Assembly (NCBI GenBank): GCA_963777955.1
Contig: CAVZSQ010000019.1
Coordinates: 445,079-509,078 of the forward strand
Length of the DNA: 64,000 nucleotides
Direction: 5' to 3'
Source of the DNA: Calditrichia bacterium
Lineage (GTDB): Bacteria; Calditrichota; Calditrichia; JAJRVZ01
The position numbers and the translations under genes are program-made. Numbering within the stretch: the first letter of the stretch is position 1; every line of letters starts with the position of its first letter. This document shows, piece by piece, positions 1-64,000 of this stretch. The notes below the pieces were generated by a model. The model saw only the letters and a program-made list of their open reading frames with translations. It was not told the origin of the DNA and did not search any database.

Positions 1-394
1 CGGGGCGATAATACACTTCGGTCGGCGGGCAGTGCAATTGTAACAGGTCCAGAGTATCCGTCTGAAGGTTCTTCAGACTTCGTTCGATGAAAGAAGTCAG
101 ATTTTGCCGGTTATATCCCTCGCTGACATGCGGATCAAGCCGGCGTCCGGCCTTGGTAGTGATATAAAACGGTTCTTTACGCTCACTACGGAGTTTTGCT
201 AACAATCTTTCGCTGTGGCCATCACCGTACACATCGGCAGTGTCGAAGAAATTCACTCCCAGATCCAGGGCGCGATGTAATGCGGCCAGCGATTCCTTAT
301 CATCCACCGTACCCCAGGTACTGCCGATAGCCCAGGCACCAAAACTGACTGCCGACACCCGCCAACCGGTGCGTCCCAGTTCACGATATTCCAT
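1..394 (-). CDS. Aldo/keto reductase (N-terminal part; runs off window)
   Basis: Not in ORF track. Manual translation from ATG at 394: MEYRELGRTGWRVSAVSFGAWAIGSTWGTVDDKESLAALHRALDLGVNFFDTADVYGDGHSE, a typical AKR N-terminus with DTAxxYG motif. Confidence 0.9.
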   Translation of the reverse strand, partial: MEYRELGRTGWRVSAVSFGAWAIGSTWGTVDDKESLAALHRALDLGVNFFDTADVYGDGHSERLLAKLRSERKEPFYITTKAGRRLDPHVSEGYNRQNLTSFIERSLKNLQTDTLDLLQLHCPPTEVYYRP

Positions 395-436
395 AGCTGC
401 CCCCGATTTTTCTAATAGCCCTGACGATATCACAGG

Positions 437-802
437 TCATGGTATAAATGATTTTCTGAGTTCCTCCAGCCGGGTCGGCGCCCCCGGATCATCAGCAAAG
501 ATTTTCACCAGATGCTCGCAGGCGTAATCTGCACAATAGGCACAACTTTCAAGTTTTCTTTCCTGTGCACATTTCCTGATCTGGCACTTCCGGCAGGTCG
601 AAAAAATCCTGTCCGTGGTAGTCCGGCAGCCGTCACAGTCATTAATTTCATGCGGCTGCAATTTCATCCCGTATTGTTCAGAACAGATCCGGGCAATGGA
701 GATCCTCATCGCTTGTTGTGCAGCCACATCCTGTTCCAGGCTGGCCAGATAAATCGGACAACCGCTGCAATTCAAACCGCAATATGCTATCATATTATTC
801 AT
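437..802 (-). CDS. DUF3795-type Cys-rich (Fe-S/Zn-binding) protein
   Basis: IAYCGLNCSGCP...CDGCR...CxxCxIRKCA...CAYCADYAC pattern. Confidence 0.8.
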   Translation of the reverse strand: MNNMIAYCGLNCSGCPIYLASLEQDVAAQQAMRISIARICSEQYGMKLQPHEINDCDGCRTTTDRIFSTCRKCQIRKCAQERKLESCAYCADYACEHLVKIFADDPGAPTRLEELRKSFIP

Positions 803-828
803 AATAAGTATTATTTATTTTACAACCT

Positions 829-852
829 GGGCGCGGTGCACCGCGCCCTTAC
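829..852. repeat. GTAG-type REP-like palindrome
   Basis: GGGCGCGGTGCACCGCGCCC-TTAC perfect inverted repeat. Confidence 0.75.
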
Positions 853-892
853 AGATATCTTTCATCGAATCCATGCCTATAATATATTTTAT

Positions 893-1102
893 TCAAATAA
901 CCTGCAATAGCGCCGGAGGCAAATATGGAATAGGTTTCTTCAGGACTCTAGTCAGATTTCCGGTACCACAGCCGGCATCCAGTACACTTTCATCTTTATG
1001 GATATCCAAAAGCGTAAAAAGAATATCCGCTGCGGAACTTTGAATAATGGAGGTTTCCTTATATCTCCGTGCAATTTCTGAAAAGTGTTCCGTGGACATC
1101 AT
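893..1102 (-). pseudogene. Truncated class I SAM methyltransferase fragment
   Basis: VLDAGCGTGNLT motif I present, but ORF ends about 15 aa later and no continuation was seen before the next gene. Confidence 0.6.
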
Positions 1103-1125
1103 CCGACACTTAGCATTCTAATACA

Positions 1126-1563
1126 TTAACTGAGCAGGAGTATCAGTAACCACACTACTAAAGCAACAGCGTAAATTCCCAGAACAATCAAAGTTAACAC
1201 ACCGAAAAAAGTGAAATGAGAATTCAAATTTTTTAAGGCATAGGCTAAATCATTGCTATCTGCATGAGCCAGACTGCTTTTTGTGTGCACCGAAAAACGA
1301 TACAGATATAGATATGGAAAAAAATAAATAACTGCGATAATTATAAAAACAATAGCAAGAATAATTCCGGAAACAGGCCCCAGCGCTTCTTCACTGTCGA
1401 GCATCGACATGACAAAGGTCATAGCGATGCCCATGATAATCATAATACCAAGACCAATGAATCCTAAAACCGAAAAGAACATAGTCCATTTTCTGATTTG
1501 ACCGAGATGCGTTACTGCTTCCTGAGTGAGTCCAATTTTAAATTCCGGAACGAAATTTTCCAT
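1126..1563 (-). CDS. DUF5362-like membrane protein
   Basis: KWTMFFSVLGFIG...YFFPYLYLYRFS...ALKNLNSHFTFFG pattern, 3 TM segments; start trimmed to ATG 1563 after GGGAGG RBS. Confidence 0.75.
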   Translation of the reverse strand: MENFVPEFKIGLTQEAVTHLGQIRKWTMFFSVLGFIGLGIMIIMGIAMTFVMSMLDSEEALGPVSGIILAIVFIIIAVIYFFPYLYLYRFSVHTKSSLAHADSNDLAYALKNLNSHFTFFGVLTLIVLGIYAVALVVWLLILLLS

Positions 1564-1659
1564 TTTTCCCTCCCAAACTTTTTTCACTGTGTTCTGATTA
1601 ATTATAAAATAAGTCGAAAAGCAGACAAATCAAACACCATACTTGACCGTACGGCAAAT

Positions 1660-2367
1660 TTATAAAAGATAGGTCAAAATAGCATTCATTAATTTATTGC
1701 CGGTATTATAATTAGAAGTAGAAACCAGGCGAAGATCTTGCTCGGTTTGAACATAGGCTGCCGGGCAGAGTTCGTCACGACAGTTTTCTATGAGACTCAG
1801 GACACCTGCGGGGGTCGTTTCCAGGTGAAACTGCAGTCCGATTACATTTTGCCTTAACTGAAAAGCCTGATGTTCGCAAGCGGCACTGCGGGCCAGTGGA
1901 ACAGCACCTTCAGGCAAATCAAATGTCTCGCCATGCCAGTGGAAGGCTATAAACTCTGCAGGGAAATTAAAGACATGATTTGAGGTGATTAGTGACTGGA
2001 CAGGAAACCAGCCGATTTCCTTGACGGGGTTGGTATAAATATGGGCACCAAGGGCACTGGCAATGAGTTGCGCACCCAGACAGATACCCAGAACCGGAAT
2101 ATTTTGCCTGATCGCCTCACGGATAAAATGTTTTTCAGATATGAGCCAGGGATATTTTTCTTCGTCATTAACGCTCATTGGACCGCCCATGACAATCAGC
2201 GCATCAACCTGTTCAAGGGCAGGCAAACTATCGCCGGCAAAAAAACGTGTATAACTGGTGAGCATGCCCCGCCTTTTCAACCATGGAGCGATACTCCCCA
2301 GATCCTCGAAGGGAACATGCTGAAAAACGTGGACTCTAATTTTTTTTCTGATCGTGGTAGTACGCAT
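1660..2367 (-). CDS. Type 1 glutamine amidotransferase (GMP-synthase-like GATase1)
   Basis: QHVPFEDLG, GGPMSVND, LGICLGAQL (catalytic Cys), WHGETF, LQFHLE. Confidence 0.92.
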   Translation of the reverse strand: MRTTTIRKKIRVHVFQHVPFEDLGSIAPWLKRRGMLTSYTRFFAGDSLPALEQVDALIVMGGPMSVNDEEKYPWLISEKHFIREAIRQNIPVLGICLGAQLIASALGAHIYTNPVKEIGWFPVQSLITSNHVFNFPAEFIAFHWHGETFDLPEGAVPLARSAACEHQAFQLRQNVIGLQFHLETTPAGVLSLIENCRDELCPAAYVQTEQDLRLVSTSNYNTGNKLMNAILTYLL

Positions 2368-2489
2368 TGCACAGATGCCAGATTTTTTCAGCAGAAGCAA
2401 GTATTCCTATTATTTTCAATGTAACAGCGTGTTCACCTGGTTTATTTCCGGGTAATTTTATACGTAAACCCGGTTTTATTTTTTCATCA

Positions 2490-2516
2490 GTAGGGGCGAG
2501 GTTACCTCGCCCTTAC
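2490..2516. repeat. GTAG-type REP palindrome overlapping isochorismatase stop codon
   Basis: GTAGGGGCGAGGTTACCTCGCCCTTAC. Confidence 0.8.
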
Positions 2517-3193
2517 ATGAAAACGGAACGTAATGCCTCGATTATCTGGGCCTGGGATAAAACCCGCGCAAAACCCTTACGTAATACTTTCAGTTCCGGT
2601 TCCTGCATGGTTGGATCATCCGTTGAGGTCACATCACTGCCGAAAACCACTTTGAACCCGCGTTCATAAGCCTGCCGGGCGGTGGTGCCGCAGCAGAAAT
2701 TAGTTAATGTTCCACAAATGATCACTGTATCTTTATTAAGATTTTTCAGGATGGTCTCTAAGGGAGTATCATAAAATGCTCCATAGGACGGTTTTAGAAT
2801 CACCAGATCATTGGGCAGCGGTGTTAATTCAGGCCATATTTTGGATTCCTTAAACCACGAGAAATGATCAATGCCAACTTCGGGATAACGGTTGGGCATG
2901 GCTTCGCCTGTTTTAGGACGGTCCAGGAAATGGTGAGTAGGACCGAATGCCGTATAAATAATCGGTATATTTTGGGATCGGCAGAATTCGATCAGAGTTT
3001 TAATGGAATTAACCTGACGGGTTGCTTCGGGAACCCAGTAAGGAGTCCAGCCGGGTTTTACAAACTCCTCCTGCATATCGATCACCAGCAGAGCACATTT
3101 TTCTGCTACAATCTCGAATTTTGCCTGGCCTTCCGAGTAAGCCCTGCGGGCCAGATTCAGGACTTCCTGTTCGCTGTAAGATTTTTGTTTCAT
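2513..3193 (-). CDS. Isochorismatase-family cysteine hydrolase
   Basis: ALLVIDMQ, K in ILKPSYGAFYDTPL, TNFCCGTTARQA. Confidence 0.9.
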   Translation of the reverse strand: MKQKSYSEQEVLNLARRAYSEGQAKFEIVAEKCALLVIDMQEEFVKPGWTPYWVPEATRQVNSIKTLIEFCRSQNIPIIYTAFGPTHHFLDRPKTGEAMPNRYPEVGIDHFSWFKESKIWPELTPLPNDLVILKPSYGAFYDTPLETILKNLNKDTVIICGTLTNFCCGTTARQAYERGFKVVFGSDVTSTDDPTMQEPELKVLRKGFARVLSQAQIIEALRSVFM

Positions 3194-3195
3194 GA

Positions 3196-4002
3196 TTAAG
3201 TACCCTTTATGCCTTTCCCTTTAAAAAATGTGTAACAAAATACACCACCCTCTTCCGCGGTACGATAAAGATCTGCGATACCCTGCAGCCATTCCTGTTT
3301 GGAGATAAGAGCATTCTGCAGCGCGTTCTGCTCCACCCCTTCAATCATCGCGGTAAAAGTGTTTTTTGTAAAACCTTCGACTAAATCCGGCCGGTTATGA
3401 TCAGCATAGACCATACGCGGTGAAACAGTACAATTGATAAATCCGGCCTGTTGCAGCAGGGGGAAAAGTGTTCTGCCGATCAGGGAATTCCCGCCGCGTC
3501 CAGCCTGTAAATCCACCAGGCAGTTTATGGCTTTCTGGGCAGCGGCACTATATGGATAATAATAGGCCGAACCATGATCCCCCTCAATCACGGTCATGCT
3601 TCCACCTGTTTTAAGCACTCTTTTTAAACAATCCAGGGCTCGCAGCGGATCGGCCAGATGTTCCAGTACAAAACAGACAAAAATGTGATCAAAATATTCA
3701 GAATCAAAATTCAGGTTAAAAATATCACCTGTCTGAAATTCCACATTTTTAATCTGTAACGATTGAATCAGTTTCTGCGCCTGGAGCAGTGACGATTCGG
3801 ATATATCGATTGAGGTAAAATGACAGGCAGGATTTTTCGCAGCGATGATTTTGGTTTGGGCTCCCACACCGCAACCCGCTTCCAGTACTTTGCTTTTCAC
3901 GGGAAATACAGAATCGTGGTGCAACAATTCATCTAAGGTATCAGCCTGGTCATGCAACCGTTCAGATTCCCGGTCGGAATATCCATGAACATAATTATCC
4001 AT
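3196..4002 (-). CDS. Class I SAM-dependent methyltransferase
   Basis: VLEAGCGVGAQT motif I; FDHIFVCFVLEHL. Confidence 0.9.
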   Translation of the reverse strand: MDNYVHGYSDRESERLHDQADTLDELLHHDSVFPVKSKVLEAGCGVGAQTKIIAAKNPACHFTSIDISESSLLQAQKLIQSLQIKNVEFQTGDIFNLNFDSEYFDHIFVCFVLEHLADPLRALDCLKRVLKTGGSMTVIEGDHGSAYYYPYSAAAQKAINCLVDLQAGRGGNSLIGRTLFPLLQQAGFINCTVSPRMVYADHNRPDLVEGFTKNTFTAMIEGVEQNALQNALISKQEWLQGIADLYRTAEEGGVFCYTFFKGKGIKGT

Positions 4003-4112
4003 GTCATTACCTTAAAAGAAAAAATGACTTATATATGTTTTACAATTTTAACTAAAAGGAATGATAAAAGTAAGTAGCGGGCAGTATTATTTCGCTTTAA
4101 AGTTCATGGCCT

Positions 4113-5247
4113 TCATTGATCGAGTCTGATTCCATCAAGATCATCGAAACGGGCTACTATGCCCCAACCATAGAAAAAGTTGGTAACTCCGATCAGCAGA
4201 TAGTTTTCACCTTGGTGTAATGGAACTTTAAACGAACAATTTTCTATAGAACATCTGCCGTCAGGATTTTTAGCCATAGGGGTGTTATAGAGGTTTTTAT
4301 CAACATACAAAGGACTTTCGTTTATGATAACCCACACTTCATCACTAAATCCGAGATGAAGCATTTTATTCTGGTCCTTATCCGAGTGAATGGCTGTTTT
4401 CAACCAAACGATTCTCCTGCCATTTGTCATGCCAAACTTGCGAGTGAGATTGATCAACCCACGGCGTTCAGCCGAAATCGTTTCCCATTTCGTTTCCGGG
4501 GTAGGTATATATTCATAACTGAAATCGATATTTTGAGCCGTGGTAATTGGCTCACTAACCTGCCATTTTCTCAAGTAACGTGGATCGCTGGTGAAAGGAT
4601 CAATACCCGCTTCCGGTGCGAGTCCTTCTACAGAATTATGTTTAATTTGCAGATTTGCTATAATTACCTGGCCGTCAAATGCTAAAGTACCTGAAGTTAC
4701 ATTTCCTTCCAACATGGGTACTTCCAACGTTGGTCTGGCCAGGTCATTTACATAAGCCCGCATTTGTTTACCTGAAATTACCAGTTTCACATGGTTCCAG
4801 TTTTCCTTTATGAAGTTTGTGTTTGTTTGAAAATAAAAAAGCAGATCCCAAAGATTTACTCCATCAATTGTCGGAGCATATTGAATAGCATCAATAGCTT
4901 GTGGATGGCCTGCCCGCTCTGTCCGGAAATAGAAACATTCATTTTCTTTTGCATCTTTCCATCTGAAATATATTGATGTGAATCGGGGATCCAGTGGTTC
5001 CATATCATATTCAATTGTACCGTTGCTGAAATTTAAGTTCTTCAGTATTACCGGATCGCTGCTGGTCAGTAATTTCATAGTCGGTACGGATTTGTACTCC
5101 AGAAACTCTGCAGTTTGGGGTTTAAATTCCCAATTCATGAGCTTTAAGTGGAATAATATTTACACCTGTATTCTGTTTCTGGGCGAAACAGCAAACACAG
5201 CAGAGAAAGAGGAGGCAGAGTGAAGTTATCTTGTGCAGATTTATCAT
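4113..5247 (-). CDS. Secreted hypothetical protein (ConA/DUF1080-like beta domain plus C-terminal beta-sandwich); frameshift near 5138
   Basis: 341-aa ORF 4113-5138. An upstream frame from ATG 5247 (overlapping the prior stop) gives signal peptide MINLHKITSLCLLFLCCVCCFAQ. Confidence 0.6.
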
Positions 5248-5784
5248 GGCTTTAATATCCTTATAGTAATTGGATATTTATATGGTTGATTATTCATAAC
5301 TTTGATCGTATTTATTATGATGATGACCATGCTATATATACCCAGAAAAACTAGTATCGGTATGGTTATGAGTAAGAAAACCAATAAGGCACATGGAACT
5401 AGGTAAAGTAACATGCTCAACTGAAAGTTTATAACATCAATTCCATGTTCCCTCACATTTTTGATTTTATCTTTTTTCCAGACCCAGATAATAACCGGCG
5501 GAAAAAGCAGAACAAACAAACCACTCAAATGCAGGAGTGGTAACCATATACTGTTGTCATTTAATTGTGCTGCTTCGAGAGCAGTTTGATTACAGTCGGT
5601 CAGTTCCTCAAAATTGACCTCTAAGACCTTTGCTATAGTTTTTAAGTGTAAATCCTCTGGGGACGACATCACCATTTTCGATACGCTGGATCGTTCGGAC
5701 ACTCATATAGGTTTTAGCCGCAAGTTCTTCCTGGGTAATGCCCATTTTTAATCTTAAATCTTTTATTAATTGCCCGCTGGTCAT
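5244..5784 (-). CDS. XRE-family HTH regulator fused to DUF4870 membrane domain (frameshift near 5640-5660)
   Basis: GQLIKDLRLKMGITQEELA...SVRTIQRIENG (HTH) in one frame; LLHLSGL...EHGIDVINFQLS...YKYP (DUF4870) in the adjacent frame. Confidence 0.85.
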
Positions 5785-5831
5785 AAAAGTCTCCTGGCTA
5801 AGTATAGGCATAGATAGGGGATAATCCAACT

Positions 5832-5870
5832 ACATTCACCCGACATTCATCCGACATTCCCCCGACATTT
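5832..5870. promoter_or_regulatory. 11-bp-period direct repeats, putative operator
   Basis: ACATTCACCCG-ACATTCATCCG-ACATTCCCCCG-ACATTT directly upstream of the XRE gene. Confidence 0.55.
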
Positions 5871-5903
5871 AAAGATCAATCCTTATCAATCAGAAGAATA
5901 TCA

Positions 5904-7896
5904 TTATCGCGCAGGAGCCAGATGTGGAATCCAGACCATCATTTTTGTAATGCCGCGGTTATTCCACAAATAATACGGAATGGCGGTAATTTGATTGTTC
6001 GTAGGGGCACGATGCATCGTGCCTCTACCAGGGCCACCAATAATCGTTTTCACCCCCGTGAATTCATTAATACCGTCCAATATTGACAATTCCTCATCAT
6101 CCGGAAGAATTATATTGTCAATCTTGTTATTGTTATCAATCCCCTCCAGACAATAGACAATCGGACCGCGTTCAATCGCAACTTTTCCCGTATCATCAGT
6201 GACATTAATGTTGGCCGTCACCCGGTGAATATTCAGCGGCAGCACATACTCGATAATATCCCCTGCTTTCCATTCTCGGTCAATTACTGCATACCCGTTT
6301 TCGGTTTTATATTCTGCATCCTTTCCATTTACTTTGATTGAAAAAGTTTCATTGACTCGGTGAAAGATATGAATACAAATCACCGGGTACCGGCTGATTG
6401 CGGACCCAGCCGGGAATCCGCAGATAAAGAGCAAAGGATAATTTCTTGGCTGGATTTACTTTGATTTTAATGCTGCCGTCCCAGGGATAACGGGTTTCCT
6501 GGCTGATTTCAACCGGAATTTTTCCGTTGAGTTTGATTTTGGCCGTGCTGCCGATAAAAAGATTCACATAAATACTTTTTTCTTTCTGCGCGTAAATATA
6601 ACCGGGAACAGACGGCAGGAAACGGCATAAATTGGTCGGACAGCAGGAACAATTGAACCAGGGCTGGCGGGTCAAGGCCCCCTGGTTAAATTTATATTTG
6701 GCATCACAGGCCAGCGGATTAGCATAGAAAAAGGTGGAACCATCCTGTCCCACTCCCGAGATGACATTATTATACAGACTGCGTTCCAATACATCGATGT
6801 ATTTTGAATCACCGTGTAAAAGAAACATACGGTAATTCCAGTACACATTGGCTATGGCTGCACAGGTTTCGTTATAAGCCGTAAGATTCGGCAATTCATA
6901 GTTATTGCCAAAACTTTCACCGCCATGCCGGGCCCCGATGCCGCCGGTAATATAAAGTTTTTTCGAAACCACATTATTCCAGATCCTATCGATGGCCTGA
7001 ATATAATCCTGGTTACCGGTCAGGGCTGCCACATCGGCCACGCCTGAATACAAATATCCGGCCCGCACGGCATGACCGACCGCTTCGTCCTGATCAATCA
7101 ACGGTTTATGATCCTGGGAGTAGATACGGGTAGAGTCCATCTCTTTACCACGGCAATCGATAAAGAATTTGGCCAGATCGAGATATTTCTTTTCTCCGCT
7201 CAGGCGATAAATCTTTACCAGTCCCATTTCCACGATTTCGTGTCCCGGGGAATCATTACGTTTTCCCGGACCAAAAACCGTGGTCAGCAACTCAGCATTT
7301 TTCAAGGCGATATCCAGCAGGTTTCTTCTTCCGGTGGCTTTGTAATGAGCCGCTGCCGCCTCAAATAAATGTCCGGAATTATACAATTCATGGCTGCCGT
7401 TGGCTTCATTTACCCAGCGTTCTTTACCGGCCCATTCATGCGGATTCTGCGGATCAATGGTCCGGGCAGTATATAAATAACCGTCCGGCTCCTGAGCAGC
7501 AGCAATTATGGTAATGAGGCTGTCTACATATTTATCAAGTACAGGATCAGGATGGACAGTCAAGGAGTAGGAAGCGCCTTCAATAATTTTATATACATCA
7601 GTATCATCAAAAGGATAAGCAGTTAATAATTTGCCCTGCTTTTTCGCAGCCAGTATAAAATTTTCAATCCGTCCGGTTTCTGCGCATTTTTTAAATGAGA
7701 CAGGAATTGTGACGGTGCGATTGATTTCGATCCGCGGCAACCAGAATTCATCATGAATCGTCACCTGATCGAAAGGAACGCCCTGATACATATAATCAGG
7801 ATTTGGTTGGATTAGAGTGTTTACCCTGCTACAGGTTAATTGGATGATAGTTAATAATAGGAATAAATAAAAAGAAATGTAATTTTTGGGATTCAT
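5904..7896 (-). CDS. Glycoside hydrolase family 127 (beta-L-arabinofuranosidase-like), frameshift near 6350
   Basis: HELYNSGHL, GHAVRAGY, YNETCAAIA, CSCCPTN, LRIPGW, ERGPIVYCLE, AIPYYLWNNRG. Confidence 0.93.
6001..6028. repeat. GTAG-type REP inside GH127 coding sequence
   Basis: GTAGGGGCACGATGCATCGTGCCTCTAC. Confidence 0.8.
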
Positions 7897-7930
7897 AATT
7901 CAAATAACCTCTAAATATATTCTGACATGT

Positions 7931-7962
7931 TTGAAGGGGCAATTCATGAATTGCCCCTTCAA
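7931..7962. repeat. REP-like perfect palindrome
   Basis: TTGAAGGGGCAATTCATGAATTGCCCCTTCAA; same core as 43528-43557. Confidence 0.85.
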
Positions 7963-8094
7963 TTATAAAAACCGTTAATTATTATCCGGTGTTAATGACC
8001 GCCGCCATAGTTAGAAGGTCAACCACCAAACTGCAATACTTCTCAAGCCAGGTAGTGTGTTTTCATACCTGTTTTGTTGTGATTATATACAGTA

Positions 8095-9009
8095 TCACTG
8101 GTAAGGCTCATCAAAATGTCTATTCCGTTTCAGATACAATTTTTTATTAGAGTAATCAAATATCAAGTTAAACCTGCGCAGAGATCCATTTCCCAGAATG
8201 GCCTCGGCACCATCTTGTTTTGAACGGACTGCTGCGGGGGCAAAAGATGCTTTTACATTATTTAACTCAAACGGACCAATACATAATTTTTTTATAGTGC
8301 CGGTTTTCCCGTAGATATCACCGCTCAGACCTCTGCCAAGATATTGATTAGAAGTATCATGTGGAAATGAAAACTTCATATCGGGTTTTTCCAATAAGAG
8401 AACAGCATCACTCGCAGCAAAATCAATATACATGGCCAGAGAAATCTGTTTTTCTTTTTCAATTACCACGGAAGCATTCAGCCAGGGGATGTTATTTGTT
8501 TTAAAATATAAAGGAACTTCAGTCCAACCAGAGTCGAATTTAATATCATTTGTTTTGTGCAAGATCATGGTATTCTTATCGTAATCAAACTCAGTTGTAT
8601 AATGGCCGAAAATTGAATAACCAATTATCCCATTTGATGGAAAACCTTTATAAATGTCATTCTGCAGTATAATAATCCGCTGATTTATCATTGTAATATC
8701 GCCAACATTAAAATCAGCCGAATCAATCATCAATGCTATTGAGGCCTCTCCACTTCCGGCACCGCCAAGTTGTACTGCCATCGCGTTGTTTAAGTCCAGA
8801 GAATCATTATACTCCGGATTATAGATCATTAATCCATCATAGGCGAATCCGGTATCAAGTATTATATCAGGAATCAACAGATTCCCTATTTTTACCGATA
8901 CCATTGTCTTGTTTCTGACCACCTTAATGGCAATGCTATTTGTTTCCTGACCGTTCGCAGAAGAATTCAACAGGGTTAAGAGTAAAAAGAAAATAATACA
9001 ATTTTTCAT
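8095..9009 (-). CDS. Secreted retropepsin-like aspartyl protease (two lobes)
   Basis: Signal peptide; ILDTG, GIIGY, second degenerate IDFA, ILGNGSLRRFNLIFDY. Confidence 0.8.
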   Translation of the reverse strand: MKNCIIFFLLLTLLNSSANGQETNSIAIKVVRNKTMVSVKIGNLLIPDIILDTGFAYDGLMIYNPEYNDSLDLNNAMAVQLGGAGSGEASIALMIDSADFNVGDITMINQRIIILQNDIYKGFPSNGIIGYSIFGHYTTEFDYDKNTMILHKTNDIKFDSGWTEVPLYFKTNNIPWLNASVVIEKEKQISLAMYIDFAASDAVLLLEKPDMKFSFPHDTSNQYLGRGLSGDIYGKTGTIKKLCIGPFELNNVKASFAPAAVRSKQDGAEAILGNGSLRRFNLIFDYSNKKLYLKRNRHFDEPYQ

Positions 9010-9099
9010 GCTTAAGCAATGATTGGATGTTTGTTGATATCAACAATATGTATAAATTGTACTTTCAATTTTCCCTCTCAAAATGGAAAGCAGTAGTAA

Positions 9100-9375
9100 T
9101 CAGCGTTCTGCAAAAGATTGATCCGGCAGTTTATTAAGATTTTCTATAAATCTGGCCAGGTTGAAGGAATCTTTGTATTTCATGATATAGTATGTCTCAG
9201 CGGCAATGGCCGATCCAATCAACAGTTTGGCATCATGCTCACTTATACCGGCTGCGAGTAAACGGTCAAAGGTCTTTCTGGTTTCGGGCGGATTATTATC
9301 GCGCAATTGATTTTCCACAATTTCAAGATAGGTGGCTTGTAAAATGGGATTATAATCTGATTGTTTCTTTTTCAT
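9100..9375 (-). CDS. Conserved small hypothetical protein
   Basis: IVENQLRDNNPPETRKTFDRL motif; AGGA RBS. Confidence 0.7.
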   Translation of the reverse strand: MKKKQSDYNPILQATYLEIVENQLRDNNPPETRKTFDRLLAAGISEHDAKLLIGSAIAAETYYIMKYKDSFNLARFIENLNKLPDQSFAER

Positions 9376-9544
9376 AAAATCATCCTATATCTAATGAATG
9401 ACATATTATATTATTTCGATTTATTACTAAACTCAATAAAATTCTAAAATGAATTGTATTTTCTGACGACCTGCAGAGATTTTATAAAATGTCTGGATGG
9501 TTCGTGACCTATCCTTAAATGAACCTAACACGCTGCAAAAGATC

Positions 9545-9624
9545 AAGCCGCAACTCAAGAGTTGCGGCTACCGTTCTTCAATGACCGCTATAACTATAAA
9601 GCGCAATCTGAAGATTGCGACTAC
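9545..9624. repeat. Two GTAG-type REP palindromes (second subfamily)
   Basis: AGCCGCAACTCAAGAGTTGCGGCTAC and GCGCAATCTGAAGATTGCGACTAC; similar to copies at 63915-64000. Confidence 0.7.
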
Positions 9625-9794
9625 CAATCATCGTCGCCAATATTCTACTGATTCTATTTTACGCCTGCGGGGTCACGGATTGATGGAGAAATTCCCGTGG
9701 CTATAAATATCCGGTGCCTGCGGCACCATTACTACAATATATATTATGCTTTTACCGTTTCTATCTTATCTCTAAATTAATAAGTTTATATATT

Positions 9795-9840
9795 TCTTTG
9801 TCCCTTTGTCCCTTTGTCCCTTTGCCTGCCCTTTGTGCCT
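9795..9840. repeat. 8-bp tandem repeat (CTTTGTCC)n
   Basis: ctttgtccctttgtccctttgtccctttgcctgccctttgtgcct. Confidence 0.85.
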
Positions 9841-9845
9841 TTTCT

Positions 9846-11102
9846 TTACTCTTTACCCTTTGTCCTCATGAATCTGATTATTTCTGCCATTTCTTTTATC
9901 TCTGCTAAATCTCTTACCATCTCGCTCCAGCCATACCACAGCGAGTAATCGGGATTGGCATGAAAAGCACCCTGGAACAGACGCATGCGGTGCTGCAAAT
10001 GCATTACAAACAAGCGCTGTTCAATGGGCGTGGCGGCATCATGAAAGGTTAACAGATCGGGAAAATCAAATTTATATGCCGCCGGCTTTTTTAAGATTCC
10101 TTCCTGATATAAACCTGCCACGATTTTAATTGCCTCAGCCAGCAGGCGGTCGCCATTTTCTATAGTTTTATCTGCTTTGTTTAATTCGGCTTTGGCAAAA
10201 TTTTCAGAATGGCATTGAGTGCAGGTCTGGATCATTTTCGTTCGTTCACGGTCGAAAGTTTCGGTACTCAAACGGGCCACATCGGCATTTCTGACCAGAT
10301 CCAGACGGCCGGTCGGATTCCCCTGTGGATCCAACACCCCCAGGGCCTGTAAAATCGTTACGCGGTCTTTCCACCATGATTCGCTCTCGCCCGGATAGGG
10401 AGCAAGTCCGTTAGTACGCACGGCTAAAAAACCCCAGGCGGTACGCACTTCATGATTCCCTTCCTGCATGTGACAGGTCTGGCAGGTCGGGGCAGCGGAA
10501 TTTTCGGGAATCCGGCCCGACACTTTCAAGGTGTGGCGCACTCCGTGTTTGGATGATGAATACATTTCCCATTGCGGATGATCGAAGCCCATATGGCAGG
10601 TCTGGCACGCCTCCGGCTGGCGGGCTTCATCGGCCGAAAACAGGTGCCGGGTGTGGCAGGCGTCGCAGGAAGCACGGCCGAAGCCGGCTCCTTCTTTATT
10701 CAATTCTTTTAAATCGGCTCCGGATTTGATACCGATTTTATGACAACCCCCGCAACCTTTGATCCCTTCGATCAGTTCCATAGGCTGCCAGTGAATGGTG
10801 GGCATGGCATACATGGCCGCCCAGGCCAGGGCATGCTTTCCTTTTTTAAATTGAGTCACCTGCTGCTCATGGCAATCGGCACAGGTTTCGGGTAGGGGGA
10901 TCATCACCTTGCTGACATCGGCAGCAGACATGTGCAGTTCACCATGACAGACGGAACAATCGACATTATTTTTGCTGTGCTTGCTCAACTGCCAGTCTGT
11001 GACGATGCCCGGTGTTTCGGTCTGGTGACAGGTAATACAATCAACCGCCTGTGCAATGGAAAAAGTTGCAGCAATCAAGAAAACAACAAATACTTGTTTC
11101 AT
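9846..11102 (-). CDS. Octaheme cytochrome c, hydroxylamine oxidoreductase (HAO) family
   Basis: Signal peptide; 8 CxxCH motifs (CITCH, CSVCH, CADCH, CGGCH, CDACH, CQTCH x2, CTQCH); CHTRHLFS, CHMGFDHPQWEMY, FHANPDY. Confidence 0.9.
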   Translation of the reverse strand: MKQVFVVFLIAATFSIAQAVDCITCHQTETPGIVTDWQLSKHSKNNVDCSVCHGELHMSAADVSKVMIPLPETCADCHEQQVTQFKKGKHALAWAAMYAMPTIHWQPMELIEGIKGCGGCHKIGIKSGADLKELNKEGAGFGRASCDACHTRHLFSADEARQPEACQTCHMGFDHPQWEMYSSSKHGVRHTLKVSGRIPENSAAPTCQTCHMQEGNHEVRTAWGFLAVRTNGLAPYPGESESWWKDRVTILQALGVLDPQGNPTGRLDLVRNADVARLSTETFDRERTKMIQTCTQCHSENFAKAELNKADKTIENGDRLLAEAIKIVAGLYQEGILKKPAAYKFDFPDLLTFHDAATPIEQRLFVMHLQHRMRLFQGAFHANPDYSLWYGWSEMVRDLAEIKEMAEIIRFMRTKGKE

Positions 11103-11299
11103 ATATACCCCTCTGCTGAATAATTACACTGGAAATCTTAGCCAAGATTGTAATTACCGGTATTTTTTCTGAGTCCGGTAGTAAAGTTATCATTGTAATA
11201 AATACCACGTTTAAATGAATTATAAATCATGAAGTGAATAATAAATATGCTGAATTTACAGTAAAAAAAGTTGATTATAAATATTTATAACAGGATAGA

Positions 11300-12028
11300 C
11301 TAATGCGATAAAACAACACAGATGTTTTCAGACAGGCAATGATTATATTCCGCCAAGGTTAAATTCCCGAACCAGCTGACTTTATTAAAACCATTGTCAG
11401 CAGCTAATTGGGATAGTTCAGCGGATTGTAACGGATATAATTCATTGGAGATCTTGCGTTTCCCCAGGGGTGTTTCAATGCTGATAGTGAACAGTATGGT
11501 AGATTTCAGATATTGATATGAGCGGGTATATTTGTGGTCACCATGCTCTTTGACCGAGAATGTCTGCGGTTTTTCTTTTAGTATTTTGTCGTAATTCATT
11601 AACTGCAGAAAGACATACCCGTCCGGTTCCAGAGCCCGCCTGAAATTCTGCAAGACATTACGGCGCTGAGCAGCAGTCAGCAGATGCGCAAAACTATTGC
11701 CCAAACAGAAAATTGCGTCAAATTTATTTTTGATCTGCCGGTTGAAATTTAAAAAATCAGCATTAATAAATTCCGGAGTAACCTGCCACTGCCGTGAATT
11801 TTCCCGTGCTTTTGCCAACATCGCTGCCGAGTTATCAATGGCAGTTACTTTTTTCCCGAGCAGGGATAATACAATACTGTGGAAACCCGTGCCACAACCG
11901 GCATCCAGTATATTTTTCGCCGGAAACCGTTTGAATATTTCACGGAAAATTTCAGTCTCTTTTTCCAGACGATCACTGAATCCGATCATCTGATCGTATG
12001 CGCCAGCCAGTTGAGTGTAAAAATCCAT
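11300..12028 (-). CDS. Class I SAM methyltransferase (glycine/sarcosine N-MTase-like fold)
   Basis: ILDAGCGTGFH; FDAIFCLGNSFAHL. Confidence 0.85.
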   Translation of the reverse strand: MDFYTQLAGAYDQMIGFSDRLEKETEIFREIFKRFPAKNILDAGCGTGFHSIVLSLLGKKVTAIDNSAAMLAKARENSRQWQVTPEFINADFLNFNRQIKNKFDAIFCLGNSFAHLLTAAQRRNVLQNFRRALEPDGYVFLQLMNYDKILKEKPQTFSVKEHGDHKYTRSYQYLKSTILFTISIETPLGKRKISNELYPLQSAELSQLAADNGFNKVSWFGNLTLAEYNHCLSENICVVLSH

Positions 12029-13135
12029 TTAATCCTCAGATGTATAGTCCGCCACTTCGCCGCGATTGTGTCCATAAACCGGTTTATCGATCTCCTGAAT
12101 CCTTTTGCGGTATTCGGCAGCACTTATGCTGTTTTGCCAGTGTCCGCTGAAGCGGGCGAGCAGGAAACCGGCAATAAAAATACCAAGTACCAGAAATCCA
12201 AACAGCCAGGAGGGGATATATGTTTTCGATTTTCTACTGAACTTAAATTGAAGTGTATCCGCCACCGGACAGGCATCGATGCATAGAGCACAGGCAGTAC
12301 ATTCATCCGAAATAATACGCAGTGGTTTATGAACCGTGATTAAATTAGGACAAACTCTGGTGCACCTGCGGCAATCCGTGCAGGTAACCGGATTGCGGGT
12401 GACTTTGACCGGACTGAACAGACTGAGAAATCCCAGCAGCGCTCCGTACGGACAGAGATAACGGCACCAGAAATTTTTAATAACTATTGAAAGCAGAATC
12501 AGCACGGCCAGAGTCCAGAAGGCAAATGAAGATAATTCGGTAAAAAACAGTAACATCTTAACATCGGCTACTTTATTGTAAGGACTGTAGATGAATTTCT
12601 GCACCCCTGCGGCATCCATCTGCCACAGGATAGCGTACAGGAAAAACAACAGTAATATATATTTCAGGGACCTTAAGGGAATATCGAGCCATCCGGGCAG
12701 GCGCATATTTTTGCTGAAAAACTTTTTCCCCACTTGCCACAGGCTTTCGGACAGCAAGCCGACCGGACAGATCCAACTGCAAAAACTTTTTTTCAAAAAG
12801 AAACCAAGCAACAGGATGATAATCAACAGCACCAGCCCGGCAGGATGAATGTCATTGAATACTCCGCTTAAAAGCCAGTGCTTCAGGCTGATCAATGAAC
12901 TGATCGGCAGGAATCCTTCTACCCCCGGCGGCCGGCCAAGATACAGACCCTGCTCCCCCTGCTGATAATAACGGACAAACAAGTAAAACTCAAACCCAAC
13001 CCATAATACTACCAGCAGGAATCCTATTTGTATGTATAGCCGTACTTTTTGACCATCATGCTTCAAACCGGTCCAGTACTCTTTAATTCTCTGTAAATAT
13101 TTCCTTGTAAAGATTTTTTTCATGTTCATTATCAA
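12029..13135 (-). CDS. Membrane polyferredoxin (NapH/MauN/YccM-like 4Fe-4S binding protein)
   Basis: VEGFLPI, FCSWICPVG, WCRYLCPYG, two CxxCxxCxxxCP motifs, multiple TM segments. Confidence 0.9.
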   Translation of the reverse strand: MIMNMKKIFTRKYLQRIKEYWTGLKHDGQKVRLYIQIGFLLVVLWVGFEFYLFVRYYQQGEQGLYLGRPPGVEGFLPISSLISLKHWLLSGVFNDIHPAGLVLLIIILLLGFFLKKSFCSWICPVGLLSESLWQVGKKFFSKNMRLPGWLDIPLRSLKYILLLFFLYAILWQMDAAGVQKFIYSPYNKVADVKMLLFFTELSSFAFWTLAVLILLSIVIKNFWCRYLCPYGALLGFLSLFSPVKVTRNPVTCTDCRRCTRVCPNLITVHKPLRIISDECTACALCIDACPVADTLQFKFSRKSKTYIPSWLFGFLVLGIFIAGFLLARFSGHWQNSISAAEYRKRIQEIDKPVYGHNRGEVADYTSED

Positions 13136-13156
13136 ATAAATCGTATCATATATTTA

Positions 13157-13180
13157 ATTTAAGACAATCTTGTCTTAAAT
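13157..13180. promoter_or_regulatory. Perfect palindromic operator candidate
   Basis: ATTTAAGACAA-TC-TTGTCTTAAAT between divergent polyferredoxin and glnA. Confidence 0.6.
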
Positions 13181-13300
13181 ATAGTCTGGTTCATTTTATG
13201 AGGCAAGAAAATTTTATTAATTGTTATCTTTTCTAGTACTAATAGTCTGCATTTTGTGTAAAATTAATGTTTTATGATGATACTTTTTGAAAGGAAAAAT

Positions 13301-14714
13301 ATGACTCCAAAAGCATTTTTTGAATTTGCCAAAAGGGCTAAAGCCGAAATGGTTGATCTGAAATTTACCGACCTGCTGGGTACCTGGCAGCATTGTACCT
13401 TTCCTGTCGAGACCTGGGATGAAAAAACATTTGTCGAAGGGGTTGGATTTGACGGTTCTTCCATCCGCGGCTGGCAGGGTATTCATATGTCCGATATGCT
13501 GGCGGTTCCGGATTCCAACAGCACTAAACTGGATCCGATTTTCCGGGAACCCACTGTCAGCGTCATCGCCAACATTGTCGATCCCATTACACACGAAGAC
13601 TATTCCCGCGACCCCCGTCACGTGGCCCGCAAGGGTGTGGAATATCTGCGACAGACCGGGATTGCCGATCTCTGTCAGATTGGTCCGGAACCGGAATTTT
13701 TTATTTTCGATGAAATTCGCTATGAACAAAATCAACACATGGGTTTATACCAGATCGACTCTGTCGAAGGCGCCTGGAATACCAACCGTATCGAAGAACC
13801 CAATCTCGGCTATAAACCGAGTTTTAAAGGGGGTTATTTTCCAGTCAGTCCTACTGACACTTATCAGGACCTGCGCGGCGATATGGTCAATACCCTGCGC
13901 AAGCTGGGTATTGTCTGCGAAGCGCATCATCATGAAGTAGGCACCGGGGGACAAAGCGAGATCGATATACGTTTCACCGACCTGTTGACCATGGCCGACC
14001 AGATGATGTGGTACAAATACATTATCAAGAATATTGCCCGCAATGCCGGTAAAACAGTTACCTTCATGCCCAAACCGATTTTTGGGGATAATGGCAGCGG
14101 CATGCACACCCATTTTTCATTGTGGAAAAAGAACAAACCTCTGTTTGCCGGAAATGATTATGCCGGTTTGAGCGAGATGGCCTTGCATGCCATCGGCGGA
14201 GTAATAAAACATGCAGCCGCCATATCTAGCTATCGCCGCGCCTACTACCAATTCCTACCGCCGCCTGGTACCCGGTTTCGAAGCCCCGGTAAACCTGGCT
14301 TATTCCCAGCGCAACCGCTCGGCCTCGGTCCGTATACCAATGTATTCCCAAAATCCCAGGGCCAAGCGCTTTGAATTTCGTTGCCCCGATCCAAGTTGTA
14401 ATGGTTATCTGACTTTTACTGCTATTCTCATGGCGGTACTGGACGGTATCCAGAACAAAATGCATCCGGGTGATCCGCTGGATCGCGATATTTACGAAAT
14501 GTCACCGGCAGAGTTGGCCCACGTGCCAAAAGTACCGGGGACACTGGGAGAATCTATGCAGGCGCTGCAGAATGATCATGAGTTTCTGACCAGAGGGGGA
14601 GTCTTTACGGATGACCTGATCGAAACCTGGATAGATTACAAACAGAAAAATGAACTGCATGAACTGTCCATGCGTCCCCATCCGTATGAATTTTTTCTTT
14701 ATTATGACAGTTAG
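13301..14714 (+). CDS. glnA: Type I glutamine synthetase (frameshift near 14225)
   Basis: [66 protein letters not shown]. Confidence 0.97.
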
Positions 14715-14736
14715 AGAGTAGCCTGAATTATTCGCT

Positions 14737-14777
14737 AGCCACCTTCGAGGTCTGGAGAATCTCGAAGGTGGTTTTTT
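14737..14777 (+). terminator. Hairpin plus U-tract after glnA
   Basis: AGCCACCTTCGAG...CTCGAAGGTGGTTTTTT. Confidence 0.7.
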
Positions 14778-14881
14778 GCCTCAGTGCCTTAGTGCCTCAG
14801 TACCTTTTTTTCCACATTTCATTTGTGTCTTCTCTCTGCAAAGTATAATTTAAACTTTAATCATTGCGATTTTAACTAAAA

Positions 14882-17800
14882 ATGCCTAATAAATCTTTTA
14901 CTCTTCTAGTTTGTATTTTCTTTATACTGCTGTCCGCTATGGTAATCGCCGAACAGCCTGCCGACAGTACGTTCTCGGTCATCTTCCGGCACCGGCAGTC
15001 ACGGGAATATGTACCTGATATAAGAGACGCTGCCGGGGTTGCCTTCAGGGATATCAATGATGATGAATTACCCGATCTCTACATAGTCTGTATCCGGGGA
15101 GATAATCATCTGCTGCTGAACAGCGGTGCTTATCGTCCCTTCAAAGATGCAACTGCACTGTCCGGCCTGGATGGCAATCCGCGTCCCAGGGGATTTTATA
15201 ATATGGAAACCGGGACCAATACTTACGATCAGAAATTCGGTACCAACATTTGCGATCTCGACAATGACGGGGATGGGGACATCCTGATTGCCGGTTGGGG
15301 TATTGCTACCGCCCTTTACCGGAATAACGGTAATCTGCAATTCAGAAATATAACCGATCAACTGGAATTATTTCCCCCCATCAATGCCAACCAGTTTTAT
15401 GCGGCTGATCTAGACAACGACGGTTTGCTGGATCTGTTACTGACCGATGAAAATCACGGCGTCAGGCTGTTACGCAATTTAGGCGATAACTTTTTCCAGG
15501 ATATTACTTCCGGCAGTGGATTGGATACGGTCAGCACGGCCCGTTCGGCAGCATTTTGTGATTTTGATAACGACGGAGACGCAGATCTGTATCTGACCCG
15601 CTACAATAAACCGGATCAAATGTACCGTAATTCAGGTGATGGCCGCTTTATACCCCTGCCGGCCTTCCTGGCCGTGCTGCGACAGAATCTACCCTCTACC
15701 GGAATTAAGCTGGGGAGATATCGATAACGATACTGATCTGGATTTCCTGGTTACAGCCTCTGATGGCCACAACCGGTTATATCTGAATCAGACTGCACCC
15801 GGCGATTCCAATTGGATTTTCAGCGAATTCAACCCGCTCAGTGACGGGAAGTACCTTTTCCCCTCCTACGGGAGTATAATGGCTGATTTTAATAACGATG
15901 GCCTGCTTGATATCTTTATTGCCAATAGAGGTCCGAATGAACTCCTGTGGCAGCGCTCTCCGCTTCTATTTGAGCAAAGTTTTGAATATTCCCCGGCTAT
16001 CGTTAGATCTGCGACTCCGGCCGGCAGCCGCAGTGCAGTGTGCGCTGATTTTGATCTGGACGGTGATCTGGATGTGTTTGTTACCAATCTGGATACTTTC
16101 TGCGTGCTTTATCAGAACATGACCAACACTTCATCTTTTATAAAATTCAAATTAACCGGTACCATTTCCAACCGCGATGCAGTGGGAGCCAGGATTGAAT
16201 TACACCCGCCGGCGAATGATAAAGAAATAATTGCCATCCGTGAGATCAATGGCGGCGAAGGGTATCTTTCCGCCAACGAACCGCTGGTACATTTTGGACT
16301 GGATACACTGACCCGGGTTGATGCGACCATTCGTTTTCCCGGAGGCCGGATTATCAAGGCACAGGGACTGGCCGCCGGTCAGGTCCACCAGATCTATGAG
16401 TACGCCCTGCTGGAGCGTTCCTTTATTCAATTTTACCAGCATTTGTTGAGCCTGATGCGTCAGACTGTTTTCTGGTATCAGGTCATTCTGGCCCTGTTAT
16501 TCTTTATGTTGATTTTTGTCTTTGTACGGCTGGGCTTGAAGCGCTACCGTTGGAGTCCCGGAGCAGCGAGTGGTTACCTGGTAGGATTTTTTATTTCAGC
16601 ACTGATTGCGATTACGGCCTTAAAGAAACTTGGCTTGTTGACCATCTATATCACCATCGATATACTGACGATCCTGTTTATTATTATTTCCATCATTAAC
16701 TCGGAGCGTCTGTACCGTCTGCGCAGCATCCGCGAAAGATATCGTTCGATTCTGATCGACCTGAGCAACCAGATTGTCAATATTCATGATAATGACGAGT
16801 TATTCCGAACCGTAATCGAAAACATTCTGCAGATAACCGAATTTGATACCATCGTTATATTGGCACTTGATCGCAGTGAAAAAAATGTGGAGAACGTATT
16901 ATCACGGGGAGTCGAGGTCGGACCTCAGGATCCCGGTGCGCAGCAATGCTGGCCGGAATTTCTCCCGGCCATGCGGATTCATAAACATATACAGAAGAAT
17001 TTTCACCGCAATTATATCCCTCTGTTCAGTTTACTCGGTGCGGAAGTCATCTTAAGTATTGAAAGAGGCACCAGGATATACGGTTTACTATCTCTAGGCG
17101 CCCGGCACCCGATCAGTCCGCTTAAACGGGAAGATCTCGAATTATTCAAATCCTTGTGCAATCAGATGGCCGTGGCCCTGGAAAATAATGAATACATTCA
17201 CCGTTCCACCGAAATGATCAAGCGCTTAACTGCCGCTGAAGTACAGGAAAAATACCTGAAGGAACTGGAAGCAGCCTATACAGTTCTGGATTCAAAAAAC
17301 CGCGACCTGCAGCAGCTGTACGATGAGTTGAAGAATACCCAGGCACAGTTGATTCAGGCTGAAAAAATGGCTTCCCTTGGTCAACTGGTAGCCGGCATAT
17401 CGCATGAAATAAACAATCCGGTCGGATTTATTTATTCCAACGTCAAGCAACTGCAACAGTATACCCAGAGGATTGAAAACTTTATTGCCCGGCAATCCGA
17501 GGCCGATCAAATCAAACAGATCCTGCCCGATATAAAGAACCTGATCGAAGATACGATCACCGGCAGTAAAATGATCAAAGAACTGGTCAGCGATCTGCGT
17601 AGTTTTTCACACCTCGATCAGGCCAAGTGGCAAATGTTTAATATACATGATGGTCTGGAGAACAGCATTAAGATCATGCTGACCCAGTTCAAGCATCACC
17701 TCACCATCCAGCGCAGTTTCCACGCCGCAGGTGCACTGGAATGCAATCCCGGTCAACTTAATCAGGTTTTTCTGAATCTATTGACTAATGCGGCACAGGC

Positions 17801-18083
17801 TATTAAGGAAGAAGGTACCATTTGGATAGAAACTGAGGACCTGCGGCGGCAGAACTCCCTGGTTATCCGGATCAGGGATAATGGCATCGGTATGCCTGCT
17901 GAAACGGTCAATAAAATATTTGATCCATTCTTTACTACCAAGGACGTTGGTGAAGGAACCGGCTTGGGTTTGAGTATCAGTTATTCGATCATTAAAAATC
18001 ACGGCGGCAGCATCGAAGTGACCAGCACTCCCGGCAAGGGCAGCACGTTTACGATCACCCTGCCGTATAAAAAAACTTCGTAG
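14882..18083 (+). CDS. Sensor histidine kinase with N-terminal FG-GAP/ASPIC-UnbV (CRTAC1-like) domain, 3 TM, GAF-like, HisKA, HATPase (frameshift near 15700)
   Basis: Signal peptide; 7 DxDNDGxxD-type repeats; SNRDAVGARI...GEGYLSANEPLVHFGL..IRFPGG (ASPIC/UnbV); EKMASLGQLVAGISHEINNP; NQVFLNLLTNA; DNGIGM; FFTTK..GEGTGLGL. Confidence 0.88.
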
Positions 18084-18192
18084 GCACGATAAATGCGCCC
18101 CCGCGAACACAATAATAAATCATGTTTCGTATTTAAACTTTACCCACATTCCTACGTACTATCTTTTATAGAACGGGAGGGATTATCGGATC

Positions 18193-19282
18193 ATGACCAA
18201 TTCGAAAAGCAGAGACGCCGAGCCGAAATTATTCAAAACATTTTTTGATGATATAAACCGGGTAAATATCCGGCGTTCTTTTAAAACCGACTGGAATGAG
18301 TTAAAGGAATTTTTTATAACCGAGCAGCGCAAAAAAAAATTACTGCACATGTCCCGGTTCCGCCGCTGGTTGTATACCGTCGGCTGGATGTTAAAGGGCC
18401 TTTTTCTGCGTCTGACCCCTTTTCGCCGACTGACTGCTGGTAATTGCCACTTTTTGCTTACTGATCTCCCAGAACACACAAAATAATCAGAATAGCCTGA
18501 TATTTATAGGGCTGCTGATATTACTCTTTATCTTAATGCTGGAACTCAAAGACAAGTTACTGGCTCATGAAGAATTAGAGGCCGGCCGGGCGGTGCAACA
18601 GGCTTTATTACCGGAATCGAAACCTGCCATTCCGGGCTGGCAAATCTGGCTATCCACCTCACCGGCTTACGAAATTGGCGGAGATCTGGTGGATTATATT
18701 CCTTTTAATCGGCATCATGCCCTGGTGCTGGCGGATGTATCGGGTAAAGGACTGGCCGCAGCCCTGTTCATGGCCAAACTGCAGGCTACCATCCGCGCCC
18801 TGGTTGCCGATGTTTCCGATCTGACCACGCTGGGAAGAAAAATCAATTCCATTTTTTATCGTGATACCCGCCGTCAGAGTTTTGCTTCCCTGCTGCTGAT
18901 CGGTCTTGGATCGATCCCGGGAAAAATAAATTTGCTGAATGCCGGACATCTGCCGCCGCTGCTGATTCAAAACGATAAGATTGTAGAACTACCTAAAGGT
19001 TCAACAGCAATTGGACTGGCTGCCGGAACAGTTTTTGCCGAACAGGAGATTACACTCCAGCCCAACGATATTTTCCTTGGCTATACCGATGGACTGGTCG
19101 AATCCCGGAATTCCGCAGGAGAATTTTTCGGAGAGGAACGATTAAGAAATTTACTGTACGATTTTGCCCATCTTTCGCCGGAATTGCTGGCCCAGCGAAT
19201 ATTCGATACAATCCATGACTTCGTCAATGAAACAGCCAAGCATGACGATCTTTCCCTGGTTATAATTAAACGTATCGCTTGA
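18193..19282 (+). CDS. PP2C/SpoIIE (RsbU-like) Ser/Thr phosphatase with N-terminal membrane anchor (frameshift near 18430)
   Basis: AVQQALLP, IGGDLVD, LADVSGKG, NAGHLPP, YTDGLVE, HDDLS. Confidence 0.9.
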
Positions 19283-19347
19283 TTATTATTCCTGCCCTGA
19301 TTAGGTTTAAACAGACTATTGGCACTTAATCATTCTAATAATCGGCT

Positions 19348-20781
19348 ATGAATAAAGATACTATTCTTATAGTTGATGATCAGCCGGAAATCCTGAATGC
19401 CCTGGAACGTCTGTTAAAAGAAGAATATCAGATACTGACGGCAGCCAGTGGTTCAGCTGCCCTGGAAATCCTGGCTAAACAACAGGTAACCGTCATTCTG
19501 GCCGATCAGCGCATGCCCGGGATGACCGGCGTCGAATTTTTTTCCCGGGCTCTTGAACAGCAGCCGGATACCATAAGAATCCTGATCACGGCTTATGCCG
19601 ACATCACCGCTTCCATTGATGCTGTCAACCGCGGACAGATATTTTATTATATTTCCAAGCCATGGGAACCGGAAGAGTTGTTACTGATTGTACGCCGGGC
19701 CGTGGAAAAATTCCGCTTGCTGCGCGAGAATAAAGAACTGAATCAAAAATTACATGAAGCAAATGTACAACTGCAGCAGGAAAATGTTTTGCTCAAACAG
19801 AGTATCACCCGGGAATATGATTTCAGCAGCATTATCGGTCACGCTCCGCGGATGCTGCAGGTGTTCAAACTGGTTTCCCGGATTATCGATACTTCCACCA
19901 CCGTATTATTGCTCGGTGAAACCGGAACCGGCAAGGAGTTGATCGCCCGGGCCATACACTTTAATGGCCCCCGTAAGGGTGAACTGTTTGTGGCCCAGAA
20001 TTGCGGTGCCCTGCCGGATACTTTGCTGGAGAGTGAACTTTTCGGTCATACCCGCGGATCCTTTACCGGGGCAGTTGCCGATCGTAAAGGTATTTTCGAA
20101 CTGGCCGACGGCGGAACTGTTTTTCTGGATGAGATCGCCGATACTTCCCCGGCACTGCAGGTACGCCTGCTCAGAGTACTTCAGGAAGGGGAAATCAAAC
20201 CGGTTGGCGGTACCAAAACGAATAAAGTGGACGTACGGGTAATCGCGGCGACTAACAAAAATCTGGAACAAATGGTCAGTGAACACAATTTCCGTGAGGA
20301 TCTTTATTACCGCCTGAATGTATTTCCGATCATTCTACCGCCTCTGCGCGAACGCCGTGATGATATCAGCGACCTGGTAAATCATTTTGTTATTAAATAT
20401 GCCCAAAAGATCAATAAGAACATAACTGCCATAACCCCGGAAGCTATGCAATTGCTGATACAGGCTAATTTCCCCGGCAATATCCGTGAACTGGAAAACG
20501 AAATTGAACGGGCTGTCACCTTAACCGACGATAACTCTGCCATAACACCCGAAGTTCTGTCAACCCGCTTCCACCAGTCGCAAATATTTTCGCTACCCGA
20601 GAAAGACATTTTACAGCGCCCCATGAAAGATCAGGTGGAAGAACTGGAAAAACACATGATTCTGCATGCCCTGCGGGAAACACATGGCAACATACTGCAT
20701 GCGGCTGAAAAACTTCATCTTAGCCGCGCCGGCCTGCATAAAAAAATTAACCGTTATAAACTCCCCGTCAAAGTAAAGTAA
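19348..20781 (+). CDS. Sigma54-dependent response regulator (NtrC family)
   Basis: REC domain (DD, DQRMP, KPW); GETGTGKE; ESELFGH..GSFTGA; FREDLYYRL; PGNIRELEN; Fis HTH. Confidence 0.95.
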   Translation: MNKDTILIVDDQPEILNALERLLKEEYQILTAASGSAALEILAKQQVTVILADQRMPGMTGVEFFSRALEQQPDTIRILITAYADITASIDAVNRGQIFYYISKPWEPEELLLIVRRAVEKFRLLRENKELNQKLHEANVQLQQENVLLKQSITREYDFSSIIGHAPRMLQVFKLVSRIIDTSTTVLLLGETGTGKELIARAIHFNGPRKGELFVAQNCGALPDTLLESELFGHTRGSFTGAVADRKGIFELADGGTVFLDEIADTSPALQVRLLRVLQEGEIKPVGGTKTNKVDVRVIAATNKNLEQMVSEHNFREDLYYRLNVFPIILPPLRERRDDISDLVNHFVIKYAQKINKNITAITPEAMQLLIQANFPGNIRELENEIERAVTLTDDNSAITPEVLSTRFHQSQIFSLPEKDILQRPMKDQVEELEKHMILHALRETHGNILHAAEKLHLSRAGLHKKINRYKLPVKVK

Positions 20782-20816
20782 ACATAGTTTACACACAACT
20801 GTAAACAGTGTTTACA
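20778..20816. promoter_or_regulatory. Tandem palindromic enhancer (UAS) sites
   Basis: GTAAACATAGTTTAC (20778-20792) and TGTAAACAGTGTTTACA (20800-20816), about 100 bp upstream of the sigma54 site. Confidence 0.7.
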
Positions 20817-20900
20817 TATTTCTATTCAGAATAGATTTATTGTTGTATATTTTTATATGTAACTTCAATAAAAACAATACACATACATATTTTAATTATC

Positions 20901-20916
20901 TGGCACGCTAATTGTA
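20901..20916 (+). promoter_or_regulatory. Sigma54 -24/-12 promoter
   Basis: TGGCACGCTAATTGTA versus consensus TGGCACG-N4-TTGCW (one mismatch, correct spacing). Confidence 0.8.
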
Positions 20917-20964
20917 TATTTATTTTCCAGTAGTTATAATAAAGGAAGTAAAGGAGTAAATAAA

Positions 20965-22234
20965 ATGAAAAAACAAAACTGGTTCCTAACCTTAGCCGTA
21001 GTGATGCTGGCTAGTTTTGCCCTGGTGGGGTGTTACACCAGATTCGGCTTCGTTCATCAGGAAACCGGTTATGAAGATGAAGAGACTTTATGAAGCGGAA
21101 GTTGCTGACGAAGCTGAAATCGGTGAAACCGACGATGTCCCTTGTTGTGATGACAGGTATGACCATTATTATGTCCGCGATCATTATTTCTATGATCCCT
21201 GGTGCTGGGAGCCCGGATTTTACGTTTCGGTAGGTTTCGGCTGGGATTATTTCGATCCGTACTGGTACTATCCTTACTATTATTATCCATATCGTCCTTA
21301 CTACCACTATCCCTATGTGGCTTATCCTTATCCGTTTGTTTATCCATGGGGTTATCCGGTCTGGTACTATGAGCCCGATTATAACTATGCTTACAACTAT
21401 GAACGCCGGCCCTTTGTAAAACGGGGACAGTATCTGCCGGCCAGACGGGGAATGGATCTTAACGAGCGAATGGAATTGGCCAACCGGCCCGGACGCCGCG
21501 TGGGAGTTACCGATCGTAATCGCGAACTGGTCTCCGGCAACATCAGAACTGCTGATATCAGCCGCGATAATAACCGCGATAGAATTTCCGCCCGCAGTGC
21601 AGCAGTCAAAACTCGTGAGAAAGACAATACTGCTACTCGCGCCAAATCTACGACGACCGCAGTCGGGGAACGACGGGAAGTCACCAATTCAGGAAATCGC
21701 GAAACTACCCGGCGCAATGGCAAAGAAACTACCACTACGACCAGGGAAAATACGGGAAAGAGATCTGCGACGACGACAACAAAACGTACTGATTCATCAT
21801 CGACAAGAGTGAATAAAGTAAATAATAATACTCATGATTCAAATAGCGGCAACTCTTCAGTGAACGGACGGTCCAGTGTGACGCGACCGGCTTCAGGATC
21901 TAACAAAAATTCTTCCGGTTCCGCTAACTCTTCAAGATCATCAAACTCCTCAAACGGAAATTCCAAGGTCACCCGTTCCAATTCCGGTTCAAGCGATCGT
22001 TCAGCTGGTTCCCGCAGCAGCAATTCCTCAACGGTTACCCGTTCCAGTTCCGGTTCGGGTAAAAGTTCCTCGAGTTCAGGCAGAAGTTCTTCCGGTTCCA
22101 GCGGCCGTTCCTATTCAGCCCCGTCCAGCAGCCACGGTAGTTCTTCCTCGGGCGGCAGCCAAAGTTCCGGCAGATCAAGTTCAGGTAGTTCAGGTGGATC
22201 AAGCAGATCCGGTTCAGGCGGACACAGACGCTAA
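20965..22234 (+). CDS. Lipoprotein with Tyr/Pro-rich segment and long Arg/Thr/Ser/Gly disordered tail (frameshift near 21087)
   Basis: AAGGAG RBS; ATG 20965 gives MKKQNWFLTLAVVMLASFALVG-C (lipobox), joining the 405-aa frame at YEAEVADE. Confidence 0.8.
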
Positions 22235-22266
22235 GAGCCCGAGTCAATATAATGGAGAAAATTAAA

Positions 22267-23643
22267 ATGAAAAAGTATATAACTCTGCTAATCATGGCCT
22301 TCGGCCTGCTGCAATGGTGCCTGGCTCAATCCCCGCAAGAGGCAGTGAATCTGCTGGATAACGAAGACGGAGTGGGCGCCAGAGCTCTGGGCATGGGTAA
22401 TGCTTTCAATGCTGTGGCTGATGACTATACAGCCACGTACTGGAATCCGGCCGGATTAACCCAACTGGACTATAATGAAATCTCAGCCAACCTTTCCAAT
22501 TTACGGTTTGAGAATGAAGCCTTATTCCATAATACCACTACTCTGGATAATCGCAGCTGGGCAAAATTTCATTCCTTTGGCCTGGCTTATAAATTCCCGA
22601 CCACCCGCGGCAGTTTTGTACTGGGTTTTGGTTTTAATCGTTTCAAAAATTATAATGACTTCCTGTCCTTTAACGGTTATAACCGCAACAGCAACGGCCT
22701 GGAATTTGAACTGGAGGATGATTTCGGGGAGTACCAGTACTATCCGTTTGATCAGGATGTGCAGCAGAATGAAACGGTCAGCCAGGACGGCAGTTTAAAT
22801 GCCTGGACCCTGGCAGGCGGTATGCAGTTATCACCCACTTTTTCTCTGGGCCTGGCTATCAATGTATATACCGGTAAAAGCGAATACCTGCTGGATTTCA
22901 ACCAGGAAGATGTGGATAATATCTATAATCAGTACCCGGGTGATTTCAATTATTATGAACTGCATCAGCAGATCCTGACCGATATGTATGGTTGGGGTCT
23001 CAAAGTGGGCAGCTTGATAAAAGTGACCCCGCAACTGAATCTGGGCTTTACCGTCGAATTTCCGACCACCTTGCATGTAACAGAAACTTACGCCGCCAAT
23101 GATCTGCTGGAATTCGACGACGGATATATCAGCGAACTGGATCTTGGCAGCGGCGAATGGGAATACCTGGTCACTTATCCCTATAAATTCAGTGCCGGTG
23201 CCGCTGTGAACCTGAATCTCTTTAAACTGGCCGGTTCTATTGATTATCGCGACTGGTCGCAGGTTCGTTTTGACATACCGGACGGATTCGCACTGGATGA
23301 ATACTACAACGATTTATTGTATGAGAATCAAAATTTTCCAGAACAATTCAAATCGGTGCTTTCTTATTCAGCCGGAGGCGAAGTACGTATTCCCGGTTCG
23401 CCGTTACTGCTCAGAGGCGGATACCGCTTTGTGCCCTCCCCTCTGCGTGAAACGAATCCTGATCTGGACCGTAATTATTACAGTGCCGGTTTGGGGTATG
23501 ATATTGATGGATCTACTTCTCTGGACGTAGGCATGACCTGGGGCAAAATCAAACGGCAAAGCGTCGATTCCTATACTCCCGGCGGAACCGATGAATCGAT
23601 TAGCACCACCCGGGTCCTGGCGGGAGTTACATTTAGGTTGTAG
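22267..23643 (+). CDS. OmpP1/FadL-family outer membrane beta-barrel
   Basis: Signal peptide; GARALGMGNAFNAVADD..ATYWNPAGL; amphipathic C-terminal strand. Confidence 0.88.
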   Translation: MKKYITLLIMAFGLLQWCLAQSPQEAVNLLDNEDGVGARALGMGNAFNAVADDYTATYWNPAGLTQLDYNEISANLSNLRFENEALFHNTTTLDNRSWAKFHSFGLAYKFPTTRGSFVLGFGFNRFKNYNDFLSFNGYNRNSNGLEFELEDDFGEYQYYPFDQDVQQNETVSQDGSLNAWTLAGGMQLSPTFSLGLAINVYTGKSEYLLDFNQEDVDNIYNQYPGDFNYYELHQQILTDMYGWGLKVGSLIKVTPQLNLGFTVEFPTTLHVTETYAANDLLEFDDGYISELDLGSGEWEYLVTYPYKFSAGAAVNLNLFKLAGSIDYRDWSQVRFDIPDGFALDEYYNDLLYENQNFPEQFKSVLSYSAGGEVRIPGSPLLLRGGYRFVPSPLRETNPDLDRNYYSAGLGYDIDGSTSLDVGMTWGKIKRQSVDSYTPGGTDESISTTRVLAGVTFRL

Positions 23644-23646
23644 TAC

Positions 23647-23737
23647 AGGGACAAAGGGACAAAGATACAAAGGGACAGAGAAATAAAGTCAATCATATCC
23701 AGCACTTTGTCCCTTTGTCTCTTTGTCCCTTTGTATC
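23647..23737. repeat. Inverted pair of 8-bp tandem repeats (GGGACAAA)n...(TTTGTCCC)n
   Basis: agggacaaagggacaaagatacaaagggacagag / ctttgtccctttgtctctttgtccctttgtatct. Confidence 0.85.
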
Positions 23738-23776
23738 TTCTTAGAACACCCACAGGCATTCTCTGCCTGAATCCAT

Positions 23777-23813
23777 AAAGCATCCGCTGATTGCGCGCAG
23801 CGGGTGCTTTTTT
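23777..23813 (+). terminator. Intrinsic terminator candidate (middle of three hairpins)
   Basis: AAAGCATCCGCTG...CAGCGGGTGCTTTTTT. Confidence 0.65.
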
Positions 23814-23940
23814 ATCTGACCACCCTCCGAGTTGCTCCTGGAGCAACCGGATCGGAGGTGGTTAATGAACTATTTTCCAAATATTTTTAGTTTAAATTTT
23901 AGCAGATTCATAGGATTATTATCTAAGGAAAGACTAAATT

Positions 23941-24405
23941 ATGTTCAATAATCTCAAAACAACTTTCGATCAACTGGATCTGAAAATAGTACGGTTTATG
24001 TCGACCTACGGTCTCAAATCGCTGCGCATCAGCCTGGGTATTATTTTTTTCTGGTTTGGATTCTTGAAATTCTTTCCACATCTCAGTCCGGCCCAGCAAC
24101 TCGCTACCGCCACCATTTCCAGACTCACCTTCGGCCTGGTCTCCCCGGCTACTGCTCTGTTCCTCCTGGCCTGCTGGGAAACCATGATCGGTATCGGTCT
24201 TATCTTTGGCTTCTGGATGCGGTTTATCCTGTTTTTACTTTTTATGCAGATGCTGGGCACCATTACTCCGCTGTTTCTTTTTCCGGCCGAAACTTTTTCG
24301 CATATTCCCTATGCTCCTACTTTAGAGGGACAATATATTATTAAAAATATCGTGTTGATCTCCGCGGCACTGGCCCTGGGGGCGACAGTGCGCAAACCCT
24401 CCTGA
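23941..24405 (+). CDS. DoxX/YkgB-like membrane protein
   Basis: LRISLGIIFFWFGFLKFF...SPA; PTLEGQYIIKN. Confidence 0.85.
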   Translation: MFNNLKTTFDQLDLKIVRFMSTYGLKSLRISLGIIFFWFGFLKFFPHLSPAQQLATATISRLTFGLVSPATALFLLACWETMIGIGLIFGFWMRFILFLLFMQMLGTITPLFLFPAETFSHIPYAPTLEGQYIIKNIVLISAALALGATVRKPS

Positions 24406-24548
24406 TCAGCACCAAATCCGGATTTACGCCAGTGTAATAATAATTATCTGGACAACGGTCGAAATTTCTTGTAATATATTATAGTAGATCTTCCTATCCT
24501 TCACGTACTTATTTACTTGAAGATTAATGCTATCATAGTACCAAAAGA

Positions 24549-26987
24549 ATGATAAAAATTTCAAAACGGATCGGTTTATACCTGGCTATAAACCTGGTCA
24601 TACTTATTGTTTGCTTCCTGCATTTACCGGCGGTTTTAAACCGTCCTATGGTTCCCTTCCATATAATTAAAACCGGTCAGGGTCTGATTATCGATAAAAT
24701 AAATGATCCCCTGGCCAGCGGTGAATTGCAGATTGGCGACCGGGTAATTGCCTGGGATAAGCAGTCTGTCAATATTCCTGAGGTTACAGAATTCCTGGGC
24801 GAAATGTCAAAAATCGGAAATAACGTTACTATTACTTTTCAACGGCAGGTCATAACCGGCACGACTGCCATAACCCTGATCCCCTTTCATCATACTCTTC
24901 GTTATATATTCATTATTTTCTTCGTCGGCCTGATGACCTGGGGCGTGGCAATTTTTGTTTTACTCAAAGGTCCGCCTGCACTCAGCACCACGGTTTTGCA
25001 TTGGATCATGGCCTCTTTTGGATTTGTGATCATGTTGACCACGGGGGTCATCGACCAGGACAGTATATTCTCATATTTGACCCGCTCTTTATTCCTGATT
25101 TTTTATATGACCACTGCCAGTGGTTTGTTCTTTTTTTCCGCCATATTTCCCAAACAAAAGTCGGTAATCAGTAAGGCAATTTCCATCTTCATTCCGGCCG
25201 CTGTTTTTACTGCCTTACTGATTTTTTATATGCTGCGGGCTATATATTATTACTCGGTAATTGAGTACGCCCGCTTTCAGTTCTTGTTCAATATTTTCCA
25301 TATATCCCTCTATATTTTTATCGGCGGAAGTTTAATTAATTTTTTTCATGCCTATTACAGCAGCAAACAGGTTGACGATCACCTTCGCTTGCGTCTGATT
25401 TTCTGGGGAATACTGCTTGGTGCCGCACCATTTTTATTACTCAGCATTCTGCCTCAAATCCTGGGCCGCAGTGAATTGATCCGCGAGGAATTCACTCTCA
25501 TTTTTTTCCTGTTCATTCCGTATGCCTTTGCCCTGGCTATTCTCAAGTATCGTCTGCTGGACATCGACCTGATCATCAATCGTATTCTGGTTTATGGTTT
25601 ACTGACTTTTTTTCTCGGTGCCATCTATATCCTTACGGTCCTGATGGTAATTTCGGTAATCGGTGGTGAAATCGTATTCGACGATTATCTGTTCTTATTG
25701 CTGACCACTCTGTTCGTGGCAATTATCTTTAATCCTCTGCGGCGGGGTTTACAGAAAATAATCAACGATCTGTTTTTTTCAGCCAGGGAAAATTACCGTC
25801 AGGCGGTTCATGCTATCAATACCGATCTGGAAAACTGCTGGAGCAGCGATGCGCTGTTCCGGCAATTGATTAACAGTTTGAGCCGTTTTGTACCCAATCA
25901 GCATCTGGCTTTATTCCGGGTCGTGGAAGACACACTGCAGTTGCAGTATTCCTCCCGCAGCGATACTCCACGGCAGTTCTCCTTTCCGGGTATAAACCTG
26001 CAGCAGTTAATTTCAACCGGGCAGATTCATGCTTTACCGAAATCAGTTTATCTGCACCCGGAACAGGTGGATTTTGCGCAGAGCGATTTTTTACAGCAGA
26101 TTAATTTCCCGGTATGTATACCGCTGCTGACCAAAACATCTTATTTTAAAGGTATACTGTGTGCTACGCCGTACCATAACCGCTTCATTGCCGCCGAGTT
26201 GGATTTATTGCGCACCGCCTGCCTGCAGGCCTCGGAAATACTGGACCGGCTGATCTTACAGGAACGCATGATCATCGAGCGGGAAGAAAAAAATCGACTG
26301 AAGGAAATCAGTTCTTACATCATCTCGCTGGTAGCTCATGAATTGCAATCACCGCTTACTTCCATCCGCTTATTTTCCGAAATGCTGTCGCAGCAGAATA
26401 AAAACTTATCCGCAGAACACCGGGAATACCTGGAGACTATAAATAATGAAACCATGCGCCTGTCACGACTGATTAAAAACGTTCTGGACTTTTCCCGGAT
26501 CGAACGGGGCCTTAAGGAATATCACTTCGAAATATTAACACTTAACCGGTTGGTTGAGCATACGTTGAATCTATTTAAACAGCAACTGCAGCAAGCTGGT
26601 TTTCAACTGGAGCTGGCTCTGACCGAGCAGGATACTACTTTGCGGGCCGATGAAGATGCTTTGATTTCAGCCCTCGGAAACCTGATCGTCAATTCGATCA
26701 AATATTCACCGGCAGAGAGATACCTGGCCATCTCAACCCGTTGCCAGAACCAGCACATTCAGCTCTGTATCAAGGATAAAGGTATCGGTATTCCTGAGAC
26801 AGAACAGAATCTGGTATTCGATGATTTTTACCGTGCAAGCAGCAGCCAGGTACAATCATTAAGCGGGCTCGGGCTGGGTTTAGCCCTGGTTAAACGCATT
26901 ATTGTCGCCCACCATGGTGAAATCAGACTGGAGAGCAGGCCCGGGCAGGGCACGACATTTACAATCACTTTACCAGCGGGAGTCTGA
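24549..26987 (+). CDS. Multi-TM sensor histidine kinase (PDZ-like, about 9 TM, GAF-like, HisKA, HATPase)
   Basis: LQIGDRVIA (PDZ-like); AILKYRLLDID; AHELQSPLTSI; NLIVNSIKYS; DKGIGI; GLGLGL. Confidence 0.9.
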   Translation: MIKISKRIGLYLAINLVILIVCFLHLPAVLNRPMVPFHIIKTGQGLIIDKINDPLASGELQIGDRVIAWDKQSVNIPEVTEFLGEMSKIGNNVTITFQRQVITGTTAITLIPFHHTLRYIFIIFFVGLMTWGVAIFVLLKGPPALSTTVLHWIMASFGFVIMLTTGVIDQDSIFSYLTRSLFLIFYMTTASGLFFFSAIFPKQKSVISKAISIFIPAAVFTALLIFYMLRAIYYYSVIEYARFQFLFNIFHISLYIFIGGSLINFFHAYYSSKQVDDHLRLRLIFWGILLGAAPFLLLSILPQILGRSELIREEFTLIFFLFIPYAFALAILKYRLLDIDLIINRILVYGLLTFFLGAIYILTVLMVISVIGGEIVFDDYLFLLLTTLFVAIIFNPLRRGLQKIINDLFFSARENYRQAVHAINTDLENCWSSDALFRQLINSLSRFVPNQHLALFRVVEDTLQLQYSSRSDTPRQFSFPGINLQQLISTGQIHALPKSVYLHPEQVDFAQSDFLQQINFPVCIPLLTKTSYFKGILCATPYHNRFIAAELDLLRTACLQASEILDRLILQERMIIEREEKNRLKEISSYIISLVAHELQSPLTSIRLFSEMLSQQNKNLSAEHREYLETINNETMRLSRLIKNVLDFSRIERGLKEYHFEILTLNRLVEHTLNLFKQQLQQAGFQLELALTEQDTTLRADEDALISALGNLIVNSIKYSPAERYLAISTRCQNQHIQLCIKDKGIGIPETEQNLVFDDFYRASSSQVQSLSGLGLGLALVKRIIVAHHGEIRLESRPGQGTTFTITLPAGV

Positions 26988-26988
26988 C

Positions 26989-27669
26989 ATGAAGAAAATA
27001 CTGATCATTGAAGACGATCCCACAATTTCCAAAGGTTTACAGATCAGTTTGCAGGCCGAGCATTATGATATTCTGACCAGTTCCAGCGGCGAAAAAGGAT
27101 TTCAGTTAGCACAGCAGGAAAATATCGATCTGATTATCCTTGACCTGATGTTACCGGGAAAGAACGGAGAGGAAATTTGCCGGGATTTGCGGCAAAAAGG
27201 CCTGCGCACGCCCATCCTCATTCTGACCAGCCGCAGCGAAGAGATCGATAAAGTTTTGTTGCTGGAAATGGGCGCAGACGATTACATGACCAAACCTTTC
27301 GGGATTCGCGAATTGCAGGCCAGGGTGAAAGTCCTGCTGCGCCGGGGCAGCGAAATACGTGCCCAGATCGAAACATATTCTTTTGCCGATATCAATCTTG
27401 ATTTTATCAAGCAGGAAGCCAGCAAGAAGAAAAAACCGTTACAACTTACCACCAAGGAGTTCGAGATCCTGCATTTCTTTATCCAGCATGAAGGACAGGT
27501 GATCAGCCGCGATGTACTTTTAGATGAAGTGTGGGGTTATGAAGTTTTCCCCACTACCCGCACTGTGGATAATTACATTCTCGCCTTGCGAAAAAAAATT
27601 GAAGCAGATTCAACCCAGCCCAGACACCTGCTGACGATCCCCAAAGCCGGTTATAAGTTTGTGAAATGA
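26989..27669 (+). CDS. OmpR/PhoB-family response regulator
   Basis: ILIIEDD, DLMLP, GADDYMTKPF, RTVDNYILALRKKIE. Confidence 0.95.
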   Translation: MKKILIIEDDPTISKGLQISLQAEHYDILTSSSGEKGFQLAQQENIDLIILDLMLPGKNGEEICRDLRQKGLRTPILILTSRSEEIDKVLLLEMGADDYMTKPFGIRELQARVKVLLRRGSEIRAQIETYSFADINLDFIKQEASKKKKPLQLTTKEFEILHFFIQHEGQVISRDVLLDEVWGYEVFPTTRTVDNYILALRKKIEADSTQPRHLLTIPKAGYKFVK

Positions 27670-27689
27670 TAACACGTATATATTCTAAC

Positions 27690-27728
27690 TGACATATTTT
27701 TGACATTATTCTATCCGGAGTGTGACAT
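27690..27728. promoter_or_regulatory. OmpR/PhoB-type direct-repeat box
   Basis: TGACAT at 27690, 27701 and 27723 (11/22-bp phasing). Confidence 0.6.
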
Positions 27729-27795
27729 CTGCTTATTTGAGCAGGAATATATTATCTGTGAAATCAAAGTAATTTATAAGAAAATAGGAGGTGTT

Positions 27796-29440
27796 ATGAA
27801 AAAAGTATTACAATTCATTTTTACTCATCGGCCTCTGGTCAGGTCTGCTGATGCTGCCCTGCCGGGCTCAGTTGGATACCCTGACTATCATTCATGTCAA
27901 TGACACCCATTCCAATTTAATACCGTACGGGGCGGATAAATACGGGGGTATCGCCCGGGCAGCCAGTGTTATAGGAGATTGGCAACTAAGCGAACCAAAT
28001 CCTATCACCGTTCACGGTGGTGATTTCATGGTTGGTACGTTGTTTTTTAATACTTATTTCGGAGCAGCCTGAGTTACAACTGCTGCAAGCCATGGGTTTT
28101 GATGTGCTACAGTTGGGAAATCATGAATTCGATCCCGGATCCGACTGATTTGGGTGAATGTCTGTATAGTCTAGGTCTCTGATTCCAGTTTCAATGTCTC
28201 AGCAGCAACGCTGTGATCCCCGATTCGGTTCAACCATTAAAAATGATGGTACGTACTACCGCTATTGAGCAACGCGGGAACGTTAAAGTCGGTTTTTTCG
28301 GATTGACCACACCGGCAGCTAATGTTGAAAGTAATCCTGCTCCCGTATTTATCGACACCAATTTAGTTCCCATCGCCATGAGTTCCATCGCTGCACTCAA
28401 AGAAGTTGATAGTTGTCAGGTTGTAGTTATGATGTCCCACCTGGGTCTGGCCAATGATATGCAGACTGGCTGCGACCGGATATCTTAGCGGTGTTGACCT
28501 GATCGTCAGTGCCCACAGCCATGACACAATCACCGCACCGGTTTACGTCAATGACATTCCGATCATCCAGGCCGGTTCATTTTACCGTTATGCAGGCAAA
28601 GCAACCCTGGTGTTTAACGGGGACTCCACGCAGTTGGTGAATTATACTTTGCAGGAAATCAACGATCAGATTCCGGCAGAAGCCCCTCATTAATGCGACG
28701 GTGGAAGGATTAAAAGCAGGTATCCAGGCACAGTATTCTCCGGTAATCGGTGATCCATTCCGCGATGATCTTTGATGCTACCGATGATCCAATGGCCGGG
28801 TATCCGTACTATTCCCTATCCTTCCGGTAACGATGCAGGATACTCTGGACACCCCGGTGGGTAATCTTGATCACGACCGCCTGTTGGATTACGCCGATAG
28901 TGCCGAGCTGGCCATTGAAGCCTGCGGCCATATGGTTGAAGGACTTGTATCCCGGTCCGGTTACTCCTTACGATCTGTTCCGTACCTATTCGTATGGCTT
29001 CGATGAAAGAGATGGCCTGGGTTTTCGTGTCGCTACATTTGATCTGTATGGTGCACAATTGATAGGCATTCTGGATGTTCTCGCTTCGACATCGTACGCC
29101 CAGTTCAAATTATTGGGACTATTTATTACAATGTTCCGGATTGTCCTACCAAGTCAAAATCGCGAGTCCGGAGGATACGGTACAAGTGGTCAATGTGACC
29201 GTCCAGGGAAATCCGGTGGAACCTGAACGCTTATACAAGATTGTCAGCAGTGATCAGGTCGTCGGTTATTTGAATTTCCTGTTCGGGATTATTCCGGAAA
29301 ATCTGCAAATTGATTCGGTATCCGTATTTAAAGCAGTAATGGATTACGTCATTAATCTGGATATTCCCGCAGCGGAAGCAGTTCTCGGTTTCGAGAATGA
29401 CACATATAGGATAGGCCCGGAATTTAATCAAATGGAATAA
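27796..29440 (+). CDS. Secreted 5'-nucleotidase/metallophosphoesterase (UshA-like), multiple frameshifts
   Basis: GGAGG RBS; fragments IIHVNDTHS, GGIARAA, HGGDF, LGNHEFD, MSHLGL, SAHSH, IIQAG across shifting frames. Confidence 0.85.
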
Positions 29441-29442
29441 TT

Positions 29443-30558
29443 ATGAGAACTAAACAGTCTGTATATTTGTTCTATGTTCTGATTTTGTTCTCTTGATGAC
29501 TATATTCCAGCACTTATTCTGCCGGGCAGGATCACCCGGACTCAGATTCTCTCACCGCAATTTCCTTTGAACCGTTACCCATAATTTCCTATGATACCAA
29601 TACCGGTCTTGGTTACGGGGCCAAGGTCTTTCTGCTGAACGCTTTTAAGGCCAGGGAATCTTTCGACCTGATCCTGTTCAACAGTTCCAAAGGTGAACGC
29701 TGGTACCGTTTTGTATTTTCCATCCCCGACTTCGAACTACGCCAGGGTAAGGAATATCCGTTATCCCTGGATCTGATCATCGACTTCGACCGCTGGATCG
29801 CTTATTACTTTTATGGTATCGGCAATCAGTCCCATTACCAGGATGAAGAAAAATATACCCGGCGGCTGTTTGAAACCAGTCTGATTTTCAGCCGCGGATT
29901 TAGCAGAAAAATTATCGGCCAGATTGGCCTGCGCTACCGCAATATTGCCAATTCCGCCATAAAAGCAAACAGCCGCTTATTCGACCCGCTGCCGGTTCAG
30001 AATCAGGGTACTGCGGAATCCTTTTCCGCTTACTGCAGTGGACGTTATGACAGTCGTAATAGTTTTATCAACCCGGCCAGTGGCCAGGTAGTACAACTGG
30101 AAGCAGAGGTCGTACCGGCTTTCGCAATGAATAATCTCTCATATTTTTATTGGGCCGGCTGGTACCAGTTTTATACCCGCAGCCCGATACCCAGGACCAC
30201 GCTGGCCTTCCGCTGTGGTGTAAGACGTATTGATGGTAAAGAGTTGCCCATCCAGGTGCTGATACCAATTGGCGGAGGCGGCACCCTGCGCGGATATACC
30301 CAGGATCGTTTCCTGGATAAATTTTCTATGCTGTTCAATCTGGAACTGCGATTTCCCATGTACAAACGCCTGGGTGCAATCGCCGGACTGGATGGCGGTA
30401 AGGTCTGGTCCAGACCAGATAAATTTGATTTGCACAACTGGCCCTGGAATTCAGTATTGGGATTACGTTATTACCGCGATACGTATGTAGTGAGACTTGA
30501 TCTTGGTGTCGGCAAAGAGACTTTTGGTTTATATATTAATTTTGGACATGTCTTTTAA
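29443..30558 (+). CDS. Omp85/BamA-TamA-like surface antigen barrel without POTRA (frameshift in signal region)
   Basis: Frame is open from about 29500 (missed by ORF track): PLPIISYDTNTGLGYG...YDSRNSFINPASG...GGGGTLRGYTQDRF...GLYINFGHVF. Confidence 0.85.
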
Positions 30559-30560
30559 TG

Positions 30561-30977
30561 CTAATCAGGATTGATCAGATAGGAATGAGTTATGTCTACT
30601 GCCTTCTTTAACATAGCGCTGACCGAACAATATTTTTCCGTGGACAGGTTGATCGCTTTCTCAATATTAGCCTGATTAAGATTTTCACCCCAGAATTTAT
30701 AGGTAATATGTATTTTGGTAAATACCTTGGGATGTTCCTGGGCATTTTCCGCTTTCAGGTCAATCTCAAAGCGGCGCAGAGGTTCACGCATTTTAATCAG
30801 GATCGAGGCTACATCACTGGCTGTACAACCTCCCAGTCCCAGCAGTACCAGTTCCTTGGGACGGGCGCCGGCATTACTCCCTCCCAGTTCAGTCGGGCCG
30901 TCCATGGTTACCCAATGATTACTGTCTGCTTTACCGGCGAAAGTAACACCTTGCATATGTATGACTTTGGCTTCCAT
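30561..30977 (-). CDS. OsmC/YhfA-family protein
   Basis: RPKELVLLGLGGCTASDV...LSTEKYCSVS. Confidence 0.92.
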   Translation of the reverse strand: MEAKVIHMQGVTFAGKADSNHWVTMDGPTELGGSNAGARPKELVLLGLGGCTASDVASILIKMREPLRRFEIDLKAENAQEHPKVFTKIHITYKFWGENLNQANIEKAINLSTEKYCSVSAMLKKAVDITHSYLINPD

Positions 30978-30991
30978 ATAGCGACCCTCGC

Positions 30992-31156
30992 TTATCTTAT
31001 CGCAATCAGCAGCCCCAGCAGGGCAAAAATGAACATACTGATTTTGGGATTGCACAATAACGGACAACCCAGACTTGTACGTGACAAATATTTACCCAGC
31101 ACATATCCGAAACCCCCTCCGGCTACAGTAGTTAAAATTACCAGCAGAATATTCAT
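30992..31156 (-). CDS. Small membrane protein (DUF6132-like)
   Basis: GGGFGY...GCPLLCNP between two TM segments; GGAGG RBS. Confidence 0.6.
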   Translation of the reverse strand: MNILLVILTTVAGGGFGYVLGKYLSRTSLGCPLLCNPKISMFIFALLGLLIAIR

Positions 31157-31221
31157 CGCCTGCACCTCCACATTAGTTTGAACATAGTATTGGATGATTG
31201 AAACAGCGCAAAGATACACGA

Positions 31222-32313
31222 TTAATGATGATGCTTGTAGGTCTTTGCTTTTTCCTGATGTTTGAGTACGCGCAGGGCGCCCATGGCCAGGGCCCGCATT
31301 TCCTGCTCGCCGGGAATAATTATTACCGGAGCAATAAATTCAATACGGGTTTTAATCAGTTTCACGAATTGTTTGCTCTTAGCCATGCCCCCGGTAAGGG
31401 TAATGGCATCGACCTTGCCATTCACGACCGTGGCTAATGAACCGATCTCTTTAGCCACCTGGTAAGCCATGGCTTCATATACCAATCTTGATTCTTCTTT
31501 ACCTTTTTTAATATCATCTTCAACCGCCCGCAAATCCTGGGTACCCAGGTAAGCCACCATACCGCCATGACCTTTGATTAACTTCTGCATCTCCTCCTGG
31601 GTATATTCACCTGAGTAACAGACTCTGACCAGATCACCCACCGGCACACTGCCGGTGCGTTCGGCGCTGAAGGGACCATCCCCATCCAGAGCGTTGTTTA
31701 CATCCACTACCCGGCCCTTCACGTGGATACCCACACTGATGCCTCCGCCCATGTGGGCAACAATGATATTCAACTGATTATACGGTTTCTTTAAACGATC
31801 GGCGACTTCGTGTGCCGTGGCCCGTTGATTTAGTGCATGAAAAATACTTTTTCGTTTGATCAGCGGCATTCCCGAAACCTTGGCAATCGGTTCCATCTCA
31901 TCCACAACTACCGGATCAACGATATAAGCTTCACAGCCCAGGGAACGGCTGATAGCATAGGCAATTAATCCGCCGCAATTAGAAGGGTGATCACCCATTA
32001 CACCTTTGCGCAAATCGGCGATCATCTGATCATTGACTGTAAAAGTTCCCCCCTGCACCGGATAGATCAACCCCCCGCGTCCGACCAATGCTTTTATTTT
32101 ATACAGATCGACATTTTTATCACGCAAAACCCGGATGACCAGTTCCATACGATAGAGGTCCTGGTCGGTGGCACGATGGTAGCGGGATAACTCTTCAATT
32201 TTATGTCCGATATTCTCTGTGAATACCTCCTGATCATTCTTGAACAGGGAAATCTTGGTGGAGGTGGATCCGGGATTGATCACCAGTATATTACCGTTGA
32301 CTTTGGCTTCCAT
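31222..32313 (-). CDS. buk: Butyrate kinase
   Basis: ILVINPGSTSTK, GRGGL, VDPVVVDE, FHALNQ, AHMGGGIS, VNNALDGDGPF. Confidence 0.96.
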   Translation of the reverse strand: MEAKVNGNILVINPGSTSTKISLFKNDQEVFTENIGHKIEELSRYHRATDQDLYRMELVIRVLRDKNVDLYKIKALVGRGGLIYPVQGGTFTVNDQMIADLRKGVMGDHPSNCGGLIAYAISRSLGCEAYIVDPVVVDEMEPIAKVSGMPLIKRKSIFHALNQRATAHEVADRLKKPYNQLNIIVAHMGGGISVGIHVKGRVVDVNNALDGDGPFSAERTGSVPVGDLVRVCYSGEYTQEEMQKLIKGHGGMVAYLGTQDLRAVEDDIKKGKEESRLVYEAMAYQVAKEIGSLATVVNGKVDAITLTGGMAKSKQFVKLIKTRIEFIAPVIIIPGEQEMRALAMGALRVLKHQEKAKTYKHHH

Positions 32314-32323
32314 AGTTACACCT

Positions 32324-33231
32324 TTAGCTGATTTTTAGCGCCGTAACAATTGACAGAAATTTGGATTCTTCCGAATCAGACCGCGAGGTCAGTACTACCG
32401 GTGCAGCGGCACCGATTATAAGTCCGGCCACTTTGGCCTGACCCAGGACGGTCAGTAATTTATAAAAAGCATTACCCGTTTCGATATTGGCTACGATGCA
32501 GATGTCGGCGTCCCCGCCCACGGGGGAACGCAGATCTTTAACCGTACATGACTCTGTGGAAAATGCATTATCCACTGCCAGCGGACCGTCAATGATCGCA
32601 CCCTTGATCTGGCCGCGATCCCCCATCTTGGCAATGATGGCGGCATCGGCCGATGAAGGTATTCCGGCGGCATTGACTTTTTCTACGGCAGAAATAATGG
32701 CCACCTTGGGCAGCTGGTATCCGAGTCTTTGTGCCGCGGCAATGGCATTTTCGGTAATGGCTACCTTGGTAGCCAGGTCCGGAGCAATGTTCATAGCCGC
32801 GTCGGACATCATGAACAGTTTATGATAAAGCGGACTCTCAAATAAAGCCAGGTGAGAAATAACATTGCCGCTGCGCTGTCGCAGACCAGTACTTTTATCC
32901 AGGATGCCTTTCAAAAAAGAATTGGTAGAACAGAGTCCTTTCATGACCACCTGGGCCTGATTGTCACGAACCAGTCTCGATTGCCTTCTGTACCGCTTCG
33001 TTCTCATCGGCCGCTGGCCACCAGTTGATACTGATCAGCCTTGATCTTCAGCTCCTTGAAAAGTTTGTGGATTTTATCTTCGCGCCCGGTCAGAATGGCC
33101 CGGGTCAGACCCATGGCACGTGCTTTCTCCAGTGCGGTCAAAACATCTGCATCTTCCGCCAGGGCAACCGCAATAGTCCGCGGAGCCTGATCGCGTAACT
33201 GGTTTACAAGTTGATCAAAATTTTTCAGCAT
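32324..33231 (-). CDS. ptb: Phosphate butyryltransferase (frameshift near 33000)
   Basis: VMKG, SDAAMNIAP, DGPLAVDNA, GN.FYK, LTSRSDS; adjacent to buk. Confidence 0.92.
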
Positions 33232-33242
33232 GCGCTACCCCT

Positions 33243-34268
33243 TTAATTGAAAAATGTATCGGCCTTTAATATTTTCACCGTAGCCTTGCGCTTGCATTCA
33301 ACCAGAGCATGTTTAAGGGCCGTCAATAAACCGCTGAAAGTTTTGGCATTATCCGGGAAGGTGGCCACACCTACAGATAGATCTATTTTCAAGCCATGTC
33401 TGGTAAAATTTGTTTCGGTAATAACCTCGTATAATTTTTGCACGCAGCCAAGCGCTTCTTCGCTGCTACTACCCGGCAGGCAGATGATAACCTCGTCGGT
33501 GCCGAATTTACTGTGACAATCATATCTGCGGATATTTTTATGTATAATTGTCAAAATTTCATTCATCAGATCGGTACAAATATCATCGCCATAAGATGTC
33601 AGCAGATTATCGAACTTGACCACATCGATGAGCACCAGAGACAGATTCTCCTCCAGGCGCTGAGCACGGGCGATGGCTTCCTGCAGCCGGTGGTAAAAGA
33701 TATTGTAATCAAAGGCACCGGTATGTTCGTCTTTTTCGGCATGCTTGTGCAGATCCCGCAGCATGGTCTCTTTCAGGAACGCCAGTGATACAATCCGCGC
33801 ATAAAGTTGCACAATCAACTGAAAATCAGAATTGAAATAATTTTCCTCAGTACTGTCGACATAAAGATAACCCAGAGGTCTTAAATTGGCTATCAAATTG
33901 ACGAAATAGCAGGATTGAAAATCGTTTTCCAGGCGAACTTCTTTGCAAAGCTCCGGATTGTCTTTTACTGTATTGATCAGCACCGGTTTACCGGTCCAGA
34001 TCACATCATTGAGCATGTGGGTAATCGGACGTTGCCGGAAATCCTTGCAAAACTGCCAGGACAGACCATGTGAATTGAGTATCTCCAGTTTTTCTGTCTT
34101 CGGGTTGATGCGGATGACAGCGCAGGTCTGGCACCCCAGGCCTTCGCTGAGGTTTTTGACTACATTATGAACTGTTCGTTCCAGATTCTGGGTGGTGGTG
34201 AGATCATCAAGAATTTCGGTCATGGCGATTATACCACTGCTCACCGACTTGATTAATTCTTTTGGCAT
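33243..34268 (-). CDS. GAF plus degenerate GGDEF-domain protein
   Basis: GAF-like N-terminus; D.HTGAFD, LVLIDV.KF, RRYD-x5-GTDEV, SVGVATFP. Confidence 0.85.
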   Translation of the reverse strand: MPKELIKSVSSGIIAMTEILDDLTTTQNLERTVHNVVKNLSEGLGCQTCAVIRINPKTEKLEILNSHGLSWQFCKDFRQRPITHMLNDVIWTGKPVLINTVKDNPELCKEVRLENDFQSCYFVNLIANLRPLGYLYVDSTEENYFNSDFQLIVQLYARIVSLAFLKETMLRDLHKHAEKDEHTGAFDYNIFYHRLQEAIARAQRLEENLSLVLIDVVKFDNLLTSYGDDICTDLMNEILTIIHKNIRRYDCHSKFGTDEVIICLPGSSSEEALGCVQKLYEVITETNFTRHGLKIDLSVGVATFPDNAKTFSGLLTALKHALVECKRKATVKILKADTFFN

Positions 34269-34333
34269 GAACACCTCCTTCACCCGCATAGATTTACGGT
34301 TTTTTTACAGCAGTCTATCACTGCCGGGATAAT

Positions 34334-34421
34334 TTAACCGGAGGGTAGCTCAAAAGATTCTTCCTCGTCCGGAAAATACCGGACTCGTCAGAATGACACT
34401 TTCAGTCCAACCTCCGGTTAA
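34334..34421. repeat. Composite palindrome (TAACCGGAGG...CCTCCGGTTA enclosing a GATTCTTC...CAGAATGAC REP-like unit)
   Basis: Outer inverted repeat plus inner GTCCGG-AAAATA-CCGGAC hairpin. Confidence 0.6.
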
Positions 34422-34427
34422 AGAGTA

Positions 34428-36681
34428 TCAGTTCTTCTGAGCATCCAGAACAGCGATTGCTGTCATGTTCACAATTTCATTCACTTCACAACCGCGCTGC
34501 AATACATGGATAGCTTTACCCAGACCTACCAGGATCGGGCCTATCGCCTCGGCGCCACCAATGCGGTTCATCAATTTATAAGCGATATTCCCGGCCTCAA
34601 GGTTTGGAAAAATCAGTACATTAGCTTTTTCACGCAATTGATTAAAGTCGTAAGTATCATTCAATATTTCCGGAACTACAGCCGTATCGGCTTGCATTTC
34701 TCCATCGATGATCAGGCCGGGACGTGCGTTCTTTAACCAGGCGTGTTGCCTCGGCGACTTTCCGGGCCAGCGGATGACGAACACTTCCGAAATTACTGAA
34801 CGACAGCATGGCCACGCGCGGTTCAATATCAAAATTCTTGACCAGATCGGAAGTCAGGATGGCAATTTCAGCCAGTTGTGCAGTGCTTGGTTCGATATTC
34901 ACCGTGGTGTCGGCAAAGAAAATAATATCGTTCTTGAACACCAGCATATACACGCCGGCCACCACTTCCAGCCCCTTTTTCAAAGGTATAATCTGTAAGG
35001 CCGGACGGATGGTATCCGGGTAATGATAATTTACACCGGCGATCAATCCATCGGCATCACCCATCTCCACCATCATCGAACCGAACAGACGGTAATTTCC
35101 TTTTAACTGGGCTTCCGCTTCAGTCAGGGTCATACCCTTGCGTGAACGCATCTGGTACAATTTCTGCTTGTAGGAAGCCAGAAATTTACTCTTCGGCGGA
35201 TCGACAATTTGCACGCCGCTCAAATCCAGGTTTAGTTCTTTAGCCATATTCTGGATTTCTGCCATTTCGCCAAAAACGATCGGCTGGGCAATACCTTCAT
35301 CAACGATGATCTGGCAAGCCCGCAGAATTTTCGGTTCAAAGCCTTCGGGGAAAACAATACGCTTGGGATCTTTCTTCGCTTTGTTGATCATCACTCTCAT
35401 TACTTCACGGGATTTACCCAGGCGTCCTTCCAGGGCTTCGCGGTAAGCATCAAAATCTTTAATCGGATTACGGGCAATACCGGCGTCACAGGCGGCTTTA
35501 GCCACGGCACTGGCTTCCCAGATCAGTACCCGCGGATCAAAAGGTTTAGGAATTATATATTCTTTACCAAACTTGAAAGGCTTATCGCCATAAGCTTTGA
35601 TTACCGAATCCGGAACATCCTCCCTGGTCAGATCGGACAAAGCTTTTACCGCGGCCAGTTTCATCTCATCGGTAATGGCTGTAGCCATGACATCCAGAGC
35701 GCCCCTGAAGATGAAGGGAAATCCCAGCACATTATTGACCTGATTAGGATAATCGGAACGGCCGGTAGCCATGATCAGATCGTCACGTACTTTTACCGCA
35801 TCATTATAGCCTATTTCCGGATCAGGATTAGCCATGGCAAAAATAATAGGCCGGTCCGCCATGCTTTTCACCATTTCCTTCGTGACCATATCTGCGGCCG
35901 AAACACCGCAGAAGACATCCGCGCCTTTCATTACTTCAGCCAGGTCAGCTGGTCCGTTTCCGTTGACGTAACGCTCTTTATAAGGATTCATGCCCTCTTT
36001 GCGCCCTTTATAGACCAGGCCCTTGGTATCGACCAGATACAGATTTTTCATCTGCACGCCTAATTTGACGTACAGATTTGCACAGGCGATACCGGCAGCA
36101 CCGGCGCCGCAGAAGACCACTTTCACCTTATCAATTTTTTTCTTCTGTAATTCCAGTGCATTCAATAACGCCGCACCGGAAATAATGGCCGTACCATGCT
36201 GATCATCATGAAAGACCGGAATATTCATGGTTTTTTTGAGGGTCTCTTCGATATAAAAACATTCCGGTGCCTTGATATCTTCAAGATTGACACCACCAAA
36301 AGTCGGTTCCAGAATCTGAACGGTACGTATAATCTCATCCGGATTCTCTGTATTCAGTTCAATATCAAAGACGTCAATATCGGCAAACCGTTTAAAAAGC
36401 ACTCCTTTACCTTCCATGACCGGTTTACCGGCCAGAGCACCGATATTGCCCAGTCCAAGAACAGCCGTACCGTTGGATACAACAGCAACCAGATTCCCTT
36501 TGGCCGTATACTCATAAACCAGCGAGGGATCCTTATGAATCTCCCGGCAAGGTTCGGCCACCCCGGGGGTATAAGCCATACCCAGATCACGCTGGGTCCT
36601 GCAGGGCTTGGTCGGCACAACTTCAATTTTTCCCTTACGTCCCTGGCTGTGATACTTCAGGGCATCTTCTTTACGAATCAT
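34428..36681 (-). CDS. maeB: NADP-dependent malic enzyme with PTA domain (frameshift near 34730)
   Basis: [58 protein letters not shown]. Confidence 0.96.
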
Positions 36682-36759
36682 ATTTGAACCTCCATAGATC
36701 GTTCGGTTTAATTTTATTTAAGTAAAATACTCCTGCGGCAGCGACGGCCGGCAGATACC

Positions 36760-38113
36760 TTAAGTCAATTCAATTTTCAATTCATCCATCTTTCTATACA
36801 GGGAAGACAAACTGATGCCAAGTAAATTTGCCGTTTCCTCCTTATTGATTGATGTTTTTTCCAGAGCCTTTATTATATGTTGTTTTTCAAAAAAGGCGAT
36901 CGCATCTTTCAGGCGCATCGGCATTTCTTCAGCAATCTCTGATTTAATCATATTGGGCGGCAGATCCTGTACTGTGATATAATCCCCTTCACATAAAATA
37001 ATAGCCCGTTCGATCACATTCTCCAGTTCGCGGATACCTCCTTTCCATTCATGACCGCGTAAAATGCGCATGGTGGTATTATCTGTCCCTTTGATCTTCT
37101 GATTTAATTCACGGTTATATTTCTGTACAAAATGTTGTACCAGCAAAGGAATGTCTTCCTTGCGCTCGCTCAGTGCCGGCAGCGGAATTTCCACGACATT
37201 CAAACGGTAATAGAGATCCTCCCGGAAATGCCCGATCTCAATATCCCTGGCCAGTTCATGGTTTGTGGCCGCGATGATGCGCACATCCACTCTGAGCGGG
37301 CTGGTCGCGCCGACAGGATAGATCTCCTCTTCTTCGATAGCCCGCAGCAGTTTGCCCTGCAGGGGCGGAGGGATATCACCGATTTCATCCAGAAATAATG
37401 TGCCCTCATGGGCCATTTTAAAATAACCGTCTTTATCGTTAATGGCCCCGGTAAAACTCCCTTTCTTGTGACCAAAAAATTCGCTCTCCATCAGAGTTCC
37501 GACAATAGCGCCGCAGTTGATGGCCACAAATCGTTTATTTTTACGCGGGCTGTTGAAATGAATTGCCCGGGCCACCAGTTCCTTGCCGGTACCGCTTTTC
37601 CCGGTTATCAGCACATTGCCCTTGGTTATACTGACTTTTTTAATCAGGTGAAAAACTGCCTGCATTTCCGGACTCTGACCGATAATATTTTCAAAATTAT
37701 ATTTTTCTTCAACTTCATTTTTTAAAACCTGATTTTCCAGTACCAGTTCTTTATGATTCAGCAGGCGCTTGACCCGCAGAATAAGATCGTCATGATTGAA
37801 AGGTTTGATGATGTAATCATACGCACCCAGGCGCAGCGCTTCGATGGCCGATTCTACCGAAGCGTAAGCAGTGATGATGATCACCGAGGTCTGCGGACAG
37901 ATTTGCAAACTATTCTTGATCAGTTCCAGCCCGTCCATATTGGGCATACGCAGGTCGGTGATCAGTAAATCGAAATTTTTCTGGCTCAGCAGACTGCAGT
38001 GCCTCTTTCCCGTCAGCGACCATGTCGGTCTCATATCCTTCGTCCACCAGAATGGCCGAAACTGTTTCACGAATCGTCCGTTCATCATCGGCAATTAAAA
38101 TGCTGGCTTTCAT
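36760..38113 (-). CDS. Sigma54-dependent response regulator (frameshift near 37980)
   Basis: MKASILIADDE; TDLRMP; GKSGTGKE; GSFTGA; FREDLYYRL; HTH. Confidence 0.93.
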
Positions 38114-39853
38114 ATGGGCTTCGCCTCTGTTTGCTGCGTTACGGGCAGGACAACTGAAAATGTACTGCCCTGATCTATTTGACTCTGCACTTTGATTTCC
38201 CCCTGCAATTTTTTAATCAATCCATAACTGACCGTTAAACCAAGACCGGTGCCTTTGCCTACGCCTTTGGTGGTGAAGAACGGTTCGAAAATCCGGTTGA
38301 TATTTTCCGCGGCGATGCCGCAACCCTGGTCGGTGATATCGACCTGGATATGGCGGTTGCCGGTATGCCGCTCACTGGCATAGCTGCGCACCTTGATTTC
38401 AGTGTCGAGACCTTCGGAGGCATCCACTGCATTAATCAGGATGTTCAGGAAAACCTGCAATAGATGATCCGGGACCAGCACAGCTTTGGGCAGATCCGGC
38501 TGCAGATCAAGGTTAAAGTTTATTTTTTTCGAACGCCGGTCATACTTGATAATGCTGACCGCCGAATTTACAATCTCATTTATATCCGCCTCCACCTCCT
38601 TATGCAGTGGAGGCTTGCTGAAATCCACCAATTCGCGGACGATACGCGAAATCCGTTCGATATTTTTCAGAATATTATTGGCATAGTCGGTAATTTTCTC
38701 ATCCGTCGTTTTACGCTTGATCACCTGGGCCATGGAAGAAATACTGGTCAGCGGATTGCCGATTTCATGGGCTATGCCCGCGGCCATCAGACCGAGCGAG
38801 GCCATTTTTTCCTGATGACTTATCTGCGCCTGGGCCTGACGCAGTTCTTTGGTGCGGATCTCAACTTTCTCTTCCATACCCTGATAATATTCCTGTAATT
38901 TCTGCCGTAAATGTTCAAATTCCTGGGCCAGGATCTGCAGCTGATCATTAGTTTTGAGCGGGATCGGCGTTTCCAGATCCCCCCGGCTCATAGCCTGAAC
39001 CGACTTGACCAGTTGATTAACCGGCGTGGTAATTTGCCGCGAGTAAAAGATTGCCAGACCAATGATCAGGACGGCGAAAAACAGATTGGCCAGGATGATG
39101 GCATTTCTGAAAGAACTCAGATTATGGTAAAAATCATGGGCATTAATTTCAGTCAGCACCAGCATATCATAATCCGGCAGACGGGTACCGGCGCTGAAAA
39201 CAGCCGAACCGGAATCATATGATTTCCACTGCCTGACTGTAACCTGTTCAAGTTCGGACAAGTGTCGAGCCCGTACATCGTCAACCTGCAGCGGTACCAG
39301 TCCGTCGGCAGCGAGCAATCCCGGACGATCCGGGAGATAGACATAATTCTTGATATTCCGGAACAACGCTTTGCAAAATATTCCGAAGATCCTGATCTGC
39401 CAACAATCCCACCAGTACTTCATCCTTATTTAGCTGATAGCTGATACTGAATACATTCCTGGTCAGCACTCGCAGCAACCAGGACATTTTTTCTTTTTCA
39501 GCGATCCGCCCGACCAGAGTAAATTCAGCCGGGTTGGTTATACCCCCTTCACTGATCAGGACGGGCTGATTTATGACAGCCGGATTCGGCGGCAGCCGAT
39601 CAGCCATAGCCTGTAATACTGATTTTTTATGATCAAGATAAAACTGAATCTCCCGGGCATAGTTGGAATTCAGTATTTCCAGATTTGAATAATTAATACG
39701 GGTAAGCATGTCCTTATTTAAATAATATCCCAGGATGCTGAAAACCAGCAGTGGTAAAATGGCGAAGGCGATAAAGTAAGTTATAATTTTGTTATTTAGA
39801 TTTTTGTATAAGGTTACAGGCTTGGAATGGATCTTGGCGATCCGTGGGATCAT
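38110..39853 (-). CDS. HAMP-domain sensor histidine kinase (frameshifts at about 39240-39420)
   Basis: TM-periplasmic-TM-HAMP layout; EKMASLG..AAGIAHEIGNPL; NILINA; FFTTK..GKGTGLGL. Confidence 0.9.
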
Positions 39854-40103
39854 CAAAAACGTAGAATTATCCTTAATTCTCAATTTTAAGAAAATATATC
39901 CTTTTTATAAAAGCAATACAAGTAATATGAAACAAAGATTGTGAAAATACTTTCATATCAATGTATAAAAACAGGGCTTTATGTATATTTACACTTAATT
40001 AATTATTTTTATTCTTTTTATCTCTTTAATAAAGTAATATTTGATTTTTATGTATTTTTGATAGAAATTACACTGCAATTTTCATCAAAATGAGGAGGAG
40101 ATT

Positions 40104-40664
40104 TTGATGCGTAACAAAGTTATTATTTTAGGTTTGATGGTTATTTTTCTATTTTCCATAATGAGTTTTGCCCAGACCAAAGAGGCGAAATACGTCGGCG
40201 CCATTAAATGCAAAACCTGTCACAATACGGTTAAGAATGGCGAGCAGTTCAAAATCTGGCAAGGTAGTAATCATGCCAAAGCCTTTGAAAGTCTGAAATC
40301 GGAAGAGGCTAAAAAGAAGGCCACAGCCATGGGGGTAAAAGATCCGCTGACCAGTGACAAATGCTTATCCTGCCACAGCACTGCTGCCGGTAAGAAGAAT
40401 GTTGATGCCGGTTTTTCTGTTGCCGAGGGTGTAACCTGCGAAGCCTGTCATGGACCAGGGAGCGAGTATAAACAGATGAGTACTATGAAGGACCGTAAAC
40501 TGGCCACTGCTGCCGGTATGGTTGCAGGCAATGAGAAAACCTGCCAGAACTGCCATAAAAAAGATACCGCCGGACATACGAATAAATTTACGAGCTTTGA
40601 AAAAGAAAATGCCAGGATAAAACATCTTGTGCCGGCGGATTCGGATCGACGGATTAAACAGTAA
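40104..40664 (+). CDS. Tetraheme cytochrome c554-like periplasmic protein
   Basis: Signal peptide; YVGAIKCKTCH, CLSCH, GVTCEACHGPGS, CQNCH. Confidence 0.9.
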   Translation: MMRNKVIILGLMVIFLFSIMSFAQTKEAKYVGAIKCKTCHNTVKNGEQFKIWQGSNHAKAFESLKSEEAKKKATAMGVKDPLTSDKCLSCHSTAAGKKNVDAGFSVAEGVTCEACHGPGSEYKQMSTMKDRKLATAAGMVAGNEKTCQNCHKKDTAGHTNKFTSFEKENARIKHLVPADSDRRIKQ

Positions 40665-40682
40665 GCAAACGCTGTGTTTCAC

Positions 40683-40708
40683 GGGCCGCCACTGGCGGCC
40701 TTTTTTTT
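40683..40708 (+). terminator. Intrinsic terminator
   Basis: GGCCGCCA-C-TGGCGGCC-TTTTTTTT. Confidence 0.85.
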
Positions 40709-40761
40709 ATCATAATTATTTACACGATATATTCAGTTATAATTTTACAATTAAAATACCT

Positions 40762-41742
40762 ATGAACGATCCATCCTACCTGACCCTGTATAAATCAGGT
40801 GAACTGGCCAGGCGGGTCAGGTACCTGAATAAAATCCTTGAATCCTGTAACATCTGTCCAAGACAATGTGCAGTCAACCGTCTTGTGGACCGCAACGGTT
40901 ACTGCCGCAGCGGTCAGCTGGCCTATGTCTGTTCCTATTGCGACCATCATGGTGAGGAGCCCCCGCTGAGCGGTTACAACGGATCGGGTACTATATTTTT
41001 CGGCAATTGTAATCTGCGCTGTGTGTTTTGTCAGAATGCCGACATCAGCCAGCAGCTGCGACAGGTCGAATCGTATGAATATACTCCGCGGCGCCTGGCT
41101 AAAATAATGCTGCAGCTGCAGAACGAGAAGAAATGCCATAACATCAATTTTGTCTCCCCTGCACACTTTATACCTCAAATTGTCGAGGCAGTGTACATCG
41201 CCTGTGCTCATGGACTGAACCTGCCGCTGGTCTATAATTCCAATGGTTACGACAGTGTACAAACTCTGCAAATTCTGGATGGTATCATCGATATATATTT
41301 GCCCGATCTTAAATACGCCGATGATCTTTATGCCCGGAAGTACTCTGCTGCCCTGCGCTATGTTGAAACGGCCCGGGCCGCGATTATAGAAATGTACCGG
41401 CAGGTAGGTTTATTGCAGCTGGACGATCAAGGCCTGGCCCGGCGCGGCCTGATTATCCGGCACCTGGTTCTGCCCAACCAGATTGCCGGCAGCAGCGCCA
41501 GTCTGGAATGGATTGCCCGGGAGATTTCCAGGGATGCCACTATCAGTTTAATGGCCCAGTATTATCCGGCCAACTTTGCCGCGCAAATACCCTTGCTGGC
41601 CCGGCCGCTGCAGGATAGCGAATATCAAAAAGTCCTGGCGGTCATGGAGAAACTGGGGTTGCATAATTCGTTGTATCAGGAGTTGAATGCGGCGGATTAT
41701 TACCGTCCGCATTTCTTCGCAGCGGATCATCCTTTTGCCTGA
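40762..41742 (+). CDS. Radical SAM protein, PflX-like
   Basis: CNICPRQC; HHGEEPPLSG..GSGTIFF; CNLRCVFCQN; DIYLPDLKY; IIRHLVLP. Confidence 0.92.
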   Translation: MNDPSYLTLYKSGELARRVRYLNKILESCNICPRQCAVNRLVDRNGYCRSGQLAYVCSYCDHHGEEPPLSGYNGSGTIFFGNCNLRCVFCQNADISQQLRQVESYEYTPRRLAKIMLQLQNEKKCHNINFVSPAHFIPQIVEAVYIACAHGLNLPLVYNSNGYDSVQTLQILDGIIDIYLPDLKYADDLYARKYSAALRYVETARAAIIEMYRQVGLLQLDDQGLARRGLIIRHLVLPNQIAGSSASLEWIAREISRDATISLMAQYYPANFAAQIPLLARPLQDSEYQKVLAVMEKLGLHNSLYQELNAADYYRPHFFAADHPFA

Positions 41743-41776
41743 CAATTACAATCTAAATGGAAACAGGAGAATTTTC

Positions 41777-42538
41777 ATGATGGATTTTAAAGCTAAAACG
41801 GTTTTCATTACCGGTGCCAGCAGCGGCATTGGAGCAGCCTGTGCACAAGTGTTTGCCGCCCATGGTGCCCGGTTGATTTTAAGTGCCCGGCGGGAAGAAC
41901 GTGTGCGCAGCCTGGCCGCAACACTGCCTGCCGATACGCATGTAATGCAACTGGATGTCCGCGAGCAAAAACAGGTGCAAAAGAAAATAGATACATTACC
42001 GGCCAGCTGGTCGGCTATCGACCTGCTGCTCAATAATGCCGGATTAGCCCGGGGCTTGTCCAGCCTGCACGAAGGGGATCTTAACGACTGGCAGGAAATG
42101 ATCGATACCAATGTCAAGGGTTTATTGTACGTCACCCGCGCCATCGTCCCGGGAATGATTGCGCGCAATAACGGACATATTATCAATATCGGCTCTATCG
42201 CCGGCCATGAAGTTTATCCCAATGGCAATGTATATTGTGCCACCAAGCATGCCGTGGATGCGCTGACCAGGGGATTACGGCTTGATCTGGCCGGTACGCC
42301 GCTGCGGGTATCGACTGTTGATCCCGGCCTGGTGGAGACCGAATTCAGTCTGGTGCGTTTTCACGGGGACAACCAGCGGGCCAAAAATGTTTACCAGGGC
42401 ATGCAGCCGTTGACGGCAGAAGATATAGCTGATGCAGTTTTTTATTGTGCTTCCCGGCCGGCTCATGTGCAAATTGCCGAGATAATCATTTTACCTACCG
42501 CCCAGCGCTCGGCGACTGTAGTAGACCGTAAAATGTAA
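41777..42538 (+). CDS. SDR oxidoreductase, YdfG-like
   Basis: TGASSGIG, NNAGLARG, YCATK, DPGLVETEFS. Confidence 0.93.
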   Translation: MMDFKAKTVFITGASSGIGAACAQVFAAHGARLILSARREERVRSLAATLPADTHVMQLDVREQKQVQKKIDTLPASWSAIDLLLNNAGLARGLSSLHEGDLNDWQEMIDTNVKGLLYVTRAIVPGMIARNNGHIINIGSIAGHEVYPNGNVYCATKHAVDALTRGLRLDLAGTPLRVSTVDPGLVETEFSLVRFHGDNQRAKNVYQGMQPLTAEDIADAVFYCASRPAHVQIAEIIILPTAQRSATVVDRKM

Positions 42539-42682
42539 AAAATTCTTATCCCCCATTTGGAAAAAAAAAACATAATTAGTACCTTTGCTGAATCGAACCA
42601 GAGCCGGAATAATTTATCGCCTGAATGAATTATATTAACGATTATAGAATTTTAATCGTGCCATTTAGGGAAAGGCAAAACA

Positions 42683-42976
42683 ATGGCTTATATCATCACC
42701 GAACCGTGTGTGGGTGTCTGCGATGCATCATGTGTAACCGTTTGTCCGGTTGATTGTATTTATCCCGCCGAAGGTTATACACTGGAAGAATCCGATAAAG
42801 TAAAAATGCGCCAGGCCAAGGAACAGTTGTATATTAATCCCGAAGAATGTATCGATTGCGGTGCTTGTGAACCGGAATGTCCGGTTGAGGCCATCTTCAC
42901 CGAAGATGAAGTACCCGATAAATATAAAGATTATATAAAAAAGAATTACGAACGATTCGGATTAAAAAGAAAATAA
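42683..42976 (+). CDS. Dicluster ferredoxin
   Basis: CVGVCDASCVTVCPVDC and CIDCGACEPECP. Confidence 0.93.
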   Translation: MAYIITEPCVGVCDASCVTVCPVDCIYPAEGYTLEESDKVKMRQAKEQLYINPEECIDCGACEPECPVEAIFTEDEVPDKYKDYIKKNYERFGLKRK

Positions 42977-43017
42977 ATACCGAGTATTGTACGCGACTTT
43001 CAAAATACTTCTGAACC

Positions 43018-43497
43018 ATGACTGATCATTTAATCATCGATGGCTGGAACGTCTGCTGGAAGATCCCTGAAATTGCCCCTGATATTCCGGAGCGTTCCAG
43101 GGCAGCCCGGCAAAAGTTCAATTCGCTGGTAAAAAACTACCAGGCTGATAAAAAAGTAATATTTCGAATCGTTTATGACGGACAACCGGATATTTTGGCG
43201 GATGAATCAACCAGAGATCCGAATATTCTCTTTTCAAAATATCCGCAAAAGGCCGATCAGCTCATAATCTCTTTCCTGCACAAGCAGCGTAAACCGCAAC
43301 AATGGACAGTAATCACTTCCGACCGTGAGTTAGCCAACAAGGCCAGAGCGCAGGATGCCCGGATTCTTTCCAGTGAAGATTTTATCTCCCGCTTACACAG
43401 AAATAAACAGAAGCCAAAAGATCAATCCGGGAAATACGACGCTTTTTTATCCCGCCAGGAAATCGACTATTGGCTGCAAAAATTTAATGATAAATAA
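43018..43497 (+). CDS. YacP-like NYN-domain RNase
   Basis: LIIDGWN, VYDG, KADQLI, VITSDREL, SSEDF. Confidence 0.85.
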   Translation: MTDHLIIDGWNVCWKIPEIAPDIPERSRAARQKFNSLVKNYQADKKVIFRIVYDGQPDILADESTRDPNILFSKYPQKADQLIISFLHKQRKPQQWTVITSDRELANKARAQDARILSSEDFISRLHRNKQKPKDQSGKYDAFLSRQEIDYWLQKFNDK

Positions 43498-43527
43498 ATG
43501 GGCCGGGCGAATAATCATTAAAACCAA

Positions 43528-43557
43528 AGTAGGGGCAATTCATGAATTGCCCCTACT
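43528..43557. repeat. GTAG-type REP palindrome
   Basis: AGTAGGGGCAATTCATGAATTGCCCCTACT. Confidence 0.88.
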
Positions 43558-43598
43558 AAAAACATCTATTGATTATGACCATCAATTTAACAGCAGAT

Positions 43599-45207
43599 AT
43601 GAATACCCTGCTTACCCCTACTGTGGATACCGGTACTTTATGCTGAAACCCATTACCGTTTCAAATATTTTTTCAGCCGCTTACGCAAGTCCGAACCGGA
43701 GATTATTGCTGATTGCCCGGCGCGCCTGAAAAAAAGACACGACCTGCCGGTACTGCTGATCATTAAAGATGCCCGGCAGTATCCGGTCCTCCTGCATGAA
43801 ATCGCGATTTACTCCGGCAGTCAACTCTTATTTCAGCAAAAACTGGAGCGCCAGATCCGGAGCAGGTATGAAGAAATCATCGTGGAACTGCCCACCCGTA
43901 ATTTTAATGCCGGAGAACTATTGATTAATATCAGGATCACCTACCAGTGTAAGGGGATTATCAAGACCTGCTGGAATGATAATCATCGCGGCAGTTCTCA
44001 TGCTCCCCTGCCAGTGTACATATCAGATCAGGATCTGCCCCGCCTGGATAACTGCCTGTATGGCGAAACGCATGCCCATACAATTTACACATCTGACCAG
44101 GTGGAATTCGGCGCTTCGCTGAACGCGACCGCCCGGCTGGCCGCGGCACAGGAACTGGATTTTTTCTGTGCCACCGACCATTCTTATGATCTGGATGACC
44201 AGGCGGATAATTATCTGCATAACGATCCCGGCCTGGTTAAATGGCAGAACTTCTGGACTGAAGTTGAGAATTTTAATAAGCAGAATACTTTTCAGATAAT
44301 ACCGGGAGAAGAAGTGACCGTACGCAATGGCCAGGACCGCAATGTTCATTGCCTGGTTTACAATTCCCGTCAATTTTTTTATGGTTCCGGCGACAGTGCG
44401 GAAAAATGGCTGCGCACGCGATCGGAAATGTCGATTCCCGAATTGCTGGCAAATTTACCGGACGGCGCCCTGGCTCTGGCCGCGCATCCGGCCGAGAAAC
44501 CACCCTTGCTGCAACGGCTGTTGATCGGGCGGGGGCACTGGCGACCGGAGGATTGCGCTGAGAAAAAATTACACGGATTGCAGTTTATCAATCATTCGGG
44601 TGCAACCATCGATGATCAGGGCAAACAGTTATGGCTCAACCAACTATTACACGGGTACCACCAGATTGGTACGGCCGGCACCGATGCTCATGGCAACTTT
44701 GCCCGCTTCCGCCAAATCGGTATTCCCTTCCTGACCATGCGTGAGAATTATCTGCACATATTTGGCCACTGGCGCAGCGGTGTTTATTTACCGGATGGAA
44801 ACAAGAGTATGACCGGTATCCTGCAAGGCATCCAGCAGGGAGCATGTTTTATGACCGACGGTCCGGCGTTATTGCTGCAGGCCTGCGGCGGCGGCGGCGG
44901 TGATCAAAACAACTGGCAGCACAGCGGCAGCCGGTTACAAAAAATCACCCGGCTGAAAGTTGCCGCCAGGTCTTCACAGGAATTCTCGGCATTGGAAAAT
45001 ATCAAAGTCATTTCCGCTGATGAGGGAGCAGATCTGCGACGACAACGGGAGCGGATAATTTTCAACCATGATCTGGCAGCGGAATCGTATGACTATGAAG
45101 CGGAAATCGATTTCGCAGCGGAGAAAAGAAATGGTTATATTCGTGCCGAAGTAACAACAAAAAGCGGAAGAACGGCTTTATCCAATCCGATCTGGTTTTT
45201 ATTTTAG
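43599..45207 (+). CDS. PHP-domain (CehA/McbA-like) metallohydrolase; 5' end frameshifted
   Basis: GETHAHT, TDHSYD, GEEVT, AHP, GTDAHG, SNPIW; frame open upstream from about 43640 (LYAETHYRFKYFFSRL...EPEIIAD). Confidence 0.8.
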
Positions 45208-45278
45208 TATATCTTCTGTTTTAAGTTTAAATTATTTGCTCGTAGTCAGTTTTTAAAACCATAACTCAGGATCTGAAG

Positions 45279-46229
45279 ATGAAAGTGATCGAGCATTTAG
45301 CAAAAACACAACGTCCTCTGATTAGTTTTGAGATAATTCCACCTAAACGGGGCGGGGATATTAAGGGATTGCTGGCCGCGGTGGACGATATCGCCAAATA
45401 TAACCCCCCCTTTATCGATATCACCAGTCATGCAGCCGAGGTGGCCTACGAAGAATCCGATCAGGGGATCAAGAAGATTGTCAAACGCAAGCGTCCCGGT
45501 ACCCTCGGTATCTGTGCCCTGATCCAGTACAAATATAATATCGATGCGGTACCGCATGTGTTGTGCCAGGGTTTTACCCGCGAAGAGACCGAAGATTTTC
45601 TGATCGATGTTCAGTATCTGGGTATCGATAATATTCTGGCCATCCGCGGCGATGAAAGCGACTATCAGAAGCCGCTGCTGCACGGACGCACAGCCAATGC
45701 CCATGCCGCCGAGCTGGTGCGGCAGGTTGCGGATATGAATCGCGGCAAATATCTGGAAGACAGTTTGCTGGATGCACGTCCGTCGGATTTCTGTATCGGA
45801 GTCAGCGGTTATCCGGAGAAACACTACGAATCACCGAATCTGAAGACAGACATCAGGTATGTCAAAGAAAAAATCCAGGCCGGAGCCAGTTATATTGTAA
45901 CCCAGATGTTTTTCGATAACCGCTATTATTTCAATTTTATACAGGCCTGCCGGGAAGCAGGAATCACCGCGCCGATCATTCCCGGCTTAAAAATACTGCT
46001 GGCTAAAAACAATCTGACCACTTTGCCGCGGAATTTTCATGTCAGTATTCCCGAAGAACTGGCTGAAGAAGTATCGGCAGCTAAATCAGAGCATGTACTG
46101 GAGGTTGGTGTAAACTGGGCGGTAAAACAACTGGAGGAATTGTTAAACCATAAAGTACCGGCGGTACATTTTTATATCATGCAAAACTCAATCCCGATAA
46201 ATATGCTGATGAATAAAATAAAATTATGA
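45279..46229 (+). CDS. metF: 5,10-methylenetetrahydrofolate reductase
   Basis: SFEIIPP, LAIRGD, GYPEKH, VTQMFFDN, HFY. Confidence 0.95.
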   Translation: MKVIEHLAKTQRPLISFEIIPPKRGGDIKGLLAAVDDIAKYNPPFIDITSHAAEVAYEESDQGIKKIVKRKRPGTLGICALIQYKYNIDAVPHVLCQGFTREETEDFLIDVQYLGIDNILAIRGDESDYQKPLLHGRTANAHAAELVRQVADMNRGKYLEDSLLDARPSDFCIGVSGYPEKHYESPNLKTDIRYVKEKIQAGASYIVTQMFFDNRYYFNFIQACREAGITAPIIPGLKILLAKNNLTTLPRNFHVSIPEELAEEVSAAKSEHVLEVGVNWAVKQLEELLNHKVPAVHFYIMQNSIPINMLMNKIKL

Positions 46230-46241
46230 CAGGATAACTAT

Positions 46242-46967
46242 ATGGACTGGATATTTCAATCCGAATCTTGGTTAGCCTTGATCACCCTGATGGCCCTGGA
46301 AATCATACTGGGCATCGACAACATCATCTTCATTTCCATTTCGGTCAGTAATTTACCCAAACATGAACGCAACTGGGCGCGCACGCTGGGCCTGGCCCTG
46401 GCCATGATCACCCGCATCGCCCTGCTGCTCTCGCTGACCTGGGTAATGAAATTAACCGCACCGCTGTTTACAATTTTGTCGCAGCAGATATCCGGCCGGG
46501 ACATAATCCTGATCGGCGGGGGATTATTCCTGCTGGTAAAAAGCACCATGGAAATTCACAGCAGTCTGGAGGAGACGGGACAAAAGGAAGATTTGAAAAT
46601 TCATTCCCGTAAGATGATGCCGGCATTGATCCAGATCGCCCTGATCGATATCATCTTTTCGCTGGACTCGGTGATCACCGCTATCGGTATGGCTCAGCAG
46701 GTCGCCATAATGATCATTGCCATAATCGGTGCAGTGCTGGTTATGATGTTTGCTTCACGTTCCATCGGAGAATTCGTGGAAGAACATCCCACCATTAAAA
46801 TGCTGGCACTCAGTTTCCTGATCCTGATCGGTGTGGCCATTATTGCCGAAGGTCTCGACCTGCATGTACCCAAAGGCTACATCTATTTCGCCATGGCCTT
46901 TTCATTCATGGTGGAACTGCTGAATATGAAATTACGCAGAAAAAAGAATGTCGCACATTCGTCTTGA
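46242..46967 (+). CDS. TerC-family membrane protein
   Basis: LEIILGIDNIIFI; DIIFSLDSVITA; PKGYIYFAMAFS. Confidence 0.95.
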   Translation: MDWIFQSESWLALITLMALEIILGIDNIIFISISVSNLPKHERNWARTLGLALAMITRIALLLSLTWVMKLTAPLFTILSQQISGRDIILIGGGLFLLVKSTMEIHSSLEETGQKEDLKIHSRKMMPALIQIALIDIIFSLDSVITAIGMAQQVAIMIIAIIGAVLVMMFASRSIGEFVEEHPTIKMLALSFLILIGVAIIAEGLDLHVPKGYIYFAMAFSFMVELLNMKLRRKKNVAHSS

Positions 46968-46977
46968 AGGAAAACCA

Positions 46978-47277
46978 ATGAAAATTATACTCGATCTTTG
47001 TGTTATTCCGCTGGGCGTGGGAGTATCCCTTTCCCAATACATCACCGCCTGTGAAAAAGTACTGCAGGAAGCGAAATTAAAAACCACCCTGCATGCTTAT
47101 GGTACCAACATCGAGGGGGAATGGGACCAGGTGATGGCCGCGGTAAAACGCTGCCATGAAGTGGTACATCAAATGGGTGCTCCGCGCATCTTCACCTCCA
47201 TCCGTATGGGTACACGTGTGGACCGGAATCAGTCGATGGAGAATAAGGTGGAGAGTGTTTTGAGTAAGATGGGATGA
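46978..47277 (+). CDS. MTH1187/YkoF thiamine-binding family protein
   Basis: VIPLGVGVSLS, LHAYGTNIEGEWD, GAPR. Confidence 0.92.
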   Translation: MKIILDLCVIPLGVGVSLSQYITACEKVLQEAKLKTTLHAYGTNIEGEWDQVMAAVKRCHEVVHQMGAPRIFTSIRMGTRVDRNQSMENKVESVLSKMG

Positions 47278-47280
47278 ACA

Positions 47281-47515
47281 AGGCACTTAGGCACTATGGC
47301 ACTAAGGCACTGAGTAAAAAAATCCCTGAGTACTCGCAGTTTTTTTAACTCATTCACCTTTAAACCTTTTGATCCTGAATATATACTGGTATTCCAGCTG
47401 AGCGATTGGTATGCTTGATCGCATATTGGTGAGAATCTTAAAGAAAATCAGAAGATTAAATGGAAAAGAATAAAGTTGAAACTCAGTGCCGGAGTGCCTT
47501 AGTGCCTCAGTGCCT
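47281..47515. repeat. Inverted pair of (AGGCACTn)n / (AGTGCCTn)n tandem repeats flanking about 165 bp
   Basis: aggcacttaggcactatggcactaaggcactgag ... ctcagtgccggagtgccttagtgcctcagtgcct. Confidence 0.85.
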
Positions 47516-47545
47516 TTCTTTAGCCTTTACCCTTTGGCCTTTGAC

Positions 47546-48502
47546 CTAAACTAACAACTTTCCATCCTCGAGAAGAATTGCCCCATCCACCCACACAGTC
47601 GGATTTTTGATAATGCCATCCACGTGAATACCCACATCACAGGTGCCGCCCATACTCATGTTATTGCCCAGGGCGATATGAACCGTACCCAGTACTTTTT
47701 CATCCTCCAGGATATTTCCGCAGATATGGGCCTGATCATTGGTACCGATCCCTAATTCAGCAACAGTATAGGACCTGGGCGCCAGGGGTTGCAGCATCTC
47801 CTCAAGTTTTCGTGCCTCCGTACCCCCTTCAATTTTTACCACCAGCCCTTTGTCAACAGTCAGTTTTATCGGCTGATCTGCAATCAGGCCAATGCCGGCA
47901 AAAGATCCATCGACCACAATAAGCCCTGCTGCTTTACCCTCTTCCGGCATCAGGTATGATTCTCCGCTGGGCAGATTGCCAAAAATACCTTTTTCCCTGA
48001 GAATGCCGGTCGAGGATATCGCTTTGATCCCTTCGATCGGCAGCATGATATCCGTGCCCAGGTTAGTCGCGACTTTTACCAGTGAAGTCTGATCGAGGAT
48101 GGCGGTCACTTTTTTAGTACGTTCAGCAATTGCATGATAATTAGCCTGCAGGGTACGGATCATCATTTCCTCGGTTATGCCCGGCATTGTTCCGACCCGG
48201 GCGCCGGCGTGACAGGCCATGCGCCGGGCCGCCGTATGGGTCAGTGATTTCTGGGTCGGGCAGATCACCACCTGGTAGCGGGTCATTAATTCTGCTATCT
48301 CCGCCGGCGGTTCTTCTCCGTTCACTTTTCTTACCGGCATAACCGCCAGCAAAATCTCGCGGCCCAGTTTTTTACCTGCCTCGAACAAAGCCTGACCAAT
48401 GCCCAAAGTCTGATCATCGCAAAGAATCAGTACTGATTCATTATTTTGTACGCCCATGCATTCGGTAAGTGCGATAGTTGCAGCGTCTGCTAACTGTTTC
48501 AT
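47546..48502 (-). CDS. M29-like (thermophilic metalloprotease) aminopeptidase
   Basis: NLPSGE, AELGIGTN, EDEKVLGTVHIALG, HVDG. Confidence 0.88.
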   Translation of the reverse strand: MKQLADAATIALTECMGVQNNESVLILCDDQTLGIGQALFEAGKKLGREILLAVMPVRKVNGEEPPAEIAELMTRYQVVICPTQKSLTHTAARRMACHAGARVGTMPGITEEMMIRTLQANYHAIAERTKKVTAILDQTSLVKVATNLGTDIMLPIEGIKAISSTGILREKGIFGNLPSGESYLMPEEGKAAGLIVVDGSFAGIGLIADQPIKLTVDKGLVVKIEGGTEARKLEEMLQPLAPRSYTVAELGIGTNDQAHICGNILEDEKVLGTVHIALGNNMSMGGTCDVGIHVDGIIKNPTVWVDGAILLEDGKLLV

Positions 48503-48510
48503 ATGATCTC

Positions 48511-49386
48511 CTATCTAACGGTGTTCGATCTTTCAAACACCAGACCGCCTTCAGCGACTTTTAAAGTGCTGCTGATCAGGGGACAACGGACTTTAAGCAG
48601 AAAGTAGATCAGTCTTTTTTCAGCGTGCAGGGATTCCCAGTTGCCCTGTCCCTTGGAGATGATCAGATCAGCTTTGTTATAAAAGGATTTCGCCTGCTCC
48701 GAGACACCGTGCAGCAAAGTTGCCGGGGCGCTATCGCCATTATCGATAACCCTGGCAATTTTATCCAGGTTGATCAGCCTGGCATCTTCCATAGTCGCGT
48801 CGTTGATAATCGGTGCGCCCCGCACCACCACGGTGAACTTATGATTTCGTTCGGGATAAAATCTTTGCAGCACTTCGATGAATAATTTATCAAAAACAAT
48901 TTCACCGGCGTTATCGGCCAGGTACAGGATCTGCCGAGTGGTCTTCAGGTCTTCCAGAAAATGTGCATATTTATCAATAGCGAAAGTTTGCCGGTGAGTA
49001 TCGTTCAGTATCCGTTCAGTATCGCTTTCACCACCGTTGGCGGACAGCTCCGGCAGATTTCCACTAACCGCCAGTTTAGCTGCCAGCAGCACCGGATCCT
49101 CATTTAGATAGACCTGCCGTTTGAAAGCATTATAATTTTCCAGCGCAACGGTATTATACTGCAATTTTAACTCGCGGTAGGGATCCGCACAACCGGTCAG
49201 ATCATGAATGATTTTGAATATCTGCTTACCGATTTCCGGCGGAGAGAGTTGATAGTCCATCTGCTGTAAATACTGCATCACTCCGTTAAGGACCTGGCGC
49301 TGCAGATTTTCATTATCAGTACCCAGCCGTGCTGCGTCGATGGTTTGACGGATCAGGCAGGGAATGCAATCGAAGGATGCTTTCAT
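48511..49386 (-). CDS. DUF89/ARMT1 damage-control phosphatase
   Basis: DCIPC, DPY, DNAGEIVFD, PIINDAT, SKGQGNWESL. Confidence 0.92.
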   Translation of the reverse strand: MKASFDCIPCLIRQTIDAARLGTDNENLQRQVLNGVMQYLQQMDYQLSPPEIGKQIFKIIHDLTGCADPYRELKLQYNTVALENYNAFKRQVYLNEDPVLLAAKLAVSGNLPELSANGGESDTERILNDTHRQTFAIDKYAHFLEDLKTTRQILYLADNAGEIVFDKLFIEVLQRFYPERNHKFTVVVRGAPIINDATMEDARLINLDKIARVIDNGDSAPATLLHGVSEQAKSFYNKADLIISKGQGNWESLHAEKRLIYFLLKVRCPLISSTLKVAEGGLVFERSNTVR

Positions 49387-49593
49387 AAATTATAACACAG
49401 TTTTGTGCAAACAATAATTTTTTGTTTTCACAAATCTATTATCTTCTGGTCAATATATCAATGGAATTACAAATCCGGAACATCTTCAGTTTTTTTCACA
49501 CATTCATTTCCAGCTCCTAAATTTGAATAGTATATATTGCCGCCTGTACCTATATTTATCCAGCGATCAAAATAAGGTGAAACATCGGCAGAT

Positions 49594-50181
49594 ATGCTAT
49601 TACTTACCGTAGCACATAAAGAGGAAGGCAGTGTATTCATTGAACGAAAACACACCCTGCCGGTGGAATTTTCCTTTCCCGGCCTGTACCGCGGCGATGA
49701 TCAATTACTGTTACTGACCGGAGAAGGGGTAATCTCTACTCTTAAAAAGGTACATACTGTGTGCGGGTATTTTGGCAGTAAAATAGACCGGGTAATCAAT
49801 TTAGGTATTGCCGGCAGTCTCAGATCCGATTTACAGATTAACCAGGTCTACGGTATCCGTAAAGTTTTCTATGAACCTTACCTGCAAAATCCGGAAAAAG
49901 CATACAGCACCGGCAATGAGCGTGCAGGCTTTGATTGTATCACCTCGTTCCAGGCAGTTAAAAGCAATGACTATGCCCGTCAGCTGGCGATGTTTGCCCA
50001 GATTGTCGACCGTGAATTATGGGCCACTGCCCATATCTGCAAATCCTTCAACCTGCCCTTTTCTGCTTACAAGTTGATCTCCGATCAGGCTGGGGATCAG
50101 ACCAATCAGGAAGCAATCCGCCAGAAAGCCCAGGAATATAGTCTGCACCTGTTTGATTTTTATAAGAAATTGCAACTTTAA
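49594..50181 (+). CDS. Nucleoside phosphorylase-fold protein
   Basis: LTGEG, INLGIAG, VDRE, KLISD. Confidence 0.7.
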   Translation: MLLLTVAHKEEGSVFIERKHTLPVEFSFPGLYRGDDQLLLLTGEGVISTLKKVHTVCGYFGSKIDRVINLGIAGSLRSDLQINQVYGIRKVFYEPYLQNPEKAYSTGNERAGFDCITSFQAVKSNDYARQLAMFAQIVDRELWATAHICKSFNLPFSAYKLISDQAGDQTNQEAIRQKAQEYSLHLFDFYKKLQL

Positions 50182-50185
50182 AAAT

Positions 50186-50256
50186 AGTACCTGAGTGCCT
50201 GAGTACCTTAGTACCTGAGTCCCTGAGTAACTGAGTACCTTAGTCTCTTAGTACCT
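50186..50256. repeat. 8-bp tandem repeat (AGT[A/G]CCT[G/T])n, about 8 degenerate copies
   Basis: agtacctgagtgcctgagtaccttagtacctgagtccctgagtaactgagtaccttag... Confidence 0.85.
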
Positions 50257-50262
50257 AAAGAA

Positions 50263-50313
50263 CGGTTCCGGTCGCTGAGTAGTCCGGCATATGCCGGACG
50301 TATCGAAGCGACC
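50263..50313. repeat. REP-like unit GGTCGCTGAG...TCGAAGCGACC with inner GTCCGGCATATGCCGGAC hairpin
   Basis: Nested inverted repeats read directly. Confidence 0.65.
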
Positions 50314-50323
50314 TTCTCATTTT

Positions 50324-50852
50324 ACCCACCCCCAGCCCCTCTTTGTCGCCGAAGACGGTCGACAAGTCAGAGATCTACCGACAGGTAGAGAGGCCAGGGG
50401 AGGGTTATATGCGAGTTACAAATTTCCGTAATCTTAATAATACCTTATCCATATCCTCAATAATTTCTTGATTTGTAAAACGGAGGATTCGCAATTCATG
50501 CTGGACTGATAATAATTCACCTCTAATCTGATCATAATCTGCCTGTCTCCGATGAAATTTACCGTCAATCTCAATAATCAATTTTAATCTACGACAATAA
50601 AAATCAGTGATAAAGAATTTCACTTTTTCTTCATAGTTGTAAAAGATAGGATGTTGTCGAAGGAATTTGCAATCAACAAATTTGTTTTTACGTACGGCAT
50701 TCCAGAATATTGTTTCTGCAATTGTCTGATGCTTTCGCAACTCCCGCGCTAGATATATTGCTAATTGTCTATTCGTCATCTTGCATTTCTGACCCACCCC
50801 TTACCCCTCCCTGTCGCCGAAGACGGTCGACAGGGAGGGGCCAGGAGAGGTC
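50324..50852. mobile_element. Putative palindrome-flanked DUF559 nuclease element
   Basis: AT-rich nuclease ORF bracketed tightly by ACCCACCCC...TGTCGCCGAAGACGGTCGACA...GGCCAGG(G/A)GAGG palindromes (50324-50406, 50791-50852). Confidence 0.55.
50405..50779 (-). CDS. DUF559 (Vsr-like very-short-patch) endonuclease
   Basis: ARELRKHQTIAE..FW..R...KFLRQHPI..FITDFYC..LIIEIDG.FH...D..R...LRFTN. Confidence 0.92.
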   Translation of the reverse strand: MTNRQLAIYLARELRKHQTIAETIFWNAVRKNKFVDCKFLRQHPIFYNYEEKVKFFITDFYCRRLKLIIEIDGKFHRRQADYDQIRGELLSVQHELRILRFTNQEIIEDMDKVLLRLRKFVTRI

Positions 50853-51041
50853 GAATCTTTTATTTATAACTTGAAACTATCAATAACTGTGCCAAATTAA
50901 TCAATCTTTTAAACCGTAACTGGAAATAGATAATTATATTGTACACGTAAACATATTATTCTATTAAAAGAATAGATTGTATAATGCATGTTTTAGTTAT
51001 TTTAAGTGACTGGTAAATTATTAGGTTGGGAATTATATCAT

Positions 51042-51103
51042 ACCCCTCTCTACCCCCTCCCTGTCGTCCGTCTTCGGCGACAGGGAGGGGCCAGGGGAGG
51101 GTT
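51042..51103. repeat. Solo copy of DUF559-flanking palindrome
   Basis: CCCCTCCCTGTCGTCCGTCTTCGGCGACAGGGAGGGGCCAGGGGAGGGTT. Confidence 0.85.
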
Positions 51104-51193
51104 GATGATTCCTTCTCTTTTATCTGGAATTGATAGTCACCAGCCACTATCTTTTGCTTGCATCCCATTTTCAGGGAGATTGTGTAAAACAAG

Positions 51194-52021
51194 ATGTTTA
51201 ATAATTTTAAAATATCAGTAATCATTCCCACCTATAACCGCTGTGAATTATTGCAGCGGGCCGTTCTCTCTGTTCTTAAACAAACCCGCCCGGCGGATGA
51301 AATTATCATCATCGATGACGGTTCAACCGATGGAACAGCAGAATTGATCCCGAAGAAATTTCCACAGATTCTATATTCCCGGCAGGAAAATAAGGGGGTC
51401 AGCGCTGCCCGCAATGCGGGTATTGAAAGTGCAAGCGGCGAATGGATCGCTTTCCTGGATTCCGATGACACCTGGTTGCCGCGTAAACTGGAATACCAGC
51501 AGAAATCTTTAGTCGAAAATCCGGAATTTCTTATCTGCCATACCAATGAGATCTGGATTCGTCACGGTAAGCGGGTCAATCCGCTGAAAAAACATCAGAA
51601 ATCCGGGGGATATATTTTCGAAAAATGCCTGCCGTTATGTGTGATCTCCCCTTCTGCGGTAATACTGCATCGTTCGGTATTCAAGCGCTTCGGAAAATTT
51701 GATACCGGCCTGCCGGTGTGTGAAGACTACGACCTGTGGCTGCGGATCTGCGCATTCCTGCCGGTGCTGTACCTTGAAAAACCGTTGATCACCAAGTACG
51801 GCGGACACGCCGATCAACTCTCCCGCAGCACCTGGGGACTGGACCGTTTTCGTATCCAGGCGCTGGAAAAAATAATTGCCGATCCGGATTTGTCTCCGGC
51901 TTATAAACACGCTGCAGTGAAAATGGTAATCGATAAACTTAAAATCTACCTGCAGGGGGCAGAAAAACGGGGGAAGAGTGAGGAGGTTGAGAGGGTGAAA
52001 ACTAAATTGGCAAGTTATTAA
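51194..52021 (+). CDS. Glycosyltransferase family 2
   Basis: SVIIPTYNR, DDGSTD, GVSAARN, FLDSDD, EDYDLWLR. Confidence 0.95.
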   Translation: MFNNFKISVIIPTYNRCELLQRAVLSVLKQTRPADEIIIIDDGSTDGTAELIPKKFPQILYSRQENKGVSAARNAGIESASGEWIAFLDSDDTWLPRKLEYQQKSLVENPEFLICHTNEIWIRHGKRVNPLKKHQKSGGYIFEKCLPLCVISPSAVILHRSVFKRFGKFDTGLPVCEDYDLWLRICAFLPVLYLEKPLITKYGGHADQLSRSTWGLDRFRIQALEKIIADPDLSPAYKHAAVKMVIDKLKIYLQGAEKRGKSEEVERVKTKLASY

Positions 52022-52172
52022 AGGCACAGAGGTCGGAGACCTGGCGCGGACAGGTCGGAGATCTACTGTCAGGTAGACACAGAGCGACAAAGATCGGAGG
52101 CCTGGCAAAGCCTGGCCGGAGACCTACCGCTAGGTAGGACAAAGTAAGCAGGAGGCGCTTCCTAGCGCCGAT
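52021..52172. repeat. Mosaic of short repeat modules (GGTCGGAGA[C/T]CT..., CTACxxxxGGTAG, GGCCTGGCAAAGCCTGGCC) plus a REP-like unit
   Basis: About 4 recurrences of CGGAG(A/G)(C/T)CT; related modules at 50365-50388 and, in reverse, 56983-57040. Confidence 0.6.
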
Positions 52173-52193
52173 TTGATAGAAATGGCATTGAGT

Positions 52194-52257
52194 AACCCAC
52201 CCCTCAATCCCCTCCCTGTCGACCGTCTTCGGCGACAGGGAGGGGCTGGGGAGGGTC
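52194..52257. repeat. Solo copy of DUF559-flanking palindrome
   Basis: AACCCACCCC...CCCCTCCCTGTCGACCGTCTTCGGCGACAGGGAGGGGCTGGGGAGGGTC. Confidence 0.85.
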
Positions 52258-52267
52258 AGATTCTTTA

Positions 52268-53533
52268 TTAAAACCACCCTTTAACCCGGTGCTTGTCCAG
52301 ATATTCCGTGATCAGCATGATGTAAAAAGGAACATAAATTACAAAGTACTTCCATCCTGATGTGATTAAGGTATCAGGTGACTGATAATCAGTCCAGAAT
52401 AAATAGGATAACTGAATTAAAACCGTAAAAACAAGCCAGGACCAGTTGGGTAAAAAAATAATAAAAGGCAGGATCCACAGCAAATGCCAGGGATGGAATA
52501 CCGGTGATACCAGCAGCAACGCCCCGGTGATGATAAAACTGGATTGTAAACAATTAATACTGCGGAAATCTGCCGTCAAATGTAATTTTTTAATTTGCGC
52601 GATGATCACTGCCAGCACAATCAAAACGATTAGCAACAGCATATAAAATTCAGCCCGGGTATAAACCGCCGCAGAACTTCCAAACCAGTTTATCGTAATA
52701 ACGTCTGCTCCGCTAAGATTAAAATATTCTGATAAATAGATACCTGCACTGATCAGGGGCCCATTAAATGCTTCCCGCTCCGGTGCCAACAGGAAATGAT
52801 AAACAGGTATAATACCTGTCGTTGAGAAAATATATACCGCTAATGCCACGCCGGTCAGCATTAAAAATATCTTCGACCAGAATTTCTTATATAAAAAAGG
52901 TACATAGGCAAACAATGGCAGCAAGGATACAAAAAATGAAAGTACTACTGCCAGCAAGGCCTGCCAGTCTTTCTTGAGATAAAAAAATCCAAAGGCCAAC
53001 CATAAGAACAGGATAGCGGCTAATTGACCATGGCCATTTCTGTATATTTCGATAATCCACAGCGGATTGAGCAATAGGATCAATATGCGGTAGGTACTGA
53101 GGCCAAAATAACGGATAAGATTAATAAGTAAAAATCCAAGCGCCACCTCCAGCAGCAGCAAAAATACCCGCCAGTAAAAAATTGATCCCCCGGGCCAGTG
53201 TTCCAGATATGCGACCAGCAGGGCCGGTGCCTGACCGGAGTCACTATTCCCGATTATGGATGATTCATACAGGCCAGGAAATATCAGAAATGACAGAAGA
53301 AAAATTAACCGGTATAATCCGGCAAAGATAAGAAACCAGCTGCAGGGGGGAAGTTTATCTTCATGACGGAATATTTGCCGCAGGATGAAAAAGTATATGC
53401 AAAATTGCGGAATTAGTATTAAAATATAGTTTTGAATTTGCTGTTCATAAACCGGTACCCCCATTAAAAGCAGATATAATATGCCGGGTACAATGAGCAG
53501 AAAGATCTGTAATATTAGTTTTTTTAAGTCCAT
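52268..53533 (-). CDS. Polytopic membrane protein, GT-C/GT87-like (possibly degenerate)
   Basis: About 11 TM segments; LNPLWIIE..NGH, FNG, SPVFHPWHLLW motifs. Confidence 0.65.
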   Translation of the reverse strand: MDLKKLILQIFLLIVPGILYLLLMGVPVYEQQIQNYILILIPQFCIYFFILRQIFRHEDKLPPCSWFLIFAGLYRLIFLLSFLIFPGLYESSIIGNSDSGQAPALLVAYLEHWPGGSIFYWRVFLLLLEVALGFLLINLIRYFGLSTYRILILLLNPLWIIEIYRNGHGQLAAILFLWLAFGFFYLKKDWQALLAVVLSFFVSLLPLFAYVPFLYKKFWSKIFLMLTGVALAVYIFSTTGIIPVYHFLLAPEREAFNGPLISAGIYLSEYFNLSGADVITINWFGSSAAVYTRAEFYMLLLIVLIVLAVIIAQIKKLHLTADFRSINCLQSSFIITGALLLVSPVFHPWHLLWILPFIIFLPNWSWLVFTVLIQLSYLFWTDYQSPDTLITSGWKYFVIYVPFYIMLITEYLDKHRVKGWF

Positions 53534-53674
53534 ACTCGTTTTTGCTTTTGGCGAGGCGCCATGTTATATTCGCCAAGCAAATTTAAGAAAAATTATTGAT
53601 TTTTCACAGCAACTGGATCAGATTTTTGTATCCGGGATCCATCCGGCTTAAACCTGGGGAACGGTACTACTGCA

Positions 53675-54979
53675 ATGACTGTCCGAAGATTTCACTACGC
53701 GCTGCTCATATTGCTCAATATCCTGATTTATATTCCCGCGCTTTTGCCGGCCCAGGATTCCACCAGAACTGACCAACCGCTAAAAGAGATAATCATTATC
53801 GGCAATGAACATACCGGTGAAAATGTGATCCGGCGTGAGTTGCTGGTAAAGGCGGGTGAGATTCCCACACTGGAACAACTTAACGAATCACAGCGCCGGT
53901 TACTGAACCTGTCCCTGTTCAACCGGGTCGAAATGGCCCGGGTCCCGCTGGATGAAACATACGATGTTTTGATCATCGATGTGACTGAAAGATTATTTTT
54001 TTATCCTGTACCGATTTTCAGCATCAACGAACGCGACTGGGAGAAGATCTCCTATGGCCTGGCCCTGGTGCATGCGAATTTCAGGGGACAAAATGAAAAA
54101 TTATGGGCAGGCTTCTGGCTAGGCTACCGGCCGGGATTTTCTTTAGCGTACAGCGATTCCTGGGCAGCTGATTCTCTGCACCTGGCACTCGGCTTAAGCG
54201 CTTCCCGATATATTTATAACCACCGCACCCTGGACATAGAAGAACACCATTTAAGCAATCAGTTTTCCATCGGCAAATGGTGGTCCCTCTACTTTTTAAG
54301 CGAACTGGCCCTGAAATTTGAAAACATTGCTGTCAAACAGGAAAATGCCGGTCTGCTGCACTCCGGCAAACGAACTGAAAACCAGTTCGGTATACAACTC
54401 GGTATACGGCACGATACCCGCGACTTATACTATTACCCTTCCAGCGGTTGGTTCAACCGGATCTACCTTTATCAAAACGGTCTATTCCAGGATTACGATA
54501 ATTATGAACAACTCATCGTGGATAATCGTTTCTATCTTCCGCTGGGCCCCCTGATCCTGGCCTGCCGTTATTATCAGAATTACCTGTTTGGCCAGGTTCC
54601 GGTCTACCGCTTGAACTACATCGGTTTTAATGAACGGATCCGCGGACATTTCTATACCGAGAAAGAAGGCCGGCATGTAAACACAGGCAGTGTGGAAATA
54701 CGTTTTCCCATATTGCCGATTGTGTACTACTCATTCAATATCCCCCCTATTCCGGAGCGATATCTGAAAAATCTGAAACTTGGCCTCAGCGGTTGTCTGT
54801 TTATGGACAGCGGTATTATCTGGAATAAGGCAGACCAATACGGAATAAATAATTTCGATACCGGCTTTGGGCTGGGCTTACACCTGCATCTTCCTTACGT
54901 GGAGGTATTCCGTTTTGATTATGCTTTCAATCGCAAGTTCCGCGGGCAACTGATTCTGGAAACGTGGATTGCGTTTTAA
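53675..54979 (+). CDS. BamA/TamA-like outer membrane protein with one POTRA domain
   Basis: IIGNEHTGENVIRREL...LSLFNRV..VTER; NFRGQN; DTRD..YYPSSG; IRG; C-terminal F. Confidence 0.88.
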   Translation: MTVRRFHYALLILLNILIYIPALLPAQDSTRTDQPLKEIIIIGNEHTGENVIRRELLVKAGEIPTLEQLNESQRRLLNLSLFNRVEMARVPLDETYDVLIIDVTERLFFYPVPIFSINERDWEKISYGLALVHANFRGQNEKLWAGFWLGYRPGFSLAYSDSWAADSLHLALGLSASRYIYNHRTLDIEEHHLSNQFSIGKWWSLYFLSELALKFENIAVKQENAGLLHSGKRTENQFGIQLGIRHDTRDLYYYPSSGWFNRIYLYQNGLFQDYDNYEQLIVDNRFYLPLGPLILACRYYQNYLFGQVPVYRLNYIGFNERIRGHFYTEKEGRHVNTGSVEIRFPILPIVYYSFNIPPIPERYLKNLKLGLSGCLFMDSGIIWNKADQYGINNFDTGFGLGLHLHLPYVEVFRFDYAFNRKFRGQLILETWIAF

Positions 54980-55004
54980 ATATGCCCTGTTTTGTTTGTC
55001 GAAT

Positions 55005-55077
55005 TGTCATCCCGGCGAAAGCCGGGATCTCTTTGTATCAAAATGGTAGAGGATCCCGGGTCACGCCCGGGATGACA
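55005..55077. repeat. GTCATCCCG (CGTC/RPE-like) bipartite palindrome
   Basis: TGTCATCCCGGCGAAAGCCGGGATCTC...GATCCCGGGTCACGCCCGGGATGACA; second copy at 60600. Confidence 0.85.
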
Positions 55078-55118
55078 TTTCGTAGTTCACTACTCAGGTA
55101 CTAAGGCACTTTTTAATT

Positions 55119-55152
55119 TGTGCTCTCTGTGCTCTTTGTGCTCTCTGTCTCT
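55119..55152. repeat. 9-bp tandem repeat (TGTGCTCTC)n
   Basis: tgtgctctctgtgctctttgtgctctctgtctct. Confidence 0.75.
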
Positions 55153-55164
55153 ACTTCTTTTCAA

Positions 55165-56738
55165 TTAATCATCCTCATCCACATTAGAATCCGGCTTCGG
55201 TAATTCTTTCCTGGGTATCTTTTCATCCCGCATGGCGGCGTTATAGACAAAAGAGGCCAGAATGACGGCCGAGTCCATCACATCGGCAGGAACAACCCTT
55301 TCATATACATCCATATTTGTATGGTGAGCGCGCGGCATGTAATCCAGGTCATCCTGGACGAACTGAAAACCGGGCAAACCGATTTCATTAAACGGGATAT
55401 GATCTGTACCGCCGGTGTTGCGGATGGTAATTGTAGCCGCACCCATATCATTGAACGGTTTAAACCAGGATTCAAATACAGGCCGGGCGGCATCGTTGCC
55501 CTGCAGATAGATACCGCGTATTTTTCCTACACCATTATCCAGATTAAAATAGACCGAAAAATCAGTATGTTCCGGTTTCAGAGTCATGGTTTTACGGTCG
55601 CCAAAATGTTTGGCCACGTACCCCCGCGAGCCGAGAAAGCCCTGCTCCTCACCAGCCCATAAGGCCAGGCGAATGGTCCGTTTCGGTTTGACATTAAGAG
55701 CCTTTAATATACGAACCGCTTCCATCATGATCGCACAGCAACCGCCGTCATCAGCGACACCGGTTCCGGCATGCCAGCTGTCCAGATGAGCCCCTAACAT
55801 GACTACTTCTTTTTTTAGTTTTTTATCGCTGCCGGGAATTTCGGCAATTACATTAAAGCCCACTGAGTCCTGATCATAAAAGTGTGTCTGTACTTCAGCC
55901 CGCAAATTTACTTTGATCTTTTTTTCCAGCAGACGGTAAATGCGTCCGTAATGTTCCGTAGCAACTACCAGAGCGGGCAAACCCGTTTCACCATTCAGAT
56001 CATGAGAACCGCTGTCAGTTAAACGTACCGTACCATGCTGCCTTTCGCTGCCCTGCAGAATTAAAGCGGCCCCTGCTTTTTTAGCCATTTCGTTTGCTTT
56101 CCTGGACAATCGGCGATATTGGATCCATTTATCCCGCTCACCCCACCATTCCGGTTTTTCTCCCGGTTCAGGCGCTTTGGCCAGGTCTGCCAGATCTTCC
56201 TCGGTTAATCTTTCCGCTTCCTCCTCGAATCTCATTTTAAATTCCCGCGGTTTGCCCAGCATCACTATGCGGTTGGACAATGAATCTTTATATTTTTCCA
56301 GATCTTCTTCCGTTTTTACATCCAGCAGCAGCGGGCTTCCGGAAATAACTCCATTGGTACCGGCCGTCCAGGCCTTGGCATAAGCGATCACCGGCATATA
56401 TTGTGGTTCGGTCATTTCCAGAGATACTTTATCCATGGTCCAGCCGCGCCCAAAGGTACCCCATTCTTCCAGGGTGACATTCTGCATTCCCCATTCAATT
56501 AACTGTTTTTTAGCCCACTCGGCCGCTGCCCGGAAATTCGGCGAACCGGTCAGACGAGGTCCGTTTAAATCGGCCAGATAAAAAATTGATTCCATTATTT
56601 TTGAATTATTAAAAGCCTCCTGCTTGATTTTCTGGATCATCTGCAGATCGACTTCGTCGGCTTCGACATTCTCCTGAGCCGAAGCCAGACTGAATATAAG
56701 TATAACACCCACCACCCTACAACATTACGTTTCAACAT
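55165..56738 (-). CDS. M28-family peptidase (carboxypeptidase Q-like); probable frameshift in signal peptide
   Basis: GPRLTGS, GAHLDSWHAGTG..DD, GEEQGFLGS, GGTDH, HHTNMD; GGAGG RBS before ATG 56738. Confidence 0.92.
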
Positions 56739-57050
56739 TTGTACCTCCTAAATGTTATAATCCCTGAGTATCTTAGATCTTGGAGTCCCTGGTAACCCAG
56801 TACTAGTCAATTCCCACAGATAAGGGTACCAGTGTAGCGGGAATGACATATTGTCTCTTTGTCCTTTACTCAGTACTGCGGTACCGCAATGCACTCTTGG
56901 TCTACTCAGATGCTATTTCGATCAAATCGGCGATGACGAATGCGTCGTTAATTTCTCAGGGCCTACCAGGTACTCAGGTACTTCCGGACTAGGCTTTGCC
57001 AGGCCTTCGTCCTTGTCTCTCCTGTCTACGACCTTTGTGCTCTTTAAAAA

Positions 57051-58523
57051 TCACCAATTCTTCACCCTGTCCACATTATCCTTCAACTCGTCATCATCAA
57101 ACTCCGCCGCTTTTTTAAAATCTCTACGAGCTTTCTCCGTTTCGCCGATAGCCCGGTAACTCAGAGCGCGTTTATAATGGCACCAGCCTTTGATTTTTTC
57201 ATCTTTCAGCGAGCGGTCAGCGAGCAGGCTGCTGAAAATATCAATGGCTTCGCGGTAATGAAGCTGATAAAAGCGGATATCCCCCACCTGGTAGCGGATC
57301 TGTGGCAGCCATTTTTCTTGCTGAGCCGGATCCTCTTCGATCAACTGTTTCTGCAAATCCTGAAAATATAACTCGGCTTGCTCGAACTGGCGGCAGTGCA
57401 CATAATTTTTTCCCACCAGAATATCTATTTCTATTTCCGGCATGGGATTTTTTAATCTGCGCCGGGCAGCATCATAAGCATGCTCGCTTTCCTCGTCGCT
57501 GATCTGACTGTAATAAACCCTGGCCTGCTGCGGCTGACCGAGGATTTCATAAACCTGCCCCAAACCGTAAAGCGACCAGGGGTAGGTCCAGCGCCGCGCT
57601 CCGGAAAAGAGCGTATCGGTTTCCAGAGCAGTTTTATAGGCCGTAATCGCCGTTTCAAAATCATTCATTTTAAAATACACATTACCCAGTTGATAATGCA
57701 CACTGGCCAGAGGCAATCGATCCGCAATATCTTTCTGATCTAATATTTTCTGATAGGTGTCCAGGGCAGACTGGCAATAACCCATATTGGCATAACAGCG
57801 TCCCTGGTGGATCAGCACACCCGGATTATCAGGATAGCGCAATAACAACTGATTCCAGATGTTCATAGCCTGTTTATAATCCCGTTCACGGTAAGTATAA
57901 ATCGCACCAAGGAAGAACAGGGCTTCGATCCGGCCATATACTCCCCGTTCCGCAGCCAGTTTTAGTTGTTGAATTCCCAAATCACGGTCCCCTTCCAGAC
58001 CCAGCAAGAAAGAAAGTACCTTTACAAATTTAGGCAGCACGTCAGCCAGGTAATGGTAAATACCCAGACCCAGGTAGGCATCATAGTAGGTTGAATCCAG
58101 TTCAATGACCTGCTCCAGGTATCTGACCCCTTTCTTCCCGTACCAGTACGACTTCAGGTAGCTGTAGGTCATACCGTAATAGCGTCCCAGACTGCCATAA
58201 GCACCGCCCAGGTAAAACAGGGCATTGACATCCTGTTCATTCTCCTCCAATCTTTTTTCGGCAACTTCGACAGCCTGATAGGATATTTGTTTAAAAATAT
58301 CCCCGGTCTGCTGATTTTGCATATCGGCAGAGAACATCCAGAAGTAAGCAGCGGATTTCAGGAAATAACCGCGCGGATTTTCCGGTTCCGCCCGGATCAG
58401 TTGATCGAATACGGTTATAGCTTTTTCATATTGCAGTGTAGCAGCCAGATCGATACCCTGATTGGCCAACAGGTGTAACTGGTCTTCGGCGGCAAAAGCC
58501 GGAAGATGACAGACTAATATCAT
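57051..58523 (-). CDS. Secreted TPR-repeat protein (start uncertain)
   Basis: Repeated TPR helices; DAYLGLGIYHY. Confidence 0.85.
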   Translation of the reverse strand: MILVCHLPAFAAEDQLHLLANQGIDLAATLQYEKAITVFDQLIRAEPENPRGYFLKSAAYFWMFSADMQNQQTGDIFKQISYQAVEVAEKRLEENEQDVNALFYLGGAYGSLGRYYGMTYSYLKSYWYGKKGVRYLEQVIELDSTYYDAYLGLGIYHYLADVLPKFVKVLSFLLGLEGDRDLGIQQLKLAAERGVYGRIEALFFLGAIYTYRERDYKQAMNIWNQLLLRYPDNPGVLIHQGRCYANMGYCQSALDTYQKILDQKDIADRLPLASVHYQLGNVYFKMNDFETAITAYKTALETDTLFSGARRWTYPWSLYGLGQVYEILGQPQQARVYYSQISDEESEHAYDAARRRLKNPMPEIEIDILVGKNYVHCRQFEQAELYFQDLQKQLIEEDPAQQEKWLPQIRYQVGDIRFYQLHYREAIDIFSSLLADRSLKDEKIKGWCHYKRALSYRAIGETEKARRDFKKAAEFDDDELKDNVDRVKNW

Positions 58524-58615
58524 TAAAACAATTGATGGTATGATCCAGCCTTGATAATGAAGGAGCGGAATTAATATAATTAAAGATATTATAAATTTTC
58601 ATAGTGATGCACAGT

Positions 58616-58649
58616 ATTGTAGGGACAGGTCGCGACCTGTCCCTACAAT
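58616..58649. repeat. GTAG-type REP palindrome
   Basis: ATTGTAGGGACAGGTCGCGACCTGTCCCTACAAT (perfect). Confidence 0.88.
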
Positions 58650-58862
58650 TTATTTTTAACAGGGACTTATTTTAATGTTAGTATAATCCAATCCCTGGAT
58701 ATATTTAACCAGAATATTTTTAATATATTTCCCTCATAAAAATATATGAAAAAAAATTGAAAAATTAATGTTTAATATGACAAAACTGCATTATTGTATT
58801 TTGAATATTGCACGAAGAGTTTTTATTATTTACAATCCTGATATATAACGGAGAGGTCGAAA

Positions 58863-59831
58863 ATGGAATTCAGAAATTTTGCTAAAACAGATCAAAAAAT
58901 ATCGCTGCTGGGTTACGGGGCCTGGGGTATCGGCAAATCGATGTGGATCGGCGCGGATGATGCTGAATCCAAGAAAAGTTTACACCGGGCCATCGCCGCA
59001 GGGGTGAATATGATCGACACCGCCCTGGTCTACGGCAATGGTCATAGTGAAAAACTGGTGGGAGAAGTGGAACGGGAATCGGGGGAAAAATTATTCATCG
59101 CTTCCAAACTACCGTCAAAAAAAATGGAATGGCCGGCCTACGACAAATCCACCCTGAAAGATTCATTTCCCAAAGATTATATCATTCTTAAAACCGAGCA
59201 GAGTTTAAAAAATTTAAAGCGTGAATACCTGGATCTGCAGCAATTTCATGTCTGGAACGATAAATGGGCAGCCGAGGATGACTGGAAAGAGGCTTTCCAA
59301 CAGTTAAAGAAGGATGGCAAGGTCCGTCACCTTGGTATTTCGGTCAATGATCATCAGCCTGAAAACTGCATCGAAACTGCCAGGACCGGTTTAATAGATG
59401 CCCTGCAGGTGATTTTCAATATCTTCGACCAGTCGCCTGCCGACAAACTATTCCCTTTCTGTGAGCAGAATAAGGTCAGCATTATTGTGCGGGTGCCCTT
59501 TGACGAAGGTGCACTCACCGGTGCGATTACACCCGATAGCATATTCCCCCAGGGGGACTGGCGGCATAACTATTTTCGCGGCGACAGGAAAAAAGAAGTG
59601 CAGCAGCGGGTGGAAAAAATATGGGCAGATGTAAAAAACGAAACCGCTTCGCTGCCGGAGGCAGCGCTGCGTTATATCATCAGTTTCCCTGCTGTCACCA
59701 CGGTCATTCCCGGAATGCGCCAGGAAAAAAATGTGCTGCATAACCTGGCCAGTATAAACCGCGGGCCCCTGTCGGCGCCCCTGGTGAAAAAATTAAGCGC
59801 CCACCGCTGGATAAGGAATTTTTATCAATAA
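58863..59831 (+). CDS. Aldo/keto reductase
   Basis: LGYGAWGIG, DTALVYGNGHSE, SLKNL..DL..H, VIPG. Confidence 0.95.
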   Translation: MEFRNFAKTDQKISLLGYGAWGIGKSMWIGADDAESKKSLHRAIAAGVNMIDTALVYGNGHSEKLVGEVERESGEKLFIASKLPSKKMEWPAYDKSTLKDSFPKDYIILKTEQSLKNLKREYLDLQQFHVWNDKWAAEDDWKEAFQQLKKDGKVRHLGISVNDHQPENCIETARTGLIDALQVIFNIFDQSPADKLFPFCEQNKVSIIVRVPFDEGALTGAITPDSIFPQGDWRHNYFRGDRKKEVQQRVEKIWADVKNETASLPEAALRYIISFPAVTTVIPGMRQEKNVLHNLASINRGPLSAPLVKKLSAHRWIRNFYQ

Positions 59832-59852
59832 TCAGAGTAGATAGGAGAACGT

Positions 59853-60563
59853 ATGAACATCAAAGATAAAGTTGCCATCGTAACCGGGGCCAGTAAAGGA
59901 ATCGGCAAAGCGATTGCCCTGACCCTGGCCAGGCAAGGTGTTTCGCTGGCCATTTCGGCCAGAAGTAAGGATGAATTGGACCGCACAGCCGCCGAGATAC
60001 GCCAGAGCGGCGTTAAATGTCTTGCCTTTAACGGTGATATGAGTAAGGAAGATGACATCAAGCGCTTTGTACAATCAAGTGTCAGGGAATACGGATCCGT
60101 GCAGATCTTAGTAAATAATGCCGGGATGGGACACTTTAAACCGGTTTACGAGTTAAGCATTTCAGAGTGGGATGAAATGTTTAACCTGAATGTACGCGGA
60201 TTATTTATCATGACCCGCGAATGCCTGCCGCACCTGCGCAAGAGCGGTGAATCGGTAATTGTAAATGTCGCCTCGCTGGCCGGGAAAAATGCCTTTGTGA
60301 ATGGTGCTGGCTATGCGGCTACTAAACATGCCGTGCTGGGTTTCAGCCGCTGCCTGATGCTGGAGGAGCGGAATAATGGAGTCCGGGTACTGGCGATTTG
60401 TCCGGGTTCGGTCGACACCAGTTTCTCTGCCAATGATGTCTCCGATCAAAAGCGGAAAAAAATCCTGCGCCCGGAAGATGTGGCCGACAGTATTTTGCAG
60501 ATGATTCAACTACCCCAGCGGGCCATGATCAGCGAGATCGATATAAGGCCGACAAATCCATAA
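59853..60563 (+). CDS. SDR oxidoreductase
   Basis: TGASKGIG, NNAG, YAATK, CPGSVDT. Confidence 0.95.
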   Translation: MNIKDKVAIVTGASKGIGKAIALTLARQGVSLAISARSKDELDRTAAEIRQSGVKCLAFNGDMSKEDDIKRFVQSSVREYGSVQILVNNAGMGHFKPVYELSISEWDEMFNLNVRGLFIMTRECLPHLRKSGESVIVNVASLAGKNAFVNGAGYAATKHAVLGFSRCLMLEERNNGVRVLAICPGSVDTSFSANDVSDQKRKKILRPEDVADSILQMIQLPQRAMISEIDIRPTNP

Positions 60564-60599
60564 TTGATCATAGATTTTTTACAATCAGGAATTGTAGTA

Positions 60600-60749
60600 T
60601 GTCATCCCGGCGAAAGCCGGGATCTCTTTGTACTAAAATAGCAATAGATCCCGGGGCCTGTCTGTCGCCAGGTCTTCGACAAGCCCGGGATGACAATTTT
60701 CGCGGCTGAATGACCAGATCTTGTCATCTCGAATCAAGCCCGGGATGAC
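60600..60749. repeat. GTCATCCCG bipartite palindrome with loop insertion, plus a partial copy overlapping the adjacent stop codon
   Basis: Near-identical to 55005-55077 but with TGTCTGTCGCCAGGTCTTCGACA in the second loop; TGTCATCTCGAATCAAGCCCGGGATGAC at 60722. Confidence 0.8.
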
Positions 60750-62060
60750 GTTAAATACTGCTGCAGGTATCTATAATCCGGAGTCAGTTCTCCCTTATAT
60801 ACCACCACCGCTTTCTTTAATGATGGCGGCAGATTCAAAGAGGCAAAATCCCGTCCATAATCTGCCTGTACCAGGTCGGGAATCAATTTCGATAAAATTG
60901 AACTGAAATAAGTAGAAGCCTCGGCCGGGATTTCACAGGGCAGATTATCGACAGACATAACCAGCGGTCCATGACCTTCAAAACCATCGCGGGCTTCATC
61001 CCGGTCCGGGAGGTAGATATAAACAGGATTACCCGGGGTAGTCGTTTTGAGAGTACATTCTATACCCCCTTCAACATCACAACTGATATCACCGATCACC
61101 TGTAAGGCCGGCTTTTGTTCAGCGGCATAAAGTTCGCGGATGAATTTTTTGGTAACATGTTTGGGATATTGCCTGTTCCAGAAAGGAGGTATTGATCAGA
61201 ACATTAAGCTGAGCGGCGTGTGGTTCGAAGCGGGACCGGTACTTATCGGGATGCTGATAGTAATCCTGCAAGTCAAAATTTTGTGCGGGATTTTTAGATT
61301 CAACCATATCCTCTTCCCGGAAAACCGCTTTCAGTATTTTATTCCTTTCCGGATTTGCCGATTTGCGTACGGCTGCAAGTTCAGCCGGTGTTATCTGAGC
61401 AACAGGCAAAAAATCCAACAGATGTTGAACACCCCGGGAGACATTGCCGTAGCCGGTGATACCGATAATGAACGGACTGATCGCTGCCGGGAGACCGGAT
61501 TTTTTAATATTCTCCGCTACCTCTTGAAAGGAGGCAATGGCCACATCCAGATTTGCATACTTCAATGAATGTTTTATTCCTGCGAAAGGCGAGTCAATCC
61601 CTGCCCGGGCCATTTTCTGGCCGAAAGCCCACAGCGTATCGATCACGCCGGCCAGTCCGGCATGATAACTGAAATAGATCAGTCGCTGCCCTTTTTCATC
61701 GATCATTTTTTCATAGTCGATCAGCGTATCTTTAAGTTTAATGATCTGGCGCAGCATCGGCATATTATAGGTCTGGCCCTTGATGGTGTGTGAAAAAAAC
61801 AGGTAGATCTTATCGGCCAGCAGGTCGGAGACTTTCACCTCCTTGATCCCCAGGATCATCTCGCAGGTTGATAAGTCGTCAGCGGACCCGGCATCATGCC
61901 GCAGGTATTCTTCGGTACCGTACACCCTTAAAGGGGATGGTTGCACTACAAATTTAACCGGTATTTCCTTGCTCAATTTTTTTATATCAACCGGGATCAA
62001 AGGCGTACGCCGTTCCCATTCATTTTTTGTTTCCCGGATAATGCCGATGGTTTTTATCAT
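60734..62060 (-). CDS. Lysine-ketoglutarate reductase/saccharopine dehydrogenase (AlaDH/PNT fold); frameshift near 61185
   Basis: IRETKNEWERRTPL, FFSHTIKGQ, LIDYEK, TGYGNVSRG, GDISCD, SVDNLPCEIP.EAS. Confidence 0.88.
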
Positions 62061-62090
62061 ATGCTGGACTCGGTTGAAAGGGTAATTAAA

Positions 62091-62312
62091 AGGCACTAAG
62101 GCACCTTAGGCACTTAGGCACTTAGTGAACGAATTGTTCTTTAAGTAAAACTCTTTTCTTGGACACATATTCATATTGCTTTATCGTACTTATTATATGA
62201 TCGAATTTCAATTCTAAAGTACCAAATTTTCTGGTAAATTATATTTTTAAATTTTTCAGTGCCTCAGTGCCTCAGTGCCTCAGTGCCTCAGTGCCTCAGT
62301 GCCTCAGTGCCT
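62091..62312. repeat. Inverted tandem-repeat pair: (AGGCACTn)x4 ... (CAGTGCCT)x7
   Basis: Seven perfect CAGTGCCT units at 62257-62312; complementary units at 62091-62125. Confidence 0.92.
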
Positions 62313-62315
62313 TTG

Positions 62316-63545
62316 TTAATCCTTCTTAAATTTCTTTAATAAATCTTTAACCGCCTCTTTATGCACCATATAACTCAGCATTTTCAGTTTTACATAATCT
62401 TCGTGATAAAAACGGTACCCTTTATTTTTGCCATTCTGGGCGCCGGAGCCGGAATCCTTGATCAGGTACCAGTCGGCATTTTCTTTTTGCATATAACCGA
62501 CCAGGTGCAGACCGTGATCGTCTTCGGTGGTTTTATTGCTGAAGCGGAACTGTCTCGAATTTTCATCGATGAAGGCCGCCGGGATATCGAATGAAGGGAT
62601 CATGGCTGCCTGGGTGCGGGAATCATAGCCCGCCTCCGATACATCGCCGCCGATGGCTATGGTATAATTTTGACGTACTGCCTGTTTGATACTGTTCATG
62701 AATTCGTCCAGCGGTACATTATAATAATCCCGGCTATGCCACCAGTTATCGGGTACCTCATACTCAACCTGCTGGTAATACGGTTGTTTCTTGAGCGACA
62801 TGATATCCACATAATCGTCCATATTTATTTTTAAATAATCCCGTACAAATTCTAAAGGGTTTATATCTTTTCCATCCATGTTCAGTACCAGCGGCGGTTC
62901 ACCCATATAATAGTTCATGATTGACTTCATATTTGCCAGGATCTCATCCTCTTCCCAGAAATCGATTTTAACCATGGCATCGAGATAATTTTTCATTTCT
63001 GCATACATGGCAGTATGATCATGCAGTTGCTGGCCGGGTTTCATACCGGGATAGTCTTCCAGGGGCACAGCCCCGTACATTTTCCAGACGCGTGACACCG
63101 CATTAGATTCCGAGCCCTCGGCAAAATAGGAATTGCCGTGAGTTCTGACAAAGCGCTGTGCTTTCAGTACATATTCCCAGTACACCGTGTACATCTCAGA
63201 CATTTTTATTTTGCGTCCGGTCAGCCGGTAGATTTCCGCTTCAAAAAATGAAGTGGTAGAAAAACTCCAGCAGGTATTGGTATTGGCCTGCAATACCGGC
63301 GGATTATGCCATTGATATTTGAATTCGTCCAGGGATTTGGGCAGGTCCAGACCGCTGAAGTCCAGCACAAATTCAGATTTTTTAACCGTATCTTCGGCCG
63401 CGAATCTGGCAGTTTCCTTTTCGATATAGTTCCAGAATTCATTTTTTGCTTCCCGGAAAATTCCGTTGTCCTTGCGGACTTTCTGGGCGGAAGCGGTGGT
63501 AAATAAAATAAAAATCAGAACAAATACTCCCATTATTTTTCTCAT
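62316..63545 (-). CDS. Secreted C1B-like cysteine aminopeptidase
   Basis: Q..TNTCWSFS, EDDHGLHLVG, YLIKDSG. Confidence 0.88.
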   Translation of the reverse strand: MRKIMGVFVLIFILFTTASAQKVRKDNGIFREAKNEFWNYIEKETARFAAEDTVKKSEFVLDFSGLDLPKSLDEFKYQWHNPPVLQANTNTCWSFSTTSFFEAEIYRLTGRKIKMSEMYTVYWEYVLKAQRFVRTHGNSYFAEGSESNAVSRVWKMYGAVPLEDYPGMKPGQQLHDHTAMYAEMKNYLDAMVKIDFWEEDEILANMKSIMNYYMGEPPLVLNMDGKDINPLEFVRDYLKINMDDYVDIMSLKKQPYYQQVEYEVPDNWWHSRDYYNVPLDEFMNSIKQAVRQNYTIAIGGDVSEAGYDSRTQAAMIPSFDIPAAFIDENSRQFRFSNKTTEDDHGLHLVGYMQKENADWYLIKDSGSGAQNGKNKGYRFYHEDYVKLKMLSYMVHKEAVKDLLKKFKKD

Positions 63546-63649
63546 TTTTCACCCCGTGTCTTTATATTTTTTAAATAAATTTAGTTATTTATGGGGTATA
63601 TTTCGCTACATTTTTTATTTGTAAAGTCCCAGAGGGCCATAGATACTTA

Positions 63650-64000
63650 AAGGGACAAAGAAAAAGACACCTGAGTCTTTAGTCCCTTAGACGTCTACGA
63701 GTCACACTTCGGGGAGCGTACGGGTGAGCGTAGTCGAGATCTGACCCACTCCCTGCCCCTTTATTCAGTAATAAACGATATTGAAGACTAATAAAAATAA
63801 ACGCTCAATAGCCACTATCTTTAGATAGTGGTAGATGAAAAATATAAATTTTTCGGCTTTAGCCTCAAACAAATTAGAATTTTGCGATCAGACGAGCGGG
63901 AAGCTGCAATCAAGTCGTAACCTGAAGGCGCGACCTTAAGGTCGCGGGTACCGATCCTTCATTATTCAGGGCTCATTCGTGACCTGAAGGTCACGGCTAC
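63650..64000. repeat. Non-coding cluster of REP-like palindromes
   Basis: CCACTATCTTTAGATAGTGG, CGCGACCTTAAGGTCGCG, CGTGACCTGAAGGTCACGGCTAC, GGCTTTAGCC. Confidence 0.7.

Follow-up and report, generated by a model that had tools for sequence, protein, structure and literature searches.

A Conserved Calditrichota Histidine Kinase with a CRTAC1-like Sensor Domain and a Predicted Sigma-54-Dependent Output

The Sensor-Kinase Gene

The window analyzed here is a stretch of 64,000 nucleotides from a Calditrichia bacterium; from the sensor-kinase gene to the barrel gene, the features described below lie on its + strand, apart from two palindromes, to which no strand was assigned. The sensor-kinase gene appears as two overlapping frames, ORF A (14882-15727, 281 aa) and ORF B (15636-18083, 815 aa); reading through the break joins 275 and 791 residues into a protein of 1066 aa, which agrees with the approximately 1,070 aa that the initial annotation had proposed for two ORFs joined at an indel near 15700.

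As for the break, it is an assembly error, one extra base at 15705..15708, for which the initial annotation had called for correction from reads. This base is absent from the same-genus genome G001, and the contigs of the independent runs X1, X2, and X4 have one base fewer at 15705, while X3 has no coverage there; P0061, an intact near-twin of 1065 aa from the same 90% cluster, also lacks it and is 94-95% identical to each half. Of 168 orthologues of G001 genes, 27 (16%) are split in the assembly of the window, with +1 in 29 of 35 shifts; a cruder split test against distant neighbors, less sensitive than the same-genus one, found one split locus out of 62. Close to the kinase, glnA has one base fewer at 14226 in run X1, and the PP2C gene has one base fewer at 18434 in runs X1 and X4; in all, four +1 errors fall within 8 kb. 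The frameshift seen in the window would fit a pseudogene in this strain, or a fusion created by chimeric assembly, which the initial annotation had raised as a risk; this explanation is extremely improbable in view of the intact near-twin, of the proportion of split genes genome-wide, of the clustered +1 errors, and of the intact single frame found when the architecture was queried in the phylum (67 of 86 genomes). The assembly is insertion-prone, and the gene is not a pseudogene. Finally, ORF B alone, in a single uncorrected frame, spans propeller blades 5-7, the ASPIC domain, the transmembrane segments, and the kinase; therefore, the fusion is independent of the indel.

Regarding the domain order, hydropathy reveals an N-terminal hydrophobic signal and three further hydrophobic segments. 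The first is a Sec signal peptide (14882..14950), hydrophobic in 68 of the 71 aligned orthologues in which it is present. It is followed by a seven-bladed FG-GAP/VCBS β-propeller with approximate ends at 14951..16120, defined by FG-GAP_3 matches in ORF A (Pfam, 2e-27) and ORF B (1e-16) and by the AF2 model of P0061; blades 1-4 are in ORF A and blades 5-7 in ORF B, and the seven Dx[DN]xD loops are divided accordingly, four and three. Next comes a UnbV/ASPIC β-sandwich (16179..16388; PF07593, 8.4e-12); its score of 45.3 bits against a cut-off of 23.4 upholds a match whose failure the initial annotation had considered. Three transmembrane helices (16461..16706; out-in, in-out, out-in) keep their hydrophobic character in all 80 orthologues, and the 16 residues after the third contain on average 6.3 Lys or Arg in the same 80; therefore, the predicted topology places the sensor outside and the GAF-kinase part inside. 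The cytoplasmic region begins with a poorly conserved GAF domain (16791..17180; 3.5e-5, 24.8 bits against a cut-off of 22.4) and ends with HisKA (3e-7) and HATPase_c (5e-30) of the NtrB/ZraS/AtoS type (17376..18083). The H-box is HEINNP, with the His codon at 17403-17405; H840, E841, N843, N844, P845, D998, G1000, G1002, the F1012-K1019 box, and G1024/G1026/G1028 are invariant in 80 sequences, so that the H-box His and the N, G1, F, and G2 boxes of the HisKA class are all present. The best PDB sequence match of this core is ZraS (9JFJ). The signal peptide, seven Ca-type repeats, ASPIC/UnbV, three helices, GAF-like region, H-box, and HATPase listed in the initial annotation are thus recovered by hydropathy, motif scan, Pfam, and orthologues.

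Fold and Conservation of the Sensor Domain

The AF2 model of P0061, built on an 80-sequence alignment, has a pLDDT of 83, and predicts that the sensor part folds like the propeller-ASPIC module of CRTAC1. The structure that it resembles most is murine CRTAC1 (9ETN), with a Foldseek E of 8e-27 and, over residues 28-507, a Z score of 42.4, with an rmsd of 2.6 Å for 448 residues and 21% identity; the next-best structure has a Z of 31.8, and the sequence profile match to CRTAC1 has an E of 6e-36. The order of the two domains, propeller then ASPIC sandwich, is the same in CRTAC1 and in stand-alone bacterial FG-GAP plus UnbV_ASPIC proteins, and the proposal that a CRTAC1-type module serves a sensor kinase as its extracytoplasmic domain is borne out by Pfam and by this match. 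The protein does not belong to the secreted CRTAC1 family proper: CRTAC1 is secreted and continues with an EGF-like domain and a tail, according to the part of PMC10477339 consulted, whereas here ASPIC is followed by three transmembrane helices, a GAF domain, and the kinase.

The initial annotation had also called the receptor integrin-like and had suggested a protein, surface, or Ca2+ signal for it. The propeller is indeed there, but integrins match it as generic propellers do, with Z of 25-26 against 42.4 for CRTAC1. Identity with an integrin alpha subunit was discarded, because such matches cover only residues ∼31-420 and the model has ASPIC, three transmembrane helices, and a GAF domain, in contrast to the thigh/calf legs, the single helix in the membrane, and the beta-subunit partner typical of integrins. 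Given the signal peptide and the transmembrane topology, the sensor domain would be in the periplasm of a diderm, so that a direct surface or adhesion receptor is unlikely.

Among 30 divergent orthologues, mean identity is 53% for the propeller and 56-58% for the kinase core, and it falls to 27-29% for the transmembrane helices and GAF, the latter having 29%. The Dx[DN]xDxxxD loops are kept, blade by blade, in 69-80 of 80 orthologues, a retention that would suit a kinase sensing Ca2+ (or K+) through its seven loops. Besides Ca2+, CRTAC1 reportedly binds K+, as described in the structural study of 9ETN. Ca2+ signaling by bacterial propellers has been mooted in PMC3192720, but the sections available of the same source expect the extracellular sites of such propellers to be always occupied, the loops are generic to VCBS propellers in what was seen of PMC8023676, and the family-specific conservation falls in other loops. 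A cation sensor is accordingly improbable, and Ca2+ is more likely structural than a signal. Beyond the calcium repeats, the loops CFR, GWG, TDEH, CNW, YSTG, and NKD are conserved in a family-specific manner, a pattern suggestive of a single specific binding site; the face that carries them was assigned from blade register and not from coordinates.

The Regulator and the Neighboring Genes

The gene at 19348..20781 encodes an NtrC-type sigma-54 activator (REC-AAA+-HTH by Pfam), likely the cognate regulator of the kinase. It has the acidic residues DD10 and the REC Asp D53, Walker A and B motifs, the loop GSFTGA (GAFTGA-type), and a Fis HTH, in a genome that has rpoN and next to a -24/-12 promoter. 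In all 18 regulators compared, the recognition helix has the pattern S-R-x-G-L-[HQ]-K. Of 20 related regions, 16 have the activator immediately 3′ of the kinase, and in the other four it precedes the lipoprotein-barrel operon described below; kinase, activator, lipoprotein, and FadL-family barrel occur in this order in 14 of the 20. From this arrangement, it is likely that the kinase phosphorylates the regulator beside it.

Between the two genes, the window has a membrane PP2C/SpoIIE phosphatase gene (18193..19282; SpoIIE, 1e-43), interrupted by one surplus base at 18434. It occupies the same position in locus L074 and in none of the 20 related regions; hence, it is lineage-specific.

Upstream of the kinase lies glnA (13274-14714), and since the kinase and the regulator are of the NtrB/NtrC class, the pair might control nitrogen metabolism through this adjacent gene. 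This possibility, now hardly credible, is largely refuted: glnA is missing from all 40 related regions and from the 14 metagenome loci inspected, it is parted from the kinase by a hairpin with a T-run that resembles a terminator (about 14737-14777), and no palindrome pair was found upstream of it. In addition, the regulator, nearest to AtoC/NtrC by NCBIfam, scores 382.6 against the ntrC cut-off of 558.6, and the kinase 86.6 against 240 for NR(II). All the NCBIfam cut-offs for NtrB/NtrC, ZraS/ZraR, and AtoS/AtoC equivalogs are missed, and the system was assigned to none of these. With ZraS/ZraR(/ZraP) and AtoS/AtoC it shares a ZraS-near kinase core, an AtoC/NtrC-near regulator, and a small regulon beside the pair, whereas sensor, palindrome, and targets are unrelated.

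Palindromes and the Sigma-54 Promoter

The region between the regulator and the lipoprotein gene contains two palindromic upstream activator sites (20777-20793 and 20800-20816; consensus TGTAAAC-N3-GTTTACA), which are predicted binding sites of the regulator, and a sigma-54 (-24/-12)-type promoter, TGGCAC-N5-TTGT (20901..20915), in a genome that encodes rpoN. The HTH of the regulator may bind TGTAAAC-N3-GTTTACA. With matrices derived from relatives only, no other pair of activator site and promoter in the genome scores as high as that of the window, which reaches 43 bits against 28.9 for the next; the scan returned 8 pairs against 0-10 in shuffled sequences, therefore only the top hit is meaningful.

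Promoter and palindrome occur together in 15 of 16 training loci, and in at most 1 of 16 after shuffling; because the window seeded the consensus, the training set involves some circularity, from which the held-out set is free. Of the 16 first-copy genome loci in the latter, 13 have the pair (0 of 100 shuffles), two of the misses being contig ends (L172 and L182), and so do 7 of 7 metagenome loci (0 of 100 shuffles), one of which, L078, shares 97.5% identity with a training genome. Five of the 13 positives (G013, G017, G024, G078, and G035) have no regulator within the ∼6 kb fetched. Second copies of the lipoprotein-barrel pair have the motif pair in 0 of 4 cases. In G005, a single 88%-complete MAG, the operon is kept without the motif pair, and the orthologous kinase and regulator were not found.

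A scan for exact palindromes in 10 whole genomes gave 8 sites, each followed by a sigma-54 site and by genes for exported proteins of low complexity: six precede the lipoprotein operon, and two precede other exported proteins, Tyr-rich and Arg/Lys-rich, with their own sigma-54 sites; one of these two has the RDWDRR motif of the lipoprotein. With the reversed pattern as control, 0-9 sites per genome were obtained; the count by itself is thus not above chance, and the placement of the exact palindromes is the evidence. In G000, the palindrome recurs in perfect form, together with a sigma-54-like site, before a gene for a 438-aa exported protein, and both motifs are also found at its homologue in G023.

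A paralogous propeller-kinase system has the recognition helix ESREG[LVI]SKK and a different palindrome, TGTGAA-N6-TTCACA, present in three of the four members tested (L054, L057, and L058, but not L052); a further ESREG member, L056, is also without it.

The Predicted Target Operon

The first gene of the operon (20965..22234), split by an extra base near 21085, encodes a lipoprotein with the lipobox LVG-CYT, whose sequence is acidic, then Tyr/Trp/Pro-rich, and ends with an Arg/Lys/Ser/Gly-rich tail. In the 15 lipoproteins measured, the mature protein starts with C-Y-T and continues with ∼160 residues, of which 32% are aromatic and 14% acidic, followed by a tail of ∼250 residues with 25% R/K and 31% S/G. 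Neither the intact orthologues of this lipoprotein nor the other targets gave a Pfam or NCBIfam match.

The second gene (22267..23643) encodes a 14-stranded outer-membrane barrel of the FadL/OmpP1 family, present in 82 of 86 genomes; it has the N-terminal plug, a PF03349 (Toluene_X) match above the cut-off (1e-18), and an AF2 model with a pLDDT of 86.6. PDB sequence searches returned nothing, or only weak CymD/TodX matches, while the model resembles FadL, TodX, CymD, and BamG alike (Z 33-35), the top Foldseek match being 9HIV_F. BamG itself was rejected as an identity, since the protein scores 51 bits against 250 (NF053685) and a better match exists at G000:C17:145838-146948. The BamG-BamH pair of the Bacteroidota BAM complex likewise combines a 14-stranded FadL-family barrel with a lipoprotein, but BamH is folded, as stated in the portions seen of PMC12611786 and PMC12578637, and the lipoprotein of the window is of low complexity. 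The lipoprotein may be displayed by the barrel or work with it.

A FadL-family barrel equally suggests the uptake of a hydrophobic nutrient, and the same circuit could operate as a nutrient sensor similar to the Bacteroides hybrid systems (HTCS), with the propeller binding a sugar, peptide, or lipid fragment and barrel and lipoprotein importing the substrate. HTCS have a double Reg_prop propeller, a Y_Y_Y domain, and a fused AraC regulator. The HTCS sensor BT4663 (4A2L) is likewise a periplasmic β-propeller plus β-sandwich (Y_Y_Y) on a histidine kinase, as read in part of PMC8534201, and VCBS propellers include lectins and sugar-acting enzymes in the sections consulted of PMC8023676; moreover, the structural scores of the barrel to FadL, TodX, and CymD equal that to BamG. 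However, the likeness to BT4663 is that of generic propellers (Z 25.1, 7% identity), and the kinase of the window, unlike HTCS, has one FG-GAP propeller, three transmembrane helices, a GAF domain, and a separate sigma-54 activator; Pfam detected no Reg_prop, Y_Y_Y, or REC-AraC, and the protein is not a Bacteroidota HTCS. Against nutrient sensing, no conserved catabolic enzyme, SusC/D, or transporter occurs in the neighborhood or behind any exact palindrome, the lipoprotein is of low complexity instead of having a binding fold, and the system is single copy in nearly all genomes and not patchy. Finally, the barrel is neither the best BamG nor the best FadL match of its genome; elsewhere, G000 encodes a protein that matches PF03349 far better (3e-64). 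On balance, nutrient sensing seems unlikely, albeit worth bearing in mind.

Distribution and Descent

The ASPIC-TM-GAF stretch was matched in 80 of 86 Calditrichota genomes (E ≤ 1e-12), nearly always in one copy. The best matches in these 80 include 67 single frames of 1009-1176 aa and 12 shorter ones, either fragments or frameshifts; in G045, the gene is spread over two contigs, and in G005 the best match is a paralogue only. Both PF07593 and PF02518 are present in 55 of 59 protein matches. A single-protein locus search of genome contigs returned only the same-genus genome. The cluster of the kinase in the Atlas has 179 members, with Calditrichota the commonest. The genomes compared are kin, and such counts overstate independence.

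In a FastTree phylogeny of 65 kinase sequences, the GTDB families f1, f3, f4, and f6 each lie on one side of a starred branch, while f5 needs three changes and f2 two; the tree largely follows the families and is consistent with mostly vertical descent. Outside the phylum, three members labeled Ca. Neomarinimicrobiota have the same domains, and all four genes of the unit occur together at the metagenome locus L082, which has 69% identity to one of these members.

As a separate observation, Calditrichota also join the propeller-ASPIC module to other kinases and to a Ser/Thr kinase output.

Proposed Circuit and Cue

The regulator, the sigma-54 promoter, and the target operon, which had escaped the initial annotation, are the best clues to function. 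Taken together, the comparative data make it probable that the propeller-ASPIC kinase acts through the NtrC-type regulator on the palindromes and the sigma-54 promoter to control the lipoprotein and the barrel. In such a circuit, a periplasmic ligand would bind the propeller, whose calcium loops would be structural; ASPIC and the transmembrane bundle would then shift, followed by the GAF-coiled coil region, altering the kinase. The phosphoryl group of the kinase His would pass to Asp53 of the regulator, which, once on the palindrome, would promote sigma-54 opening and the production of lipoprotein and barrel. The genes switched on in this way would make up a module of the envelope or of a surface coat, consisting of low-complexity proteins of acidic-aromatic-basic composition.

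As for the cue, the conserved non-repeat loops of the propeller might form one site for a periplasmic envelope signal, for instance, an unassembled peptide or an envelope fragment; this assignment is tentative, although plausible. ZraS, the closest solved kinase, is a sigma-54 envelope-stress sensor. Envelope status is favored over a nutrient or over Ca2+/K+ because of the near-universal retention in single copy, the tiny regulon of low-complexity exported proteins, and the absence of catabolic genes. A bolder and rather speculative version is a phylum-wide feedback circuit, in which the CRTAC1-fold receptor would monitor whether its own Tyr-rich/Arg-rich low-complexity products, once exported, are assembled; the FadL/BamG-like barrel would display them as a surface coat or a condensate-like matrix.

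Significance

The impression, already given in the initial annotation, that this fusion was uncharacterized still stands: no paper on a CRTAC1-type propeller-ASPIC/histidine kinase fusion was found in the literature searched, which left out most subscription journals. In the parts of the related sources consulted, PMC3909097 mentions ASPIC, UnbV, and histidine kinase, but separately; PMC3192720 treats bacterial integrin-type propellers without transmembrane helices, and the word "kinase" does not appear in that text; PMC8023676 lists no kinase fusion, with neither "kinase" nor "ASPIC" in the text seen, and the domain-environment figures of its supplement could show one. The phylum genome paper, PMC5317091, has no signaling section in the text seen.

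In conclusion, the kinase system is real, conserved, and apparently unstudied; it looks like an NtrB/NtrC-class pair with a new sensor, for which a regulon can be predicted. In this phylum, widespread in sediments, it would be a core single-copy regulatory circuit, and it comes with an unannotated pair of lipoprotein and barrel. In animals, the protein CRTAC1 is linked to cartilage and neural biology, and to our knowledge its bacterial relatives have no known role. The kinase described here couples the CRTAC1 module to a predicted chain of regulator, binding site, promoter, and two genes, which offers a ready reporter assay for the ligand of this fold. If the feedback version were true, it would provide the first defined ligand and signaling role for the CRTAC1 propeller-ASPIC module, and an envelope checkpoint of a kind not yet described.

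Gene neighbourhood and predicted targets

Regarding the genes around the CRTAC1-like propeller kinase, the reading frame of glnA (13274-14714) is broken by a one-base insertion at 14226, and a second glnA lies on contig C13 of the same genome. The minus strand at 9846-13135 encodes a multihaem cytochrome c (418 aa), a methyltransferase-like ORF and a 4Fe-4S membrane protein; the latter two likewise flank the kinase in the compared genome G004. Another histidine kinase, multi-TM and with a GAF domain, occupies 24549-26987, its N-terminus being PDZ-like by eye. Elsewhere in the genome (G000), the best BamG candidate, split in the assembly, is G000:C17:145838-146948.

As for further targets, an exported protein of 438 aa (L073; G000:C22:328740-330343) lies 3′ of a perfect copy of the predicted regulator site and a sigma-54-like site, and is likely the second target of the predicted circuit in G000; it had no family match, and homologues occur in just 2 of 40 other genomes. 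The palindrome TGTAAAC-N3-GTTTACA with a sigma-54 site also precedes the genes of secreted, non-lipidated, Tyr-rich/Arg-Lys-rich proteins at L218:161-1336 and L221:1654-2604. Kinase, regulator and FadL-family barrel were all searched for in genome G051 (94% complete) and none was found, possibly reflecting loss of the whole system.

Paralogous propeller kinases

Calditrichota have two further families of FG-GAP(+ASPIC) sensor kinases, paralogues of the window kinase, each adjoined by its own sigma-54 activator; one of them carries an extra YCF48/BNR propeller. The family of ∼1290-1375 aa (L052:4750-8709, L054, L056, L057, L058) is accompanied by the palindrome TGTGAA-N6-TTCACA at L054, L057 and L058, and not at L052 or L056. 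In the family of ∼1170-1230 aa (L060, L062, L068, L093, L103), a CsgG/TPR/SH3 protein is often encoded 3′ of the kinase.

At L061:3880-7452, the kinase fused to a BNR + FG-GAP ectodomain is a Ser/Thr protein kinase, not a histidine kinase; this protein is the same kind of receptor as the propeller histidine kinases, with a eukaryote-type output.

Follow-up and report, generated by a model that had tools for sequence, protein, structure and literature searches.

What does a sensor kinase control when its gene stands, on one strand, before genes for a sigma54 activator, a lipoprotein and an outer-membrane barrel, with a PP2C phosphatase gene in between? We addressed this for a locus in a 64,000-nt stretch of a Calditrichia contig (hereafter the window), for which a sequence-only reading had proposed a self-contained, undescribed envelope or surface-sensing circuit of five genes. 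Our analysis points, with fair probability, to a four-gene module in which a propeller-bearing kinase likely phosphorylates the activator, which would act from a tandem enhancer on the lipoprotein and barrel genes, whose products are predicted to form a surface complex. With it, a phylum that has been little studied would gain a first predicted regulon. Its features are listed in Table 1.

Table 1 Positions of the predicted features in the window and the evidence used.
Feature	Position	Strand	Evidence
Sensor histidine kinase	14882..18083	+	Pfam, model of G001 orthologue, Foldseek, hydropathy, indel comparison
Membrane-anchored SpoIIE-type PP2C	18193..19282	+	Pfam, gene maps, hydropathy, indel comparison
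NtrC-type sigma54 activator	19348..20781	+	Pfam, orthologue comparison
Enhancer site 1	20777..20793	.	TGTAAAC-N3-GTTTACA with one mismatch; centre 117 bp before GG
Enhancer site 2	20800..20816	.	Perfect; centre 94 bp upstream of GG
A+T-rich spacer, 83% A+T	20817..20900	.	Composition
sigma54 -24/-12 site TGGCACG-N4-TTGTA	20901..20916	+	Motif scan, orthologue comparison
Lipoprotein	20965..22234	+	Lipobox, composition, orthologue and indel comparison
Conserved R-x-F/W motif codons, predicted docking	21404..21424	+	Complex model, lipoprotein alignment
FadL-fold outer-membrane barrel, short N-terminal extension	22267..23643	+	Pfam, Foldseek, profiles, tree
Terminator-like hairpin at the end of the output operon	23777..23810	+	Consensus scan only

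Gene content and conservation of the locus

All five genes were found in the same orientation. Pfam assigned FG-GAP/UnbV, GAF, HisKA and HATPase domains to the kinase, a SpoIIE-type domain to the PP2C, REC-AAA-HTH_8 to the activator and Toluene_X to the barrel; the lipoprotein had no Pfam or NCBIfam family. Close homologues carried the label Calditrichota. Kinase, activator, lipoprotein and barrel genes lay within 20 kb in 31 of the 34 relatives that had both markers on one contig. Counted by hand in 60 relatives, the kinase and barrel genes were less than 20 kb apart in 31, far apart on one contig in 3 and on different contigs in 20, and a strong match for one of them was missing in 6. Conserved gene order, a check that the sequence-only reading had suggested, was seen across the phylum in the relatives' gene maps, as was the proposed envelope output (lipoprotein and barrel), with the 40 stretches compared being picked mostly for having both genes on one contig and their genomes being kin.

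The description "self-contained" proved too strong, because the locus was split in three genomes (G013, G020 and G022) and the enhancer with its -24/-12 site also stood upstream of other secreted-protein genes, one of them in this genome (G000). The claim of an undescribed system held for the literature searched outside subscription journals, which yielded no paper on it. Terms for the system were absent from the main text of the C. abyssi genome paper, and the main text of a sigma54 regulon survey (PMC12316311), whose supplements could include the promoters described here, mentioned neither "Calditrich" nor "FadL".

Outer-membrane barrel and lipoprotein

The barrel has a FadL/Toluene_X fold with a hatch-type N-terminus, so the "FadL barrel" of the sequence-only reading stands as a statement of fold. 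It does not stand as one of identity, since a different gene gives the best FadL-family match in the genome (217 bits; this barrel, 64). Structural Z scores were 30-34 against FadL, TodX, TbuX and CymD, 30-31 against BamG chains and 26-27 against PorV/PorQ. The top Foldseek match was BamG of B. thetaiotaomicron (TM 0.62, rmsd 6.2); a profile search of the PDB matched only the transporters FadL, TodX, TbuX and CymD and no BamG, and a single-sequence search of the PDB returned 0 matches. The NCBIfam models for BamG (NF053685) and PorV/PorQ (NF033709) scored 51 bits (cut-off 250) and 41.6 bits (cut-off 90), the latter over an N-terminal stretch only. In a quick tree the barrel clade was separate from BamG, FadL and PorV, and a joint clade with Bacteroidota barrels had a support of 90 (unstarred). 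In Bacteroidota, too, the clade's barrel comes with an exported partner that is Tyr-rich and has a Ser/Arg tail. Two Bacteroidota barrels had no Pfam family. The locus draws attention to this barrel-plus-lipoprotein pair, which recurs in Bacteroidota and Ignavibacteria and lacks an assignment to a family or function.

The lipoprotein has a lipobox cysteine at 21031 (CYT), followed by an acidic Tyr/Trp-rich half and a long Ser/Arg/Lys-rich tail. Its profile search gave low-complexity matches only, and an Atlas search returned only unnamed clusters. In a complex model, an R-x-F/W motif of the lipoprotein docked in the outer vestibule of the barrel with a score of 0.70, compared with 0.11 for the best control; among solved pairs 116 of 157 came up to the mark for such scores, among mismatched pairs 2 of 215. 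The runs shared at least 37% of contacts, and the partner, with a pLDDT of 33-36, had a low-confidence fold. Of 32 lipoproteins, 28 have R/K-x-F/W as the docked motif; the barrel positions facing it are acidic in 32 of 32. The contact columns as a set were no more conserved than the remaining barrel (0.50 vs 0.55). The motif was not evident in the alignment row of the Ignavibacteria partner, nor by eye in four Bacteroidota partners, and the high score may partly reflect the BamG-BamH complexes already solved. The model supplies a short candidate docking motif.

According to two reports (PMC12611786, PMC12578637), BamG is a FadL-fold barrel recently found to be an essential assembly factor, and its N-terminal extension fills the lateral opening of the barrel. 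This makes the present barrel clade an obvious further candidate for a non-transport role. BamG-BamH, which belongs to the BAM complex of Bacteroidota/FCB bacteria, and the present pair share the FadL fold with an N-terminal extension, a lipoprotein gene directly upstream and an extracellular partner (predicted here); they differ in that the barrels are non-orthologous, the partner here is disordered, and docking is predicted through an internal motif instead of the N-terminus. We propose that the barrel would grip the R-x-F/W motif in its extracellular vestibule, like BamG with BamH, and would anchor at the surface, or aid the export of, a disordered protein that is rich in Tyr and strongly basic. 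On these models, building or adjusting the cell surface appears the likeliest role, rather than fatty-acid uptake. A broader and tentative version, which has a modest chance of being right, is that the barrel represents an unrecognised FCB-group route for surface display or export, which captures disordered, Tyr-rich polybasic proteins by an R-x-F/W tag and exposes them on the outside of the cell, and that in Calditrichota the CRTAC1-like kinase monitors this route and controls the barrel together with its principal cargo and other tagged secreted proteins as one sigma54 regulon. One enhancer target encodes R-D-W-D-R-R; seven secondary targets had no Pfam family. If this version is true, the FadL fold would have a third use besides those in BamG and PorV.

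The regulation could be as proposed and the barrel still be a FadL/TodX-like channel for hydrophobic compounds, with the lipoprotein as lid or scavenger and the kinase sensing the compound. We regard this as rather unlikely, although the Z scores of the four transporters are level with or above those of the BamG chains, these transporters are the sole PDB matches of the barrel profile, and source records name the barrel homologues "long-chain fatty acid transport protein". P. gingivalis PG1626, presumably a member of this clade, is likewise listed as "putative hemin receptor". Besides the shared fold and hatch-type N-terminus, however, the barrel differs from FadL, TodX, TbuX and CymD in its low identity (14-18%), its fixed lipoprotein partner and the presence of the separate canonical FadL-like gene, which takes the strong family match. 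Its N-terminus is also extended: BamG alignments begin at model residue 24 and FadL residue 1 at 27, and the extension of ~7 mature residues (10-12 in BamG) aligns with that of BamG, where it plugs the lateral opening, and not with FadL. Moreover, the locus has no conserved catabolic neighbours, and the other enhancer targets resemble secreted proteins.

We also consider it unlikely that the pair acts as an alternative, inducible counterpart of BamG/BamH, associating with BamA to help fold proteins of the outer membrane or surface when the envelope is stressed. The Foldseek match, the shared extension, the lipoprotein-then-barrel gene order and the predicted extracellular position of the partner would fit such a module, but the true bamH-bamG pair is encoded at another place in the genome (C17:145835-148214), and its barrel profile matches solved BamG at 1.7e-40 whereas the profile of the present barrel matches none. 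BamH is linked to DUF4270, and the DUF4270-like gene of the genome is on C17; its profile gave no match to BamH. The present lipoprotein is low-complexity and without a family, unlike DUF4270 and unlike the folded two-domain lipoprotein that defines BamH. The assignment of the pair as bamH-bamG itself, suggested by Foldseek and by a supplement in which bamG and bamH tags are adjacent, was ruled out by the C17 pair, the separate clades of the two barrels and the sub-cut-off BamG score; it should be added that the two frameshifted pieces of the C17 barrel also score below that cut-off.

Sensor kinase

For the surface complex that we favour, the input would come from a kinase that consists of an N-terminal hydrophobic segment, an FG-GAP propeller with DxDxDG-type motifs, an UnbV domain, three membrane helices, and GAF, HisKA and HATPase domains. 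The HisKA histidine codon is at 17403, and H840, N981 and the G-box columns were invariant in 33 orthologues. The CRTAC1 likeness noted from the sequence was borne out by structure: a model of the intact G001 orthologue had murine CRTAC1 (9etn) as its top Foldseek match (E 4.6e-27; 527 aligned columns, TM 0.71 by target). The propeller followed by UnbV is the module of CRTAC1/ASPIC-UnbV proteins; unlike in those proteins, it is here fused to three membrane helices, a GAF domain and a histidine kinase. Our literature search listed no paper on such a fusion. The locus offers both a sensor architecture without a description in that literature and a defined enhancer. A whole-kinase alignment scan of named genomes was dominated by kinase cores, with a full-length relative in 1 of 78 loci. 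Judging from the signal-like start and the three membrane helices, the propeller and UnbV domain would face the periplasm, where their ligands may be Ca2+ and, probably, a protein or surface cue, and phosphate would pass from the kinase histidine to Asp53 of the activator.

Activator, enhancer and promoter

The activator has receiver Asp53, a Fis-type helix (SRAGLHKK) and the AAA+ loop GSFTGA, which reads GAFTGA in most orthologues matched. The two reported GTAAAC-N3-GTTTAC palindromes were confirmed at 20778-20792 and 20801-20815, with centres 23 bp apart and the first overlapping the activator stop codon; a scan of the whole window that allowed one mismatch gave no others (chance expectation 0.07). 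The spacer behind them is A+T-rich as reported, and it holds IHF-like words only with two mismatches to the IHF consensus. The word TGGCACG-N4-TTGTA is weak by itself, as 15 of 100 shuffles yield one. Across orthologues, where conservation had been named as a check, both elements were upstream of the lipoprotein gene in all 36 loci examined. In 30 of 35 loci a -24/-12 word lay no more than 120 nt from the start of the lipoprotein gene (1.4 in shuffles), and the enhancer was found at up to two mismatches in 28 of 35 (shuffles 0.12, maximum 2); five missed loci and one skipped by the lipobox pattern had both elements farther upstream or a CGG variant. Genome-wide, 29 of 38 perfect enhancer sites had a -24/-12 word 35-300 nt away, compared with ~6% of random points in G000.

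Where a gene for a 156-aa protein (no Pfam family) is inserted after the activator gene, the enhancer and -24/-12 site remain before the lipoprotein gene, and in G013 they precede the unlinked lipoprotein gene (L079), with none behind the activator gene (L078). The two elements thus travel with the lipoprotein gene upon insertion or locus split. The enhancer is therefore no by-product of the activator stop codon, from which the insertion separates it. We also rejected TTGT at -12 as a defect: T or A follows TTG in 27 of 30 orthologous promoters and in 14 of the 16 words resembling promoters at other places in G000, which makes it the rule in this lineage.

That the activator reads the enhancer is likely because the sites change where its DNA-binding helix changes. 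Half-site position 3 is T in 93 of 108 halves from 31 His-helix loci, whereas 15 of 20 halves from 5 Gln-helix loci have C, so that a one-residue helix change tracks a one-base site change; TGC halves also occur in His-helix loci (6/108). The Gln-helix family had no perfect TGT site, and 0 of 17 genomes scored positive. Outside the phylum, a Tyr-helix system has TGTCTA sites, the only two in its genome, and a second Tyr-helix locus has mixed sites. The His-to-Gln change is a single event in a single family, i.e., one clade.

Another sigma54 activator could read the site, since G000 has 16 activator-type AAA+ domains, and the kinase-activator pair would then be merely a conserved neighbour. The locus split in three genomes and the frequency of TG..CA-ended palindromes among sigma54 activators lend this some room, but it is very unlikely in view of the covariation above. 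In addition, the G-L-H/Q-K helix is kept in orthologues and absent from the C-termini listed for the other G000 activators, and in a second phylum the cis-sites occur where the kinase was found (G091, G166), with none in G150, where it was not. We thus retain the activator of the locus, which would bind the tandem enhancer, loop the DNA across the A+T-rich spacer and turn on the lipoprotein and barrel genes.

With rpoN present in the genome, the HisKA/HATPase kinase, REC-AAA-HTH activator and conserved enhancer and -24/-12 site make up a predicted sigma54-dependent two-component system. It shares the kinase and activator domains, and tandem palindromes ~100 bp upstream of -24/-12, with NtrB/NtrC, AtoS/AtoC and ZraS/ZraR, and differs in scoring below all named family cut-offs and in its sensor domain, site sequence and targets. 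PrsK/PrsR is a comparison-defined membrane kinase and NtrC-like activator of the PEP-CTERM system, and likewise has an often repeated enhancer on a 17-nt scale, then -24/-12, before exported surface proteins (PMC1569441). It differs in that our activator and kinase score 356 and 86 bits against cut-offs of 502.6 (TIGR02915) and 300 (TIGR02916), the sensor is a CRTAC1-like propeller, and a lipoprotein and a barrel, rather than PEP-CTERM proteins, would be its targets. A search for PEP-CTERM targets gave no match in G000, nor in any control genome.

PP2C gene and frameshifts

The PP2C (~370 aa in relatives) lies between kinase and activator genes only in G000 and G001, a genome of the same genus. 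Homologues occur in 35 of 86 genomes, 33 of which, besides these two, have them outside the locus, and in G002, G006 and G009 the same spot holds unrelated insertions. Contrary to the sequence-only reading, the PP2C is by gene-map comparison a genus-specific local insertion, a passenger rather than a core part. A functional fifth component that tunes the circuit by Ser/Thr dephosphorylation is hardly credible, despite its co-orientation between kinase and activator genes and a distinct SpoIIE-type gene of larger size (628 aa, 28% identity) upstream of the kinase gene in G020 and G022, given its absence from the locus in all other mapped genomes.

Compared with G001, the kinase (~15705), PP2C (~18434) and lipoprotein (~21085) genes each have a one-base insertion. 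The extra base at 15705 was missing in close relatives' contigs in two runs and that at 18434 in one run; for 21085, no contig without it was among the matches listed. The three frameshifts probably are assembly errors. Real gene decay is unlikely, since other genes of G000 (glnA, bamG and a glycogen-synthase-like gene) have frameshifts as well.

Gene content and conservation of the locus

The circuit at this locus is genuine and conserved: a sigma54 two-component system whose sensor is unusual and whose surface output is uncharacterised. Comparison among relatives makes the regulatory link highly probable; our account of the circuit as a whole is only moderately probable, since the role in surface anchoring or display is a prediction. 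As the sequence-only reading proposed, the kinase, phosphatase, activator, lipoprotein and barrel genes all lie on one strand of the window. Its suggestion that the system is undescribed agrees with the literature searches: at the level of result lists and the openings of abstracts, and with subscription journals and some supplements beyond coverage, they brought up no description. The closest described analogue is the PEP-CTERM two-component system PrsK/PrsR (PMC1569441), but the window system falls outside that family.

Genes of the locus in the window
Feature	Positions	Strand
Sensor kinase	14882-18083	+
SpoIIE-type phosphatase	18193-19282	+
Sigma54 activator	19348-20781	+
Lipoprotein gene	20965-22234	+
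Barrel gene	22267-23643	+

Relative to the same-genus genome G001, the kinase, phosphatase and lipoprotein genes each carry one surplus base, and two of the three are absent also from contigs of close relatives. We read these as assembly errors because unrelated genes of the window genome (G000) show similar breaks. A frameshift near 14230 breaks glnA (13274-14714) in two, a further sign that the assembly has many indel errors. At 17496 the G000 kinase is shorter than that of G001 by ~57 in-frame bases of the HisKA linker.

The barrel was searched in 60 relatives and part of the kinase in all 86 genomes of the phylum. By a hand count from two search listings, the two genes lie within 20 kb in 31 of the 60 relatives, are distant on one contig in three (G013, G020, G022) and occupy separate contigs in 20; a strong match for one or the other is missing in six. 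In 40 fetched stretches, selected mostly from genomes with kinase and barrel linked, the core order is kinase-activator-lipoprotein-barrel. The expected conservation of five genes thus holds for this core but not for the phosphatase, which stands between kinase and activator only in G000 and G001. Unrelated blocks separate kinase from activator in G002, G006 and G009. Among 81 genomes sampled from another phylum, two (G091, G166) likewise have the four-gene core. Close homologues carry the source labels Calditrichales, Calditrichia, Calditrichota, KSB1 or Marinimicrobia, which makes Calditrichota the likely phylum of the host.

Phosphatase homologues were found in 35 of 86 genomes, on other contigs outside G000 and G001; they are ~370 aa long, with a hydrophobic segment ahead of the catalytic domain. 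A different, larger SpoIIE gene precedes the kinase in G020 and G022. A 156-aa gene directly follows the activator at loci of at least two families (L057, L058, L060, L062-L064, L068, L069, L071, L078) and remains with it where the locus splits; its product looks HAD-like by eye and had no Pfam match at 0.01.

The likeness of the kinase to CRTAC1 was borne out by the predicted structure of the intact G001 protein (pLDDT 81), whose best structural match was murine CRTAC1 (E 4.6e-27, 527 columns). The kinase has five DxDxDG-type motifs, and because three hydrophobic helices follow the UnbV domain, the propeller would be periplasmic and the GAF and kinase part cytoplasmic. Full-length relatives sharing this domain make-up are numerous.

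Enhancer and promoter

Both palindromes and the -24/-12 word were confirmed where they had been placed. In the window the palindrome pair far exceeds chance (2 found, 0.07 expected); the -24/-12 word alone does not, as 15 of 100 shuffles contain one. Both elements had been expected in relatives, and both precede the lipoprotein gene across the loci examined. Counted with an enhancer consensus derived from the window and among kin genomes, and therefore not as independent trials, TGG-N8-TTG lies within 120 nt of the lipoprotein start in 30 of 35 lipobox-detected loci (shuffles 1.4, maximum 4), and an enhancer with at most two mismatches to TGTAAAC-N3-GTTTACA occurs in 28 of 35 (shuffles 0.12, maximum 2). 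Two sites at up to four mismatches were found in 26 of 35 loci, spaced 22-24 or 29-31 bp apart in 24 of these 26. Neither element is lacking in the five loci missed by these counts or in a sixth that the lipobox pattern passed over: one of the six has a CGG variant, and in the other five the elements stand farther upstream, ahead of a short leader frame. In loci L052, L053, L055, L059 and L061 of family f2 a short, partly hydrophobic frame lies between promoter and lipoprotein.

The enhancer and -24/-12 go with the lipoprotein gene: they stand behind the 156-aa gene where it is inserted, and in G013 they precede the unlinked lipoprotein, with none behind the activator. In this lineage T or A normally follows TTG: it does so in 27 of the 30 promoters of orthologous loci and in 14 of the 16 promoter-like words found elsewhere in G000. 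Such words in G000, mostly with T or A rather than C at -12, precede genes resembling, by eye, dnaK, a small heat-shock protein and an ammonium transporter.

G000 encodes 16 activator-type AAA+ domains. The DNA-binding helix of the locus's activator reads S-R-x-G-L-H-K in most orthologues and G-L-Q-K in five f2 loci; the third half-site base is T in 93 of 108 halves at 31 His loci and C in 15 of 20 halves at the five Gln loci. This covariation, which is a single evolutionary event, favours the locus's own activator as the reader of the enhancer. The perfect TGT site was absent from all 17 f2 genomes scanned and likewise from four genomes of f4, which has the His helix. The other-phylum activators have Tyr in the helix; G091 has two TGTCTA-N5-TAGACA sites, the sole such sites in that genome; in G166 the sites are mixed. 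In G150 no kinase was found; the lipoprotein-barrel pair is kept there and has neither promoter nor palindrome.

When 86 genomes were scanned for the perfect 17-mer, 38 sites turned up in 30 of them; the reversed control yielded 12. Eighteen precede the lipoprotein gene. Eleven lie near a -24/-12 word, which occurs near ~6% of random points in G000, before other genes, ten of them with signal-like starts by eye. The other nine lack a strict promoter: five are coding (one assigned from coordinates only), three have near-variant promoters by eye and one has none. The second perfect enhancer of G000 (C22:330327; region C22:328737-330343) lies 72 bp from a -24/-12 site; the gene behind them encodes a secreted protein of 438 aa with no Pfam family and is followed by another secreted gene, an arrangement kept in G001. 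Several other targets are secreted proteins rich in Tyr and Arg/Lys, one containing R-D-W-D-R-R; none of seven extra targets tested had a Pfam family. One secreted Arg/Lys-rich-then-Tyr-rich family (L194:4737-5687, L200:4113-4850, L207:199-1056) spans three different families within the phylum, with its enhancer 63-64 bp before the -24/-12 site; tblastn found no member in G000. Two apparently homologous lipoprotein-like genes of ~250 aa (L198:3238-3999, L201:4247-4993) combine a perfect enhancer with a variant -24/-12 word.

The lipoprotein-barrel pair

Across 32 orthologues, Tyr and Trp together make up 22-32% of the lipoprotein's acidic half, and Ser makes up 12-38% of its basic tail. A complex model favours binding of the lipoprotein to the barrel: the score was 0.70 for the G001 barrel with the first 150 mature lipoprotein residues and at most 0.11 for the controls, and the score mark used is reached by 116 of 157 solved pairs and 2 of 215 mismatched pairs. 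The runs share at least 37% of contacts, with a partner pLDDT of 33-36. Lipoprotein residues 118-133 are predicted to contact the N-terminal extension and the inner face of the extracellular half of the barrel, following the strand order as read. The docked stretch has R/K-x-F/W in 28 of 32 orthologues, and all 32 barrels have acidic residues at the positions opposite its Arg and Lys; contact columns overall are no more conserved than average. The prediction may echo the solved BamG-BamH complexes.

BamG and BamH are described in two reports (PMC12611786, PMC12578637) as essential BAM components that are conserved in FCB phyla, Caldithrix included. The barrel model (pLDDT 91) has BamG as its top Foldseek match and shares an N-terminal extension with it in VIA-align, where BamG, FadL, TodX and CymD tied (Z 30-34). 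Identity of the pair with bamH-bamG was nevertheless rejected, as a separate pair on C17 has a barrel whose profile matches solved BamG at 1.7e-40; the window barrel's profile gave no such match. This probable bamH-bamG (C17:145835-148214, frameshifted in the assembly) comprises a DUF4270-like lipoprotein, found in 64 of 86 genomes, and a barrel. In other genomes fetched, bamH-bamG is flanked by a glycogen-synthase-like/phosphatase block and a TPR-like gene or rpiB-glyA. The earlier assignment to FadL held for the fold, but the canonical FadL-like gene of G000 is another, on C22. Several f2 genomes carry a second barrel paralogue.

In a quick tree the window barrel clusters with one Ignavibacteria and four Bacteroidota barrels, with an unstarred support of 90; BamG and FadL form clades of their own (100 and 97). 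In all five of those genomes the barrel comes after an exported protein that combines an aromatic-rich part with a Ser/Gly/Arg tail, and the Bacteroidota pair adjoins proS. The -24/-12-like words upstream of the Ignavibacteria locus and three of four Bacteroidota loci are a weak point, because two lie within the proS frame. P. gingivalis PG1626 may be a member of this clade. It is named 'putative hemin receptor' in one report (PMC1887533).

Behind the barrel, short GGGACAAAG-type repeats in both orientations (23646-23740) are probably a dispersed intergenic repeat, since many unrelated contigs match there. A DoxX-like gene (23941-24405), found there only in G000 and G001, is followed by a second two-component pair (24549-27669), a membrane kinase with GAF and an OmpR-type regulator, whose kinase is also at the locus in G001, G002 and G008.
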